NCBI GenBank assembly: GCA_001821395.1 | Contig: MHLM01000008.1 | Coordinates: forward strand, 1 to 31,115 | Reading direction: 5' to 3' | Length of the DNA stretch: 31,115 nt | Origin: Candidatus Lloydbacteria bacterium RIFCSPHIGHO2_02_FULL_50_18 | GTDB lineage: Bacteria; Patescibacteriota; Minisyncoccia; Phycocordibacterales; UBA6899 | In this document: positions 1 to 31,115 of the stretch, one piece after another | Layout: every line of letters starts with the position of its first letter | Position numbering within the stretch: the first letter of the stretch is position 1 | Notes under the pieces: model-generated | Told to the model about the DNA's origin: nothing | The model's database searches: none | What the model saw: the letters and a program-made list of their open reading frames with translations, nothing else | Program-made: the position numbers and the translations under genes

Positions 1-162
1 CGTGCGTGGTGTTCGGGAGGTGTTGCAGTTCAAGCTAGAATGAATCCTGACCCCTCAGCCGAGCAAGGCGAGGCCTTTGTGTCAGTTTCCTCATTCAAAT
101 TCACAAAAAATCTGAAGACATTGTTCTTAAGATTGCACGGAAAATTGCGGATGCTCAAGTAA
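1..162 (+). CDS. Possible 3' end of a plus-strand gene truncated by the window edge (reading frame open from base 1 to TAA at 160-162)
   Basis: Frame-1 translation is open from the window start to TAA. It gives a short tail (..FKFTKNLKTLFLRLHGKLRMLK) with no recognisable domain. Confidence 0.2.
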   Translation, partial: RAWCSGGVAVQARMNPDPSAEQGEAFVSVSSFKFTKNLKTLFLRLHGKLRMLK

Positions 163-196
163 GTGATATGTTCCCACCGTTTTCGAAAATATCAAT

Positions 197-820
197 TTAG
201 CCCAACAAATCATTGTATTGTGCAATCTTTTTCAACTTATTCCAAACAGGCGTAGTCGTTATCATAGAAATTGAATCTAAGTTTCTATCCAGCTGCGTCT
301 TGATGCCTGCAGGTGTATACGCCGATGTATTTGAAAAATACAGCCCCGATAAAGCCTCGACTTCTATCTTGAAATCTTCAGGGGATAGTGTTGGTTTTTC
401 ATGAGCGAGTTTTGCTCCCAACATTTCTTTTTGCTTTGCTCTTTCTTCTGTGGTTATCCAAAAGAAGTTATGATTTTTTTCTATATATTTCTCCAAAACT
501 TCACATTTCTTAAAATAATCATTTAATTGATCATATTCATCATTATTCAATTTTTGAATAAAGAGATGTGAATATTTTACCCATCCTTTTAAGGGAGTTA
601 CTTTTAACAAATCGTCAGGATAGATGTTGCCGGAACCCTTAATCTCATTAAGATTTTTTATTATTCTTTCTGATTCTTTAATTTCGAGAATAATTATTCT
701 CACCGCATTTTCTAATTCATCTGATTTAGATTTTTTGTAAATAAAGTAAGCTACAATTGCTGTCGCGATAGTTGCAAAAGCAGCTGTTTGACTTAGGAGT
801 ATTTCCACGATATTGCTCAT
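197..820 (-). CDS. Hypothetical membrane-anchored protein (N-terminal TM helix, then a charged, probably coiled-coil region); markedly AT-rich gene
   Basis: 207-aa ORF. The N-terminus ILLSQTAAFATIATAIVAYFIY is hydrophobic and the rest is K/E/N-rich. Base composition is clearly lower in GC than the flanks. Confidence 0.5.
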   Translation of the reverse strand: MSNIVEILLSQTAAFATIATAIVAYFIYKKSKSDELENAVRIIILEIKESERIIKNLNEIKGSGNIYPDDLLKVTPLKGWVKYSHLFIQKLNNDEYDQLNDYFKKCEVLEKYIEKNHNFFWITTEERAKQKEMLGAKLAHEKPTLSPEDFKIEVEALSGLYFSNTSAYTPAGIKTQLDRNLDSISMITTTPVWNKLKKIAQYNDLLG

Positions 821-1169
821 AATTTTATTAATTAAATAATTACATTCTTCGTGATCCAGCCTTGACTCAAACTTGACGGCGGTTTAAGAACTCGACCACA
901 AGTTACTATACATGCTCGCATGGGAACGCTCGTCTGCCAAGCGTTTGATTCGCTAGCCTGGAATTCACACATTACCCCAACGCCGAATCCTAGGAGCGAG
1001 GGTAAAACTTTTCTGAGCCCCCCGCAGGAATCAAAGGTACCTGACACCTTTTCCGAACCTAGGAACGAGGTATTGCTTTTTGAGAGGCTACGGACCGCGG
1101 CGGCGGGAGTCTGAGGAAAAAGTCAGCAGACTTTTATCCGTGTTCTCAAAAAGCAACACCGAGCGGTAA

Positions 1170-1676
1170 TTACCCTTTGATGTAGAGCTCAAAATTATCC
1201 AGATCCTCCCCCGCGCTGGCCTCGATGAGGTTGAGTGTGATCTCCTGGCCGTTCAGCGTTGCAAGCATGGTCGCGTCTTTACGTGCAGCGACAGTCACCT
1301 TGAAACGTGCGGGGGTGATCATTTGCGCGCAGACCTCACCTGTCTTGATCGATGAAACGAGTGTGACCAATACCTGCTTCTTGTCGGCTGACGCAGTTGC
1401 GGAAGCATCAAGGATGTGGCACGGAGTCGGGAGTGGTACCTCTCCGGCGATGATGTGCTTTCCATTCTGGTATGCATGCTTCGCGGTCACGACCGTTTTG
1501 GACGTCAGGAGCAGGTCGGACGTTTTCTCGGCGGGCGCATTCTCCCAGAGTGTCGTTGATGCGGTCTCGACGGCCTGTTTCGTATCAAGCTCCGTCGTCT
1601 GCAGTGAAATATACACAAAGCAGGCTACCGCGATAAAGATGATGGCGCCAATGAGCATTGTATTTTTTTTGTCCAT
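1170..1676 (-). CDS. Hypothetical membrane-anchored extracytoplasmic protein, probably last gene of a ccdA operon
   Basis: 168-aa ORF. The N-terminal helix MLIGAIIFIAVACFVYI is a TM segment. It lies 26 bp downstream of the preceding minus-strand gene and has two Cys (PTPCH, GEVCAQ). Confidence 0.55.
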   Translation of the reverse strand: MDKKNTMLIGAIIFIAVACFVYISLQTTELDTKQAVETASTTLWENAPAEKTSDLLLTSKTVVTAKHAYQNGKHIIAGEVPLPTPCHILDASATASADKKQVLVTLVSSIKTGEVCAQMITPARFKVTVAARKDATMLATLNGQEITLNLIEASAGEDLDNFELYIKG

Positions 1677-1702
1677 ATGTGCATTGTACGCCTTAAGCTC
1701 TG

Positions 1703-2707
1703 CTAAAAGAAGATACCCCAGATAAACCGTACGATGTTATAGACGAAAAAGAGCAGGAGTAGATAGAAAATATAGGTGTTCCCGAGTATGGACTGCCAAA
1801 GGATCTGGAAGAGCAGTTTGACGTACTGGAAAGGAGTTCGGATGACCTGCTCGGAAAGTGCGCCCTCCTTGAAGACTTCCCAGCCCGTCGGTTTCGCGGG
1901 GTTCGCATATGCGACCGAAGACGTGGCGCGGAGTAGGGCGAGCTCCCCGATCGTCTTCTGCAGCGACGCTTCCCCCGCGGTCTCCTGCTTCAGGCGATAG
2001 GATTCGATCGCGCCGATAACAGGGATGGCGGTGTTCAAGACTGGCTCGGGAAGCTTATCGGTGACAGCAGTGGGAAGGGTTGCGGGCTCCGCCGCAAGCG
2101 CAGTCTCGGGCTCTAGAATCTTTTTCGTCACTTCTTTCACGAGCGGATGAGGGTCAAGCTTGTCGATAATGCCGTCTCCGTCCGTATCGGAAACAAGCGG
2201 GTTAGTTCCCGTTTTTTTCTCCTCGAGATCAGCGAGACCGTCGTTGTCGTCATCGGAGTCGATCTTGTTACCGAGGCCGTCTATGTCAGTATCAAGATCA
2301 GCAAAACGTTTCACTTCTCCCGACTTCGGAGTCGATACTGTATCACTCGTTTGGGAGAGCGTTGTTGTAAGAAATTCCTTTGACGTGATGGCCGCGGTAA
2401 ATACATGCGATCCGCTCGTGACCCTCCACGGGAAGGCAACGACCGAGGAGGCGCCTCCGCCCATGACCGAGAAGGTCTTCGCCGATATCGTCGTCGTGCC
2501 GTCATAGAGGGTCAGTGTTCCGCTTAACTGGTTTCCACTTGAATTGAAGAGGAGGGTGTAGATGGTGATGCTCTCCCCTTCAAAGAACGGTTCTTTGGAG
2601 AACCAAAGCGCGCGATCGGCGACGCCTGCGGGAACAGTTTCCGCCTGCACGAGAACGGGCGTAAGGAGGAGGCAAAAAAGAAAGATGGAAAGTATTCGTC
2701 GGAGCAT
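1703..2707 (-). CDS. Secreted protein with thrombospondin-type-3-like calcium-binding Asp repeats and a C-terminal hydrophobic anchor
   Basis: Internal ATG at 2707 of the 560-aa track ORF gives the signal peptide MLRRILSIFLFCLLLTPVLVQA. The protein carries DxDxDG-type repeats (DLDTDIDGLGNKIDSDDDNDGLADL, SDTDGDGIIDKLDPHP) and a C-terminal TM (YIFYLLLLFFVYNIVRFIWGIFF). The upstream part of the track ORF overlaps ccdA in another frame and is not coding. Confidence 0.6.
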   Translation of the reverse strand: MLRRILSIFLFCLLLTPVLVQAETVPAGVADRALWFSKEPFFEGESITIYTLLFNSSGNQLSGTLTLYDGTTTISAKTFSVMGGGASSVVAFPWRVTSGSHVFTAAITSKEFLTTTLSQTSDTVSTPKSGEVKRFADLDTDIDGLGNKIDSDDDNDGLADLEEKKTGTNPLVSDTDGDGIIDKLDPHPLVKEVTKKILEPETALAAEPATLPTAVTDKLPEPVLNTAIPVIGAIESYRLKQETAGEASLQKTIGELALLRATSSVAYANPAKPTGWEVFKEGALSEQVIRTPFQYVKLLFQILWQSILGNTYIFYLLLLFFVYNIVRFIWGIFF

Positions 2708-2709
2708 AG

Positions 2710-3444
2710 TTACATGAAATCTACCAAGCGATCGAGACCAAGCGGACCGATGATGATCCCTGCCCATGAATTCAGTATCCCGAACTGTCCGATAATGAGC
2801 AATATGCCGATACCGATGATGAGTATTGCTCCCACCCGTGTAATAAGTGGGAGATACGTCTCTAGTTTTGCAACATAGGTGAACGCCGAGCCGTAGAGCA
2901 ATGCGACGAAGAGAAACGGGATGGCAAGGCCAAGGGAATAAGTTGCGAGGAGTGCCGCTCCCGAGAATGCCGTCCCCGATGTACTTGCAAGTACGAGGAT
3001 GGTGCCGAGGATGGGCCCCAAACAAGGACTCCAGCCGAGCGCAAAGAGAAAGCCGAGTGAAAAGCCGCCGAACGGACTGCCCGCGGAAACGAAAGCCGGT
3101 GGACGGTACGAGAACCCTTTCATGCGGGGGAAGAGGCCAAGGAGCGAAAGGCCAAAAAGGCAGATGAGCACACCTCCCACCTGAGAAATAAGCAGACGAT
3201 GCATCACGAGGAATTTCCCGATCGAGCCGGATGCAAGACCGAATAGGATGAAGACCACAGAAAAACCAAGTACAAAAAATAGCGCATTCGTGAAGAGACG
3301 CTTTCGTGAAAAAGTCGTTCCGTTTTTGTCCGCACTGCTCCCGCCGATGAAAGCGATGTACGCAGGAATGAGCGGAAGGGTGCACGGCGCAAAAAAGGTG
3401 AGGAGACCGCCGATCAGCGCCGAAATGAAACTGATGTCAGGCAT
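2710..3444 (-). CDS. ccdA: Cytochrome c-type biogenesis / thiol-disulfide transporter, CcdA/DsbD transmembrane family
   Basis: 244-aa polytopic membrane protein. The two conserved Cys sit in TM helices at the typical positions (FAPCTLPLIP, GWSPCLGPILG). Confidence 0.8.
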   Translation of the reverse strand: MPDISFISALIGGLLTFFAPCTLPLIPAYIAFIGGSSADKNGTTFSRKRLFTNALFFVLGFSVVFILFGLASGSIGKFLVMHRLLISQVGGVLICLFGLSLLGLFPRMKGFSYRPPAFVSAGSPFGGFSLGFLFALGWSPCLGPILGTILVLASTSGTAFSGAALLATYSLGLAIPFLFVALLYGSAFTYVAKLETYLPLITRVGAILIIGIGILLIIGQFGILNSWAGIIIGPLGLDRLVDFM

Positions 3445-3530
3445 ATAGCCATATTACCAATAAATGGCTCGAAACCCCAGGCGAGTCGGACTTCCGCCGA
3501 CCGCTGTTCGTCGTCCGAGTAGCGGCGCAC

Positions 3531-3562
3531 AAAAAAACTCCCTTGTGGGGAGTTTTTTGAAA
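3531..3562. terminator. Bidirectional rho-independent terminator
   Basis: The sequence is A-run, then the hairpin ctcccttgtggggag, then a T-run (aaaaaaactcccttgtggggagttttttg). It lies between the stop of the lytic transglycosylase gene and the ccdA start. Confidence 0.65.
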
Positions 3563-3569
3563 CGGCTAT

Positions 3570-4301
3570 TTAATTTTCTATGACGATGTCGTTCTTTCGT
3601 GTTGAGGCAAGTGAAAATGGAAGTGCGGCAAGAGAAAGGTTTCTCGGTTTTGTCATGAACGGCTTTGCGCCGAAATGCTCCGTATCCGCCGCATCGATCC
3701 GCTCTTCGAGCGCTCGTGCGATCTGTCTGTTGTCTATTTCCTGCTGCTCGAGTACGCCGTACACATACATGACCTTCTTTACATAACCGTAATCGGTCGA
3801 ATCATACTGCGAAAGCCAACGCTTTGCCCGTGACGGCCCCATGTTGTACGCAACAAGCGCCTCCTGAGGATTGTCAAAACCGTATCGACGCTCAAGTTCC
3901 TTGAGATACTTCGTTCCGGCGAGAATGTTCTGGAACGGATCCTTTGGGTTCTTGGCACCCATCGCCTTTGCGGTCTGAGGCATAAGCTGCATAAGTCCTT
4001 TTGCACCCTTATTCGATACCGCCACCTCGTTTCCTTCCGATTCGACCACGATGACCGCGGTGATCATTTTGGGGTCATAATCATGGAGCAGTGCTGCGAT
4101 ATTGATCATATCTCCGTACGAAGACTGGGTCTTCGCGACAAAATCGTCGGCATTATCTTGCAGGTACTGAGACGCTGCGCTCGCTGACGTTGGTAGAGAC
4201 CCCAATAACAAGAAAGTGAGAGCGAAGAGCATTTGGAGACGGGGTCGTAGTGACCCCTTCTGTTCACCGATGTCACTTACTTTTTGTATAGTTGTATTCA
4301 T
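3570..4301 (-). CDS. Lytic murein transglycosylase (SLT domain), secreted
   Basis: SLT catalytic motif ESEGNEVAVSNKGAKGLMQLMPQTA and a YNMGP motif. A signal peptide is present (MLFALTFLLLGSLPTSASA), so the true start may be the internal M at aa 24. Confidence 0.75.
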   Translation of the reverse strand: MNTTIQKVSDIGEQKGSLRPRLQMLFALTFLLLGSLPTSASAASQYLQDNADDFVAKTQSSYGDMINIAALLHDYDPKMITAVIVVESEGNEVAVSNKGAKGLMQLMPQTAKAMGAKNPKDPFQNILAGTKYLKELERRYGFDNPQEALVAYNMGPSRAKRWLSQYDSTDYGYVKKVMYVYGVLEQQEIDNRQIARALEERIDAADTEHFGAKPFMTKPRNLSLAALPFSLASTRKNDIVIEN

Positions 4302-4548
4302 ATTTTTATGGTTGTCACGAATTTTGACTCAACTTTGGTTACTGTTCAATGATTGTTGATTATATCACAAATTCAGAATATGTCAACAGACTTCATTCGA
4401 TTTCTGCTTACTTGGGTATTGTACCCGCATGCCTTATCAGGGCAACCGCTTTTCCCCAACTGTGATAATAGCTATATTTTACAACACGTATCAGAGGCAC
4501 AACACCAAAGTAATTTTTCTTCTAGTGTCCATAACCTAGTCTAGCGAG

Positions 4549-4577
4549 TTGACAAATTTAGTAAATATTATAGAATA
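4549..4577 (+). promoter_or_regulatory. Sigma70-like promoter candidate for the GT2 gene (TTGACA-16-TAGAAT)
   Basis: agTTGACAaatttagtaaatattaTAGAATatcg, about 165 nt upstream of the ATG at 4740. It sits in an AT-rich 440-bp divergent intergenic region. Confidence 0.4.
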
Positions 4578-4739
4578 TCGAAATATATGTTGCAGATTAA
4601 GGTTTTTCTCAAATTTGCCCGGATTTTACCAATTTTGCCCAAGTGGCACCTGGCTCTGTTTAGGTGAAAAACGCCTTTACTTATAGCTCTTTGGGGATTA
4701 CCATAAAGCGAATAACCCAAAAGACCCAACTTTGACCAA

Positions 4740-5993
4740 TTGACCATGGATAGCTTTCTTACCCCACCGATCTATTTTTTTCTCTTTCTCACCACCTATT
4801 TCGAGGTGTTTATGCTTGTGACCTATTTCGAGGAGAAGCAGAAATTCAAATTCGTCGCTGCGAAAGAGAGGATGCCGGGAAAGTACCCCAGTGTCACGAT
4901 CATCGTTCCCGCCTGGAATGAAAGCACGACGATATCGGGAACGATCGATTCCCTCCTTGAACTTAAGTACCCGAAGGACAAACTTACTATTTTTATCATT
5001 GACGACGGTTCGACAGACAACACCCTAGAGGTCGCACGGCAATTTGAACAGCACCCGCAGGTGAAGGTCTTCACAAAGGAAAACGGCGGGAAGTTCACCG
5101 CCCTCAATCTCGGCCTTGAACATGCAACCTCGGACCTGATCGGCTGCCTTGATGCGGACTCCTATGTCGCGAACGATGCACTTCTGGAAATCATCCCCTA
5201 CTTTGATGACGCCGAGATCATGGCGGTCACCCCCTCAGTACAGATCCATAACCCGAACAACCTGCTCCGAAGGATACAAGCGGCGGAATACATGATCGGC
5301 GAGTTCTCGCGAAAACTTTTCAGCCGTTTCAACGGCCTCTATGTAACGCCCGGGCCCTTCTCTATATATAGACGGAGCATCTTTGCAAAGATCGGAGGAT
5401 TCATTCATGCCTACAGTACCGAGGATATGGAAATGGCACTGCGCATGCAGTCACACCGCATGAAGATCGAGAACGCCCATGCGGCCCTCGTATACACCGT
5501 TTCTCCCGCTACGCCGCTCGCACTCTATAAGCAGCGCGTGCGTTGGGTCTCGGGATTTCTCAAAAACGCCTTTTTCAAATATCGACACATGTTCCTCAAT
5601 CGCAAATATGGGAACCTCGGGCTGATCACCCTACCGTTCGCGTTCATTTCCATCTTCATCTCCCTCTTCTTTTGCGCGATGTATGTGCGCAGCCTCTTTC
5701 TGCTTGCATACGAGCGTTATCTCCAATATAGTGCGTTGGGATTTCATTTTACCGCACGATGGCCTCAGTTTGACTGGTTCTCACTCAACCTAGAATTTCG
5801 CCGCCTCCTCATCTATTGCCTCCTTTTCACTACGATATTCTTTATCCTGATGGGCGGACGTTTGGTACTGCGACGCTTTGTCGTCACAAGAGATATGATC
5901 TATTTCATGATGTTCTACGGTCTGATAGCGCCATTCTGGCTCATCGGTTCATTAATCAAATTCCTCAGCGCAAAAGACGTGCGCTGGCGGTAA
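4740..5993 (+). CDS. Family-2 glycosyltransferase, processive polysaccharide-synthase type (PgaC/NodC/BcsA-like) with N- and C-terminal TM segments
   Basis: GT-A motifs are present: IIVPAWNE, DDGSTD, DAD and the Q-x-x-RW motif (KQRVRW). There are several C-terminal hydrophobic helices. Confidence 0.8.
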   Translation: MTMDSFLTPPIYFFLFLTTYFEVFMLVTYFEEKQKFKFVAAKERMPGKYPSVTIIVPAWNESTTISGTIDSLLELKYPKDKLTIFIIDDGSTDNTLEVARQFEQHPQVKVFTKENGGKFTALNLGLEHATSDLIGCLDADSYVANDALLEIIPYFDDAEIMAVTPSVQIHNPNNLLRRIQAAEYMIGEFSRKLFSRFNGLYVTPGPFSIYRRSIFAKIGGFIHAYSTEDMEMALRMQSHRMKIENAHAALVYTVSPATPLALYKQRVRWVSGFLKNAFFKYRHMFLNRKYGNLGLITLPFAFISIFISLFFCAMYVRSLFLLAYERYLQYSALGFHFTARWPQFDWFSLNLEFRRLLIYCLLFTTIFFILMGGRLVLRRFVVTRDMIYFMMFYGLIAPFWLIGSLIKFLSAKDVRWR

Positions 5994-6008
5994 AACACCT
6001 TCAACACT

Positions 6009-6701
6009 ATGCAACAAGAACTCAATCCAAAAAAATATATTCTCGTTTTCCTCATCACCCTCGGCGTCTTTGCGGTGATCTTTCTGCTCTCGGACTTTCT
6101 CTATAACCGACGCATCACACAGGTCAAAGGTATCGAAGATACGATCAACAGAAATATCCTTGAATCCGAGATCCAATACGCACTCCTTGCGGATGCCTCT
6201 TGTGACACCGACGAAACAGGAAACCCCGTGCTCGTCGGCGAGATTAACAACCTCACGAAACGCCTTGCCTACATGGAAGAGCAGCGCGGAACGAATGACG
6301 CTGAGGTCATCAGTCTTAAGAAATACTACTCGCTACTTCAAGCGAAAGACTATCTGCTCGTGCGCGAGCGCGCCAAGCAATGCGATGATAAACCCCTTTC
6401 CATCATCTACTTCTACTCGAATGCTGGGAACTGTGACGACTGTAAGAAAATGGGATATGTCCTGACCTCGATGCGCGAAGACTACGACAAGCTCCACGTG
6501 TACGCCTTTGACTACAACCTCGGACTCTCGGTCGTCGAAACGCTCAAGTCGATATACAAACTCGAAGACCGTTTCCCTGTGCTCATCATCAACCGAAAAG
6601 CATACTATGGATTCAAGACCCGAGCGGAGATCGAAGCGATGATACCTGAGCTCGGACGCATGACGGCGACCTCCACAAAGGCCACAACGACTCCAAAGTA
6701 G
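6009..6701 (+). CDS. Membrane-anchored thioredoxin-fold thiol-disulfide oxidoreductase-like protein with CDDC active site
   Basis: N-terminal TM (ILVFLITLGVFAVIFLL). The thioredoxin signature is a beta-strand, then CxxC, then a helix (IIYFYSNAGNCDDCKKMGYVL), with a cis-Pro region further on (RFPVLIINRKAYYGF). Confidence 0.6.
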   Translation: MQQELNPKKYILVFLITLGVFAVIFLLSDFLYNRRITQVKGIEDTINRNILESEIQYALLADASCDTDETGNPVLVGEINNLTKRLAYMEEQRGTNDAEVISLKKYYSLLQAKDYLLVRERAKQCDDKPLSIIYFYSNAGNCDDCKKMGYVLTSMREDYDKLHVYAFDYNLGLSVVETLKSIYKLEDRFPVLIINRKAYYGFKTRAEIEAMIPELGRMTATSTKATTTPK

Positions 6702-6811
6702 GGCGCTTCACACATGATTTCTCATGACGAAACGGGTACCATATGGCATCCGTTCTGTGTTTTCCGGCGCATCGAAACGCTCGCTTGCCATTCCGGTTGG
6801 CAGTAAAATAC

Positions 6812-6840
6812 TTGACAATTTGTACTCTTGGTTCATAATT
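6812..6840 (+). promoter_or_regulatory. Sigma70-like promoter candidate (TTGACA-17-ATAATT)
   Basis: cTTGACAatttgtactcttggttcATAATTatt, followed by a strong RBS (caggagtacgaaATG) for the gene at 6876. Confidence 0.45.
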
Positions 6841-6875
6841 ATTGAGGATTCATTCACACACAACAGGAGTACGAA

Positions 6876-7478
6876 ATGACACTCAATACACTCTCCCCCA
6901 ATGCCGTTGCTGCTGAAAAACAGGCAATGAAGAACTGGGTTCGGACCGTTCACAACTATCAACCGGGTGACGCATTTGCGAAAGAAGATTTTCTCGTTGA
7001 TGCATTCCGGGCGATCACAAGCCTTGTGCATTACCACAAAGGAAATCCGCTGGTCCAACAGGCTGTGCGTAACTACCCGGACCTCACCCCGCGCTGCTTC
7101 ACGATCCTGACCATTCTTCACGGCGCATACACTTCGGAGCCAAGCAAACGTTCGATCATGGACGACGTCATCGGGATGCTCGATAGCGACCTCGTCGAAC
7201 AGGAACTCGAAGCATGCACCTATGCAAAGAATGCGCGCGCTGGGGCGTTCTTCCCGGAACTTGTGAAGGTGATGGAGACCATTCGTAACGTATACGAGTC
7301 AAAATACCTCAGTCTCGACGCGCTGCCGCCGACGTCGCACCAAGCATATACACTATATGTGCTCAACTGCGCCGACAAACTCTCTCGGAAGGTGTGCGAA
7401 GAGGAGATGTATGGGCACTTGTCCGTTTACGCTGGCAAGTTTGAGAAGGTCCTCGACCTTGCAAAGCCTACCTCCTGA
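6876..7478 (+). CDS. Hypothetical cytoplasmic protein (200 aa), no recognisable domain
   Basis: ORF with good RBS AGGAGT 6 nt upstream. Composition is protein-like and there is no TM segment. It is convergent with the vWA gene. Confidence 0.55.
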   Translation: MTLNTLSPNAVAAEKQAMKNWVRTVHNYQPGDAFAKEDFLVDAFRAITSLVHYHKGNPLVQQAVRNYPDLTPRCFTILTILHGAYTSEPSKRSIMDDVIGMLDSDLVEQELEACTYAKNARAGAFFPELVKVMETIRNVYESKYLSLDALPPTSHQAYTLYVLNCADKLSRKVCEEEMYGHLSVYAGKFEKVLDLAKPTS

Positions 7479-7526
7479 GCACTCTCGATAACTACCCCGC
7501 GAGCGGGACCAGCAATGGTCTCCGCC

Positions 7527-7568
7527 CATGGGGTATTTTTTTATAAAAAAACCGGCTCCGAATAGATC
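7527..7568 (-). terminator. Rho-independent terminator for the vWA gene (possibly bidirectional)
   Basis: Hairpin ccggctc..gagccgg. On the minus strand it is followed by a T-run (plus-strand A-run 7533-7541). Confidence 0.55.
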
Positions 7569-7596
7569 GTGAGCCGGCAGTTGCTACCCTGGCAAA

Positions 7597-8730
7597 TCAG
7601 CGAGACATATCAACTTCATACAAGAACTGAGTCCCGGCAACAAGTCCTCGGTTGTACGAAGTACTCTGCACAAAGACGTCAAACTCCGCGAGATAGACGG
7701 GCTTCACCTTCGCACTGACGCCGACCCCAAGGCCAATCATCGAGCGTGCGGTTTCGCCGGTATACATATCCCCCGTCGTTTTGTCGCGCAAGACCACTTC
7801 TTTGTAATCCTGGATGAGTTCGGGCTTCGTGAATTGATAGAAGCCGCGCCCCGTCTTGAAGATGAGGTCATTGGCCAGCACGAAGTCCTTGATCGCGATC
7901 TTTCCGCCTGAAGTACTCTTGTCGACCGACAGTATCTGAAAGCGGCCGGGCGGCACAGCATCGAGCGACTTCGGCGCGCGAACAAATCGTTCGGAGATCG
8001 GACGATGTGACAGCTTCGCAAGATTTTCATCGAACGAGCGGGTCATTCGGCCGGACTCAGACACTTCCTGCTCAAAGCGTGACAATTGTTCCGGATCACC
8101 CTGCTTGAGGCAGATCGCCATCAACAGGTCGGTGACCTCCGAAAATTGATCAAGCGTCAAATGGTAACCGCCGGTGCGCTCCGCAAGCTCGCGATAAAAG
8201 GGCGTCGCATAGGGCTTGCTCAGGCACTGGATGGAATAGACCGCGACACCCATCGACTTCAGCTTGTCGGCCTCCTTACGCCAGTCGATACCCTCGCCGT
8301 TGTGGGCAATATTTTGCCGGTCAGTAGGTGAATGCGGAATGTCGTCTGCGATGAGCACGAGCACTTTCACCGCATTGTGACTCCAATCAAGCGCCAGTGC
8401 TTCGCGCAGAACGAGTTCATAGCATTCGGGCAAGTCGCCGCCGCCGGTACTTTGCACGGTGCGCACGAACTGCACGAGATCATGGAGCGACGTCGTAAGG
8501 TCGAGATCGGTCGTCACGTAGGTATGTCCGCGGTCACAATAGTCACCACAGGCGCCGATCGACACGCGCAGGTTCGGCACCTCCTTGAACAAGCGAGTGA
8601 GACTTTCTTCGATTCGACTGCGCACCGCCCTGATGCAGGGAGACATAGACCCCGTTGTGTCAAAACGAAATGCGAGTTCAACGCGTTCTACTGCTGTTTT
8701 CAAATTACCACCTCTTTCATTTGGGAACAA
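7597..8730 (-). CDS. von Willebrand factor A (vWA) domain protein with an uncharacterised ~170-aa C-terminal domain
   Basis: MIDAS-like motif near the N-terminus (AFRFDTTGSMSP) followed by a Rossmann-like alternation of strands and helices (VLVLIADDIP). GC is higher than in surrounding genes. The plus-strand ORFs inside it look like antisense artefacts. Confidence 0.65.
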   Translation of the reverse strand: MFPNERGGNLKTAVERVELAFRFDTTGSMSPCIRAVRSRIEESLTRLFKEVPNLRVSIGACGDYCDRGHTYVTTDLDLTTSLHDLVQFVRTVQSTGGGDLPECYELVLREALALDWSHNAVKVLVLIADDIPHSPTDRQNIAHNGEGIDWRKEADKLKSMGVAVYSIQCLSKPYATPFYRELAERTGGYHLTLDQFSEVTDLLMAICLKQGDPEQLSRFEQEVSESGRMTRSFDENLAKLSHRPISERFVRAPKSLDAVPPGRFQILSVDKSTSGGKIAIKDFVLANDLIFKTGRGFYQFTKPELIQDYKEVVLRDKTTGDMYTGETARSMIGLGVGVSAKVKPVYLAEFDVFVQSTSYNRGLVAGTQFLYEVDMSR

Positions 8731-9148
8731 AAACTCAATTCAGGATATATCCTAAATTGAGTGCCAAGTACGATGTTAAACTAGAACTGAACAATGTCAA
8801 GAATCCCGATCACGTCAGTCGCTCTCATTGACCACAATCCCCGGCACGATGACTAAGGTTGCGGTGGCGTTTATTCATCTTCAAGGACAACGTGAACACG
8901 ATCGCCTCGATTCGGCTCTGGAGTGAGCAAATGAGATCTTTACCGTGCTCAACGCATCCTTAATCTTCTTTGCGAGTCGGTCCGCAAGTTGGTTTTCGGC
9001 TGTCGTGACACGCAGTCCATTCGTCGTGTCTTCAATACTAAGGATCCTATCCTGGGGATCCTCGGCGATAGCGCGCTCTCCAAATCAATAAATACACACT
9101 TGCTATATTTTGTAGCAGGAGTTGTCCAAGCGTGTGTTCACACTACTA

Positions 9149-9706
9149 CTATGAGACGATGTCCTCTTGAAGGAGGGGTATCGAAGCAAGTATCGTATAG
9201 CCGACTCCCCCTTGTTCAGGTGACAAAAAAAGCTGCACAGCATCGACGGTCATACTGAATTCGACGCGCTGCGCTATGTGGTGCGGCATGGATCGCTCTT
9301 GATCGTCTTTAGCACATCGGGCAATAGTGATATGGGGAATGAATGGCCGATGTTCCGGTATATCAAAAGCATCTGCAAGTATTCGCTCCAATGCAACGAG
9401 CTCGGGACTTGCCGCACATTCAATCCAGAGCAGTTTCGGACTATCATTATTCGGGCCACAGGCAAGACGATCGAGAGTAAGTGAAAACGGTTTTGTATTA
9501 CGAAGAGCGTCTTGCAACCGTTGAATGACCGCCCTTTCATCTGTGGTATTCCATGGGGTAACGAGCGTGAGGTGCATGTCCTCGGAAGGTATGAGCCGCA
9601 CATGCTCTCCCGCGACACAGGACTGCAATGCCGCACAATACTCCGCAAGAGGAGTGGAAACCTTGATACCCACGAATACACGCTTTGATAGTTTTTCGGT
9701 GTCCAT
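9149..9706 (-). CDS. 2H-phosphoesterase superfamily protein (RNA 2',3'-cyclic phosphodiesterase / 2'-5' RNA ligase LigT/ThpR-like)
   Basis: Two H-x-T/S-x motifs at the expected spacing (HLTLV and HITIAR) in a 185-aa protein. The overlapping 193-aa ORF 9274-9855 in another frame is Cys/Ser/Arg-rich and looks non-coding. Confidence 0.7.
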   Translation of the reverse strand: MDTEKLSKRVFVGIKVSTPLAEYCAALQSCVAGEHVRLIPSEDMHLTLVTPWNTTDERAVIQRLQDALRNTKPFSLTLDRLACGPNNDSPKLLWIECAASPELVALERILADAFDIPEHRPFIPHITIARCAKDDQERSMPHHIAQRVEFSMTVDAVQLFLSPEQGGVGYTILASIPLLQEDIVS

Positions 9707-9845
9707 ATATCTCTATGATAGCAGAGAATATATTTGTATTCTATTCGACTCTTTGCTGCTTTCGAGCGAAGCGATGTTTTTATGCTGCGCAATAAAGAAC
9801 TCGCCCATGGAGGCGAGTTGCACGAGTAAAAACACAATTCTTGCT

Positions 9846-10196
9846 TCAATTCCATTCCTCTGTAGACACATCAAAATGAGTTATTGCGGTCTTTTCAGTA
9901 AGCCCACTTTCTACAAAAAATTTTTTGTAGTACTCAAGTCCAAGCGTCATTGCCGAAAATTCCGTTTCAGCATCCACTCGATATATCACCTTGGTAGCCG
10001 AACCGGTAACGGTAATGAGTGATCCATGAAATCTAAAAAATCGAGGGAATACGATGGAATCTGGTTTGACCGAACAATGGCTAAGCGGCTCGATGAAATC
10101 GCTAAACTTATACTGCTCAAGCAATTCTGGTTCACAACCGAGACGACTCTGAATAACAAGAGTGACCTTCCACTCACGGAATTGGGGAGAAGACAT
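9846..10196 (-). CDS. Hypothetical protein (116 aa), immediately upstream of the 2H-phosphoesterase gene
   Basis: Strong SD (AAGGAG 6 nt before the ATG) on the minus strand. Composition is protein-like. The overlapping ORFs in other frames lack a comparable RBS. Confidence 0.5.
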   Translation of the reverse strand: MSSPQFREWKVTLVIQSRLGCEPELLEQYKFSDFIEPLSHCSVKPDSIVFPRFFRFHGSLITVTGSATKVIYRVDAETEFSAMTLGLEYYKKFFVESGLTEKTAITHFDVSTEEWN

Positions 10197-10487
10197 GATG
10201 AGCTCCTTAAGTAGATGTTAAAGAAAAAGGCGTGAACACAAAGGTCCTCTTTCATATTGGCATTAATCTCATACCTGTCAAGCAACGAATCGTTCACAGG
10301 GTATCTTCGAGATTGCTGTGTATGCCACACCCCTTCATCTTAAACCCCGGGGTGATGCAGAGGTATTGAAACAATGCAATACAAAAACCCGATGCATTGC
10401 ATCAGACTTTAAATTATTTGTGAGCCTCGAGGCAGCGGATTGGAACCTGTTGATACGGGAGCTTAAAGATTGGGCGGGGTTGGGGGG

Positions 10488-10515
10488 TTGACAAAACAGT
10501 ATGCCAGTGTATGAT
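10488..10515 (+). promoter_or_regulatory. Sigma70-like promoter (TTGACA-16-TATGAT), copy 1 of a repeated GGTTGACAAAACAG promoter module
   Basis: ggggGGTTGACAaaacagtatgccagtgTATGATact. The same -35 module recurs at 11077. Confidence 0.5.
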
Positions 10516-10566
10516 ACTATACAGTTTGCAGAGTTTCCAATCAGTTCCCATTAACAGGAGATGTAA

Positions 10567-10920
10567 ATGCTTAGTCGCTATCTCGCCCTCACCATCGCCG
10601 TTGGAGCGTCCATCCTCACCACCTCGGTCAGCGCAGGAAGTTCGACAAATAACGATGCTGGGGATCGCAGTTCGCCATATTCCGCAGACCTCATCTTCAA
10701 GATCAATGATGCGCATGTCACGTATCGCACCGACGGACACATGCTTGTGTGCATTAATAAGAAGAAAAAAGGGACGGAGTCGTGCGATGACTCGAGTGGC
10801 AAATTGACACTGGAAGAATTCTGGAAATTGTATTTTCCAGATGCTCCTAGTACGTTGCGCGTAGTCGCAATGGATTACAGGACGTACTACTCGACCTACA
10901 TCTTCTGGCTCAAGCGATAG
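10567..10920 (+). CDS. Small secreted protein (117 aa) with signal peptide
   Basis: RBS aacAGGAGatgtaaATG. Signal-like N-terminus MLSRYLALTIAVGASILTTSVSAGS. Two Cys. Confidence 0.6.
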   Translation: MLSRYLALTIAVGASILTTSVSAGSSTNNDAGDRSSPYSADLIFKINDAHVTYRTDGHMLVCINKKKKGTESCDDSSGKLTLEEFWKLYFPDAPSTLRVVAMDYRTYYSTYIFWLKR

Positions 10921-10942
10921 CCACACATTCACCCATCGAACG

Positions 10943-10977
10943 AACCAGCCTCTAAAACGGCTGGTTCATTTTTATTT
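10943..10977 (+). terminator. Rho-independent terminator followed by the ATTTGTGAC boundary motif
   Basis: gaaccagcc-tctaaaac-ggctggttc hairpin followed by atttttatttgtgaccc. Confidence 0.6.
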
Positions 10978-11078
10978 GTGACCCTAACGGGAAGAATTTG
11001 GAATCAGGTGTATGGGGAGATGATTTTGGTTGAGAGGTGGGATGTTACACTTACTTGTTGAACCCAGAATTGGGGAGG

Positions 11079-11109
11079 TTGACAAAACAGTTCACTTTTT
11101 ATTAAATAA
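11079..11109 (+). promoter_or_regulatory. Sigma70-like promoter, copy 2 of the GGTTGACAAAACAG module
   Basis: gggGAGGTTGACAaaacagttcactttttatTAAATAat. The -10 assignment is ambiguous (TATTAA or TAAATA). Confidence 0.4.
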
Positions 11110-11140
11110 TCTCAGATTGCGATTCATGCGGGAGATAGGA

Positions 11141-11296
11141 ATGAAGACGTACATTATCATCGGTGCAGTGTTCGGCCTTGTTGGAGTGACCGCACGCTTG
11201 CTAGGTGTCCATTTGAATTCTTGGATGTGGGGGGTGGGGGTAGGGTTTGCGGCAGCCCTGATTGTTGGTTACATCAAAAACAGAAAAAAGGGATAG
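11141..11296 (+). CDS. 51-aa hydrophobic two-helix peptide with basic C-terminus (small membrane protein; type I toxin-like architecture)
   Basis: Internal ATG of the 88-aa track ORF with RBS gGGAGataggaATG. Sequence is MKTYIIIGAVFGLVGVTARLLGVHLNSWMWGVGVGFAAALIVGYIKNRKKG. The upstream part of the track ORF is promoter sequence. Confidence 0.5.
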   Translation: MKTYIIIGAVFGLVGVTARLLGVHLNSWMWGVGVGFAAALIVGYIKNRKKG

Positions 11297-12346
11297 GTGC
11301 ACAATCGTCAGTGATGGCGATTTTTTATTTGTGACTCTACAGAGAATTTCGCTCCCTACTGGAGCAGTGCGCCTTTGCGATTTACTCTGAATAAGAATTC
11401 TTCGTAAATAACACAAAGCCCTTCGATTCTCTGGCGAAAAGCAAGCAGTTGCTTTTCTTAAGGTCACAGACAAAAATGGCCACGCTTTCGCATGACTCAT
11501 TTTTGTTGCTGTGACCTTACAGAGAATCGGGGTCAACTCACATCAATATTTTATTCGTGCGGACACTCCAAAATATTGTGTGGTTCCTCCCCGGACTCGG
11601 CAACGCCCATCGACAGGCTCAGGGCGGCTTCGCGCCTCCGTCTTTCGATCATCTGCAAGGGCCCGGCAAATACTAAAAGCCCGATGCATTGCATCGGACT
11701 TAAAGTATTTGTGACCTTACAGAGAATCGAACTCTGATTTAAGCCTTGAGAAGGCTTCGTCCTAACCGTTAGACGATAAGGCCAATACGTAGTTGTGATA
11801 ATAACATTGAGTTCGATTCTATGGAACTCTGATTTCCGCCCTACTGGCGCAGTACACCTTTTCGATTTTTAAGAAAAAACCTGAAAAGGTCTTGTGAAGT
11901 GGGTCCCATCCCACTTCTCACCTTTCGAAGGCTTCGTCTCCCTAAAGGGACTTCCATTTTCTAAAACGGAATACCGTTAAGAAAATTTGATCGCTAACCG
12001 TTAGACGATAAGGCCAATACGTAGTTGTGATAATAACATTGAGTTCGATTCTATGGAACTCTGATTTCCTCCCTACAAACGGCAGCGAGGAGAAAAGGAA
12101 GCTCGCTTACTTTTTATCCGAGTGAACCGTTCGTATGTTTCATACAGGAGCTGTTCCCGATTGATTATCCGAGACCGTTCTCCCTGCCTGCGCAGGCAGG
12201 CGATAAGGCCAATGGACAGACAGCACTTTTAATCGAACTTCAAAAGAATAGCGAATTTGAGCCTATTTGTCTACCTCAAGGTTGACAATATTGAATATTC
12301 GTGTAGAATGGGAAATGAAGCAAGTCTTCGTATAAGGAGTTAGTTA
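11297..12346. repeat. ~1 kb ORF-free mosaic repeat region (modular direct and inverted repeats, many hairpins); candidate structured-RNA array or decayed cassette/MITE cluster
   Basis: There are three copies of ATTTGTGAC(C/T)(C/T)TACAGAGAAT at 11328, 11507 and 11709. A 76-bp perfect direct repeat occurs at 11762-11837 and 11994-12069. An inverted repeat pairs 11458-11478 with 11498-11519. There is a perfect 18-bp palindrome cctgcctgcgcaggcagg at about 12183-12200. A third partial copy gcgataaggccaat sits at 12199. Hairpin CTCC-CTACT-GGAG co-varies with CGCC-CTACT-GGCG. Confidence 0.7.
12279..12306 (+). promoter_or_regulatory. Strong sigma70-like promoter (TTGACA-16-TAGAAT)
   Basis: aagGTTGACAatattgaatattcgtgTAGAATggg, 40 nt upstream of the ATG at 12347. 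Confidence 0.55.
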
Positions 12347-12676
12347 ATGAAAAAAACACATCAACCCCGTTGGGAAGATGAATTTCGTGCACTCGTGCAC
12401 GAAGAGATAAAGAGAGAGATTACCGGTCAGAAAAAGCTGAATTCAGCTATCATCTGGTCAAGGAACCCTCTTTCTTTTGTTGATTCGGAGTCGAATAAAA
12501 AACTTCATGATTGCTGGAAATTCTTTCCTGATTGGCTGAAGAGGTATGACAGTACTTCGAGGAAGGGGTCGCTCGGTAGGTCGTGGGGGGCTCTTGTTGG
12601 CAGTACAAAGAAAAAAATTGCACTGGCATTCAAGAATCACTCTTCTCGACAACTGGGCGCAACGCCAAGAAAATAA
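12347..12676 (+). CDS. Hypothetical basic cytoplasmic protein (109 aa)
   Basis: Excellent RBS (tAAGGAGttagttaATG). No TM segment and no recognisable domain. Confidence 0.55.
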   Translation: MKKTHQPRWEDEFRALVHEEIKREITGQKKLNSAIIWSRNPLSFVDSESNKKLHDCWKFFPDWLKRYDSTSRKGSLGRSWGALVGSTKKKIALAFKNHSSRQLGATPRK

Positions 12677-12710
12677 ATTCGTTCTTTTCACAACATACAT
12701 AGGAGCCATA

Positions 12711-13151
12711 TTGAAATCAGCTGATAGTAAGACGCAGGCACACCCACGCAAGAAAGATCGCGAGACCTGTCTTCCGGAAAACTTTCCGCAGATCACCGCT
12801 CACGACGTGATCGACCGCACAAAGGTCTTCATTCTCGTCGTGCGCGGATTCGTCGGCGCACAGATCTTGATCGGGCCGTTTCAGGTCATCGGATCGCCAA
12901 AGCTGATCGCACACATGCCCCCATTTTGCGGGCACTACCGATTACGCGTGAGGATGATTGCTACCGATACGGAACAGTGCATCGTCGTGCCGACGGACGG
13001 ATTCGCGCAGATCTATGGAATGCAATACAGCCTGCACGAGTATCTCCCTCAAGCGAAAAAATATTTCGAACAATTCGACGCGAACGCGATCGCACTCGCG
13101 TCGATATTTCATTCTCAAGAGGCACGGAATAAGAACAAATATCTCAAATAA
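12711..13151 (+). CDS. Hypothetical protein (~146 aa) probably starting at TTG; second gene of a two-gene operon
   Basis: AGGAG sits 5 nt upstream of an in-frame TTG at 12711, directly after the stop of the preceding gene. The alternative ATG at 12546 would overlap that gene by 130 nt and adds an R/G-rich, non-protein-like N-terminus. Confidence 0.45.
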   Translation: MKSADSKTQAHPRKKDRETCLPENFPQITAHDVIDRTKVFILVVRGFVGAQILIGPFQVIGSPKLIAHMPPFCGHYRLRVRMIATDTEQCIVVPTDGFAQIYGMQYSLHEYLPQAKKYFEQFDANAIALASIFHSQEARNKNKYLK

Positions 13152-13162
13152 ATAGCTTATGC

Positions 13163-13192
13163 ATACCGCCTCTCACGAGGCGGTTTTTTTAT
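13163..13192 (+). terminator. Rho-independent terminator
   Basis: ccgcctc-tcac-gaggcgg hairpin followed by ttttttt. Confidence 0.65.
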
Positions 13193-13199
13193 CTCAATA

Positions 13200-14552
13200 C
13201 TATCGCTGTGTCCATTCGTCCTCCTGGCGAACAAGCTTCGATCTTGCTTCTTCAGGATGCGCCATGAGCACCTTTACTGCGCGCTCCATGCGGATTATAT
13301 TTTCTCCGCCCCCCTGCGAACCCTTTGCTAGGATGACATCGCCGCGTTCAAGTATCGAGAGCATAAATTCCCCTGCTTCGTCGGAAGTCGCAAATTCATG
13401 AATACAGCCTTGGGGCAGACCCGATGACTTTGCCGCTTCGGCGATCCATCGCGCGCGCTTCCCGACGGTGACGAGCTCATCAACAAATGCTCCTGCAAGA
13501 CGCCCCGCCTTCCAGTGTTCCTCCTCGGAATACGTTCCGAGCTCAAGCATGTCGCCGAGCATGGCGATCCTCCTTTTTCCCGTAATGTCACGCAGAGCGG
13601 CAAGTGCGGCCGATAGAGCAATAGGTGAAGAGTTGTAAGTATCATCAATGATAGTTGACCCGTTCTTGCCCTCAATCACGCGCATGCGACCCGGTGGTGT
13701 TTCAAGGTGAAAGAGCGCTTCGGTCATGCGGAAAAATGAGAGCCCGCGCGCGATACCAACCGCAAGCGCGGCAAGTGCCGCGGTGCAGGACTGAACGCCC
13801 AAAACACCGTTCAAATAGACAGGAAATGTTTCATCCTCCCAGGTGACATCAAACTGCATGCCGACCGGAGCATCAACACCCTCGTTCTTCGCATAGCGTA
13901 CCTTCGGAGACAAACCCTGAAGTTTTGCGCGCCTCCCAAAGCCGTAGGTGAGCGAGCGCAGTTTGCGCTTGTCGGTCTCGTCGGTGAGGAGGTATGCGTG
14001 TTCGTCATCTGCGTTCGCAATGTACACGCCACCCTCACGTAATGCCTGGGTGACGAGGGCGTCTTCTCTTCTGATGGACTCGGGTGATTCAAAATTCTCG
14101 ACGTGCACAGGCACTTGTGGGAGACAGGTCACAACGGCGATATCCGGCGTCAACCACTTCATGAGCCGCGCAATGTCGCCGGGATGATCGGAACCGACTT
14201 CGAGCACAAGAAGTTTGGGGTAGGATTGCGCTCGAGGAACACGAAAGCCGAGCCAGATGTTCTTGAGCCACGCGAGCGGACTACTCCAGGCATTCTCAAG
14301 CCCGAGTATCGTGAGCGGCACACCGATCTCGCTGTTGAAACTTTTTTCGCTCTTGCGCGTTGCGATGCTGTCTTTAAGTACGTGATAGACAGCGTCCTTA
14401 GTGGTCGTCTTCCCTACCGAACCCGAAACGAGCACGATGAACGGCCGCCACGTTTTGAGTACGCGCCTTGCTTCCCAGGTGAGGATAAAGACAATGACGG
14501 TTTTGAAAAATGTACGCATGATGATCTCTTGTTTGTACCGCAAAATCTGCAT
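13200..14552 (-). CDS. murF: UDP-N-acetylmuramoyl-tripeptide--D-alanyl-D-alanine ligase (Mur ligase family, MurF-like)
   Basis: P-loop VSGSVGKTTTKD and an IIDDTYNSSP motif, at the head of a dcw cluster. The true start may be the internal MRTFF (aa 12). Confidence 0.75.
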   Translation of the reverse strand: MQILRYKQEIIMRTFFKTVIVFILTWEARRVLKTWRPFIVLVSGSVGKTTTKDAVYHVLKDSIATRKSEKSFNSEIGVPLTILGLENAWSSPLAWLKNIWLGFRVPRAQSYPKLLVLEVGSDHPGDIARLMKWLTPDIAVVTCLPQVPVHVENFESPESIRREDALVTQALREGGVYIANADDEHAYLLTDETDKRKLRSLTYGFGRRAKLQGLSPKVRYAKNEGVDAPVGMQFDVTWEDETFPVYLNGVLGVQSCTAALAALAVGIARGLSFFRMTEALFHLETPPGRMRVIEGKNGSTIIDDTYNSSPIALSAALAALRDITGKRRIAMLGDMLELGTYSEEEHWKAGRLAGAFVDELVTVGKRARWIAEAAKSSGLPQGCIHEFATSDEAGEFMLSILERGDVILAKGSQGGGENIIRMERAVKVLMAHPEEARSKLVRQEDEWTQR

Positions 14553-14567
14553 TCCGACAATCCGATG

Positions 14568-16334
14568 CTATGGTGCAACCGGTTTGCCAAGCACGTCTTT
14601 CACGCGGTCCGGGGTAATACTGTAATAGTGCAGCAGAAATTTCGCGGTACGGATGAACGGCATCGTGAGTGTATGCGACGCGAACGTCGCATTATTTCTC
14701 GGATTGTAGGTATACAGGAATACGATGAACTTCGGGTCATATGCGGGGAAATATCCGAAGAATGTATGCATATATCGGTCATCATAATACCCTCCTCCTA
14801 ATTCGCGCGGACGCGCGATCTGCGCTGTTCCCGTTTTTGCGGCAATGGAATATTCGGGTATCCTTACTGTTCCTCCGAGCAACGCCTTATCGACCACAGT
14901 GACCAGCATGCGCGTGATCTCTTCGGATGTTTCCGGTTTGATGACCTGTTCAGGAGGATTCGGAGTGAACTTTTTGACCTTGCCGTTCGTATAGCGGATC
15001 TCATCGACCACATGAGGAGTGATCGTCACTCCGCCGTTCCCAAGCACCGAAAGCGCGGTCACCATATTGATGGGCGTAAGCGCAATTCCCTGACCGAACG
15101 AGGCGGTCGCGTATTCGATGTTCCGTTTCGAGGTGAGATTGGTCATGAGGCCCTGTCGTTCACCGGGCAGATCAATACCGGTCTCGTCACCGAGATGAAA
15201 TTTATTCTGTAGGTAATCTGCAAAACGCTCATTGCCAAGCTTGCTAACCACAAATGCGACTCCCGTGTTGAGTGATTGATTGAGCACGTCCTGCATGGTC
15301 GTGCCGGGACCTCTGCCTCGTCCGTCATAGTTACTGAAGGTCTTCTTGTCCATCGTCATCCGACCGAGATCATCGTACGTCGTATTTGCCGTTACGACCC
15401 CCGCGTCGAGCCCTGCCGCCATCGTGAGCGGCTTTACGATCGAGCCCATTTCATAAACGTCTTGCACCAACGGATCGGCAAAGATAGTGCCATCTTTGAC
15501 CTTATTATATTCATTGAGATCAAATGATGGGCTTACCGCCATCGCATAGATCGCACCTGTTTTGGGATCCATGATGATGCCGCCTGACTGATCGGAATGC
15601 CATTCATCCATGACATTCTGGAGCTCTTTTTCAAGATACCCCTGAACAGTCGGTTCGATCGTCAGCACGAGATCGGCTTCTTGTTCTTTGTCGCTGTCAA
15701 AAAGCGTATCGCTGAGATTGGTGAACAACTCGGCAAAAAAATTGATATAGAGATCGTCTGCACGCCGAGCGAGGATGTCATTGTAGTAGGACTCGAGTCC
15801 ATAGCGCCCGATCAGTTCATTTCCCTGATTGCCAAATCCGACAAACCCCAAGACCTGCGCAGCAAGCTGTCCCCCGGGATAGTACCGCCACGTCTCACGA
15901 AAGATCTTCACACCGGGGATACCAAGCTCCATCAGCGCGTTGGCTTTTTCCTCCGGAACGCGTTTCGCTATCTCTTCGTACGGATCGTCGTTCTTGTTCG
16001 CTTTCTCGATGAATGCATCGTGCGCGACATCGATAATAGCGGCAATCGCCTTGTATGACGCTTCTTTGTCGGTAAGCAATTTCGGAGTGATCGAGACCAC
16101 ATAACCACTATTGATGGTCGCCCCCGTGACGAGTCGGTCGTCTTTTTGCTTAAAATAAACGGTTCCACGATCAAAAAGATTAGGAATGGTGGACACATAC
16201 TGCTTTTCGGCTTCAGCGCGGAATTCCTTGCCATGGATCACCTGCAGATAGTACAGGCGTGCGATAAAAATAATACTGAAAAAGATGATGAAACCTGACA
16301 GTATGCGAAGTCGGGATCGTGACTGAGGCGACAT
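14568..16334 (-). CDS. ftsI: Penicillin-binding protein, class B transpeptidase (FtsI/PBP3-like)
   Basis: N-terminal TM. SxxK (GSIVKP) and KTG (AAKTGTA) motifs. Sits between ftsL and murF. Confidence 0.85.
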   Translation of the reverse strand: MSPQSRSRLRILSGFIIFFSIIFIARLYYLQVIHGKEFRAEAEKQYVSTIPNLFDRGTVYFKQKDDRLVTGATINSGYVVSITPKLLTDKEASYKAIAAIIDVAHDAFIEKANKNDDPYEEIAKRVPEEKANALMELGIPGVKIFRETWRYYPGGQLAAQVLGFVGFGNQGNELIGRYGLESYYNDILARRADDLYINFFAELFTNLSDTLFDSDKEQEADLVLTIEPTVQGYLEKELQNVMDEWHSDQSGGIIMDPKTGAIYAMAVSPSFDLNEYNKVKDGTIFADPLVQDVYEMGSIVKPLTMAAGLDAGVVTANTTYDDLGRMTMDKKTFSNYDGRGRGPGTTMQDVLNQSLNTGVAFVVSKLGNERFADYLQNKFHLGDETGIDLPGERQGLMTNLTSKRNIEYATASFGQGIALTPINMVTALSVLGNGGVTITPHVVDEIRYTNGKVKKFTPNPPEQVIKPETSEEITRMLVTVVDKALLGGTVRIPEYSIAAKTGTAQIARPRELGGGYYDDRYMHTFFGYFPAYDPKFIVFLYTYNPRNNATFASHTLTMPFIRTAKFLLHYYSITPDRVKDVLGKPVAP

Positions 16335-16337
16335 ACG

Positions 16338-16670
16338 CTACCGTGCGTCATTGCCATTGCGTAACGTGAACGTATCACGTGCGGCACCGCGGCTAATATA
16401 GCGAGGAACAGCAATGTCCATAAAACCTTGTGCATGTGCCATATCGAGACTGATACGTTTATCAAGCGACACATACTGCGATTCTAATACTGAAATTTTT
16501 GCGGAAAGCTTATCGAGATCCCGCTCGGCGGTACGTCGCCCGATGACCGCGTAGACCGACACACTTAAAAAATAGAGATAGGCGACCATCACCAGACCCG
16601 TGAGCACGAGCAGTGTCCAAAATATCTTACGATCATATTCCTCGAACTGTGTAAGGAGTGACTCGACCAT
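16338..16670 (-). CDS. ftsL: Cell division protein FtsL-like (small bitopic membrane protein with coiled coil)
   Basis: 110 aa with a single TM (IFWTLLVLTGLVMVAYLYFL) then a coiled-coil-like segment. Positioned between rsmH and ftsI as in canonical dcw clusters. Confidence 0.6.
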   Translation of the reverse strand: MVESLLTQFEEYDRKIFWTLLVLTGLVMVAYLYFLSVSVYAVIGRRTAERDLDKLSAKISVLESQYVSLDKRISLDMAHAQGFMDIAVPRYISRGAARDTFTLRNGNDAR

Positions 16671-16891
16671 GATAATCAGGCCATGAATCTTATACGCTCA
16701 CGAATAATGAAGAACCGTCCGCGGCGAGGAGCGGTAGATTTTACAAAACGAGAACGAACCGCAATGGGCACATAGCGGTCTATCGTAGCACGATAGGTGA
16801 TCAGTAATTTAGTCATAGTGTAAGGAACGATGATCCTCTGTTGAAATGGCGTTCAAAGAGAAACATTGGCATGATAAAACTTGATAAACTT

Positions 16892-17782
16892 CTACATCTT
16901 TTCAACGACTCGGAGCTTAGCGCTCCTTGCTCTCGGATTTTCTGCTAATTCATTCTCACTCGGAGTAACAGGCTTCTTGGTTACGAGGTCGACCACGCCT
17001 TCCCTTGCAAGTGTTCGAAAGGTCTGCTTCACGAGCCGATCTTCGATGCTGTGAAAGGAAATAACGGCAATGCGTCCACCCGGTCTCATGTGCGGAAGTA
17101 TCCCTTTGATACCCGCCTCAATGGCACCAAGCTCGTCGTTGACGGCCATCCGTATGGCCTGAAACGTGCGCGTGGCAAAATGAGTGCGGCCTCGCTGGTA
17201 CCAAGACGGTGTACTTTGGTGGATAACCTCCACAAGCTGCTTGGTCGTCGTGATCCGCTCCACTTTCCTCGCTTCGACGATATGCTTTGCAATTGAGCGC
17301 GCGAAACGCTCTTCACCGAATCCCCGAAGGATGGTCGCGATCGAGTCTTCGCTCCATTGGTTGACCACTGTCTCCGCCGTCACGTCACCTTCCCGGGTGT
17401 TGCGTGCGAACGTCATTGCGAGCGGTTCATCCTTCTGGAACGAGAATCCTCTTCCGGACTCTTCGAGCTGAGTCGAGGATAGTCCGAGATCGAATAGCGC
17501 ACCATCGATCGTTCGTCCTCCATGCACTGCGATCTCCGTACCGAGGTTCCGAAAATTCGTCACAACGGGAATAAAGTTCGTCAGCAAGCGAAGTTCGCTA
17601 ACGGTCGTTTCGGAAAAAACGTTTTCATCCGCATCTGTTGCGATCAAAACTCCTTTTTCCCCGATCAGGGTAGCGATCTGCCGACTGTGGCCACCGCCGC
17701 CGAACGTCGCGTCGACGAATACTCCGCCCGGATGAGGCGCAAGCGATTCGATGACTTCATGTGAAAGAACACTTTTATGCAT
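16892..17782 (-). CDS. rsmH: 16S rRNA (cytosine1402-N4)-methyltransferase RsmH (MraW)
   Basis: The N-terminus HKSVLSHEVIESL..GGVFVDATFGGGGHS is typical of RsmH. It follows mraZ. Confidence 0.9.
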   Translation of the reverse strand: MHKSVLSHEVIESLAPHPGGVFVDATFGGGGHSRQIATLIGEKGVLIATDADENVFSETTVSELRLLTNFIPVVTNFRNLGTEIAVHGGRTIDGALFDLGLSSTQLEESGRGFSFQKDEPLAMTFARNTREGDVTAETVVNQWSEDSIATILRGFGEERFARSIAKHIVEARKVERITTTKQLVEVIHQSTPSWYQRGRTHFATRTFQAIRMAVNDELGAIEAGIKGILPHMRPGGRIAVISFHSIEDRLVKQTFRTLAREGVVDLVTKKPVTPSENELAENPRARSAKLRVVEKM

Positions 17783-17877
17783 ATGATCTCAGATAATAAA
17801 TTCGAACGACCTGCATCCGTCGTTCGTTTCTTGCGGTGACTGATTCTCGGCAAGAAACGAAAGACTGATAACTGTCT

Positions 17878-18312
17878 TTAAAATACCCCACGCGCACCAA
17901 GCTCTTCCGCCATCCTGTCCGCATCGGCGACCATTTGGGCCTTGTAAGACTTCCATGCATCCTCGTCCCAGACCTCGACTCGGTCATAAGCACCCGTCAG
18001 CACCACCTTCTCTTTAAGGCTTGCATAGAGCTTGAGGGCATCGGGAATGACGATGCGCCCGATGGCGTCTATCTCTACCTCAAATGCACCCGAGAGCATC
18101 GTGCGGGAGAACCCACGGTCCTCGGACTTTCCCATTGAAAGCCTCGAAAGCTTCTCGGCGAACACTTTCCACTCTTTCGGCGGATAAATGGAAAGACACT
18201 TGTTAAGTCCAAGTGTGATAATCGCCTTCTTTCCGAGATCCTTACGGAACTTTGCCGGAACGGAAAGGCGCTTTTTATCGTCGACGCTATGAATGTATTC
18301 TCCGATGAACAT
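17878..18312 (-). CDS. mraZ: Transcriptional regulator MraZ
   Basis: Internal ATG at 18312 gives MFIGEYIHSVDDKKRLSVPAKFR plus a second DxxxR repeat (EVEIDAIGRIVIP), which is the typical duplicated MraZ domain. The upstream extension of the track ORF is unlikely to be coding. Confidence 0.85.
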   Translation of the reverse strand: MFIGEYIHSVDDKKRLSVPAKFRKDLGKKAIITLGLNKCLSIYPPKEWKVFAEKLSRLSMGKSEDRGFSRTMLSGAFEVEIDAIGRIVIPDALKLYASLKEKVVLTGAYDRVEVWDEDAWKSYKAQMVADADRMAEELGARGVF

Positions 18313-18659
18313 AAAGAAGTTTTTACTTTGACACATTTCATCATTGAAGGCTTCGCGACTCGATTCAACGTAATGCCTCATACGTCTCACTTCGTCTCTC
18401 GCCTTCACCTCGAACTGTGTCAAATTAAGAATTTCTTCATTTATCAGGATCTTGATGGGAGCCCTGACATTGGCGCACTCTACCGTGAAGATTGCGCCAA
18501 TGTCAGTGTTCCGTTCGTTCGCACCATGCACTACTCGCCTCTTCGCCCCTATTTAAGACAGATCCCCCGCACCGTCACACTCCCACAAGCGGACAATACA
18601 GGGGCTTTCGTTCTGCCATACGCACCATCCCATTGTTGAAGTTTGGGATCTCGTTTTAC

Positions 18660-18745
18660 CGATTTCCCACTTTCTCCCACATGCACACCATTGTATCCCA
18701 CCATGTACCACCCTGCAACCACAGTTATCCACAGTCTCCCACAGG
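18660..18745 (-). promoter_or_regulatory. Array of GTGGG(A) direct repeats at ~10-bp periodicity (MraZ-box-like operator / Pmra region)
   Basis: On the plus strand CCCAC sits at 18666, 18676 and 18697, TCCAC at 18728 and CCCAC at 18738. On the minus strand that reads GTGGGAgaaaGTGGGA and so on, matching the TGGGN direct-repeat architecture bound by MraZ. Confidence 0.45.
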
Positions 18746-18854
18746 GGACGTACTACAACACAAAACAAGCCTAAAACGTTAAAAACGTTCGGCCAAAGAA
18801 AAAACCGCCTTAAAAAGACGGCTTGCCACAAAACTATTTGCTCATTTGGGACTT

Positions 18855-19124
18855 CTACTTCTTTGCATACATCCATTTCACGAAATCACCCAGGATGATG
18901 ATCCAACAGAGTCCCGTCACAAGGAGAATATACCAGCCTGCAGGTACCAATCCAAACATGATCAAAAACGTGAGTAATATGCCCAGAGTCCACCCAAACC
19001 AGCTGTCCCGACGACTTTTCTTTAATAGCATCTTCTTCTTATATGCGTCGACAGCCTCTTTGCAACAATCTTTCAGGCATTCGCCAGATTTCATTTCGTC
19101 CATACATTTCTCCCATATGTACAT
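18855..19124 (-). CDS. Small membrane protein (89 aa) with Cys-rich N-terminus
   Basis: Cys-containing N-terminal segment (CMDEMKSGECLKDCC) followed by two hydrophobic helices. Confidence 0.4.
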   Translation of the reverse strand: MYIWEKCMDEMKSGECLKDCCKEAVDAYKKKMLLKKSRRDSWFGWTLGILLTFLIMFGLVPAGWYILLVTGLCWIIILGDFVKWMYAKK

Positions 19125-19199
19125 TCAGTCTGGTTCACATCCTACACAATTTTTGCTGTATGTACATGCGCCGGACGTGACAAAAAAATGAGTCGCGAG

Positions 19200-19439
19200 T
19201 CACAATTCATCAAGGCATTGCTTCAGGTACAAACGCGCACGATGGAGCTTTTGAAACATAATGAAGAACACAACGCCAAACGCCATGAGACACACCGCTT
19301 GCCCGCCGGACGGCATCCCTTCGAAAAAATACTCGATCATTACAAAACCCACAGCAAGTAACACCGTGAGTGCAGCGATCCAAAGCACGCAAAGTTGTTT
19401 TGCGAGACGTAAATTGCATTGTATTCCGTTCTCATCCAT
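19200..19439 (-). CDS. Small membrane protein (79 aa)
   Basis: Two predicted TM helices (LCVLWIAALTVLLAVGFVMI, AVCLMAFGVVFFIMF). The overlapping ORF in another frame is Cys/Arg-rich and looks non-coding. Confidence 0.4.
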   Translation of the reverse strand: MDENGIQCNLRLAKQLCVLWIAALTVLLAVGFVMIEYFFEGMPSGGQAVCLMAFGVVFFIMFQKLHRARLYLKQCLDEL

Positions 19440-19545
19440 TTATTTCTCCTCAACGTATTCAATCTGACATACATCCTACTTACTCTTGCCGGCTTGTAAA
19501 GAAAATATCCAAAATCACGCTTGGATGTTTTTATATTCCCATGCC

Positions 19546-21003
19546 CTACTTCGGCCTCATCAGCGGAAAGAGTTGTGCTTCGCGGATCGGCTTGTTCGCG
19601 AGGAATGCAAAGAAGCGTTCTGAAACTCCGAAGCCGCAGGTCGGCGGCATGCCATGCTCAAGCGCCTCGACGAATTCGTGATCGAACATCTGCGCTTCAT
19701 CGTCGCCCGCATCGCGCATATCCTGCTGTGTCTGGAAACGTGCCCGCTGATCGATCGGGTCGTTCAACTCACTATACCCCTTCCCTATTTCGCTCCCTGC
19801 GATGATCGGCTGGAATTGCTCAACGGTCTTTCCGTCCTTTGAAAGTTTTGCCAAGGGTGACATTTCTACGGGAACATTAATAAGGAATCCCGGTCCTCCA
19901 ATCTTCTTGCGGCAGTACTTCCAGAGCGTGTCGGTGGCGCGAATACGGTTCCAGCCTTTTTTGTCATATTCCACCTTGAGACGCTTCAAGGCTCCTTCGA
20001 TGTCCTCCATCGAGGCTACGTTGATATCGATATCCGTGAACTTCTTGATCGTCTCGGCATAATCATAGCGCTCCCATTTCGCTCCGAGATCAACGGTAAA
20101 GCTGCCTATCGTAAATTGAAGCGTTCCAAATGCTTCCTGCGCCACGTGTTTATACATGCGCTCGACAAGTTCCATACCGTCTTCATAGTTCGCATAACCC
20201 CAATAGAACTCGAGCTGCGTGTAGTCCTGCGCGTGTTCGGGGCTGACGCCTTCATTGCGAAAGATGCGGCCGATCTCGAAGACCTTGTTGTAGCCCGCGA
20301 CCATGAGACGCTTCTGCCAGAGTTCGCCACACGAGATGCGGAGAAACACATCCATGTCGAGGGCATTGTGATGTGTCTTGAAGGGCCGAGCATCTGCTCC
20401 GCCTGTCGTATTTTCGAGGACGGGTGTTTCTACCTCAAGGAAACCTTCCGCGAGCATGAAGGAGCGTATCGCATTCCAAAATTTTGATTTCTTCACAAAA
20501 AGTTCGCGGAGCTCCGGGTCGAGCATAATGTCGAGATAGCGTTTGCGGAGCTTCTCGTCTTCATCCTGTAGACCGTGCCATTTCTCGGGAAGCGGAAGGA
20601 GGGACTTCGCCCCCATCACCCACGTTTTCGCCATAATGCTTTCTTCGCCCCGCTGTGTCGTGAAGAGTTCCCCTGTCACGGAGATGAAATCACCTACGTC
20701 GATGATTGAACCAAAAAAGGCCATCTCGTCATCGCCGATAACATCCTTCTTGAAAACGACCTGAAATTTTTCCGTACCGTCATTTAAGACCACGAACTGA
20801 ATGGCTCCCTGTCCGCGCACCACCATGACGCGACCTGCGATCGAAATTTCTTTTTTTGCTTCGAGTAATGCCGTGAAATTCGCACGAACATGATCGAGTG
20901 AAAAGTCGCGAGGAATCTTATTTGGATACGGCGCTCGCCCCGCCTCTTTCAAAAGACCGATTTTCTTAAGTCGCTCTACGCGTAATTCTTCAATTGAGGC
21001 CAT
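19546..21003 (-). CDS. lysS: Lysyl-tRNA synthetase, class II
   Basis: 485 aa with an N-terminal OB anticodon-binding region and class II core motifs (FEIGRIFRNEG and a GGxGxGxxR-like segment). Confidence 0.9.
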   Translation of the reverse strand: MASIEELRVERLKKIGLLKEAGRAPYPNKIPRDFSLDHVRANFTALLEAKKEISIAGRVMVVRGQGAIQFVVLNDGTEKFQVVFKKDVIGDDEMAFFGSIIDVGDFISVTGELFTTQRGEESIMAKTWVMGAKSLLPLPEKWHGLQDEDEKLRKRYLDIMLDPELRELFVKKSKFWNAIRSFMLAEGFLEVETPVLENTTGGADARPFKTHHNALDMDVFLRISCGELWQKRLMVAGYNKVFEIGRIFRNEGVSPEHAQDYTQLEFYWGYANYEDGMELVERMYKHVAQEAFGTLQFTIGSFTVDLGAKWERYDYAETIKKFTDIDINVASMEDIEGALKRLKVEYDKKGWNRIRATDTLWKYCRKKIGGPGFLINVPVEMSPLAKLSKDGKTVEQFQPIIAGSEIGKGYSELNDPIDQRARFQTQQDMRDAGDDEAQMFDHEFVEALEHGMPPTCGFGVSERFFAFLANKPIREAQLFPLMRPK

Positions 21004-21146
21004 GATCGGTTCATTCTACCTAACTTTCAGAAATAGTCGAAGTTTGAGGCGACAAGAAAAGCGTGTTCGAGGGGGCATACTTTGAGTATGGTCCCCGAAC
21101 CGCTTTTCGAAGTCAACGATAAAATTCGCTATTTGTGGAAGTTCGG

Positions 21147-21611
21147 CTATTTGATCTCGAGGATCTCACAATGATCCTCTCCACGTGGTGTCGTGCACTT
21201 GAATTCATCCCCCTTTCTTTTTCCCATCAGATTCTCGCCGAGCGGTGATTTGTTCGAGATCTTTCCCGCCTGCACGTCGTTCTCCTCGGAGCCGACGATC
21301 GTGTAGGTCTTTGTCTCCTTACCGCGTTTCAGTGTGACAATTGAGCCAATGCCGACGGCATCGGTCTTGTGTTTATTTCCGACAATAACGGCATTCTTGA
21401 GAATCTCTTCGAGAACGGCAATACGTTCCTCGACTCCCGCCTGCGCTTCGCGTGCCGAATGATATTCAGCATTTTCCGAAAGGTCACCAAGCGCCTTTGC
21501 TGCCTCAAGTGCTTCGGCTATTTCCTTGCGCTTTATGTGGGTTAAAAAATCAAGTTCTTCTTTTAGCTCGTCATGCTTCTCGCGGCTGAGATATTCTTTT
21601 TGTGTATCCAT
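21147..21611 (-). CDS. greA: Transcription elongation factor GreA
   Basis: Internal ATG at 21611 gives MDTQKEYLSREKHDELKEELDFL (coiled-coil N-terminal domain) and an FKBP-like C-terminus. The upstream extension is Arg-rich and unlikely to be coding. Confidence 0.85.
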   Translation of the reverse strand: MDTQKEYLSREKHDELKEELDFLTHIKRKEIAEALEAAKALGDLSENAEYHSAREAQAGVEERIAVLEEILKNAVIVGNKHKTDAVGIGSIVTLKRGKETKTYTIVGSEENDVQAGKISNKSPLGENLMGKRKGDEFKCTTPRGEDHCEILEIK

Positions 21612-21674
21612 AATGTGGCAATATAGCACTTTTTGACGGCCGGAGCAACCACGATTTGAGCGAGCCCGGCGTGA

Positions 21675-21874
21675 ACGAGCGAGAGTTTTTTTTCGCACAC
21701 ATTCCGCACCTAGTACCCCATTAACTTAATTTTGCACCATAAAATCCCCCAATTTCGGCTACGACTAGGGAAAAATTTTTCGAATTAGCTTTGGCTAGTC
21801 CTCAAAATTTTTTCCGTCGTCTCGCTCGCAATTTTTGAATTTTCTCGGTACAAAATTAAATTAACGGGGTACTA
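21675..21874. repeat. Interleaved inverted repeats in the greA-mrdA intergenic region (candidate MITE or structured leader/terminator)
   Basis: 25-bp inverted repeat ctagtaccccattaacttaattttg (21709-21733) paired with caaaattaaattaacggggtactag (21850-21874). It is interleaved with cgagcgagag (21675-84) paired with gtctcgctcgc (21808-18). A central gactag..ctagtc pair sits at 21762 and 21794. Confidence 0.55.
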
Positions 21875-23668
21875 GCGGAGATCGGACGTACTTGTTGCTC
21901 CGGAAGGAGATATAGCCGCCTGTGTACTGCTTCCGATTACGGGTGAAATGACGGCCGGGACATCAAACACGACCGGTGTATCACGACCGAGATATTCATG
22001 AGCATTGCCGGCGAGCCACTTGAAGAGGAGCGCTGCGGTAAAACTTGCGTTCGTGGTATTCCCCTTCACCCCACGATCCATCACTACCGCGAACGCGTAT
22101 TTGGGGTGGTCGTACGGAAAGAATCCAATGACCCACGAATTGACGCGCGCCTTTGTCACACCAAGCTCGGCAGTTCCCGTCTTCGCGGCGATCTTCACAT
22201 AAGGGAAGTTCAATAATTTAGCCGTTCCTTCGATGGCACCCTTCCTCATCCCCTCTTGAATGACCGTGAAATATGCTTCAGGAATATCGAGTTGCGAGGT
22301 TGTCGCGTTGGGAATTTCTTTTGCAAGATGCGGTGTCACGACGCGACCCCTTGATGCGATGACGGAAGCCTCTTTGAGTGCCTGCAGCAATGTCGCCTGC
22401 ATACCATACTGCCCAATGCCGGTGAAATAGGTATCACCGATACGCCATGTCGGATCGTTCGGAAAATTCTTTTCTTTCCATTCGGGGTTTGGTATCGTTC
22501 CTTCTGCCTCACCCTCGAGATCGATGCCTGTCGTGGAACCATAACCGAACATGCGCGCGTACTTTTCGACATTTCGTATTCCGAGGCCTTTTTGATCCTT
22601 ATATCCACCTGCAACTTCATAAAAATACACGTTAGAGGATTGCGCGATTGCTGTACGCATATCCAGCCAACCGTGAGCTTTCCAGTCGTTGAAACGCGTT
22701 TCTTTATCGGGGAAATACGGATTCGGAATAGCGATGTACCCGACACTCTGGATCCGCGTATACGGAGTGAGTATCCCTTCGTTCAATGCGCCCGTAGCGA
22801 ACATCGGCTTCACGATGGAACCCGGTGCATAGAGCCCCGAGATAGCGCGGTTCAGGAATGGTGTACGGATATCGGAATTATATTTTTGTATCGCCGCACG
22901 ATCGTCGCCGGCCGTCATGATATTCGGATCAAAATCGGGATATGAAACGAGTGCGATGAGTTCCCCATTGTCGATGTCCATGATCGCACCTGCCCCCCCG
23001 CGGTAGTCCTGATCATTCGCAATCTTCGCAACAATGCGGTAAAAATTTTCCTGAACCTTGCCGTCAATCGTTAAATGGAGATCAGTACCCGACTGGGGCG
23101 GATCGATGGTGTTCGAAGAAATGACGTTACCCAATGCATCGGTCTCAATGATGCGTAAGCCTTTCTTCCCCTTTAGTATCTCGTTGTAATACGACTCAAT
23201 ACCGATGGGTGCTTCGTAGTCCTTGCGATAATAGACTCCGCTCTTATCACGTGCGGGATAATGGAGAAATCCGAGAATATGACCGAATCCCGGATCGGTA
23301 ATGTAATTGCGGAGCGAAAAACCCAGCGCTTCGGGGGCGGGAATGTTCCATGCGAGCTCAAGTCCATTACGATCATAAATGATGCCGCGTTCGGGAAACA
23401 AAAGCTGATGTTCGAGGCTATTTTGCTCACTGGTCTTGGCATAAACCGCACCCCTACCGATCTGCAGTATGCCTGCACGACCGAGAAAAATCATGGTGAC
23501 GAATAAAAAGAATGCCCCAAGGAGAATGATGGTGGACTTCTTTATCGGCTCCTCGATCCTCCCCTCGAATTGATGCACGTCGAAATCCGGAATATTCTTG
23601 TCATCAAGAAATATTTCATCGGGTGCGATATCCGTATGGTCGTCGTATTTGTTCTTGCGTCTTTTCAT
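21872..23668 (-). CDS. mrdA: Penicillin-binding protein 2 (class B transpeptidase, elongasome)
   Basis: N-terminal TM. SxxK (GSIVKPMFA) and KTG (AAKTGTA) motifs. Immediately downstream of mreBCD. Confidence 0.85.
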   Translation of the reverse strand: MKRRKNKYDDHTDIAPDEIFLDDKNIPDFDVHQFEGRIEEPIKKSTIILLGAFFLFVTMIFLGRAGILQIGRGAVYAKTSEQNSLEHQLLFPERGIIYDRNGLELAWNIPAPEALGFSLRNYITDPGFGHILGFLHYPARDKSGVYYRKDYEAPIGIESYYNEILKGKKGLRIIETDALGNVISSNTIDPPQSGTDLHLTIDGKVQENFYRIVAKIANDQDYRGGAGAIMDIDNGELIALVSYPDFDPNIMTAGDDRAAIQKYNSDIRTPFLNRAISGLYAPGSIVKPMFATGALNEGILTPYTRIQSVGYIAIPNPYFPDKETRFNDWKAHGWLDMRTAIAQSSNVYFYEVAGGYKDQKGLGIRNVEKYARMFGYGSTTGIDLEGEAEGTIPNPEWKEKNFPNDPTWRIGDTYFTGIGQYGMQATLLQALKEASVIASRGRVVTPHLAKEIPNATTSQLDIPEAYFTVIQEGMRKGAIEGTAKLLNFPYVKIAAKTGTAELGVTKARVNSWVIGFFPYDHPKYAFAVVMDRGVKGNTTNASFTAALLFKWLAGNAHEYLGRDTPVVFDVPAVISPVIGSSTQAAISPSGATSTSDLR

Positions 23669-23931
23669 AGCGTTCGTTCACGGATGCGACCGCGGATCCA
23701 TTCATTCGTAAAGAGCGCGAGGAGTGCGTATGCGGGAAGCGGCACGGACAAATAGAGCGGGGCCGCATCAGGAAGAGTGCCACGGAACATAAGTTCATAA
23801 AGCGCATACGCAAAAATGACCTCATACCAACGAGGGATCATAAAGATGCCGACAGCAGAAACTAGAAGGACAACCCAAAACGGCGCGAAAAGCACTGCAC
23901 AAAAAAGAATGAGATCAAAAAGTACTCTCAT
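23665..23931 (-). CDS. mreD: Rod shape-determining protein MreD-like (small polytopic membrane protein)
   Basis: 88-aa hydrophobic protein between mreC and mrdA. It overlaps mrdA by 4 nt. Confidence 0.55.
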   Translation of the reverse strand: MRVLFDLILFCAVLFAPFWVVLLVSAVGIFMIPRWYEVIFAYALYELMFRGTLPDAAPLYLSVPLPAYALLALFTNEWIRGRIRERTL

Positions 23932-23932
23932 G

Positions 23933-24763
23933 TTATTTTATCGGCACAGACTCCGTACGCACCCCCTCGCTATAAGGCAGATACACAAAACGCAGCGTGT
24001 GCACGTTCATCGGCCATTTGAAATAGATCTCCTGAAGTGAGCCGCTGCCCTGCTTGTTGACCGCATCGACAACACCCGCATAGAGCGGTGCGAGCGTAGG
24101 GATCTCGATCATATCCCCCACCGTAACCGGAATTCCTCTCGGAAGGACGATGCGAAAGTTTCCTCCTCCGACTCCATATGCGATCGTCGGGGTAGAGCTT
24201 GAGCCGACTGTGACCGGAAGCTCGTTGCCGCTTGATGAATAGAGTGTGACCACGGCGCTTTCTCCGAATACCTGCGTTATCTCGCCGACGGCAAAATCTC
24301 CGTCGACAAGAACAGGCGTCCCCACCGCAACGCCAAGGCTTTCGCCCGTATCAATGATGAGCGTGTCATAGGGTGCGCGACCCGGACTCGCAAGTACGCG
24401 CGCAAGGAGGAGGGAGCGAGTGGCATGCCGCCCGAGGACAGACTTGAGTGCTTCATTTTCACTGCGGAGCACTTCGCGTGAATAGGATTCAGCGGTAACC
24501 ATATCGAGTGCATCCTGAAGACGAGTGTTCTCATCACGCAATGAGCGCTTTGAAGAAAAATATGCGCGTGTGCTTGCCAATGAATCGGTCACGCTGTTTG
24601 CTGCAGAAAAGAGAGGGCGAGCAATAAAATGAACAACGCCGGCTAACTGCTCCTCAACGGGTGTGCGAAAAACGAGGATGAACAAAGCAAGCACAAGGAA
24701 TACCCCGAGTATCTTTCTCCGTCGTATCTTTTTTTCGTTATCGTGGCGGAAGCTCGTTATCAT
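23933..24763 (-). CDS. mreC: Rod shape-determining protein MreC
   Basis: N-terminal TM, a coiled-coil region (RLQDALDMVTAESYSREVLRSENEALKS), then a beta-rich domain. The annotated start overlaps mreB by 26 nt, so the true start may lie downstream. Confidence 0.75.
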   Translation of the reverse strand: MITSFRHDNEKKIRRRKILGVFLVLALFILVFRTPVEEQLAGVVHFIARPLFSAANSVTDSLASTRAYFSSKRSLRDENTRLQDALDMVTAESYSREVLRSENEALKSVLGRHATRSLLLARVLASPGRAPYDTLIIDTGESLGVAVGTPVLVDGDFAVGEITQVFGESAVVTLYSSSGNELPVTVGSSSTPTIAYGVGGGNFRIVLPRGIPVTVGDMIEIPTLAPLYAGVVDAVNKQGSGSLQEIYFKWPMNVHTLRFVYLPYSEGVRTESVPIK

Positions 24764-25787
24764 GTTCGATCAGGACCTCACGGAAATCGTCGATATTTTC
24801 GATGACGATCCCAGTCCCGCGTGCGACAGCGGTGAGCGGCTCGTCGGAGGTCGTGACGGGAATCTTGAGTGTCTGCGCGAGGAGGTCCGCCAAGCCGTGA
24901 ATAAGCGCCCCGCCTCCAACGAGTACGATCCCGCGATTCATCACATCAGAAAGAATTTCTGGGGGTGTCGTCTCAAGCACTTCTTTTGTCGACTCGACGA
25001 GCACCTGGATCGACCCTGCGATTGCTTCGCGGATATCCGAATCAGTGACGATGACCTCACGAGGAAGTCCGGTCAACAGGTCGCGTCCGCGGATCGCAGC
25101 CTCACGGGGCTCCTTTGGCTTCGTCGCCGAACCGATGGCGATCTTCACGTTCTCTGCGGTGCGCTCACCGATCAGTATCTTAAATTCATCGCGTATATAT
25201 GAAATGATATCGCTATTGAAACGATCACCCGCAACCTTGAGATTCTTTGAATTGACGATGCCGGAAAGTGAGATCACGGCGATGTCTGTCGTGCCGCCAC
25301 CGATGTCGATAATCATCGAACCCACGGGGTCTTTGACGGGAAGTCGGATACCGATCGCGGCGGCCATCGGCTCTTCGACGATGAATACTTCGCGCGCGCC
25401 CGCGTTCATTGCCGCGTCGCGCACTGCGCGCGTCTCCACGTTCGTGATGCTCGACGGGACACCAATCACCACGCGCGGGCGTCCCTGGCGCTTGGACATT
25501 TTCTGAGCCTTATGAATGAAGTGTGCGAGCATCTCTTCCGTCACTTCAAAGTCGGAAATAACACCATCGACAAGAGGGCGTATCGCAACAACATGCCCTG
25601 GCGTACGGCCGAGCATTTGCTTTGCTTCGGTGCCAACGGCAACGACGCGATTTGTTTTTTGATTGACGGCGACAACGGACGGTTCGTCGATGATAATTCC
25701 ATGATCACGAAGATAGACAAGGGTATTTGCGGTCCCAAGGTCGATACCGATGTCGCTGCCGAGCATTCCATAGAAGCGCTTAAACAT
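24738..25787 (-). CDS. mreB: Rod shape-determining protein MreB (actin homologue)
   Basis: Actin-fold phosphate-1 motif (IGIDLGTANTLVY) and a characteristic adenosine motif (DIGGGTTDIAVISL). Confidence 0.9.
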   Translation of the reverse strand: MFKRFYGMLGSDIGIDLGTANTLVYLRDHGIIIDEPSVVAVNQKTNRVVAVGTEAKQMLGRTPGHVVAIRPLVDGVISDFEVTEEMLAHFIHKAQKMSKRQGRPRVVIGVPSSITNVETRAVRDAAMNAGAREVFIVEEPMAAAIGIRLPVKDPVGSMIIDIGGGTTDIAVISLSGIVNSKNLKVAGDRFNSDIISYIRDEFKILIGERTAENVKIAIGSATKPKEPREAAIRGRDLLTGLPREVIVTDSDIREAIAGSIQVLVESTKEVLETTPPEILSDVMNRGIVLVGGGALIHGLADLLAQTLKIPVTTSDEPLTAVARGTGIVIENIDDFREVLIEHDNELPPR

Positions 25788-26049
25788 AGTGTCCGTATTC
25801 TAGTGGATGAGCCCCTCAGAGTCAAAATTCTGATGAAAATTGACATCGTTCTATTTTGTGACATAAATCATATCCAGCGCAATCGGTCGGTGTACCCTCT
25901 CTTGATACCGTTCGTCGCATAGATGAAATTGAGGTCATCATAGAGTCAAAAAGACGGCGAAGTACACATCAATACGCGATGTGTTAAATTTCAGATATTT
26001 CATTTGACAACAACATTCCGAGTGATAGACCTATAAGAGATATAGATAC

Positions 26050-26301
26050 ATGGAGAATTGTATGTCCGTCTCGCAGTTCCCGAATGCAACTTCCGCTGTG
26101 ATGCAACAACTGATCAAGCTAATGGAAGACCTCATCCCGAATCCGCATCCGGTGATCGATGATGACACTGAAGTTATCATTTCGGCATATATGTGTGCCG
26201 CGATAGAACAGATCATCAACATGCAGCAGCTTCCGCTTTACCACACACTCGACCCTGCGATCATGAGCCAGATCAAATCGCTTCTCGATTCCTGCCGGTA
26301 A
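26050..26301 (+). CDS. Hypothetical small acidic protein (83 aa; possibly 79 aa from the second ATG at 26062)
   Basis: The RBS-like GGAGA precedes the second ATG. No recognisable domain. Followed by a terminator. Confidence 0.45.
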   Translation: MENCMSVSQFPNATSAVMQQLIKLMEDLIPNPHPVIDDDTEVIISAYMCAAIEQIINMQQLPLYHTLDPAIMSQIKSLLDSCR

Positions 26302-26303
26302 AA

Positions 26304-26336
26304 AACACTGCCTCGTGCGAGGCAGTTTTGTTTTTT
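26304..26336. terminator. Bidirectional rho-independent terminator
   Basis: aaaaaacactgcctcgtgcgaggcagttttgtttttt. The perfect hairpin ctgcctcg..cgaggcag is flanked by an A-run and a T-run and serves the 83-aa gene and proS convergently. Confidence 0.7.
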
Positions 26337-27582
26337 ATACGAAGCGTGCAAGGAGGTCTTCGCGACTGACCCATTCCGACTCGCCACTTGCACGATGCTT
26401 GATCTCAAACTTCCCTTCTGCGAGTGTTTTCTTCGACACGATGACGCGAAGCGGAATACCGATGAGGTCGCTGTCGTTGAATTTCTCTCCCGCCGAAACA
26501 CCTTTGCGCTCGTCATACAACACGTCGACACCAAGATCGAGCAGTGCGTCATACAGCAGATTTGCAGTGCTGCTCACTTCGAGATCGTCGGTAGCAAGAG
26601 AAATAAGGTGGACGCGATATGGTGCGACCGATTCTGGCCACACAAGACCCCCGTCGTCCGAAAGTGCCTCAGCGATAACACCCATGAGACGCGTGATGCC
26701 GATACCAAAACAACCCATGATGGGATATGCATCCTCGCCTTCCTTGTTTTTATAGGTGAATCCAAAATCTTTTGGATACTTTATTCCTAGATCAAAGATA
26801 TTCCCGACCTCTGATGCCTTTGCGCGGGCAAGCGTTCCCTTATTGCACCGTGTGCACGCATCCGCTTCTTGCTGCTTAGTGATCTCCGCATTCACGCAAT
26901 ACGAGCACGCGTCACAATATAAAATATCATCTTCCCCGGCACCAGTAAGCACCATGAACTCATACGAGAGTTTCTCGGTAAAGCTCCCGCCGGACGCTTC
27001 GGTCACCTTCGCGACCAATCCGCAGCGCTTATATACTTTCAAATATGCCTCCTTCGCGATCGCATAAAATCGGTCGAAATCCTCCTGTGTTTCATGGAAG
27101 GAATACATATCTTTCATGCTGAACTCACGACCACGCATGATGCCGGACTTCGCACGCAGCTCATCGCGATATTTCTGACCGATCTGATAGACCGCGACAG
27201 GAAGATCCTTGTACGAACGGACATACTCCTGTGCTATCGGGGTAACGATCTCCTCCGCGCTTTGCCCTATAGTGTATTCCTTTTCGGTGCGACTATTGAT
27301 CTTGAAGATGACATCGACTTTATCCCAAGCTCCCGTCTGCTTCCATGGTTCGGATGGTTGAAGGGTGGCCATACGAACCTCTTGCCCGCCAATCCTGTCC
27401 ATCTCATCACGAACGATGCTTTCGATCTGCAGAAGAACGCGGCGACCGAGCGGAAGGTAAGAATACGAACCCGCCATTTCTTTATGCACGAATCCCGCGC
27501 GGATCAAGAGCTGCGCATTCGTTGTGACTTCGTCTTTTGGGGCTTCTTTACGTGTCTTCGTGAAAAGTTGTGATTGGAGCAT
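26335..27582 (-). CDS. proS: Prolyl-tRNA synthetase, bacterial type without INS editing domain (Cys4 mini-insertion)
   Basis: The N-terminus MLQSQLFTKTRKE..LLIRAGFV matches the bacterial ProRS motif-1 region, and EVGNIFDLGIKY matches motif 3. The total is only 415 aa. Where INS would be there is CDACSYC..ADACTRC. Confidence 0.8.
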   Translation of the reverse strand: MLQSQLFTKTRKEAPKDEVTTNAQLLIRAGFVHKEMAGSYSYLPLGRRVLLQIESIVRDEMDRIGGQEVRMATLQPSEPWKQTGAWDKVDVIFKINSRTEKEYTIGQSAEEIVTPIAQEYVRSYKDLPVAVYQIGQKYRDELRAKSGIMRGREFSMKDMYSFHETQEDFDRFYAIAKEAYLKVYKRCGLVAKVTEASGGSFTEKLSYEFMVLTGAGEDDILYCDACSYCVNAEITKQQEADACTRCNKGTLARAKASEVGNIFDLGIKYPKDFGFTYKNKEGEDAYPIMGCFGIGITRLMGVIAEALSDDGGLVWPESVAPYRVHLISLATDDLEVSSTANLLYDALLDLGVDVLYDERKGVSAGEKFNDSDLIGIPLRVIVSKKTLAEGKFEIKHRASGESEWVSREDLLARFV

Positions 27583-27709
27583 GATAAATGTGTTTATGTG
27601 ACAGACATTGTACCTTACGACTGAAGTGCAATTATCTTGACAAAATAGATATAAAATCGTATAATTAGGTAAGCAATTTGTACTATTTACCTAACCAACG
27701 GAGGTCCCC

Positions 27710-27901
27710 ATGACCAGCTTACTGTTCCCCAGCGGCGTCATCATAATCTTTTTAGGCGCATTAATCCTGTTTTTGCTCGGCCTCTTCGTCGGCTATGGAA
27801 CAAAGCAATTAAAGGGGGCGCATTCCGTGGCATGTATCCTCATCGGTCTCATACTCTCCTACTTGTACTATTTGGTCGTGATCGACCTCGTCTTCCGATA
27901 G
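27710..27901 (+). CDS. Small two-helix membrane protein (63 aa)
   Basis: RBS aacGGAGGtccccATG. Two hydrophobic helices. Confidence 0.5.
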   Translation: MTSLLFPSGVIIIFLGALILFLLGLFVGYGTKQLKGAHSVACILIGLILSYLYYLVVIDLVFR

Positions 27902-27921
27902 TCGCGCCCCCCGTTCAAAAA

Positions 27922-27947
27922 GCCCGCTCCTCGTGAGCGGCTTTTTT
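27922..27947 (+). terminator. Rho-independent terminator
   Basis: gcccgctc-ctcgt-gagcggc hairpin followed by ttttttatt. Confidence 0.65.
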
Positions 27948-28150
27948 ATTATGGAAAAAATTAACCAATCTCTTCTCTCTCCTTCATTTAAACGAGATGT
28001 GATACGAGGCGTCAAGGAACGACACCTCCCGAGGCGTACTCTGAGTACGACGAGCGACATTATTTTCTTATGAGCAAGGCGAATTAGAAAATAAGAAGTA
28101 CTCCCGTGGTACGGGGTTCGTTCTGAAGACAACGAAGTAGCGCGCTCGTT

Positions 28151-29236
28151 TTAATGAAGGAGCTTGGCGATGTCGTGCCAAGTGACAACAAGCATGAGCA
28201 GCATGAGTAGTGAGAACCCCACGAGATTCGTCATGTTCGCAACCTTCACATTGATAGGACGACGCATGATGGCTTCAATGATGATAAAAAGAAGGCGTCC
28301 TCCGTCCAATGCGGGAAACGGAATGACATTGATGACGGCAAGATTGATGGAGATGAGCGCAGTGAACAGCAGGAAATTCGCAAAACTAATGTTTGCCGCT
28401 TCGCCGACCGCCCCCACGATACCCACAGGTCCGGTGACTTGAGAAAAATCAGACTTTCCGGTGATCACACTCGAGAAAAAATCCCAAAGTCCGGTCGCCG
28501 TGAGAATAGTGTACTGGTAGGTCTTATTGAATCCTTCCAATACGGCAAGATGCACGGGGAGCTTGAGTGTGCCTACGATGTCCATGTAGATACCGATGGC
28601 CGCTTTGTCGGTGACGATTCCGGAAACCGGCGTGATGTTGGTAGATAACGTCTTCCCGTCCCGTCGGTAGGTGAACGAAAGCGGATGCTCAAAACGAGGA
28701 GCGACGAATGACGATACGGAATCGGGTGATGTCACTTCGGTACTCTCGGCTCCATCAGCAACAGTAAGCAGTATATCTCCCGGGAGAAGTCCGGAAGCTT
28801 CTGCAGGAGAACCCGGGTGTATGCCTGATACCATGATACGCTGGTCCGTGAGCGTATGCCCCCCTCCTAGGGGTGCGGTGATACCGAGCATAAGCGTCGC
28901 GGAGATGAGCAGCCATGCCAAAAGCAAATTAAAGACGACACCGGCTACAATGACCGCCCCCTGTATAAGACGCGGCTGATTGTTGAATGCACGTTTTTTG
29001 TCGGCATTATCCTCAACCTCATCGGGATTCTCGCCGTAGATCTTCACATATCCGCCAAAGGGAAGCGCATTAAAGGAATAGCGTGTTTCCCCTTTTGTGA
29101 TGCTTCCAAGACGCGGAGGAAAACCGAAGGCAAATTCATCAACACGGATACCCGCCTGCTTTGCGATAATAAAATGCCCGAATTCATGAGCAATGACCAA
29201 GACGAGGAGCACCAGGAAGAAAAGTAAAATTGACAT
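28151..29236 (-). CDS. rseP: Site-2 protease, RseP/RasP family zinc metalloprotease with PDZ domain
   Basis: HExxH in the first TM (AHEFGHFIIAK). A central PDZ-like segment (GIHPGSPAEASGLLPGDILL). A C-terminal LDGG motif (NVIPFPALDGGRLLF). Confidence 0.85.
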   Translation of the reverse strand: MSILLFFLVLLVLVIAHEFGHFIIAKQAGIRVDEFAFGFPPRLGSITKGETRYSFNALPFGGYVKIYGENPDEVEDNADKKRAFNNQPRLIQGAVIVAGVVFNLLLAWLLISATLMLGITAPLGGGHTLTDQRIMVSGIHPGSPAEASGLLPGDILLTVADGAESTEVTSPDSVSSFVAPRFEHPLSFTYRRDGKTLSTNITPVSGIVTDKAAIGIYMDIVGTLKLPVHLAVLEGFNKTYQYTILTATGLWDFFSSVITGKSDFSQVTGPVGIVGAVGEAANISFANFLLFTALISINLAVINVIPFPALDGGRLLFIIIEAIMRRPINVKVANMTNLVGFSLLMLLMLVVTWHDIAKLLH

Positions 29237-29263
29237 GGAAGTATATTAGCACATTTCTCTCTA

Positions 29264-30091
29264 TCAGATGGGCGTGTACGGGGCAGTCGGAGAAACTATC
29301 GGATAAAGTGTGCGCGCGACAGAGAGGAGAAAGAGCTCCCGCGCGAGGCGGTCCTCGACATTGTCGCGATATCCGACGGTGACGAGGAATGGCACGACGC
29401 AGGCCGTGGCCTCACGAATGTTCGTACTCGCGGGAAGTGTCTCCTCGGTAAAACGAAACACGGTCGTCGTCGCTTCTCTGCTCGTGCAAGGACGAACGAC
29501 CCGAAGCCACATCGCTCCATTTTTTTGTGCGATCTCACCGTCGGTGACGCCAAAATAATATTCGGAATTTGCAAATGCCAGATTATCGCTTCGCTCGTAT
29601 GCAAGCGACCAGCCCTCGGGTAATTCCATAAGAAAACCAAGATGCCTGTTTTCGATACGTGTGACAGTGACATCTTCGAAGCGTACGAAACCTCGGGTCA
29701 TCGCTTCAGTGCTTGATGCGATCTCGGCCGAGGTGCTCGCATGGAGGAGTGCGGTGCCGAGGATATCATCATCCGCTGACAGATCCGAAACTAAAAGTGG
29801 TGCGGCTGAGAGGGCGGGCACATTGTATCTCGGATCACTTTGCATCGATGCATTCCACTCTTCCTGCACAGCCTTCCTTCTCACCTCTGCTCTATCCGCG
29901 CGTTTATGCTCCTCTTCGATCAATTGTGCACTCTGAAACAGCACTGCCTTCTCATGCGCCGCACGTGCGATGTGCGCGACAATTGCCCCAAAGATGGCAC
30001 ACAAAAAAAGAAGTACCAGCACGATATCAACGATGAATCGTCGTTGTTCTCTCTTGCGCAACGTGTGCTCGTGGGCCTCGGTGCTCATCAT
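29264..30091 (-). CDS. Hypothetical single-pass membrane protein (275 aa) between frr and rseP
   Basis: Charged N-terminus, one TM (FIVDIVLVLLFLCAIFGAIVAHI), then an extracytoplasmic domain of unknown function. The overlapping 125-aa ORF is Arg/Ser-rich junk. Confidence 0.5.
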   Translation of the reverse strand: MMSTEAHEHTLRKREQRRFIVDIVLVLLFLCAIFGAIVAHIARAAHEKAVLFQSAQLIEEEHKRADRAEVRRKAVQEEWNASMQSDPRYNVPALSAAPLLVSDLSADDDILGTALLHASTSAEIASSTEAMTRGFVRFEDVTVTRIENRHLGFLMELPEGWSLAYERSDNLAFANSEYYFGVTDGEIAQKNGAMWLRVVRPCTSREATTTVFRFTEETLPASTNIREATACVVPFLVTVGYRDNVEDRLARELFLLSVARTLYPIVSPTAPYTPI

Positions 30092-30288
30092 GTTAAAAGT
30101 AGGACTGATATAAATGAGCGCATCGTGGAGAGTGCTTTAAAATTTCGACACTCAAAGGCTCGATGACATTTGAGGTCGAATTCGCAGCGCGGGGAGATAT
30201 TGAAGAAGGCATATTCATAGATGATGACCGCAATAGTGGAGCATAAGTGCGTTGCCTTACAACAAAGGAGTTCGCCATTTGATCTATC

Positions 30289-30840
30289 CTAAATGTTGAT
30301 ATCTTTCTCTTTCGAAGCTGCAAGCACTTCAAAGCGCGCATTGGCATCGTCGACGAGTCTCTGGAGTTCTTCTTTTGTTTTGCGCGCATCGTCCTCGGAC
30401 ATATCGCCGTCTTTTTCCTGTTGCTTTGCATCAGCGATGACCACTTCGCGTTCCTTGCGTAATGAGATGCGTGCATCCTCAAGCCTGTCTTTCAAAAGCT
30501 TGATGATCTGTGCGCGACGCTCTCCCGTGAGTTCTGGGAATATTACACGCAAGCCGTTGTCATCGGTCATGACCGAAAGGCCGATATTGGCTTTCTGGAT
30601 AGCGCCCTCGATAGCCTTGTTCTGTGACTTGTCCCAGGGAGTGATGCGGAGCGTGCGTGCATCCTCCATCGATACAGTGCCCACGTGGGAGATCGGCGAC
30701 TGTGTGCCATACGAATCGACGGTGATGGAATCGAGGATCGCACTCGTCGCACGGCCGGTACGCAGGAGAGAGAATTCTTTTTTGAGCCATTCTTCGATGT
30801 CAGCGATGCGCAACTTGAACGGGGTGAAATTGTATGCCAT
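30289..30840 (-). CDS. frr: Ribosome recycling factor
   Basis: 183 aa. Conserved segments are TGRATSAILDSITVDSYG and the C-terminal helical KKLLKDRLEDARISLRKEREV. The plus-strand 232-aa ORF on the opposite strand is an antisense artefact. Confidence 0.9.
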   Translation of the reverse strand: MAYNFTPFKLRIADIEEWLKKEFSLLRTGRATSAILDSITVDSYGTQSPISHVGTVSMEDARTLRITPWDKSQNKAIEGAIQKANIGLSVMTDDNGLRVIFPELTGERRAQIIKLLKDRLEDARISLRKEREVVIADAKQQEKDGDMSEDDARKTKEELQRLVDDANARFEVLAASKEKDINI

Positions 30841-31115
30841 AGATGTTTGTAGTGTAACAAATCTACCTCTATTTTTCTACTCCACGCAAAATAGCACATA
30901 TGGAGAGCGAGTCCCCTCGCATTTCCTCATCGCAATATTCAAAAACATGACTGCACGATTTCAGGTCAAAGATATTAAATACAATACGTAGTAGCCTCAA
31001 AAAAAGTCCGCGCAGTACAGTGAGTACATGCGCGGAGAGTCAAAGCATCAAAGGGACAAAGTGCGAGCCCCAAGTATGCAGAGTAGAAGAGCCTAGTTAC
31101 GAACGGCAAGGAAGC

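Follow-up and report, generated by a model that had tools for sequence, protein, structure and literature searches.

A thioredoxin-fold membrane protein whose gene adjoins that of a processive GT2 synthase in CPR and DPANN genomes, a candidate synthase partner subunit

Candidatus Lloydbacteria belongs to the Parcubacteria/Paceibacterota part of the CPR. On a contig from this group a gene for a membrane-anchored thioredoxin-fold protein, here called TRXL, lies directly behind the gene for a processive GT2 synthase, and a CcdA-type electron transporter is encoded elsewhere in the window (the whole stretch of DNA that was analysed, 31,115 nucleotides). The locus raises the question whether TRXL works in a general extracytoplasmic thiol-reducing pathway fed by CcdA, as an initial annotation of the sequence had proposed, or whether it serves the synthase next to it. 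TRXL is most likely a dedicated GT2 partner since its gene adjoins a GT2 gene, and is once fused to it, in every context checked. We give a probability of about 55% to the reading in which TRXL serves the PgaC/IcaA-like GT2 encoded just upstream as a dedicated partner subunit outside the cytoplasm; it is most likely not a general CcdA-fed reductase. The features of the window that bear on the question are as follows.

2710-3444, - strand: gene for a CcdA/DsbD-type transmembrane electron transporter (Pfam DsbD_TM, E = 2.2e-16).
4549-4576, + strand: promoter-like site TTGACA-16-TAGAAT upstream of the GT2-TRXL pair (11/12, by consensus match only).
4740-5993, + strand: gene for a processive membrane GT2 synthase, PgaC/IcaA/BcsA-like (QRVRW, DAD and TED motifs).
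6009-6701, + strand: TRXL, a 230-aa membrane-anchored thioredoxin-fold protein (ORF translation and predicted structure).
6036-6104, + strand: predicted signal-anchor transmembrane helix of TRXL, aa 10-32, with K8 and K9 just before it (hydropathy and family flank charges).
6105-6383, + strand: helical stalk of TRXL, aa 33-125, with helices to 61, 73-93 and 98-125 (secondary structure of the model).
6201-6203 and 6381-6383, + strand: codons of C65 and C125, both in the stalk (conservation).
6390-6656, + strand: thioredoxin/glutaredoxin-type domain, aa 128-216, including the invariant D168 (model and conservation).
6432-6443 and 6576-6578, + strand: codons of the CxxC motif (CDDC) and of P190 in RFP.
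6657-6701, + strand: C-terminal tail of TRXL, Ser/Thr/Ala-rich, and stop codon (low confidence, pLDDT ~41).

The ORF with an N-terminal membrane anchor that had been annotated at 6009-6701 is present, and hydropathy analysis finds a single hydrophobic segment in its 230 residues (aa 10-32). In the predicted structure the core of the following domain (~90 residues) has the topology beta-alpha-beta-alpha-beta-beta-alpha. C142 and C145 sit ahead of helix 143-158, so that the CxxC is at the N-terminus of the first helix, and P190 lies directly ahead of strand 191-194 (strand 3), where the putative cis-Pro loop would face the active site. The model and the fold comparison confirm a thioredoxin/glutaredoxin-type fold with a CxxC and a Pro loop, as had been proposed from the sequence; the stalk is modelled with modest confidence (pLDDT 51-80). 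The tail behind the domain (6657-6698, + strand) includes ATSTKATTTPK and is abundant in Ser, Thr and Ala. This composition is kept in the Lloydbacteria and Nomurabacteria clades and missing from a distant 215-aa subfamily; the tail could serve as a linker or be glycosylated.

The sequence relatives of TRXL are remote. No Pfam family matches it at E <= 0.1, and the sole NCBIfam match, to the PDO thioredoxin model, is not significant at E = 0.045. Comparison with the Methanosarcina glutaredoxin 3nzn (E = 0.057) places CxxC on CxxC and FP on FP, hhalign against E. coli TrxA gives E = 0.068, and relatives of TRXL match the Pfam families Thioredoxin and Thioredoxin_2 below threshold. A search of PDB sequences with the family profile found no significant relative, and we found no description of a CPR/DPANN Trx-GT2 system in the literature. 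TRXL is a family without a curated Pfam or NCBIfam model and without a solved relative. Its closest fold kin is the minimal four-strand Trx/Grx type (AhpF N-terminal domain, archaeal PDO and glutaredoxin-like proteins), to which TRXL adds a signal anchor, a helical stalk of ~90 aa and an extra invariant Cys pair; its motif is C-x-[D/E]-C, in contrast to the CGPC, CPYC or CPHC found in the thioredoxin/glutaredoxin superfamily. In structural comparison, which the initial annotation had suggested for TlpA, ResA and CcmG, the model was no closer to the CcdA-dependent reductases than to a generic Trx. The Redoxin, AhpC-TSA or Thioredoxin_8 Pfam signature is absent from TRXL, and its model lacks the TlpA-type N-terminal beta-hairpin and central alpha/beta insert (~140 aa). 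Neither sequence nor domain architecture supports placing TRXL in the TlpA/ResA/CcmG type.

The partner gene at 4740-5993 encodes a protein that matches Pfam Glycos_transf_2 with E = 3.5e-35 and TIGR03937 PgaC_IcaA with E = 2.5e-47, the latter below the equivalog cut-off; a BcsA match (E ~1e-14) covers residues 41-329, that is, the catalytic core and the first TM region. The GT2 and TRXL genes share a reading frame and lie 15 nt apart, with the stop codon and five codons between. A motif scan found no promoter-like and no convincing terminator-like site between the two genes, and the next promoter-like site on the + strand after that at 4549-4576 is at 6812-6839 (consensus match).

This arrangement is not peculiar to the window. 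TRXL adjoins a GT2 homologue in 35 out of 35 contexts checked, in both gene orders, in unrelated neighbourhoods and on two archaeal contigs, and the genes are separated by gaps of 2-15 nt or overlap. The pairing was observed at 26/26 genome loci, including the most divergent one (L025, Nomurabacteria), where the order is inverted to TRXL then GT2 between rpsB-tsf and pheST; on 3/3 long Paceibacterota contigs, arranged as in L025; and for 4/4 distant or variant TRXL members. In the reverse test, which started from GT2 homologues at 51% identity, TRXL was adjoining in 2/2. The role in polysaccharide or envelope biogenesis that the annotation had suggested from proximity to the synthase is strongly supported by this adjacency (35/35) and by one natural single-chain GT2-TRXL fusion of 717 aa (P0435; a single-member cluster from one 13-kb contig). 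The gene pairing and the fusion suggest that GT2 and TRXL may form a physical complex. Other long GT2 homologues (P0266, P0323 and others) were considered as fusions and rejected, being over-called N-termini only.

One of the archaeal contexts has an intein-bearing eRF1, RpoL and ScpB as neighbours (in a MAG named Pacearchaeota), and the other has TruD and aEF-1beta; these copies of the module lie at L034 6001-6630 and L035 5477-6169. Judged from these gene neighbourhoods, the distribution suggests a module common to CPR and DPANN, or transfer between them. In two further TRXL proteins the chain ends in a PIG-L GlcNAc de-N-acetylase domain (Pfam E = 7e-11 for P0369 and 2.5e-12 for P0398), and the gene for P0369 (L033 6001-7428) starts 2 nt downstream of a GT2 gene. 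As a separate observation, a conserved membrane protein of 129-131 aa is encoded directly upstream of TRXL at L025 7415-7810 and at L030-L032 ~5200-5600. The Nomurabacteria-type order is rpsB-tsf-X-TRXL-GT2-pheST, in which X is this protein, and X might be a third component of the module.

Next, we examined the conservation of the cysteines and the proline. The close-clade set (n = 240) consisted of the 120 closest homologues (>=59% identity) and 120 relatives of a Nomurabacteria member that is 45% identical to TRXL of the window and was used to extend the set. C65, C125, C142, C145 and P190 are invariant among the 120 closest homologues, and the same residues together with D168 are found in 240/240 across the two clades. 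The CxxC and Pro pattern is not due to chance because C142, C145 and P190 are invariant in 240 homologues whose clades are only 45% identical. Thus the fold is present in the model and both CxxC cysteines are kept throughout the close clades, the two points on which the annotation had staked its assignment. CDDC itself occurs in just 38 of the 120 closest homologues, where the consensus is C-x-[D/E]-C; over both clades 236/240 have an acid at position 144, and position 143 varies freely (P/D/A/T/E/V). An exhaustive profile search for TRXL gave 1,068 clusters at 50% identity, and the best 150 of these served as the divergent set. There the CxxC is intact in 134/145 (92%), the acid before the second Cys is present in only 82 of the 134 CxxC-bearing members, and P190 is found in 135/137. 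The acidic CDDC motif reported earlier therefore stands in part: the cysteines are conserved and position 144 is a semi-conserved acid, and Asp-Asp is a local variant. The acid should raise the thiol pKa and lower the potential, which by analogy favours a reductant-like or tightly controlled site; we read the redox direction of the TRXL site from this analogy. ResA has a CEPC motif with Glu80, and the putative low-potential, acid-tuned site of TRXL recalls it. A Sco-like metal site involving H163 was also considered and ruled out, as this residue is Arg in the other clade and sits at the far end of strand 2.

The second cysteine pair is kept more strictly than the CxxC, with C65 in 135/139 and C125 in 144/147 of the divergent representatives (best 150 of 1,068 clusters). 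In the model topology stalk helices 1 and 3 both terminate at the tip farthest from the membrane, which should bring C65 and C125 close together, and the simplest reading of the model is that a C65-C125 disulfide probably staples the stalk. In the same divergent set, 11 of 145 members (~8%) lack one or both CxxC cysteines and keep C65, C125 and P190, and the GT2 neighbour is retained in both of the two CxxC-less members that were looked up. The redox site is thus not essential to the GT2 partnership. The strict stalk pair and these CxxC-less members are what one would expect if TRXL were a non-redox scaffold, its domain a guide or docking surface for the nascent glycan or a partner protein and its CxxC a structural disulfide; BcsB, whose alpha/beta domains guide cellulose, offers a precedent. 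Against such a scaffold, the invariance of CxxC, Pro loop and D168 over 240 homologues, with a CxxC in 92% of the divergent clusters, is typical of catalytic sites, and the semi-conserved acid within the motif suggests tuned thiol chemistry. We consider a pure scaffold unlikely, though it survives better than the other alternatives.

The CcdA gene (2710-3444) lies, as had been annotated, in an operon with two exported proteins, and both catalytic cysteines of its product, C21 and C141, are conserved. The operon has the order SLT, CcdA, TSP3 protein and 168-aa protein, is divergent from GT2-TRXL, and is preceded by a perfect promoter-like site at 4386-4359 (consensus match). The TSP3 protein (1703-2707, - strand; 334 aa) is exported; it has a signal peptide, calcium-binding repeats of the bacterial thrombospondin type-3 kind and a TM at the C-terminus, and there is a 4-nt overlap of its start with the CcdA stop. 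The last gene (1170-1676, - strand) encodes a membrane-anchored protein of 168 aa without a Pfam family. Its C86 and C116 are invariant in 12/12 homologues, which makes it a possible client of the CcdA pathway or a possible disulfide-bonded surface protein.

TRXL could then be a general reductase that depends on CcdA and works outside the cytoplasm, like TlpA, ResA or Etrx; it would hold envelope proteins or a methionine sulfoxide reductase in the reduced state, and its position next to GT2 would be incidental. It has the membrane anchor, the Trx fold and the CxxC of such reductases, and like ResA, StoA, TlpA, CcmG and pneumococcal Etrx1/2 it is a membrane-tethered Trx-fold protein with an extracytoplasmic domain (predicted in the case of TRXL). 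Of the ~23 Lloydbacteria-like loci that could be assessed, 18 have a divergent CcdA gene beside the pair, as does L038, a neighbourhood that recalls the CcdA-dependent reductases. A few homologues carry sporadic automatic labels such as 'TlpA family protein disulfide reductase' and 'thiol-disulfide isomerase' (others read 'glutaredoxin-related'); the 'TlpA family' label is probably misleading. CcdA-Etrx-MsrAB pathways are known in cytochrome-free Gram-positives (PMC3914529, PMC7034828) and would serve as a precedent. However, CcdA is found near the pair in one lineage only and in 0/10 other contexts (L019, L020, L025 and seven others), while GT2 adjoins in every one of the 35, and TRXL differs from ResA, StoA, TlpA, CcmG and Etrx in that clients of the cytochrome c, Msr or sporulation kind were not seen and the conserved partner is GT2, not CcdA. 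Within the 31-kb window the only CxxCH is inside an antisense, probably non-coding ORF, and no Msr gene was seen. A CcdA-fed pathway through TRXL, as first put forward, is not supported as stated: what points to it is synteny in a single lineage, and it is further weakened by the other protein with two invariant cysteines in CcdA's own operon. In the Lloydbacteria lineage, gene order suggests that CcdA may well pass electrons to TRXL; that TRXL is a general reductase is the next most probable alternative and is also improbable.

The placement of the Trx domain outside the cell, another part of the initial annotation, was examined from the charges that flank the TM helix. The K/R counts of the two flanks are almost equal in TRXL of the window. 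Among 124 divergent members, the N-flank has on average 3.2 K/R and 0.8 D/E and the C-flank 2.3 and 2.25; the net charge is ~+3.5 (N) versus ~0 (C), N exceeds C in 116/124, and distant members have very basic N-terminal tails. Because these family-wide flank charges form the type-II signal-anchor pattern, an N-in/C-out orientation with the Trx domain outside is predicted, in support of the annotation. The GT2 partner has 1+3 hydrophobic segments, its loop ahead of the last segment and its C-tail are both basic, and the linker of the natural fusion P0435 contains six lysines. The basic C-tail and the Lys-rich linker would fit a cytoplasmic junction of the GT2 C-terminus to the TRXL N-terminus.

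To our knowledge, all characterised PIG-L/LmbE enzymes (MshB, BshB, PIG-L) work on the cytoplasmic side. In P0369 and P0398 the PIG-L domain directly follows the Trx domain without an extra TM, and the predicted topology would put it outside the cell, which is unusual for this family. Cys136 of GT2 (window 5145-5147, in G-C-L-D-A-D) is the only invariant cysteine of the synthase (26/26) and lies directly before DAD on the cytoplasmic side. No conserved extracytoplasmic cysteine was found in GT2, and the synthase, for this reason no obvious thiol client of TRXL, was rejected as one. It might be argued from the PIG-L fusions and from the invariant C136 that the Trx domain is cytoplasmic (N-out/C-in) and either regulates GT2, for example via Cys136 by DAD, or joins a PIG-L-type deacetylase of the cytoplasm in acting on a GlcNAc-lipid or GlcNAc-primer. 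Should all 1+3 segments of GT2 cross the membrane, its C-terminus would lie outside, and the near-equal flanks of the window protein also leave room for this orientation. Against it, the net charges of the family favour N-in, the basic stretches of GT2 and of the fusion linker suit a cytoplasmic junction, and four invariant cysteines in two pairs are better suited to an oxidising compartment, which makes a cytoplasmic domain quite unlikely. A DsbA/BdbD-like oxidase that puts disulfides into exported proteins would likewise be a membrane-anchored extracytoplasmic Trx fold, and the apparent need of TRXL for the C65/C125 structural disulfide implies oxidative folding outside the cell, but this role is very improbable because the TRXL model has no DsbA-type helical insertion, DsbB/VKOR genes are missing from all neighbourhoods examined, the acid before the second Cys should by analogy disfavour the thiolate and hence an oxidising potential, and the neighbouring membrane redox protein CcdA is a reductive transporter.

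If TRXL is a dedicated extracytoplasmic partner of GT2, the module might work as follows. The two genes would be co-transcribed. The short basic N-terminus of TRXL would stay in the cytoplasm and its single helix would cross the membrane, presumably packed against the TM region of the synthase, while a three-helix stalk of ~4 nm, probably stapled by C65-C125, would lift the Trx domain over the outer face at the polymer exit. In most lineages the domain would have a working C-x-x-C/cis-Pro thiol-disulfide site, low-potential and reductant-like because of the acid before the second Cys, and this site could link polymer secretion or processing to the extracellular redox state or handle a thiol client at the exit. 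In the Lloydbacteria lineage the adjoining CcdA would be the obvious candidate for keeping TRXL reduced. The occasional PIG-L fusions hint at a GlcNAc-containing polymer whose modification takes place at this same site, and a GlcNAc polymer is, on the evidence of these sequences, probably the GT2 product. A more specific proposal, which we advance tentatively and consider possible rather than likely, is that CPR and DPANN share an unrecognised two-component synthase in which a redox-active Trx subunit, carried above the exit of a PgaC/IcaA-like GT2 by a disulfide-stapled stalk, gates or processes a GlcNAc polymer according to the extracellular redox state. If true, TRXL would be a synthase co-subunit of a new class, and the two groups of ultra-small symbionts may have exchanged the module.

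Among known synthases, a small membrane protein co-transcribed beside a processive GT2 is also seen in IcaD (with IcaA), PgaD (with PgaC) and BcsB (with BcsA), and these pairings, like that of TRXL, are kept over wide phylogenetic distance with occasional fusion. IcaD and PgaD each have two TMs and no ectodomain; BcsB is large and C-terminally anchored, with carbohydrate-binding and flavodoxin-like domains. TRXL has no Pfam or NCBIfam match that would indicate homology to IcaD, PgaD or BcsB; its fold is unrelated to theirs, and it differs from them in consisting of a single N-terminal TM and a redox-type ectodomain. In PNAG systems the polymer is modified by IcaB and PgaB, to which the PIG-L fusions of TRXL may be likened. 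The nearest functional precedent for TRXL, and the one well-known case of a Trx-fold accessory subunit of a membrane glycosyltransferase, is found in Ost3/Ost6 and MagT1/TUSC3, the CxxC thioredoxin-fold accessory subunits of eukaryotic oligosaccharyltransferase on the non-cytoplasmic face (PMC4137057, PMC8191290). Ost3/Ost6 have a luminal Trx domain, four C-terminal TMs and STT3 as partner in protein N-glycosylation, whereas TRXL has one N-terminal TM and GT2 as partner, and no sequence match of TRXL to the Pfam family OST3_OST6 was found.

The TRXL fold itself is ordinary. What appears to be new is a Trx-fold oxidoreductase apparently serving as a synthase accessory subunit, and its obligate pairing with a polysaccharide synthase over CPR and DPANN is unexpected. 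Members of these groups live attached to other cells, and how they construct their surfaces is almost uncharted. GT2-TRXL is a near-universal two-gene module in Paceibacterota (>1,000 clusters at 50% identity), lies amid housekeeping genes and occurs also in DPANN, which makes it a strong candidate for a core machine of envelope or attachment polysaccharide. A thioredoxin-fold co-subunit, if true, would be a new answer to the need of synthase-dependent systems for a second subunit, and a redox co-subunit, if true, would provide a testable link from extracellular redox conditions to polymer production. Defining the TRXL family would also allow better annotation of thousands of MAGs.

Two more genes lie just downstream of the pair in the window. 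One encodes an unannotated 200-aa protein (6876-7478, + strand) and the other a VWA-domain protein (7597-8730, - strand; 377 aa by ORF and 349 aa in source records), and neither is conserved beside the module in other loci. Further on, between LigT and MurF, the ORFs of the segment 9800-13150 are all short (56-201 aa) and unannotated, and some of them overlap. Gene calls in this segment, which may be variable or poorly coding, differ among otherwise identical contigs.

Follow-up and report, generated by a model that had tools for sequence, protein, structure and literature searches.

A tRNA-Glu(CTC) locus in a Candidatus Lloydbacteria genome with tandem tRNA-derived structured units and small inserted cassettes

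Results

We analysed a stretch of 31,115 nucleotides, here called the window, from Candidatus Lloydbacteria bacterium RIFCSPHIGHO2_02_FULL_50_18 (GCA_001821395.1, MHLM01000008.1:1-31115). Features of the locus are collected in Table 1. At its centre lies an intact tRNA-Glu(CTC) gene on the minus strand, which scores 61.5 bits against the Rfam gathering score of 29. Four small open reading frames of 117, 51, 109 and 146 aa surround it; a preliminary description of the same DNA had listed them as free of recognisable domains, and none has a Pfam domain. The approximately 900 bp at 11326-12213, part of the segment that the description read as small-gene cassettes, are instead structured non-coding sequence derived from tRNA-Glu and comprise units A, B, D and S1.

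Table 1. Features of the tRNA-Glu locus; positions are counted from the first nucleotide of the window.
Feature	Position	Strand	Basis or remark
108-bp insertion upstream of the ORF117 promoter	10374-10481		absent from L142
ORF117 promoter, module GGGGGGTTGACAAAACAGT, TTGACA-16-TATGAT	10482-10515	+	promoter scan 11/12; TTGACA-16-TATGAT at 10488-10515
ORF117	10567-10920	+	small secreted protein: signal peptide, two conserved Cys
ORF117 terminator (10942-10967), then boundary copy F3 TTTTTATTTGTGACCCTA	10942-10985	+	terminator scan, repeat family D2
ORF51 cassette, ~350 bp	10986-11335	+	copy in L146
Unit D, tRNA-Glu-mimicking structured unit	11326-11472	-	conservation, covariation
F1, direct 20-nt copy of tRNA positions 55-73 (11529-11510, 100% identity), with the hairpin and inverted copy that follow	11459-11529	-	blastn-short
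S1 cassette, ~200 bp	11510-11720	-	insertion relative to L136 and L138; copy in L142
tRNA-Glu (anticodon CTC)	11711-11783	-	ARAGORN, Rfam RF00005
83-nt direct repeat D1, 99% identical	copy 1 11762-11844, copy 2 11994-12076	-	
Unit B, disrupted tRNA-Glu copy	11824-12018	-	blastn-short fragments; covariance model 97 bits, E 3e-23
Unit A, older and more degenerate tRNA-Glu-derived unit	12056-12210	-	repeat families D3, D4
Two-gene unit, ORF109 (12347-12676) and ORF146 (12711-13151)	12282-13184	+	

The tRNA gene, overlooked in the preliminary description, accounts for what was there taken to be a post-terminator boundary module: ATTTGTGAC is the reverse complement of the tRNA-Glu 3' end and trailer, GGTCAC|AAAT. 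The repetition of this motif is real. With at most one mismatch, TATTTGTGAC occurs five times in 31 kb against 1.79 expected for the whole window, and four of the five copies cluster at 10415-11715 on the plus strand. All five boundary copies can be aligned as a T-run followed by ATTTGTGACCYTACAGAGAAT, with the tRNA-derived part best kept in F1 and F2, nearest the tRNA, and most degenerate in the outermost copies, F3 and F4. Fragments derived from the tRNA (blastn-short) are confined within the window to 10383-12240. They include a perfect 20-nt direct repeat of its 3' part (11730-11711 and 11529-11510) and further degenerate copies of the 3' end at 11347-11326, 10983-10973 and 10423-10383. 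F1 is followed by a terminator hairpin (11496-11479, minus strand), found directly behind the intact tRNA in the related loci L136 and L138, and then by the 3' strand of the acceptor stem in inverted orientation (inverted repeat I3). The hairpin and boundary block reported to recur 1.3 kb apart does so, as hairpin plus TTTGTGA, with 90% identity over 41 nt (10383-10423 and 11671-11711). Because GGTCAC|AAAT ends both the tRNA and each downstream unit, the locus holds several copies of one site.

The proposed promoter and terminator modules were largely recovered. A 19-nt promoter module, GGG(G/A)GGTTGACAAAACAGT, is present in exactly two copies (10482-10500 and 11073-11091), with none expected from shuffled sequence. 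Two of the three proposed promoters, TTGACA-16-TATGAT and TTGACA-16-TAGAAT, score 11/12 each; that of ORF51, with a perfect -35 but a weak -10 element, was not called by the scan. Promoter-like sites number six in the region against a shuffle mean of 4.7. Plus-strand hairpin terminators lie at 10942-10967, 11303-11322 and 13165-13184, as had been claimed. Each unit was also said to end in a terminator and a boundary copy, which is the case for those of 117 and 51 aa but not for the ORF109-ORF146 pair, where the terminator is followed by TTTTTTTATCTCAATAC. The ORF-bearing cassettes are oriented away from the tRNA and have a common leader of about 100 nt with a TTGGGG..TTGACAAAA promoter, and their terminator T-runs abut the boundary site.

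ORF117 has 14 homologs of 48-99% identity, among which the C-terminal motif MDYRTYYSTYIFWLKR is invariant. An AF2 model has a core pLDDT of about 90 and found no fold match in the PDB. In L136, L138/L139 and L145 they are separated from tRNA-Glu(CTC) by 0.56-3 kb, and GGGAGGTTGACAAA is also found upstream of the ORF117 ortholog in L142, so the promoter is native to the gene. ORF117 is thus a conserved neighbour of the tRNA and yet stands between two boundary copies, which means that not every boundary marks a foreign insertion. The two-gene unit has its own promoter (TTGACA-16-TAGAAT, 12282-12309, 11/12) and terminator (13165-13184). Homologs of the pair (107 aa and 173 aa) adjoin murF in L001, where MurF is 82% identical, and in L138 a 131-aa gene occupies the position of the pair. 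As judged from gene neighbourhood, ORF117 and the ORF109-ORF146 pair are residents of the Lloydbacteria lineage, and the pair stands outside the array. The view of the small ORFs as unrelated cargo therefore does not extend to all of them, given ORF117 near tRNA-Glu(CTC) in three other loci and the conservation of the pair at murF in L001.

Units A and B lie upstream of the tRNA and carry its 5' parts, and units D and S1 lie downstream with closing helices that reproduce its T stem and acceptor stem. Unit D combines a 9-bp pseudo-acceptor stem (GTGACCTTA/TAGAGTCAC) and an extended T stem of 8 bp (CAGAGAAT/ATTCTCTG) with a hairpin whose loop is ACUGC; it also contains, in degenerate form, a three-helix motif found in unit B. 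It stands beside tRNA-Glu in five loci, being conserved in L136, L138/L139, L132 and L023, and its stems follow each genome's own tRNA-Glu. Compensatory changes occur in 25 of its 48 pairs, the observed covariation score was reached by 0 of 500 shuffles, and a covariance model gives a weak match at 11343-11467. The 3' strand of unit D is boundary copy F2. F3, a degenerate tRNA-Glu 3' end, can be aligned to the 3' end of another unit of the D type (D2) in L136 and probably corresponds to this strand in a unit D2 that has been lost. F2, the functional 3' strand of unit D, is not simply a displaced end, nor is F3.

In unit B a 55-nt insert separates tRNA positions 1-22 from positions 23-40, after which come the three-helix motif (11828-11944) and then positions 44-55; the unit breaks off in the T loop and has no positions 56-73. 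The unit B of L136 is built identically, with an exact 34-nt copy of the tRNA 5' end, and is preceded by the promoter region that in L138 precedes the intact tRNA. The 83-nt direct repeat is made up of the unit B tail AAATCAGAGTTC, a 40-nt spacer and tRNA positions 1-22, and TTCCAT-17-TATTAT in the spacer reads as a putative promoter. Unit A retains the first 10 nt of the tRNA, GGCCTTATCG, and a tail ...GTAGGGAGGAAATCAGAGTTC (blastn-short matches at 12213-12201 and 12067-12056). S1 has a GC-rich structured body with a predicted fold of -87 kcal/mol (z -7.2). Both D and S1 are long imperfect palindromes that fold well as DNA too (z -5.7); between the T loop and the 3' end, both strands of the tRNA gene are reproduced in their stems.

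The three-helix motif reaches far beyond this locus. We found it in at least 119 metagenome contigs, often joined to fragments of a neighbouring tRNA, with the layout GGGUGAG-P1-CGCAAG-ACCUUUUGAG..CCAAAAGGU-GUAC-P3 and a GUA loop. Across the alignment 95.7% of cells are paired against 77% in shuffles, and G-U pairs are clearly more frequent than the A-C mismatches expected from a fold of the opposite strand. The motif is on the strand of the neighbouring tRNA in 27 of 32 copies, and in L115 its copies are interleaved with tRNA genes. Its insertion points within tRNAs vary (positions 9, 19, 34-40 and 47). The conserved junction sequences suggest RNA tertiary structure or protein binding. No family among the Rfam 15 covariance models overlaps the motif or unit D. 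In another lineage, large serine recombinases abut tRNA-Leu and tRNA-Gln next to the motif (L057 and L052), an observation that is only a lead.

Patescibacteria tRNA genes contain group I introns (PMC13011429), which resemble the present inserts in being structured, RNA-like, located in or near the anticodon loop and missed by standard annotation (PMC13011429). The motif described here differs in its length of about 100 nt and its variable insertion points, and the interrupted copy has no complete 3' exon and lies next to an intact tRNA. Intron_gpI had no match at E<=10 in 10200-12400 or at E<=1 in 13 motif loci. A group I intron is further contradicted by the lack of complete flanking exons in unit B, where tRNA positions 56-73 are missing.

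Comparison with relatives shows true cassette behaviour for S1, the ORF51 unit and the 108-bp leader, each of them an insertion placed exactly at GGTCAC|AAAT. S1 starts with the tRNA terminator hairpin and closes with a tRNA 3' 20-mer of its own. Compared with L136 and L138, it is cleanly inserted between tRNA and unit D, and the perfect 20-nt direct repeat on its flanks covers the tRNA from T loop to 3' end. In L142 (1277-1487) a copy with 95.7% identity over 211 nt directly follows the terminator of the ORF117 ortholog, and this identity of about 96% between two populations compares with 80% for the ORF117 region. The ORF51 cassette comprises the leader module GAATTTGGAATC, the promoter module at 11073-11091, ORF51 (11141-11296), a terminator (11303-11322) and the boundary TATTTGTGAC at 11326-11335, and stands where L136 has unit D2. 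Its copy in L146 (144-493) is 90.9% identical over 351 nt with different flanks on both sides, the DNA to its left being unrelated. S1 in L142 and ORF51 in L146 are bounded by the same GTGACC site among other neighbours. The ORF51 product is an orphan of 51 aa with two transmembrane segments; it has no protein homolog beyond a 94% variant and matches a PHROG holin weakly (E 0.002). The 108-bp insertion consists of F4 (10376-10424; a copy of the tRNA-Glu trailer terminator with the last tRNA bases) followed by the leader module GGATTGGAACC.... In L142, a close ortholog locus, positions 734-786 correspond to 10321-10373 of the window and positions 792-1286 to 10482-10986, with only 5 nt in between.

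The interval from the tRNA to ORF117 differs between relatives, measuring 0.56, 0.8, 1.1 or 3 kb. In L023, an independent locus of tRNA-Glu(CTC), two inserted genes separate the 3' end of the tRNA from a repeat of GGGGTCAC with which the D unit begins. Within the population itself, 15 contigs from several samples and assemblers are collinear and 99.8-100% identical; the array is therefore not an assembly artefact. No excision or empty-site variant occurs among these 15 contigs. The earlier proposal of cassette shuffling is supported in part: discrete small units are set between copies of one boundary site, and at least two of them, S1 and ORF51, behave as movable cassettes, with copies elsewhere in a related population (L142, L146). 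Shuffling that is still going on left no sign in the 15 contigs. The window was said to have no visible integrase or recombinase, and a Pfam search found no such domain in any ORF of the 31-kb contig.

Discussion

We favour, at about even confidence, site-specific recombination in trans at sites resembling a tRNA 3' end, with mini-islets accreting in tandem. This view builds on the tRNA, on what the motif proved to be, on the units' conserved and covarying structure, on insertion polymorphisms against relatives and on the relocation of two cassettes. Very small DNA segments would use the minus-strand tRNA-Glu(CTC) locus as a landing site. S1, the ORF51 cassette and the 108-bp leader would each have brought a more or less degenerate tRNA 3' end, the incoming DNA restoring the tRNA gene and displacing the old end outward, which is characteristic of site-specific integration into tRNA genes, and repeated integrations would have left a stack of displaced ends. 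A recombinase, as opposed to homologous exchange, would be the agent, and since none is encoded on the 31-kb contig it must act in trans. The order of events is likewise our reconstruction, and the structured units may act as RNA or as folded DNA. Against this explanation count the absence of a recombinase from the contig, with none that could be linked to this genome, the 15 population contigs without an excision variant and the size of the units, 10 to 100 times below that usual for tRNA islands. The position of the conserved neighbour ORF117 between two boundary copies, the roles of F2 and F3 as strands of D-type units, and an L142 order that deletion could also produce count against it as well.

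A minority possibility that we take seriously has no dedicated recombinase: tandem tRNA-Glu-derived repeats would be reshaped by homologous or illegitimate recombination, gene conversion and slippage, and the cassettes would be whatever DNA stands between repeats of 10-80 nt. The 83-nt repeat with its 99% identity resembles the product of unequal crossing-over or gene conversion, fragments identical to each genome's own tRNA fit concerted evolution, the array is stable in the population, and the ORF117-S1 order of L142 could derive from a window-like arrangement by deletion between F3 and F1. Yet most of the repeats are merely 10-20 nt long, and S1, the 108-bp leader and ORF51 are precise insertions of new sequence rather than rearrangements. 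Unrelated DNA to the left of ORF51 in L146, and the excess of S1 identity over that of the adjacent gene between populations, also speak against this possibility. It is rather unlikely, in our estimate, that the locus is instead an RNA operon, in which transcription together with tRNA-Glu would yield small tRNA-like RNAs with minihelix-type ends from B, D and S1, GGTCAC|AAAT would be a 3'-processing site of the RNA and not one of DNA mobility, and the ORFs would be ordinary convergent neighbours. The strong compensatory covariation of the three-helix motif and unit D, the G-U excess favouring the assigned strand, the shared strand of motif and tRNA, the interleaving in L115 and the native tRNA promoter before unit B in L136 all argue for RNA; they do not account for the insertion of S1, ORF51 and the 108-bp leader at the site or for their recurrence elsewhere, and a terminator separates the tRNA from unit D in all three genomes. 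Such an operon would in any case be compatible with recombination in trans.

An integron-like platform is improbable. In it the tRNA 3' end would serve as attI, single-stranded hairpins of D and S1 would be attC-like, and the integrase would be distant. The cassettes are small and single-gene, D and S1 rebuild the tRNA-end duplex as palindromes that fold as DNA, and their stems co-vary with the host tRNA. The ORF-bearing cassettes, however, lack a hairpin site (z +0.5 to +1.5) and carry their own promoters, neither IntI nor a GTTRRRY core was found on the contig, and the conserved motif junctions point to RNA structure or protein binding. A chance likeness of ordinary promoter and terminator consensus has a practically negligible probability. 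TTGACA boxes and T-runs are generic, as the near-background number of promoter-like sites illustrates, but the twofold occurrence of the 19-nt module, the clustering of boundary copies and their extension into tRNA sequence already refute it, and a homologous architecture is kept in other genomes.

A broader proposal, which we regard as doubtful, is that Patescibacteria have an undescribed class of tRNA-coupled structured elements around the three-helix motif. Their scaffolds would copy the adjacent tRNA, as its 5' part upstream or as a T-to-acceptor-stem duplex downstream, and would multiply the tRNA 3'-end site as a platform for cassette capture by a recombinase encoded elsewhere. If true, tiny promoter-bearing cassettes would be captured and exchanged in a tRNA-anchored functional analogue of the integron.

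The preliminary description had called the locus integron-like. It does share with integron cassettes small, mostly single-gene units in a head-to-tail arrangement at one short, conserved site, an order and content that vary among related genomes, and imperfect palindromes in D and S1. None of the defining features examined was found: the 31-kb contig has no IntI/attI/Pc platform, the boundary GGTCAC|AAAT differs from RYYYAAC/GTTRRRY, the leaders and ends of the ORF51 and ORF117 units do not fold, with palindromes limited to the non-coding units D and S1, and the units have their own TTGACA-type promoters and terminators, whereas integron cassettes generally lack promoters and depend on Pc for expression. 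MITEs were considered and rejected, as the cassettes have no terminal inverted repeats and each is single-copy in the window. Acinetobacter pdif modules are small and XerC/D-dependent; a Xer/dif-type site spans 28 bp, with a 6-bp spacer between a XerC arm and a XerD arm. Small modules, a short conserved site, varied contexts and the lack of a nearby recombinase are common to both, but here no XerC/XerD half-site dyad is evident by eye and the setting is a tRNA locus on the chromosome instead of a plasmid.

Genomic islands of the Islander type offer a further parallel. As in these, an intact tRNA is accompanied by direct copies of its 3' part at segment ends, the break points fall in the T loop and at the 3' end, a classical sublocation, and segments of variable content among relatives are stacked behind one tRNA. 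The 20-nt repeat around S1, an insert absent from L136 and L138, is a displaced tRNA 3' copy of the kind that delimits such islands. Such islands contain an integrase gene, usually adjacent to the tRNA, but none lies in or near the segments on the contig, and the segments measure 0.1-0.55 kb where islands measure several kb or more. Several of the displaced ends are moreover built into conserved structured units, and what the upstream units restore is the tRNA's 5' half, not its 3' half. CIME-like elements are bounded by att sites, have no integrase and are mobilised in trans by the integrase of a related element. The tandem segments described here likewise have bounding sites and no integrase on the contig, and the relocated S1 and ORF51 cassettes are in keeping with elements of this kind.

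The boundary motif is the 3' end of a tRNA-Glu gene

The repeats noted in the preliminary description of the interval between the 2H-phosphoesterase gene and murF are real. The 19-nt promoter module has two exact occurrences against none expected, a 41-nt hairpin block is present twice with its copies 1.3 kb apart, and the boundary motif is clustered, with four of the five matches to TATTTGTGAC in the window falling inside 1.3 kb on a single strand. The positions given for two strong sigma-70-like promoters and for three plus-strand terminators are likewise confirmed. The post-terminator boundary motif is repeated as described but is not an element in its own right. Read on the minus strand, it is GGTCAC followed by AAAT, the acceptor 3' strand and first trailer bases of an overlooked, intact tRNA-Glu(CTC) gene. 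All tRNA-derived fragments of the 31 kb are confined to positions 10383-12240, where GC content is 0.41-0.47 compared with 0.50-0.56 in the flanks.

The tRNA gene is surrounded by tRNA-Glu-derived structured non-coding segments (units A, B, D and S1) and by full or degenerate copies of its 3' end (boundary copies F1-F4). In unit B, tRNA positions 1-22 are followed by a 55-nt insert, positions 23-40, a three-helix motif of ~100 nt and positions 44-55; the unit ends at a break in the T loop. An 83-nt repeat with 99% identity spans each junction, running from a unit's tail into the 5' end of whatever follows, either the next unit or the tRNA. Because unit B in the comparison locus L136 is preceded by the promoter region found before the intact tRNA in L138, it probably marks the old position of the tRNA gene, and the insert would have restored an intact copy. 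S1 has a strong fold (z -7.2) with a closing helix built from its own tRNA-like 3' end. Two small genes of the interval, ORF51 and ORF117, are transcribed towards the tRNA. The 55-nt insert of unit B occupies the D-loop position and has its own hairpin (AAATTTTCTTAACGGTATTCCGTTTTAGAAAAT); an analogous 105-nt D-loop insert is present in a disrupted tRNA-Phe copy at L090.

Positions of features in the window and at comparison loci
Feature	Position	Strand	Context
tRNA-Glu(CTC)	11711-11783	minus	intact gene
Unit A	12210 to 12056	minus	upstream of tRNA; disrupted tRNA-Glu copy, more decayed than unit B
Unit B	12018 to 11824	minus	upstream of tRNA; disrupted tRNA-Glu copy
Unit B insert, with hairpin	11957-11995	minus	
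Three-helix motif	11828-11944	minus	
S1	11710 to 11530	minus	first segment downstream of tRNA
F1		minus	directly after S1; perfect 20-nt copy of tRNA positions 55-73
Terminator hairpin		minus	between F1 and unit D
Unit D	11472 to 11326	minus	own 3' strand is boundary copy F2
ORF51 unit, then F3	11141-11296 (ORF51)		beyond unit D, reading downstream from tRNA
ORF117, then 108-bp leader			beyond F3; leader ends in F4 and second copy of the tRNA's terminator
Low-GC stretch	9700-10380		
Orphan 116-aa ORF	9846-10196	minus	
Inverted module-like end	9846-9875	minus	last codons of 116-aa ORF
Small dcw-cluster ORF	16680-16820	minus	in L002, 1225-1360
ORF117 homolog to tRNA-Glu	L138 7962-10676; L139 7962-10701		
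Serine recombinase loci	L057 4081-6215; L052 4119-5473		
Divergent multi-copy motif loci	L115 4076-7880; L033 7058-7290; L020 291-7259; L023 1378-2465		
LOOT RNA/tmRNA neighbours of motif	L022 1418-1539; L089 1-225; L053 7-143		

Cassettes are inserted and relocated among relatives

Insertion polymorphisms and cassette relocations are seen directly when the locus is compared with its relatives. Relative to L136 and L138, S1 is a clean insertion of ~200 bp between the tRNA and unit D, with a 20-nt direct repeat at both sides. Relative to L142, the window has a 108-bp insertion before the ORF117 promoter. The two loci are 80% identical in the ORF117 region and 95.7% identical in S1, which in L142 lies directly behind the ORF117 terminator and is followed by GTATTTGTGACCCTAC and a new leader module. 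The ORF51 unit recurs at 90.9% identity in L146, from the same sample as L142, with unrelated DNA on its left and TTTATTTGTGACCC, another leader and a different ORF on its right. At L023, the tRNA-Glu 3' end is separated from a repeat of GGGGTCAC by two genes, one of them pyrophosphatase-like and the other an ASCH gene. The ORF cassettes have a common leader, G(G/A)A(T/A)TTGGAAYC ... TTGGGG..TTGACAAAA. The boundary-plus-module pattern was not found in viral contigs. All 15 contigs from the source population are invariant and give no indication that shuffling continues.

Left of about 10320, the ORF117 flank cannot be aligned with L142. Low GC content (0.41-0.45) continues leftward here, over a stretch containing an orphan ORF with no Pfam or PHROG match. 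The last codons of this ORF, read on the minus strand (GTGTCTACAGAGGAATGGAATTGAAGC), weakly resemble an inverted boundary plus leader module (GTGACTCTACAGAG.. / GAATGGAATC) and may delimit the variable region on its outer side. The related assemblies L138 and L139 differ between the ORF117 homolog and tRNA-Glu: the genes called in L139 are a 58-aa ORF and one for a pilin-like N_methyl protein of 542 aa, and L138 has none over 2.7 kb.

The structured units belong to a widespread family

The three-helix motif of unit B (GGGUGAG-P1-CGCAAG-ACCUUUUGAG..CCAAAAGGU-GUAC-P3, with a GUA loop) is also present at loci L002 and L017-L135. A 22-base core pattern taken from the unit B motif matches at least 119 metagenome contigs and no viral contig. 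Helix pairing across 81 non-redundant copies is 95.7%, compared with 77% for shuffled sequences and 39-57% when the partners are slid, and compensatory changes are seen at each of the 10 P1 and P3 pairs. A tRNA lies within 400 nt of about one quarter of the copies, and motif flanks contain an exact match of at least 11 nt to the neighbouring tRNA in 12 of 32 pairs versus 0.3% of control segments. In the downstream build (Gly, Pro, Trp, Lys, Ile), the tRNA is followed by an inverted T-loop piece, the motif, and a direct copy that starts in the T loop and runs to the 3' end. In the upstream build (Leu, Gly, Ile, Ser), a 5' tRNA copy encloses the motif and precedes the intact gene. Several genomes have multiple divergent copies, some interleaved with same-strand tRNA genes; those at L033 are in tandem, and those at L115 alternate with tRNA-Arg, tRNA-Leu and tRNA-Val. 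The presence of several divergent copies per locus makes this a family with multiple members in one genome.

For tRNA-Glu, the downstream build is represented by unit D, which is kept in L136, L138/L139, L132 and L023. Compensatory changes occur in 25 of its 48 pairs, and the observed score is reached by none of 500 shuffles. Its closing helices track the tRNA-Glu of each genome (CTGTAAGG, CTGTGAGG, CTGTAGGG or CCCGTGGGG). Gathering and E-value searches of Rfam 15 with the window, L002 and 13 motif loci returned no family for the motif, unit D or S1, and literature searches found neither the motif nor such cassettes described. Among flanking ORFs, all-against-all clustering revealed no protein that accompanies the motif consistently; the best candidate, a large serine recombinase, is present at 7 of about 115 loci.

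Other neighbours of the motif include LOOT RNA (Rfam RF03000), ~150 nt downstream of one copy, and tmRNA genes, ~350 nt upstream of two others. At L002, a copy lies just upstream of a small conserved ORF between rsmH and an ftsL-like gene of the dcw cluster; this ORF reads MKKLMITYRATIDHHVPIAVRSRP... there and MTKLLITYRATIDRYVPIAVRSRF... in the window.

The small genes are largely resident

ORF117 has 14 homologs at 48-99% identity, with a signal peptide, two invariant cysteines and an invariant C-terminal motif, and is a genuine gene under constraint. In three other Lloydbacteria-type loci the distance between an ORF117 ortholog and tRNA-Glu(CTC) is 0.56-3 kb, and in two of these the tRNA also adjoins murF, as in the window. 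The ORF117 promoter GGGAGGTTGACAAA is shared by the closest ortholog. A relative with an 82% identical MurF keeps the 109+146-aa pair beside murF, and the pair's terminator in the window is not followed by the boundary motif that had been ascribed to this third unit. Because ORF117 stays near tRNA-Glu(CTC) and the pair stays beside murF without a boundary motif, neither is exchangeable cargo; both are resident.

The small proteins have no Pfam domains, in agreement with the earlier account, and Pfam and PHROGs gave no functions for them except a weak holin match for ORF51. Structure comparison covered ORF117, whose AF2 model matched no PDB fold. ORF51 and ORF146 are almost without homologs. 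ORF51 encodes a 51-aa peptide with two transmembrane segments (PHROG holin, E 0.002). The sole homolog is a 94% variant, and ORF51 may encode a small toxin or a holin-like peptide, or may be no gene at all.

Possible mechanisms of cassette exchange

Site-specific integration into tRNA genes leaves an intact tRNA, copies from the T loop to the 3' end that delimit the inserts, and stacking (Islander; PMC4383910). Since the pattern here is a known product of such integration, we favour trans-acting site-specific recombination at tRNA-3'-end-like sites, to which we give about an even chance. The structured units would multiply the sites available for insertion. We infer the recombining enzyme, the order of events and the role of these units as RNA or folded DNA. 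Against this reading stand the lack of any recombinase on the 31-kb contig, the extremely small size of the units, the lack of variation among the 15 population contigs, and the boundary copies that are integral strands of conserved structures; the order at L142 could also be explained by deletion between F3 and F1. Large serine recombinases adjoin tRNA-Leu (L057) and tRNA-Gln (L052) beside the same three-helix motif, with 260-430 nt separating the upstream motif from the start of the recombinase gene, which overlaps the tRNA 3' end on the opposite strand. This arrangement resembles an element integrated next to a tRNA. Neither locus showed displaced tRNA fragments, so the serine recombinases are only a lead.

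Two other explanations were rejected. A group I intron, a lead from PMC13011429, has no model match and would lack complete exons; when introns were permitted in ARAGORN, no tRNA containing one was detected near the motif. The integron-like organization first proposed fails at each feature tested: IntI/attI is absent from the contig, and the cassettes lack attC and are not promoterless. The ORF-cassette leaders do not fold, so attC-like folding is rejected for them.

Comparison with known systems

Patescibacteria have tiny genomes, are thought to be poor in mobile elements, and have unusual tRNA biology. Accessory-gene gain and loss in this phylum is accordingly poorly understood. The locus presents gene-sized and sub-gene-sized cassettes swapped at tRNA 3'-end copies without a nearby recombinase, together with a structured element that is widespread, strongly covarying, absent from Rfam 15, tailored to the adjoining tRNA and multi-copy in some genomes. 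If the elements are RNAs, they would constitute a new tRNA-mimic family; if they are DNA sites, they would constitute a new kind of recombination platform. The locus is most like a tandem set of mini-islets that lack an integrase and lie at a tRNA gene. It differs from such a set in that the tRNA end sits within conserved tRNA-mimicking structured units of a family absent from Rfam, and this family is more novel than the islet itself.

What the first reader, a model, noticed from the sequence alone, without database searches (positions are those of the whole stretch)
11297..12346. About 1 kb of ORF-free mosaic repeat DNA with co-varying hairpins: candidate array of small structured RNAs or decayed cassette cluster
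The genome here is otherwise tightly packed (4-nt overlaps, 26-bp gaps), so a 1,050-bp stretch with no credible ORF stands out. It is built from shuffled modules: three copies of ATTTGTGAC(C/T)(C/T)TACAGAGAAT at 11328, 11507 and 11709, spaced about 180-200 bp apart. It has a 76-bp perfectly identical direct repeat (11762-11837 = 11994-12069) whose flanks then diverge completely. It has further partial copies of sub-modules: gaaggcttcgtc at 11751 and 11928, and gcgataaggccaat at 12199. It has a roughly 20-bp inverted repeat (ttaaggtcacagacaaaaatg paired with catttttgttgctgtgacctta) around a 19-nt loop. It has a perfect 18-bp palindrome (cctgcctgcgcaggcagg). It also has many 5-7 bp hairpins: cagag-aatcgaa-ctctg, gagttc-gattctatg-gaactc, aagtggg-tcccatc-ccactt and agcctt-gag-aaggct. 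One small hairpin changes compensatorily between copies. CTCC-CTACT-GGAG sits at 11345 and CGCC-CTACT-GGCG at 11838, both followed by the same cag-t-c-cctttt-cgattt tail. That is what selection on RNA structure rather than on a protein would look like. Perfect 76-bp identity next to diverged flanks suggests recent recombination or gene conversion. I cannot place it in a known RNA family from sequence alone. I see no tRNA, CRISPR repeat/spacer geometry, RT or transposase nearby.
Basis: seen in the sequence. Interest (0 to 1): 0.8.

Follow-up and report, generated by a model that had tools for sequence, protein, structure and literature searches.

The report
tRNA-Glu gene nested in structured-RNA repeats
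The "ORF-free mosaic" is a glutamate tRNA gene surrounded by partial copies of itself, and these carry a previously uncatalogued, strongly conserved 86-nt folded RNA module that recurs beside tRNA genes in many uncultured groundwater bacteria.

Summary
The repeats and hairpins are real and reproduce 100% in four independent assemblies. Nearly every "module" is a piece of that tRNA: 5' pieces upstream, 3' pieces (from the T-loop) downstream, and some inverted. Between the pieces lie conserved structured cores. It matches no Rfam 15 family. At least 119 metagenome loci carry it and viral contigs do not. In 120 distinct sequences 95% of stem cells pair, 29 of 30 pairs show compensatory changes, and G-U outnumbers A-C 190 to 40, so it is an RNA read from the tRNA strand. 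It is enriched next to tRNA genes. It often abuts an exact copy of part of the neighbouring tRNA (Glu, Ser, Gly, Val, Ile). A second core, "d", bracketed by inverted and direct tRNA 3' ends, forms a lineage-specific 200-nt insertion. Best reading: a tRNA locus built up by repeated insertion and duplication at the anticodon loop and T-loop, carrying functional RNA modules co-transcribed with the tRNA and homogenised by gene conversion. Function is unknown, and no recombinase is associated.

The parts
12245..12273 (-). Promoter-like site TAGACA-17-TATTCT pointing into units X, Y and the tRNA. It is back to back with the + strand promoter (12282-12309) of the next gene.
   Evidence: The same box (TAGACA/TGGACA ... 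TATTCT/TACTCT/TATCCT) is conserved upstream of tRNA-Glu in L012, L013, L014 and L137.
12016..12210 (-). Unit X, a degenerate interrupted tRNA-Glu copy. In order: tRNA positions 1-10 (12210-12201); the 18-nt palindrome (12202-12185); a ~115-nt insert with no homologue; a remnant of c helix P3; tRNA 44-55 (12067-12056); an inverted T-arm piece (12052-12041); a spacer.
11784..12015 (-). Unit Y, an interrupted tRNA-Glu copy. In order: tRNA 1-22 (12015-11994); the palindromic insert I1 (11993-11939); tRNA 23-34 (11938-11927); module c; tRNA 44-55 (11835-11824); an inverted T-arm piece (11820-11809); a spacer.
   Evidence: The whole arrangement is conserved in L013 (81% over 232 nt), L137 and L127.
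11837..11922 (-). Module c, an 86-nt three-hairpin structured RNA: GGUGAG-P1-CAAGACCUU-P2-AAGGUGUACUG-P3 (CGCC AGUAG GGCG).
   Evidence: Covariance-model score 100.8 bits. Fold z-score -4.3. Covariation over 120 distinct sequences. G-U 190 against A-C 40. No Rfam family matches.
11711..11783 (-). Intact tRNA-Glu, anticodon CUC.
   Evidence: ARAGORN. Rfam RF00005 61.5 bits. Orthologues 96-97% identical in L012-L015.
11677..11701 (-). Intrinsic-terminator-like hairpin plus T run immediately after the tRNA. It is part of the lineage-specific insertion.
   Evidence: Absent from L013, L014 and L015, where the tRNA runs straight into the sequence that begins at window 11510.
11511..11676 (-). Downstream unit D1. 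In order: a degenerate inverted tRNA 3' part (about 11667-11644); the c-less 'module d' core (11646-11531; GAAAGACGGAGG...CCGAGUCCGGGG...GUUGACC); a direct copy of tRNA 55-73 (11529-11511). Together with the new trailer and terminator this is a ~200-nt window-specific insertion with a 19-nt direct repeat.
11468..11510 (-). Ancestral tRNA trailer and bidirectional terminator (A-tract, hairpin 11496-11479, T-tract). Its outer arms are the displaced tRNA 3' end and an inverted copy of it (11467-11459).
   Evidence: (I4). 96% identical to the trailer that directly follows the tRNA in L013.
11323..11470 (-). Downstream unit D2 ('Z type'). In order: inverted acceptor 3' strand; hairpin H (11457-11436); inverted T-arm (CCAGAGAAUCGAAG); two hairpins P2' and P3' (P3' = CUCC AGUAG GGAG, 11364-11352); a direct tRNA 3' part (about 57-73, 11348-11326). 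It folds as one closed cloverleaf-like unit.
   Evidence: Fold z-score -4.6, and -7.9 for the L014 orthologue. Weak covariance-model match at E = 1e-3. Conserved in L013, L014 and L015.
11762..11844 (.). Copy 1 of the 83-nt near-perfect repeat. It holds the end of c, tRNA 44-55, the inverted T piece, the spacer and tRNA 1-22. Copy 2 is 11994-12076.
   Evidence: D1: 99% identity, spacing 232.

Best explanation
SHOWN.
- The interval is the tRNA-Glu(CUC) locus of a Lloydbacteria-like CPR/Patescibacteria genome, read on the minus strand.
- A conserved promoter leads through a ~460-nt leader, where simpler relatives have a leader of about 50-70 nt. The leader is made of two interrupted partial copies of the same tRNA (X and Y).
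- Y carries an 86-nt three-hairpin module, c, placed after tRNA position 34.
- The intact tRNA and a terminator follow.
- Then come two closed units. Each is bracketed by an inverted and a direct copy of the tRNA 3' part, starting in the T-loop.
- Module c is a true structured RNA on the tRNA strand. It is widespread, present in several old paralogous copies per locus, and absent from Rfam.

INFERRED MECHANISM.
- The locus grew by repeated insertion and duplication events. These broke a tRNA copy at the anticodon loop or T-loop, left the displaced tRNA piece as a flanking repeat, and kept or brought in one intact tRNA.
- Adjacent copies are then homogenised by gene conversion. This explains the 83-bp perfect repeat, and why the 5' fragments track each genome's own acceptor-stem variant.
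- Modules c and d are retained because they act as RNAs made from the tRNA transcription unit. RNase P cleavage at the tRNA 5' end would release leader RNAs. The downstream units have acceptor/T-like closing helices that mimic tRNA minihelices.
- Their molecular partner is unknown.
For: - The tRNA and the fragment map.
- Real assembly.
- Ancestral layout (promoter, short leader, tRNA, terminator) in L012, L014 and L015. Y-type unit present in L013, L127 and L137.
- Window-specific 200-nt insertion with a 19-nt direct repeat starting in the T-loop.
- Module c: 11 of 30 compensatory pairs in 4 sequences. In 120 distinct sequences, 95% of cells pair against 70% in shuffles and 38-52% with slid partners; 29 of 30 pairs show double changes; 0 of 500 shuffles reach the observed values.
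- A conserved U-G pair in 100 of 115 sequences, and G-U 190 against A-C 40.
- At least 119 metagenome loci; none in viral contigs.
- 32 of 122 copies lie within 150 nt of a tRNA.
- Exact 17-47-nt copies of the neighbouring tRNA's 5' part abut c for Ser, Gly, Val, Ile and Glu.
- D-unit architecture with Tyr, Ser, Leu and Thr tRNAs.
- Copies within a locus are 25-64% identical, with one-to-one orthologues at 86-89% elsewhere.
- Promoter and terminators.
- Closed folds.
Against: - There are no transcript data, so transcription and processing are inferred from sequence signals only.
- The downstream units lie after terminators, so their expression would need read-through or their own promoters.
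- The interrupted upstream copies lack a 3' acceptor strand, so they cannot be tRNA-like processing substrates themselves.
- 64% of c copies have no detectable intact tRNA within 700 nt, and there is no universal closing stem.
- No enzyme that could make the insertions was found.
- The window's D1 unit matches module d only at motif level and is the most divergent member.
- The c alignment was fitted to the model, which inflates pairing somewhat.
Confidence: 0.5

Rival explanations
1. Scars of small, non-autonomous, tRNA-gene-targeting integrative elements. Each unit entered by site-specific recombination in the T-loop or anticodon loop and carried a replacement tRNA segment or a whole tRNA. 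The displaced tRNA piece stayed as an att-like direct repeat. Modules c and d are the elements' cis-acting sites, recognised as folded RNA or single-stranded DNA by a recombinase encoded elsewhere. They serve the element, not the cell.
For: - Presence/absence polymorphism with a 19-nt direct repeat that starts in the T-loop.
- Tandem arrays of units, each ending in a tRNA 3' part (L022 x2, L019 x3, window x2).
- In L020 the inner intact tRNA differs from the outer fragments in both acceptor strands, as if brought in.
- Nested insertions: I1 in L137, and c inside a Z-type unit in L059.
- Breakpoints match the classical anticodon-loop and T-loop sublocations of tRNA-targeting integrases (own knowledge: Williams 2002, Nucleic Acids Res).
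Against: - No integrase, transposase, reverse transcriptase or endonuclease recurs within 3 kb of about 115 loci, and none is among the window's neighbours.
- Units are 150-250 nt, far below known integrative elements.
- Copies are old and divergent with one-to-one orthologues, not near-identical as for active repeats.
- c is always in the sense orientation of its host RNA and shows G-U asymmetry, so it behaves as an RNA.
- Absent from viral contigs.
- The inverted tRNA copies are not a feature of att sites.
Confidence: 0.3
2. One reading: an array of several independent small structured RNA genes, or a decayed cassette cluster, each hairpin module being its own unit.
For: - Module c is a true conserved structured RNA.
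- D2 folds as a self-contained unit.
- Several terminator-like hairpins lie in the interval: 8 found against 1.4 expected.
Against: - Most 'modules' are fragments of one tRNA gene.
- Only one promoter-like site on that strand.
- No cassette or attC, CRISPR or integron geometry.
- Unit X's insert and the D1 body have no BLAST-level homologues.
Confidence: 0.1
3. Neutral debris: pseudo-tRNA fragments and hairpins produced by replication slippage and template switching at the palindromic T-arm, with no function. The conservation of c would reflect hitch-hiking with tRNA genes and gene conversion.
For: - Snap-back junctions: tRNA 44-55 followed by an inverted copy of 50-61.
- Gene conversion is evident.
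- The interrupted copies cannot make tRNAs.
Against: - Neutral sequence would not keep 95% pairing with 29 of 30 compensatory pairs, plus invariant unpaired blocks, across lineages whose MurF is only 58% identical.
- c also occurs away from tRNAs.
Confidence: 0.07
4. A frameshifted protein-coding gene, or a misassembled repeat.
For: Mechanical ORFs of 67-111 aa exist.
Against: - No Pfam match.
- Identical sequence in four independent assemblies.
- Orthologous regions contain the same tRNA and RNA modules, not a gene.
Confidence: 0.01

Closest known systems
tRNA-gene-targeting integrative elements and their att scars (tyrosine-integrase islands, with anticodon-loop and T-loop sublocations)
   Same: Direct repeats of the tRNA 3' part that start in the T-loop. 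One intact tRNA is kept. Tandem accumulation of units beside the tRNA. Lineage-specific presence or absence.
   Different: Units are only 150-250 nt with no integrase or cargo. 5' fragments also occur upstream. Inverted copies of the tRNA 3' part bracket the cores. The cores are structured RNAs under purifying selection.
Group I introns in Patescibacteria tRNA genes (PMC13011429)
   Same: Same phylum. Structured RNA interrupting tRNA genes in or near the anticodon loop (34/35 here, 35/36 there). Sense orientation only. Mostly no homing endonuclease.
   Different: c is 86 nt with no group I core and no RF00028 match. Removing c does not restore a tRNA. The interrupted copies are truncated and an intact copy sits beside them.
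R2 retrotransposon 5' self-cleaving ribozyme, co-transcribed with its host rRNA gene (PMC3414825, abstract)
   Same: A compact structured RNA with a sharp 5' boundary, at the junction between a truncated host RNA gene and the inserted sequence, in the sense orientation, with arbitrary upstream sequence.
   Different: No reverse transcriptase or ORF. No HDV-like or other ribozyme family match. Self-cleavage is untested. Copies are ancient paralogues.
tRNA-linked small RNAs (spacer-derived sRNAs, tRNA-like scaffolds such as bacterial YrlA Y RNAs, the tmRNA tRNA-like domain)
   Same: Structured RNA made from a tRNA transcription unit, or closed by an acceptor/T-arm-like helix that tRNA-processing enzymes could recognise.
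   Different: No sequence or model match to YrlA, tmRNA or any Rfam family. The closing helix is a perfect inverted repeat of the local tRNA 3' part, not a conserved tRNA-like domain.

Membership tests
tRNA (Rfam RF00005) | The cloverleaf covariance model scores above the gathering threshold and an anticodon can be assigned. | tested here: met
   61.5 bits against 29, full length 1-71. ARAGORN calls tRNA-Glu(CUC) at 11711-11783 on the minus strand.
tRNA (Rfam RF00005) | Orthologous gene conserved in related genomes at the syntenic site. | tested here: met
   96-97% identical tRNA-Glu(CUC) downstream of murF in L013, L014, L015 and L137.
Any described RNA family (Rfam 15, 4227 models), for module c | A match at or near a family's gathering score. 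| tested here: not met
   Nothing over 11837-11922 even at E <= 10 except a chance XIST_intron hit at 18 bits. None at c in 16 other loci.
Group I intron in a tRNA gene | Group I catalytic core (RF00028). | tested here: not met
   No RF00028 match in the window. The model does detect real group I introns elsewhere, in L019 and L040.
Group I intron in a tRNA gene | Flanking exons join to give an intact tRNA. | tested here: not met
   Y has positions 1-34 and 44-55 only, plus a second insert at 22/23, and lacks 56-73. The L057, L100, L120 and L028 copies are also truncated.
Integrase-borne genomic island at a tRNA gene | Direct repeat of the tRNA 3' part flanking the insert, with the crossover in the T-loop or anticodon loop. 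| tested here: met
   19-nt repeat of tRNA 55-73 flanking the 181-nt window-specific segment. Further 3' fragments start at positions 54-58 in L009, L020, L022 and L028.
Integrase-borne genomic island at a tRNA gene | Integrase or recombinase gene inside or next to the insert. | tested here: not met
   Pfam on ten flanking window proteins gave no recombinase. No recurrent protein within 3 kb of c in about 115 loci.
MITE / dispersed repeat | Many near-identical copies dispersed in the genome, in either orientation. | tested here: not met
   Copies within a locus are 25-64% identical with closer orthologues in other genomes. Only one full copy in the 31-kb window. c is always sense to its host RNA. 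Whole-genome copy number could not be counted.
CRISPR array / integron cassette array | Regular repeat-spacer period or attC-bounded cassettes, with cas or intI nearby. | tested here: not met
   Repeat spacings are irregular: 180, 200, 232 and 195. The only CRISPR-like hit is the palindrome at 17 bits against a gathering score of 35. No cas or intI among the neighbours.
Known self-cleaving ribozymes (hammerhead, HDV-like, twister, twister-sister, hatchet, pistol) | Match to the family model. | tested here: not met
   No such Rfam hit at E <= 10.
Known self-cleaving ribozymes (hammerhead, HDV-like, twister, twister-sister, hatchet, pistol) | Site-specific self-cleavage. | not testable with these tools
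   Needs in vitro transcription of c with its flanks.
tmRNA, including permuted forms | tRNA-Ala-like ends plus a tag reading frame. | tested here: not met
   ARAGORN finds no tmRNA in the window, and Rfam finds none.

The most novel reading that the evidence does not exclude
Module c, with module d and the tRNA-derived guide-like flanks, is the RNA component of a previously unknown RNA-based system specific to CPR bacteria. It could be a new small ribozyme or processing element that frees itself and the downstream tRNA from interrupted host tRNA transcripts, i.e. an intron-like or R2-ribozyme-like selfish RNA that lives in tRNA genes without a protein of its own. Or it could be a common protein-binding scaffold fused to tRNA-matching segments that targets specific tRNAs through their 3' halves.
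Probability: 0.2. Interest if true: 0.85.

Novelty: new variant of a known kind. Interest (0 to 1): 0.68.

Why it matters
CPR/Patescibacteria have tiny genomes with little non-coding DNA. Even so, this lineage keeps a kilobase of tRNA-derived repeats and structured RNA at one tRNA gene, and the same modules recur at tRNA genes of many identities across environmental genomes.

An 86-nt RNA with this much covariation and invariant unpaired sequence almost certainly has a conserved partner. It matches no Rfam 15 family, and full-text literature searches found no description.

Working out what it does could expose a new layer of tRNA gene evolution or tRNA precursor processing in a large and poorly understood part of the bacterial tree. 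It could also reveal a new kind of protein-less genetic element.

In practice, the motif explains 'gene-free' gaps and assembly breaks beside tRNA genes in CPR genome bins. It also gives annotators a covariance model to add.

Tried and rejected
- **Phage or plasmid origin.** No megablast match of 12 kb to 50,697 phage records. The neighbours are the dcw cluster: MurF, FtsI, FtsL, RsmH.
- **RNase P RNA.** Some upstream sequences read GAAAGUCGGAG, which resembles the P4 strand. No RNase P, SRP, 6S or tmRNA hit appeared at gathering or at E <= 1 in 16 loci. The units occur in tandem and are bracketed by tRNA repeats.
- **c as a general T-loop insertion.** Only 5 of 93 copies have the T-stem complement after P3, against 1.3 expected.
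- **A universal closing stem around c.** 9 of 93 copies fall beyond the 5% control quantile.
- **A conserved downstream motif (TGTGAC).** Only 7 of 105 copies have it. It turned out to be the 3' end of module d in one sub-family.
- **A recurrent neighbouring protein (autonomous form).** None found.
- **c derived from the Patescibacteria tRNA group I introns.** The model for c does not hit the introns present in L019 and L040.
- **Recently active transposon.** Rejected by the divergence between paralogues.
- **Two viral pattern hits (L010, L011).** Chance matches inside coding sequence.
- **Closest relatives.** L135 (MurF 90%) and L008 (82%) end before the region. L136 (67%) has no tRNA-Glu at the site.
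- **By-eye comparison of c and d with hammerhead, HDV-like and group II domain 5 architectures.** No fit was found; this was not a formal test.
Full report
**What the window is.** The flanking genes are housekeeping genes: MurF, FtsI, FtsL, RsmH and MraZ on one side, and a LigT-family protein, a VWA protein and glycosyltransferases on the other. An exact-protein look-up places the window on contig MHLI01000016.1 of GCA_001818945.1, a groundwater metagenome-assembled genome. Its nearest named relatives are Candidatus Lloydbacteria, in the CPR/Patescibacteria. There is no match to phage records.

**Checking the observation.** The perfect 76-bp repeat extends to 83 nt with one mismatch (11762-11844 and 11994-12076). 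The 1.9 kb around the region is 100% identical in four independent assemblies, and three short-read contigs break inside the 83-bp repeat. So the arrangement is real and not a misassembly. The three mechanical ORFs in the interval have no Pfam match.

ARAGORN and Rfam both find an intact tRNA-Glu(CUC) at 11711-11783 on the minus strand, at 61.5 bits against a gathering score of 29. Mapping every 9-mer or longer of that tRNA onto the region shows that the "shuffled modules" are pieces of it. Read 5' to 3' on the minus strand they are:
- tRNA 1-10 at 12210-12201
- tRNA 44-55 at 12067-12056
- tRNA 1-22 at 12015-11994
- tRNA 23-34 at 11938-11927
- tRNA 44-55 at 11835-11824
- the intact gene
- tRNA 55-73 at 11529-11511
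- a variant of tRNA 57-73 at about 11348-11326

Inverted pieces of the T-arm and acceptor 3' strand lie at 12041-12052, 11809-11820, 11422-11433 and 11459-11467. The 76-bp repeat contains tRNA positions 1-22 plus the spacer before it.

**Comparison with relatives.** I fetched relatives through MurF homologues.
- In L012, L014 and L015 the locus is simple: a conserved promoter box, a leader of about 50-70 nt, tRNA-Glu(CUC), then an A-tract/hairpin/T-tract terminator.
- In L013, L137 and L127 an interrupted partial tRNA-Glu copy lies upstream of the intact gene, as in the window. L013 matches window 11938-11710 at 81% over 232 nt.
- L137 shares even the I1 insert at position 22/23.
- In L013-L015 the tRNA 3' end runs directly into the sequence that begins at window 11510, at 96% identity in L013.
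- So window 11710-11530, plus a 19-nt duplication of tRNA 55-73, is a lineage-specific ~200-nt insertion whose junction lies in the T-loop.
- The last unit (11470-11323) is conserved in L013-L015.
- In each genome the 5' fragment carries that genome's own acceptor variant: GGCCCTA in L137, and GGCCTTA in the window and L013. Together with the 83-bp perfect repeat, which includes non-tRNA spacer, this indicates gene conversion between neighbouring copies.

**Module c.**
- The stretch between tRNA fragments 23-34 and 44-55 (11922-11837) matched a distant relative, L009 (MurF 58%), at 80%, with differences falling as compensatory changes in three hairpins.
- Four full copies gave a consensus fold with 11 of 30 pairs compensatory. 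Single-sequence z-scores were -3.0 to -4.3.
- No Rfam 15 family matches it, even at E <= 10.
It hit no viral contig.
- A covariance model recovered 122 copies in the 99 sources searched in that run (96 metagenome loci plus the window, L009 and L013), many loci holding two or three, and 32 more in a second set of 30 loci.
- On 120 distinct sequences, 95% of stem cells pair, against 70% in shuffles and 38-52% with slid partners. 29 of 30 pairs have changes on both sides. None of 500 shuffles reach the observed values.
- One pair is U-G in 100 of 115 sequences. Overall G-U cells outnumber A-C cells 190 to 40. So the structure belongs to the strand that also encodes the tRNA, as expected for an RNA.
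- The consensus is GuGAG-P1-cgCAAGACcUU-P2-aAAgGUGUACnG-P3, with the P3 loop CuGUAaG.

**Association with tRNA genes.**
- 32 of 122 copies lie within 150 nt of a detectable tRNA. My rough expectation for random sites in a ~1 Mb genome with about 45 tRNAs is 2%.
- Where an intact tRNA follows c by 30-90 nt, c is usually preceded by an exact copy of that tRNA's 5' part. Examples are Ser 1-17 (L009), Gly 1-52 (L057), Ile 1-24 (L120), Ser about 1-45 (L028), Val (L100) and Glu 1-34/40 (window, L013, L127, L137).
- After c the tRNA often resumes for a few nucleotides and then breaks off.
- In L020 the far-downstream 3' fragment matches the acceptor stem of the interrupted outer copy, not that of the intact inner tRNA. 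So an entire replacement tRNA sits inside an older gene.

**The downstream units.** After tRNA-Tyr (L022), Ser (L017, L028), Leu (L043) and Thr (L019, three tandem copies) lie units built in this order:
1. An inverted copy of the tRNA 3' part, often split by a small conserved hairpin H.
2. A core, "module d": GAAAGnCGGAG, a hairpin, CGAGUCGG, GGUCGCGAG, a hairpin, CUUGUGACC.
3. A direct copy of the tRNA 3' part, beginning in the T-loop.

Module c can sit inside d (CGAGnCGG|c|CGAGAGCACUU) or inside a Z-type unit (L059). Eight c-less d cores share invariant blocks, and 6 of 13 predicted pairs are compensatory. The window's 11646-11531 has the blocks but is the most divergent member. The window's last unit folds as one closed cloverleaf-like structure, with z = -4.6, and -7.9 for its L014 orthologue.

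**Mobile or resident?**
- No protein family recurs within 3 kb of c: the largest cluster covers 4 of about 115 loci and holds unrelated housekeeping genes.
- Copies within a locus are 25-64% identical, and each has a closer counterpart in another genome. For example, the two L108 copies match the two L052 copies at 86-89%. These are old paralogues under purifying selection, not a recently active repeat.
- Even so, insertion-like polymorphisms with sharp ends exist: the window's 200-nt unit, I1 and its nested insert in L137, and c inside different host RNAs.
- c is always in the sense orientation of its host RNA.

**Transcription signals.** On the minus strand there is one promoter-like site (12273-12245), conserved in relatives. 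There are two strong terminator-like hairpins: at 11701-11677, right after the tRNA, and at 11496-11479, the ancestral one. X, Y and c therefore lie in the 5' leader of the tRNA precursor. The two downstream units lie beyond terminators.

**Interpretation.**
- *Shown:* a tRNA-Glu locus with nested partial tRNA copies, breakpoints at the anticodon loop (34/35) and T-loop (55-57), gene conversion, and two conserved structured RNA cores. One of them is a widespread uncatalogued motif.
- *Inferred (about 0.5):* the modules act as RNAs made from the tRNA transcription unit, and the tRNA-derived flanks are by-products of how copies arise and are maintained.
- *Main rival (about 0.3):* these are scars of tiny non-autonomous tRNA-targeting integrative elements whose cis sites are c and d.
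- The two readings are not exclusive.
- A full-text search found only full-length group I introns in Patescibacteria tRNAs (PMC13011429), which differ in size, core and exon integrity. Nothing describes this motif or architecture.

**Limits.**
- There are no expression data.
- Whole-genome copy numbers could not be counted.
- The chance expectations for tRNA proximity and pattern hits are my own estimates.
- The large alignment was fitted to the model.
- Assigning the window's D1 unit to module d rests on motifs and architecture, not on BLAST-level similarity.

Noticed in passing
window 9149-9706 (-): A LigT / 2'-5' RNA ligase (2H phosphoesterase) family gene lies 1.6 kb from the tRNA-fragment region (PF13563, 1.8e-20). 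Any link to RNA end-healing or processing of these units is untested.
   Followed up: no
window 16676-16816 (-): A small conserved ORF of 46 aa (MTKLLITYRATIDRYVPIAVRSR...FFIIRERIRF) lies between rsmH and ftsL, with a clear homologue at the same place in L009. It appears uncalled in the NCBI assembly; the 45-aa gene calls in L015 and L135 may correspond to it.
   Followed up: partly
window 11939-11993 (-); L013 12197-12242; L137 about 4102-4228: I1 is an insert with a ~40-nt imperfect palindrome core (AAATTTTCTTAACGG-TATT-CCGTTTTAGAAAATG), inserted at tRNA position 22/23 of unit Y. The same element occurs in the opposite orientation inside hairpin H of L013, and carries a further ~60-nt nested insertion in L137. 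It behaves like a tiny hairpin insertion element.
   Followed up: partly
window 11436-11457 (-); also L014, L021, L022, L059, L060: A small conserved hairpin 'H' (AGCAAACUGCUUUGCU, outer pairs co-varying) recurs between the inverted acceptor and inverted T-arm segments of the downstream units.
   Followed up: partly
window 12185-12202: The perfect 18-nt palindrome CCTGCCTGCGCAGGCAGG directly follows the tRNA 1-10 fragment of unit X. It and the ~115-nt insert after it have no homologue in about 130 loci.
   Followed up: partly
L019 about 6860-7200: Three identical tandem copies (period 137 nt) of a c-less module-d unit follow tRNA-Thr(GGU). Each ends with the tRNA 3' part.
   Followed up: partly
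L019 1326-1559 (-); L040 5268-5519 (-): Full group I introns (RF00028, 72.6 and 60.5 bits) lie within a few kb of c copies. A LAGLIDADG-like ORF sits near the one in L040. They are unrelated in sequence to c.
   Followed up: partly
L052 146-389; L108 161-401; L060 4063-4286: Head-to-head pairs of diverged c copies lie only 26-53 nt apart on opposite strands and are conserved as pairs between genomes (L052 and L108). This leaves no room for separate upstream promoters.
   Followed up: no
L009 7608-7695: ARAGORN calls tRNA-Ser(GGA) here, but the Rfam gathering-threshold scan of L009 returned no tRNA. This is a discrepancy between tools.
   Followed up: no
window 12245-12309: Back-to-back promoter-like sites: minus strand TAGACA-17-TATTCT for the tRNA unit, and plus strand TTGACA-16-TAGAAT (11 of 12 matches) for the 109-aa ORF at 12347.
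   Followed up: partly
L014 about 12190-14468: After murF, L014 has a stretch of about 2.7 kb (11754-14468) with no called gene. It contains the tRNA-Glu locus and then a possible uncalled pilin-like ORF start (…RGFTLVELIVVIAIISLL… near 12390). Only the first 760 nt were read.
   Followed up: no

Follow-up and report, generated by a model that had tools for sequence, protein, structure and literature searches.

An IS630-type MITE very probably accounts for the inverted repeats at the mrdA stop codon of a Candidatus Lloydbacteria genome

Insertion sequences of the IS630 family insert into the dinucleotide TA and duplicate it (PMC2170065), and IS630 is described as preferring a TA located within 5'-CTAG-3' (PMC2170065; title of Tenzen & Ohtsubo 1991, as cited there). 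Comparable small non-coding elements are known from several bacteria. RUP, the repeat unit of pneumococcus, is a MITE of 107 bp for which mobilisation by IS630-Spn1 has been proposed (PMC2229807). Correia/NEMIS elements of Neisseria, about 107-155 bp long, combine 24-bp terminal repeats with TA termini, target-site duplication and long stem-loop transcripts, and processing of Neisseria MITE hairpins by RNase III has been proposed (PMC2229807). Nezha is listed as a cyanobacterial MITE (Zhou et al. 2008, as cited in PMC10969869), and it has been suggested that MITEs might act as terminators or in riboswitch-like ways (PMC10969869).

The stretch analysed here (31,115 nt of Candidatus Lloydbacteria bacterium RIFCSPHIGHO2_02_FULL_50_18, hereafter the window) carries conspicuous inverted repeats between mrdA and greA. 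With high confidence, we interpret them as the ends of a 160-bp non-coding MITE of the IS630/Tc1-mariner type, inserted in a CTAG at the mrdA stop codon, and therefore as ordinary mobile DNA rather than a pseudoknot or riboswitch. The full-length parents of this element resemble IS630 of Shigella sonnei and ISY100 in their length of about 1.18 kb, their terminal inverted repeats and an N-terminal HTH plus DDE_3 arrangement matching NF033545, and the TA within CTAG found on either side of the insertions is the target documented for IS630. Unlike those insertion sequences, the window element has no transposase, the transposase of the parents is split into two overlapping ORFs, and the hosts are Patescibacteria (CPR) instead of Proteobacteria or Cyanobacteria. 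RUP, compared by description, is likewise short, non-coding and intergenic, with TA insertion and terminal repeats resembling those of IS630-family insertion sequences (PMC2229807), but for its terminal repeats a length of 9 bp is listed, compared with some 26-29 bp here, its host differs, and it reaches about 108 copies per genome against one copy in the 31-kb window. For Correia elements no parent insertion sequence is known, whereas an IS630-family parent is identified here, and an IHF site, promoter and RNase III functions have been reported for them. Nezha, which reportedly duplicates TA and is said to be linked to an IS630-like transposase, shares with the window element, again by description, its nature as a bacterial MITE and differs in host phylum.

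Both genes lie on the minus strand. mrdA encodes a PBP2-like transpeptidase of 598 aa (21872-23668, stop codon 21872-21874; Pfam Transpeptidase and PBP_dimer), and greA a protein of 154 aa (21147-21611; Pfam GreA_GreB_N and GreA_GreB), identical to one named GreA of Candidatus Lloydbacteria; the spacer between them occupies 21612-21871 (260 nt). Repeat finding across the window returned a main inverted repeat with arms of 29 nt at 21710-21738 and 21847-21875, 90% complementary and 108 nt apart, and two matches to the arm pair occurred in none of 100 dinucleotide shuffles. The original prediction, made from the sequence alone, had described a 25-bp near-perfect inverted repeat whose right arm overlaps the mrdA stop; the 23 of 25 complementary positions are confirmed, at coordinates one base from those first given, and the stop codon TAG is indeed the complement of 21872-21874. 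The repeats do not, as had been proposed, span the whole intergenic region: the structure covers 21710-21875, and the 98 nt adjoining greA are ancestral sequence.

The whole insertion footprint, CTAG to CTAG, measures 166 bp (21710-21875) and comprises the MITE with both target tetranucleotides; it is delimited by the inverted repeat, by sister copies of the same length (L011, L016) and by its absence from the empty site of a close relative (L027). The MITE proper, GTACCCC...GGGGTAC, is 160 bp long (21713-21872) according to the difference in spacer length and the ORF list, which holds no ORF of 40 aa or more within these limits; in both small size and lack of coding capacity it has the character of an IS630/Tc1-mariner-derived MITE. 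Its terminal inverted repeats, about 26-29 bp long, were defined by repeat finding, shuffles and comparison of termini: the greA-proximal one, GTACCCCATTAACTTAATTTTGCACC, occupies 21713-21738 on the plus strand, and the mrdA-proximal one, GTACCCCGTTAATTTAATTTTGTACC as read on the minus strand, 21847-21872. The element is palindromic throughout. Inverted repeats, folds and five compensated pairs relative to the sister copies delineate a central imperfect palindrome (21763-21815), the tip of a long hairpin. It holds the GACTAG/CTAGTC pair (21763-21773 and 21790-21800), which is present as originally noted, although it is nested inside the main repeat as part of the MITE hairpin and not interleaved with it.

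MITE-like terminal inverted repeats had been recognised from the outset, and this reading was discounted because no target-site duplication was seen. There is in fact a TA duplication, concealed at either end by the palindrome CTAG. Its greA-side copy lies at 21711-21712, assigned from the flanks of the ends examined and the IS630-family rule, and its mrdA-side copy at 21873-21874, where by sequence and alignment it supplies the first two letters of the mrdA TAG stop. Next to each of the 18 element ends examined stands (C/T)TAG or CTA(G/A). CTAG stands at either end of the filled site in the window and only once in the empty site of L027, as expected for TA duplication in the preferred context, with a 1-nt indel at the junction; a 4-bp duplication of CTAG is still compatible. 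One sister copy (L011) ends in CTAG on one side and CTAA on the other, so a 2-bp TA duplication fits better, but the two lengths are not rigorously separable because CTAG is palindromic, and only the L011 ends bear on the choice. An IS5-type 4-bp CTAG duplication was considered first and dropped because the parent transposase belongs to the IS630 family.

The arm occurs once in the window and, as a MITE would predict, in multiple copies across genomes, also on autonomous IS630-family elements. Ends of the form CTAGTACCCC.TTAA.TTAATTT also delimit further short elements, which lie at unrelated loci. A genome scan for the arm yielded, in a second Lloydbacteria MAG, a single 55-bp element consisting of little beyond two abutted terminal repeats, and three identical 108-bp copies on three contigs of the Saccharibacteria MAG CAYZNS01; a metagenome scan added 13 loci, and the viral contigs scanned gave no match, hence no sign of phage origin. 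The scanned copies are bounded by CTAGTAC...GTACTAG (with CTAA at one end in L011), and their interiors differ. Two near-identical sister copies of 166 bp, from one Hainich groundwater assembly, can be aligned with the window copy over their full length: one lies between rpsB and tsf (L011, 9811-9976), the other downstream of gyrA (L016, 2139-2304). Several copies per genome are thus seen in relatives (three in CAYZNS01, two in the Hainich assembly), against one in the 31-kb window. The CTAG/TTAG target places 166-bp copies exactly on amber stops, that of mrdA in the window and that of rpsB (TAG) in L011.

The same termini also bound insertion sequences of about 1.18 kb with an IS630-family transposase (HTH and DDE_3, NF033545). 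In the parent elements L005 (about 721-1899) and L017 (2243-3425, 1183 bp), an HTH_32 ORF and a DDE_3 ORF jointly cover positions 2-119 and 124-299 of the NCBIfam model NF033545, "IS630 family transposase", and further insertion sequence ends were found in L010, L012, L014 and L035. The greA-proximal repeat is identical at 22-24 of 25 positions to the ends in L012, L005, L010, L014 and L017; the window ends read CTAGTACCCCATTAACTTAATTTTG and CTAGTACCCCGTTAATTTAATTTTG, and those five CTAGTACCCCATTAA(T/A)TTAATTT(TG/CC). The terminal repeats therefore match those of an autonomous IS630-family element. Homologous transposases number more than 6000 at E <= 1e-30, the few named ones coming from Kaiserbacteria and Patescibacteria, and a related IS630 copy (L035) resides in a Kaiserbacteria MAG of the same Rifle aquifer study.

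Comparison with relatives at the orthologous site also favours a MITE, as the element is not conserved upstream of greA. L027 is collinear with the window, with about 92% DNA identity across mrdA, a 99% identical GreA and a PBP2 of 598 aa, and its empty site reads ...CGCTAG-TGCGG... in a spacer of 98 nt, compared with 260 nt in the window. BLAST alignments between the two break at the CTAGs, the alignment gap is clean, and the difference of 162 nt equals the 160-bp MITE plus a 2-bp TA duplication. More distant relatives are likewise without the element (L028, 81-nt spacer; L030/L031, 92-nt spacer), so the site is polymorphic for its presence, and insertion in the window lineage is the parsimonious reading of the direction and timing of the event. 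The junction is imperfect: CTAG-G-TGCGG in the window against CTAG-TGCGG in the empty site, a 1-nt G indel that requires an extra mutation in a fast-diverging spacer. Eight other contigs with the exact GreA protein, among those listed, match the window at 100% identity wherever they cover the region and gave no comparative information. A 462-nt spacer in L023 was rejected as a variant locus; it comes from a scaffold that contains an N-gap and, at the tip of the hairpin, foreign sequence, and is an assembly artefact due to the palindrome.

The insertion had been thought to sit where the greA promoter should be. A conserved predicted promoter instead lies outside the MITE, 61 nt beyond it and intact, at 21620-21648 on the minus strand: a -35 element TTGCTC (21648-21643), a 17-nt spacer and an extended -10 element TGcTATATT (21628-21620, hexamer 21625-21620), ending 8 nt before the ATG. 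Its columns are invariant in the alignment with L027, L028 and L030, and the match to consensus suggests promoter function; a leaderless greA transcript starting at about 21612 is predicted.

The apparent a-A-a'-A' order, which had led to the proposal of a pseudoknot, attenuator or riboswitch, arises only from a second, chance pair. That pair is present, but it is 9 bp long rather than 10 and its element-side arm lies at 21820-21828 rather than at 21809-18. The flank arm CGAGCGAGA (21676-21684) belongs to the ancestral spacer, L027 having CCCTCGCTCG at the aligned position without any MITE, and the other arm, TCTCGCTCG (21820-21828), is internal to the MITE and in the fold belongs to its hairpin. 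At least one perfect 9-mer inverted pair appears in 17% of spacer shuffles, and a 9-mer in the flank complementary to the element in 8.6% of flank shuffles; the pair is a chance-level match between an old flank and a new insert, its arms differ in evolutionary origin, and a second interleaved helix is supported neither beyond chance nor by covariation. The minimum-free-energy folds of both strands omit it, the MITE arm being taken up by the MITE hairpin, and positions 21706-21878 fold as a single long hairpin (RNA, minus strand, 291-nt context, -106.8 kcal/mol, z = -7.0 versus shuffles).

A cis-regulatory RNA in the mrdA 3' UTR or the greA leader, whose interleaved helices would control read-through into greA, could draw on this strong minus-strand fold, on the existence of a perfect 9-bp pair of interleaved topology, and on the three arm mismatches of the window, all of which are G.U on the gene-sense strand. 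The asymmetry was rejected as a sign of RNA-level selection, since it belongs to the family as a whole: the sister copies (L011, L016) have inherited it too, and they lie antisense to their host genes. The second helix joins ancestral flank to inserted DNA at chance level and does not form in the folds, and the whole element is missing from the same spacer in L027, L028, L030 and L031, although greA and its promoter are conserved there. A greA leader transcribed from the predicted promoter would not include the structure, all of which lies upstream of that promoter. Rfam at gathering thresholds found only a tRNA elsewhere in the window and no family for the element; a search of 21550-21950 at E <= 1 returned nothing but precursor models of plant miRNAs. 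These scored 23-36 bits where the gathering cut-offs are 195-211, and such hits are generic for long hairpins. Regulation by such an RNA is thus very improbable. Still less credible is a simple local inverted duplication or chance palindrome without mobility, which would agree with the single copy in the window but not with the precise CTAG boundaries relative to the empty site, nor with the recurrence of these termini, at unrelated loci and in some cases on transposase-bearing elements, in at least four further lineages or assemblies.

A further alternative keeps the MITE and gives it a function, its hairpin at the mrdA 3' end serving as a transcript-end stabiliser, an RNase III site, or a terminator or insulator between mreBCD-mrdA and greA, as proposed for Correia/NEMIS. 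In its favour are the high stability of the hairpin, which begins right at the stop codon, the L011 copy on the rpsB TAG as a second stop-codon insertion, and literature precedents in the Neisseria MITE hairpins and in the terminator and riboswitch-like ideas about MITEs. Moreover, when the window copy is set against its sisters, ten compensated pairs maintain the hairpin over its full length, a number reached in none of 500 shuffles, and five of the ten lie outside the terminal repeats, in the central helix. Such upkeep is not predicted by simple transposon decay, and a structural constraint on DNA or RNA is possible, but this covariation is thin, coming from effectively two independent sequences and a structure derived from those same sequences. 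A preference for CTAG/TTAG targets would by itself bring copies onto stop codons, the copies are inconsistently oriented with respect to host transcription (one sense, two antisense), and the relatives manage without the element. An intrinsic (Rho-independent) terminator was rejected: the minus-strand sequence after the hairpin, GGTGCGGAAUG, has no U-tract, and a scan of 21613-21880 found no terminator-like site on either strand. Co-option at this locus is accordingly unlikely, and a MITE of the ordinary mobile kind is preferred.

By analogy with the family, the proposed MITE, having no transposase of its own, would be mobilised in trans by an IS630-family DDE transposase from a full-length relative with the same ends, which would bind both terminal repeats, cut the element out and paste it into a TA, duplicating the TA with a strong preference for the context CTAG. 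In the Candidatus Lloydbacteria lineage it would have landed in the CTAG that contains the mrdA TAG stop. Since the element begins with G and ends with C, each junction would again read CTAG, with no change to the stop codon or to the 598-aa protein, while the spacer would have grown from about 98 to 260 nt. The 3' untranslated region of the mrdA transcript would thereby gain a highly stable hairpin, about 170 nt long, and the greA promoter, 61 nt further on in the old spacer, is untouched. The effect is most likely neutral or mildly modulatory, through stabilisation or processing of the 3' end.

Taken together, the apparent "pseudoknot" between two housekeeping genes is best seen as a transposon footprint and not worth following up as a riboswitch or attenuator, and the main value of the finding lies in correct annotation. 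MITEs seem to be little described in Patescibacteria, and a full-text literature search on MITEs in the candidate phyla radiation returned nothing relevant; the present analysis documents a pair of IS630-family MITE and parent insertion sequence whose ends, CTAG-TACCCC.TTAA.TTAATTT, are common to Patescibacteria lineages. It is tempting to speculate, improbable as we consider it, that streamlined CPR genomes, in which canonical terminators are few, have adopted the 166-bp subfamily as portable hairpins for 3' ends, working as stabilisers, processing sites or insulators, and that a single promiscuous IS630 clade has carried it from one CPR class to another (Paceibacteria-like Lloydbacteria, Saccharibacteria). 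The locus also illustrates silent stop-codon insertion, in which a CTAG-targeting element can hit a TAG stop and regenerate it, and its filled and empty sites offer a natural strain marker for Lloydbacteria populations.

The spacer studied here belongs to a Rifle aquifer MAG of Candidatus Lloydbacteria (Patescibacteria/CPR) and separates mrdA/PBP2 (21872-23668, - strand) from greA (21147-21611, - strand) in the gene order mreB, mreC, an 88-aa ORF, mrdA/PBP2, greA and lysS, all on the - strand. The original prediction, which described interleaved inverted repeats in this spacer, is partly confirmed. Its long repeat is real: the proposed 25-mer arms are complementary at 23 of 25 positions, with 0 recurrences in shuffles, although their coordinates were off by one base, and the arms measure 29 nt (21710-21738 and 21847-21875, 90% complementary, 108 nt between). 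They are only the outer portion of a near full-length palindrome. As - strand RNA in a 291-nt context, 21706-21878 folds into a single long hairpin (-106.8 kcal/mol, z = -7.0); the + strand fold of the same segment has z = -4.2. The central GACTAG/CTAGTC pair (21763-21773 and 21790-21800) is present but nested, not interleaved. Shared termini, parent IS630 elements, an empty site and a TA duplication identify the palindrome as a MITE, which the prediction had correctly raised as a secondary suggestion.

The empty site is provided by L027, a close collinear relative (GreA 99% identical, mrdA with ~92% DNA identity, PBP2 of 598 aa in both), whose mrdA-greA spacer measures 98 nt versus 260 nt in the window. 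In the spacer alignment L027 reads ...CGCTAG|TGCGGATTGTG... and the window ...CGCTAG[TACCCC...GGGGTACTAG]GTGCGGAATGTG..., and the 162-nt difference is accounted for by an element of 160 bp and a duplication of 2 bp. The greA-side junction carries a 1-nt G indel relative to L027, and the spacer differs at several other positions as well. The MITE is also absent from more distant relatives (spacers of 81 nt in L028 and 92 nt in L030/L031); the insertion therefore most parsimoniously took place in the window lineage. IS630-family elements use TA as their insertion site and duplicate it (PMC2170065); IS630 itself favours TA inside 5'-CTAG-3', as indicated in that source, including the title of Tenzen & Ohtsubo 1991 cited there. 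A target-site duplication had been reported as missing, but TA is duplicated at 21711-12 and 21873-74, disguised because the MITE starts with G and ends with C, restoring a palindromic CTAG on both sides. The mrdA stop codon lay within the target CTAG; the present TAG consists of the duplicated TA and the terminal base of the MITE, so that the mrdA protein is unchanged. Across the whole window CTAG is depleted about five-fold (24 found, 121 expected from base composition), making targets for this IS630 clade scarce; four of these 24 sites are inside the MITE or at its ends, and a notable share of CTAG targets may be TAG stop codons.

A genome scan with the pattern GTACCCCNTTAANTTAATTTTG, covering one genome per species, located the arm in a second Lloydbacteria MAG, where it encloses a 55-bp element consisting of hardly more than two abutted terminal repeats, and on three separate contigs of a single Saccharibacteria MAG, where it bounds 108-bp elements that are all three identical and occupy unrelated loci; a metagenome scan yielded 13 further loci. 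CTAGTAC...GTACTAG forms the boundaries of every copy, and the interiors vary among subfamilies. In a Hainich groundwater assembly, two copies have the same 166-bp length as the window copy and can be aligned to it over their whole extent. One (L011, 9811-9976) sits on the TAG stop of rpsB (9973-9975) in the rpsB-tsf interval, and its ends, CTAG on one side and CTAA on the other, favour a 2-bp over a 4-bp duplication. The other (L016, 2139-2304) lies 78 nt past gyrA, where it interrupts the loop of a terminator-like hairpin, AAAACGAGCC-TAGTCA-GGCTCGTTTT. Two of the three copies of this subfamily (at mrdA and rpsB) thus fall exactly on a TAG stop codon because of target preference.

Several arm matches are the ends of ~1.18-kb elements (L005 ~721-1899; L017 2243-3425; partial copies in L010, L012 and L014). 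These parents carry two overlapping ORFs, one HTH_32/HTH_29 and the other DDE_3, which jointly span positions 2-119 and 124-299 of NF033545 (NCBIfam, "IS630 family transposase"). A Kaiserbacteria MAG from the Rifle aquifer study encodes a 76%-identical transposase, and the element around it has related ends and CTAG flanks as well. The transposase clade is large (>6000 proteins at E <= 1e-30), with many members on ~1.2-kb contigs, as expected of repeats. In every parent examined (L005 754-1888, L017 2259-3387, L035 2032-3160) the transposase is divided between an HTH ORF and a DDE ORF that overlap, and database homologues are nearly all ORF2-only (~219-222 aa). The pattern suggests a programmed frameshift conserved across this CPR clade, not decay. 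In L010 (917-2510) an IS630-family copy is apparently broken by a second insertion sequence with a 432-aa ORF (1212-2510), which would be a nested insertion.

Some further observations concern tRNA genes and assembly. The 108-bp Saccharibacteria MITE, whose interior holds four short direct repeats containing TCTGCG, adjoins a tRNA gene 3' end (L003 5590-5900; same in L008 and L013), and this end, ACTCCCACCCGCGGCACCA, is repeated ~100 nt downstream on all three contigs. Elsewhere in the window, the region 10960-12230 (- strand) has a single intact tRNA-Glu(CTC), at 11711-11783, amid fragments of the same tRNA: its 5' part is carried by an 83-nt direct repeat (11762-11844 and 11994-12076, 99% identical) and found as a third fragment near 12205-12218, and the 3' end GATTCTCTGTAAGGTCACA occurs four times (~10968, 11321, 11501, 11701). 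These look like scars of repeated integration/excision at a tRNA gene, or decayed tRNA copies. In L023 (346-541), one public scaffold of the mrdA-greA locus, an N-gap and unrelated sequence take the place of the MITE hairpin tip; this is an assembly artefact, for which the long palindrome is probably responsible.

The pseudoknot topology originally proposed depends on a second pair, CGAGCGAGA (21676-21684) with TCTCGCTCG (21820-21828), which does exist but spans 9 bp, not 10, and has its distal arm at 21820-21828, not 21809-18. Dinucleotide shuffling of the spacer produced a perfect inverted pair of 9-mers in 17% of cases; when the 97-nt flank was shuffled, 8.6% of cases had a 9-mer complementary to the MITE. 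The empty site already has the flank arm, reading CCCTCGCTCG. This helix pairs ancestral flank with inserted DNA and is coincidental. The pseudoknot or riboswitch reading, which failed every riboswitch or attenuator test applied, is rejected. An intrinsic terminator fared no better on any feature tested, and a terminator scan found no hairpin with U-run in the MITE.

The hairpin itself is kept between the window copy and the two Hainich copies through 10 pairs altered on both sides, five of them in the central helix, beyond the terminal repeats. Across the three copies 96% of cells are paired and the observed covariation was reached in 0 of 500 shuffles, in a comparison of effectively two independent sequences from which the structure was itself derived. 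As far as these alignments go, this is suggestive of palindromy maintained in the 166-bp subfamily. All three copies share a G.U-versus-A.C arm asymmetry. Relative to host genes it is in sense orientation for the window copy and antisense in L011 and L016, so RNA-level selection gains no support from it. Co-option of the maintained hairpin as a transcript-end structure is quite improbable.

The 98 nt between MITE and greA are ancestral. They include TTGCTC and, after a 17-nt spacer, TGcTATATT (21648-21620, - strand); these alignment columns do not vary in any of the relatives, and the sequence is likely the greA promoter. This promoter-like sequence stops 8 nt short of the ATG, and the start region (21609-21648, - strand) is without a Shine-Dalgarno sequence; for both reasons greA mRNA in Lloydbacteria is probably leaderless. 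Lying upstream of the predicted promoter, the MITE would be outside any greA leader made from it.

RUP of S. pneumoniae, a MITE related to IS630-Spn1 that targets TA (PMC2229807), is the same kind of element, and Correia/NEMIS elements have an akin architecture, with TA termini, ~24-bp terminal repeats and long stem-loops in transcripts (PMC2229807). With every tested defining feature of an IS630-derived MITE found, the mrdA-greA element is an IS630-family MITE in CPR bacteria.
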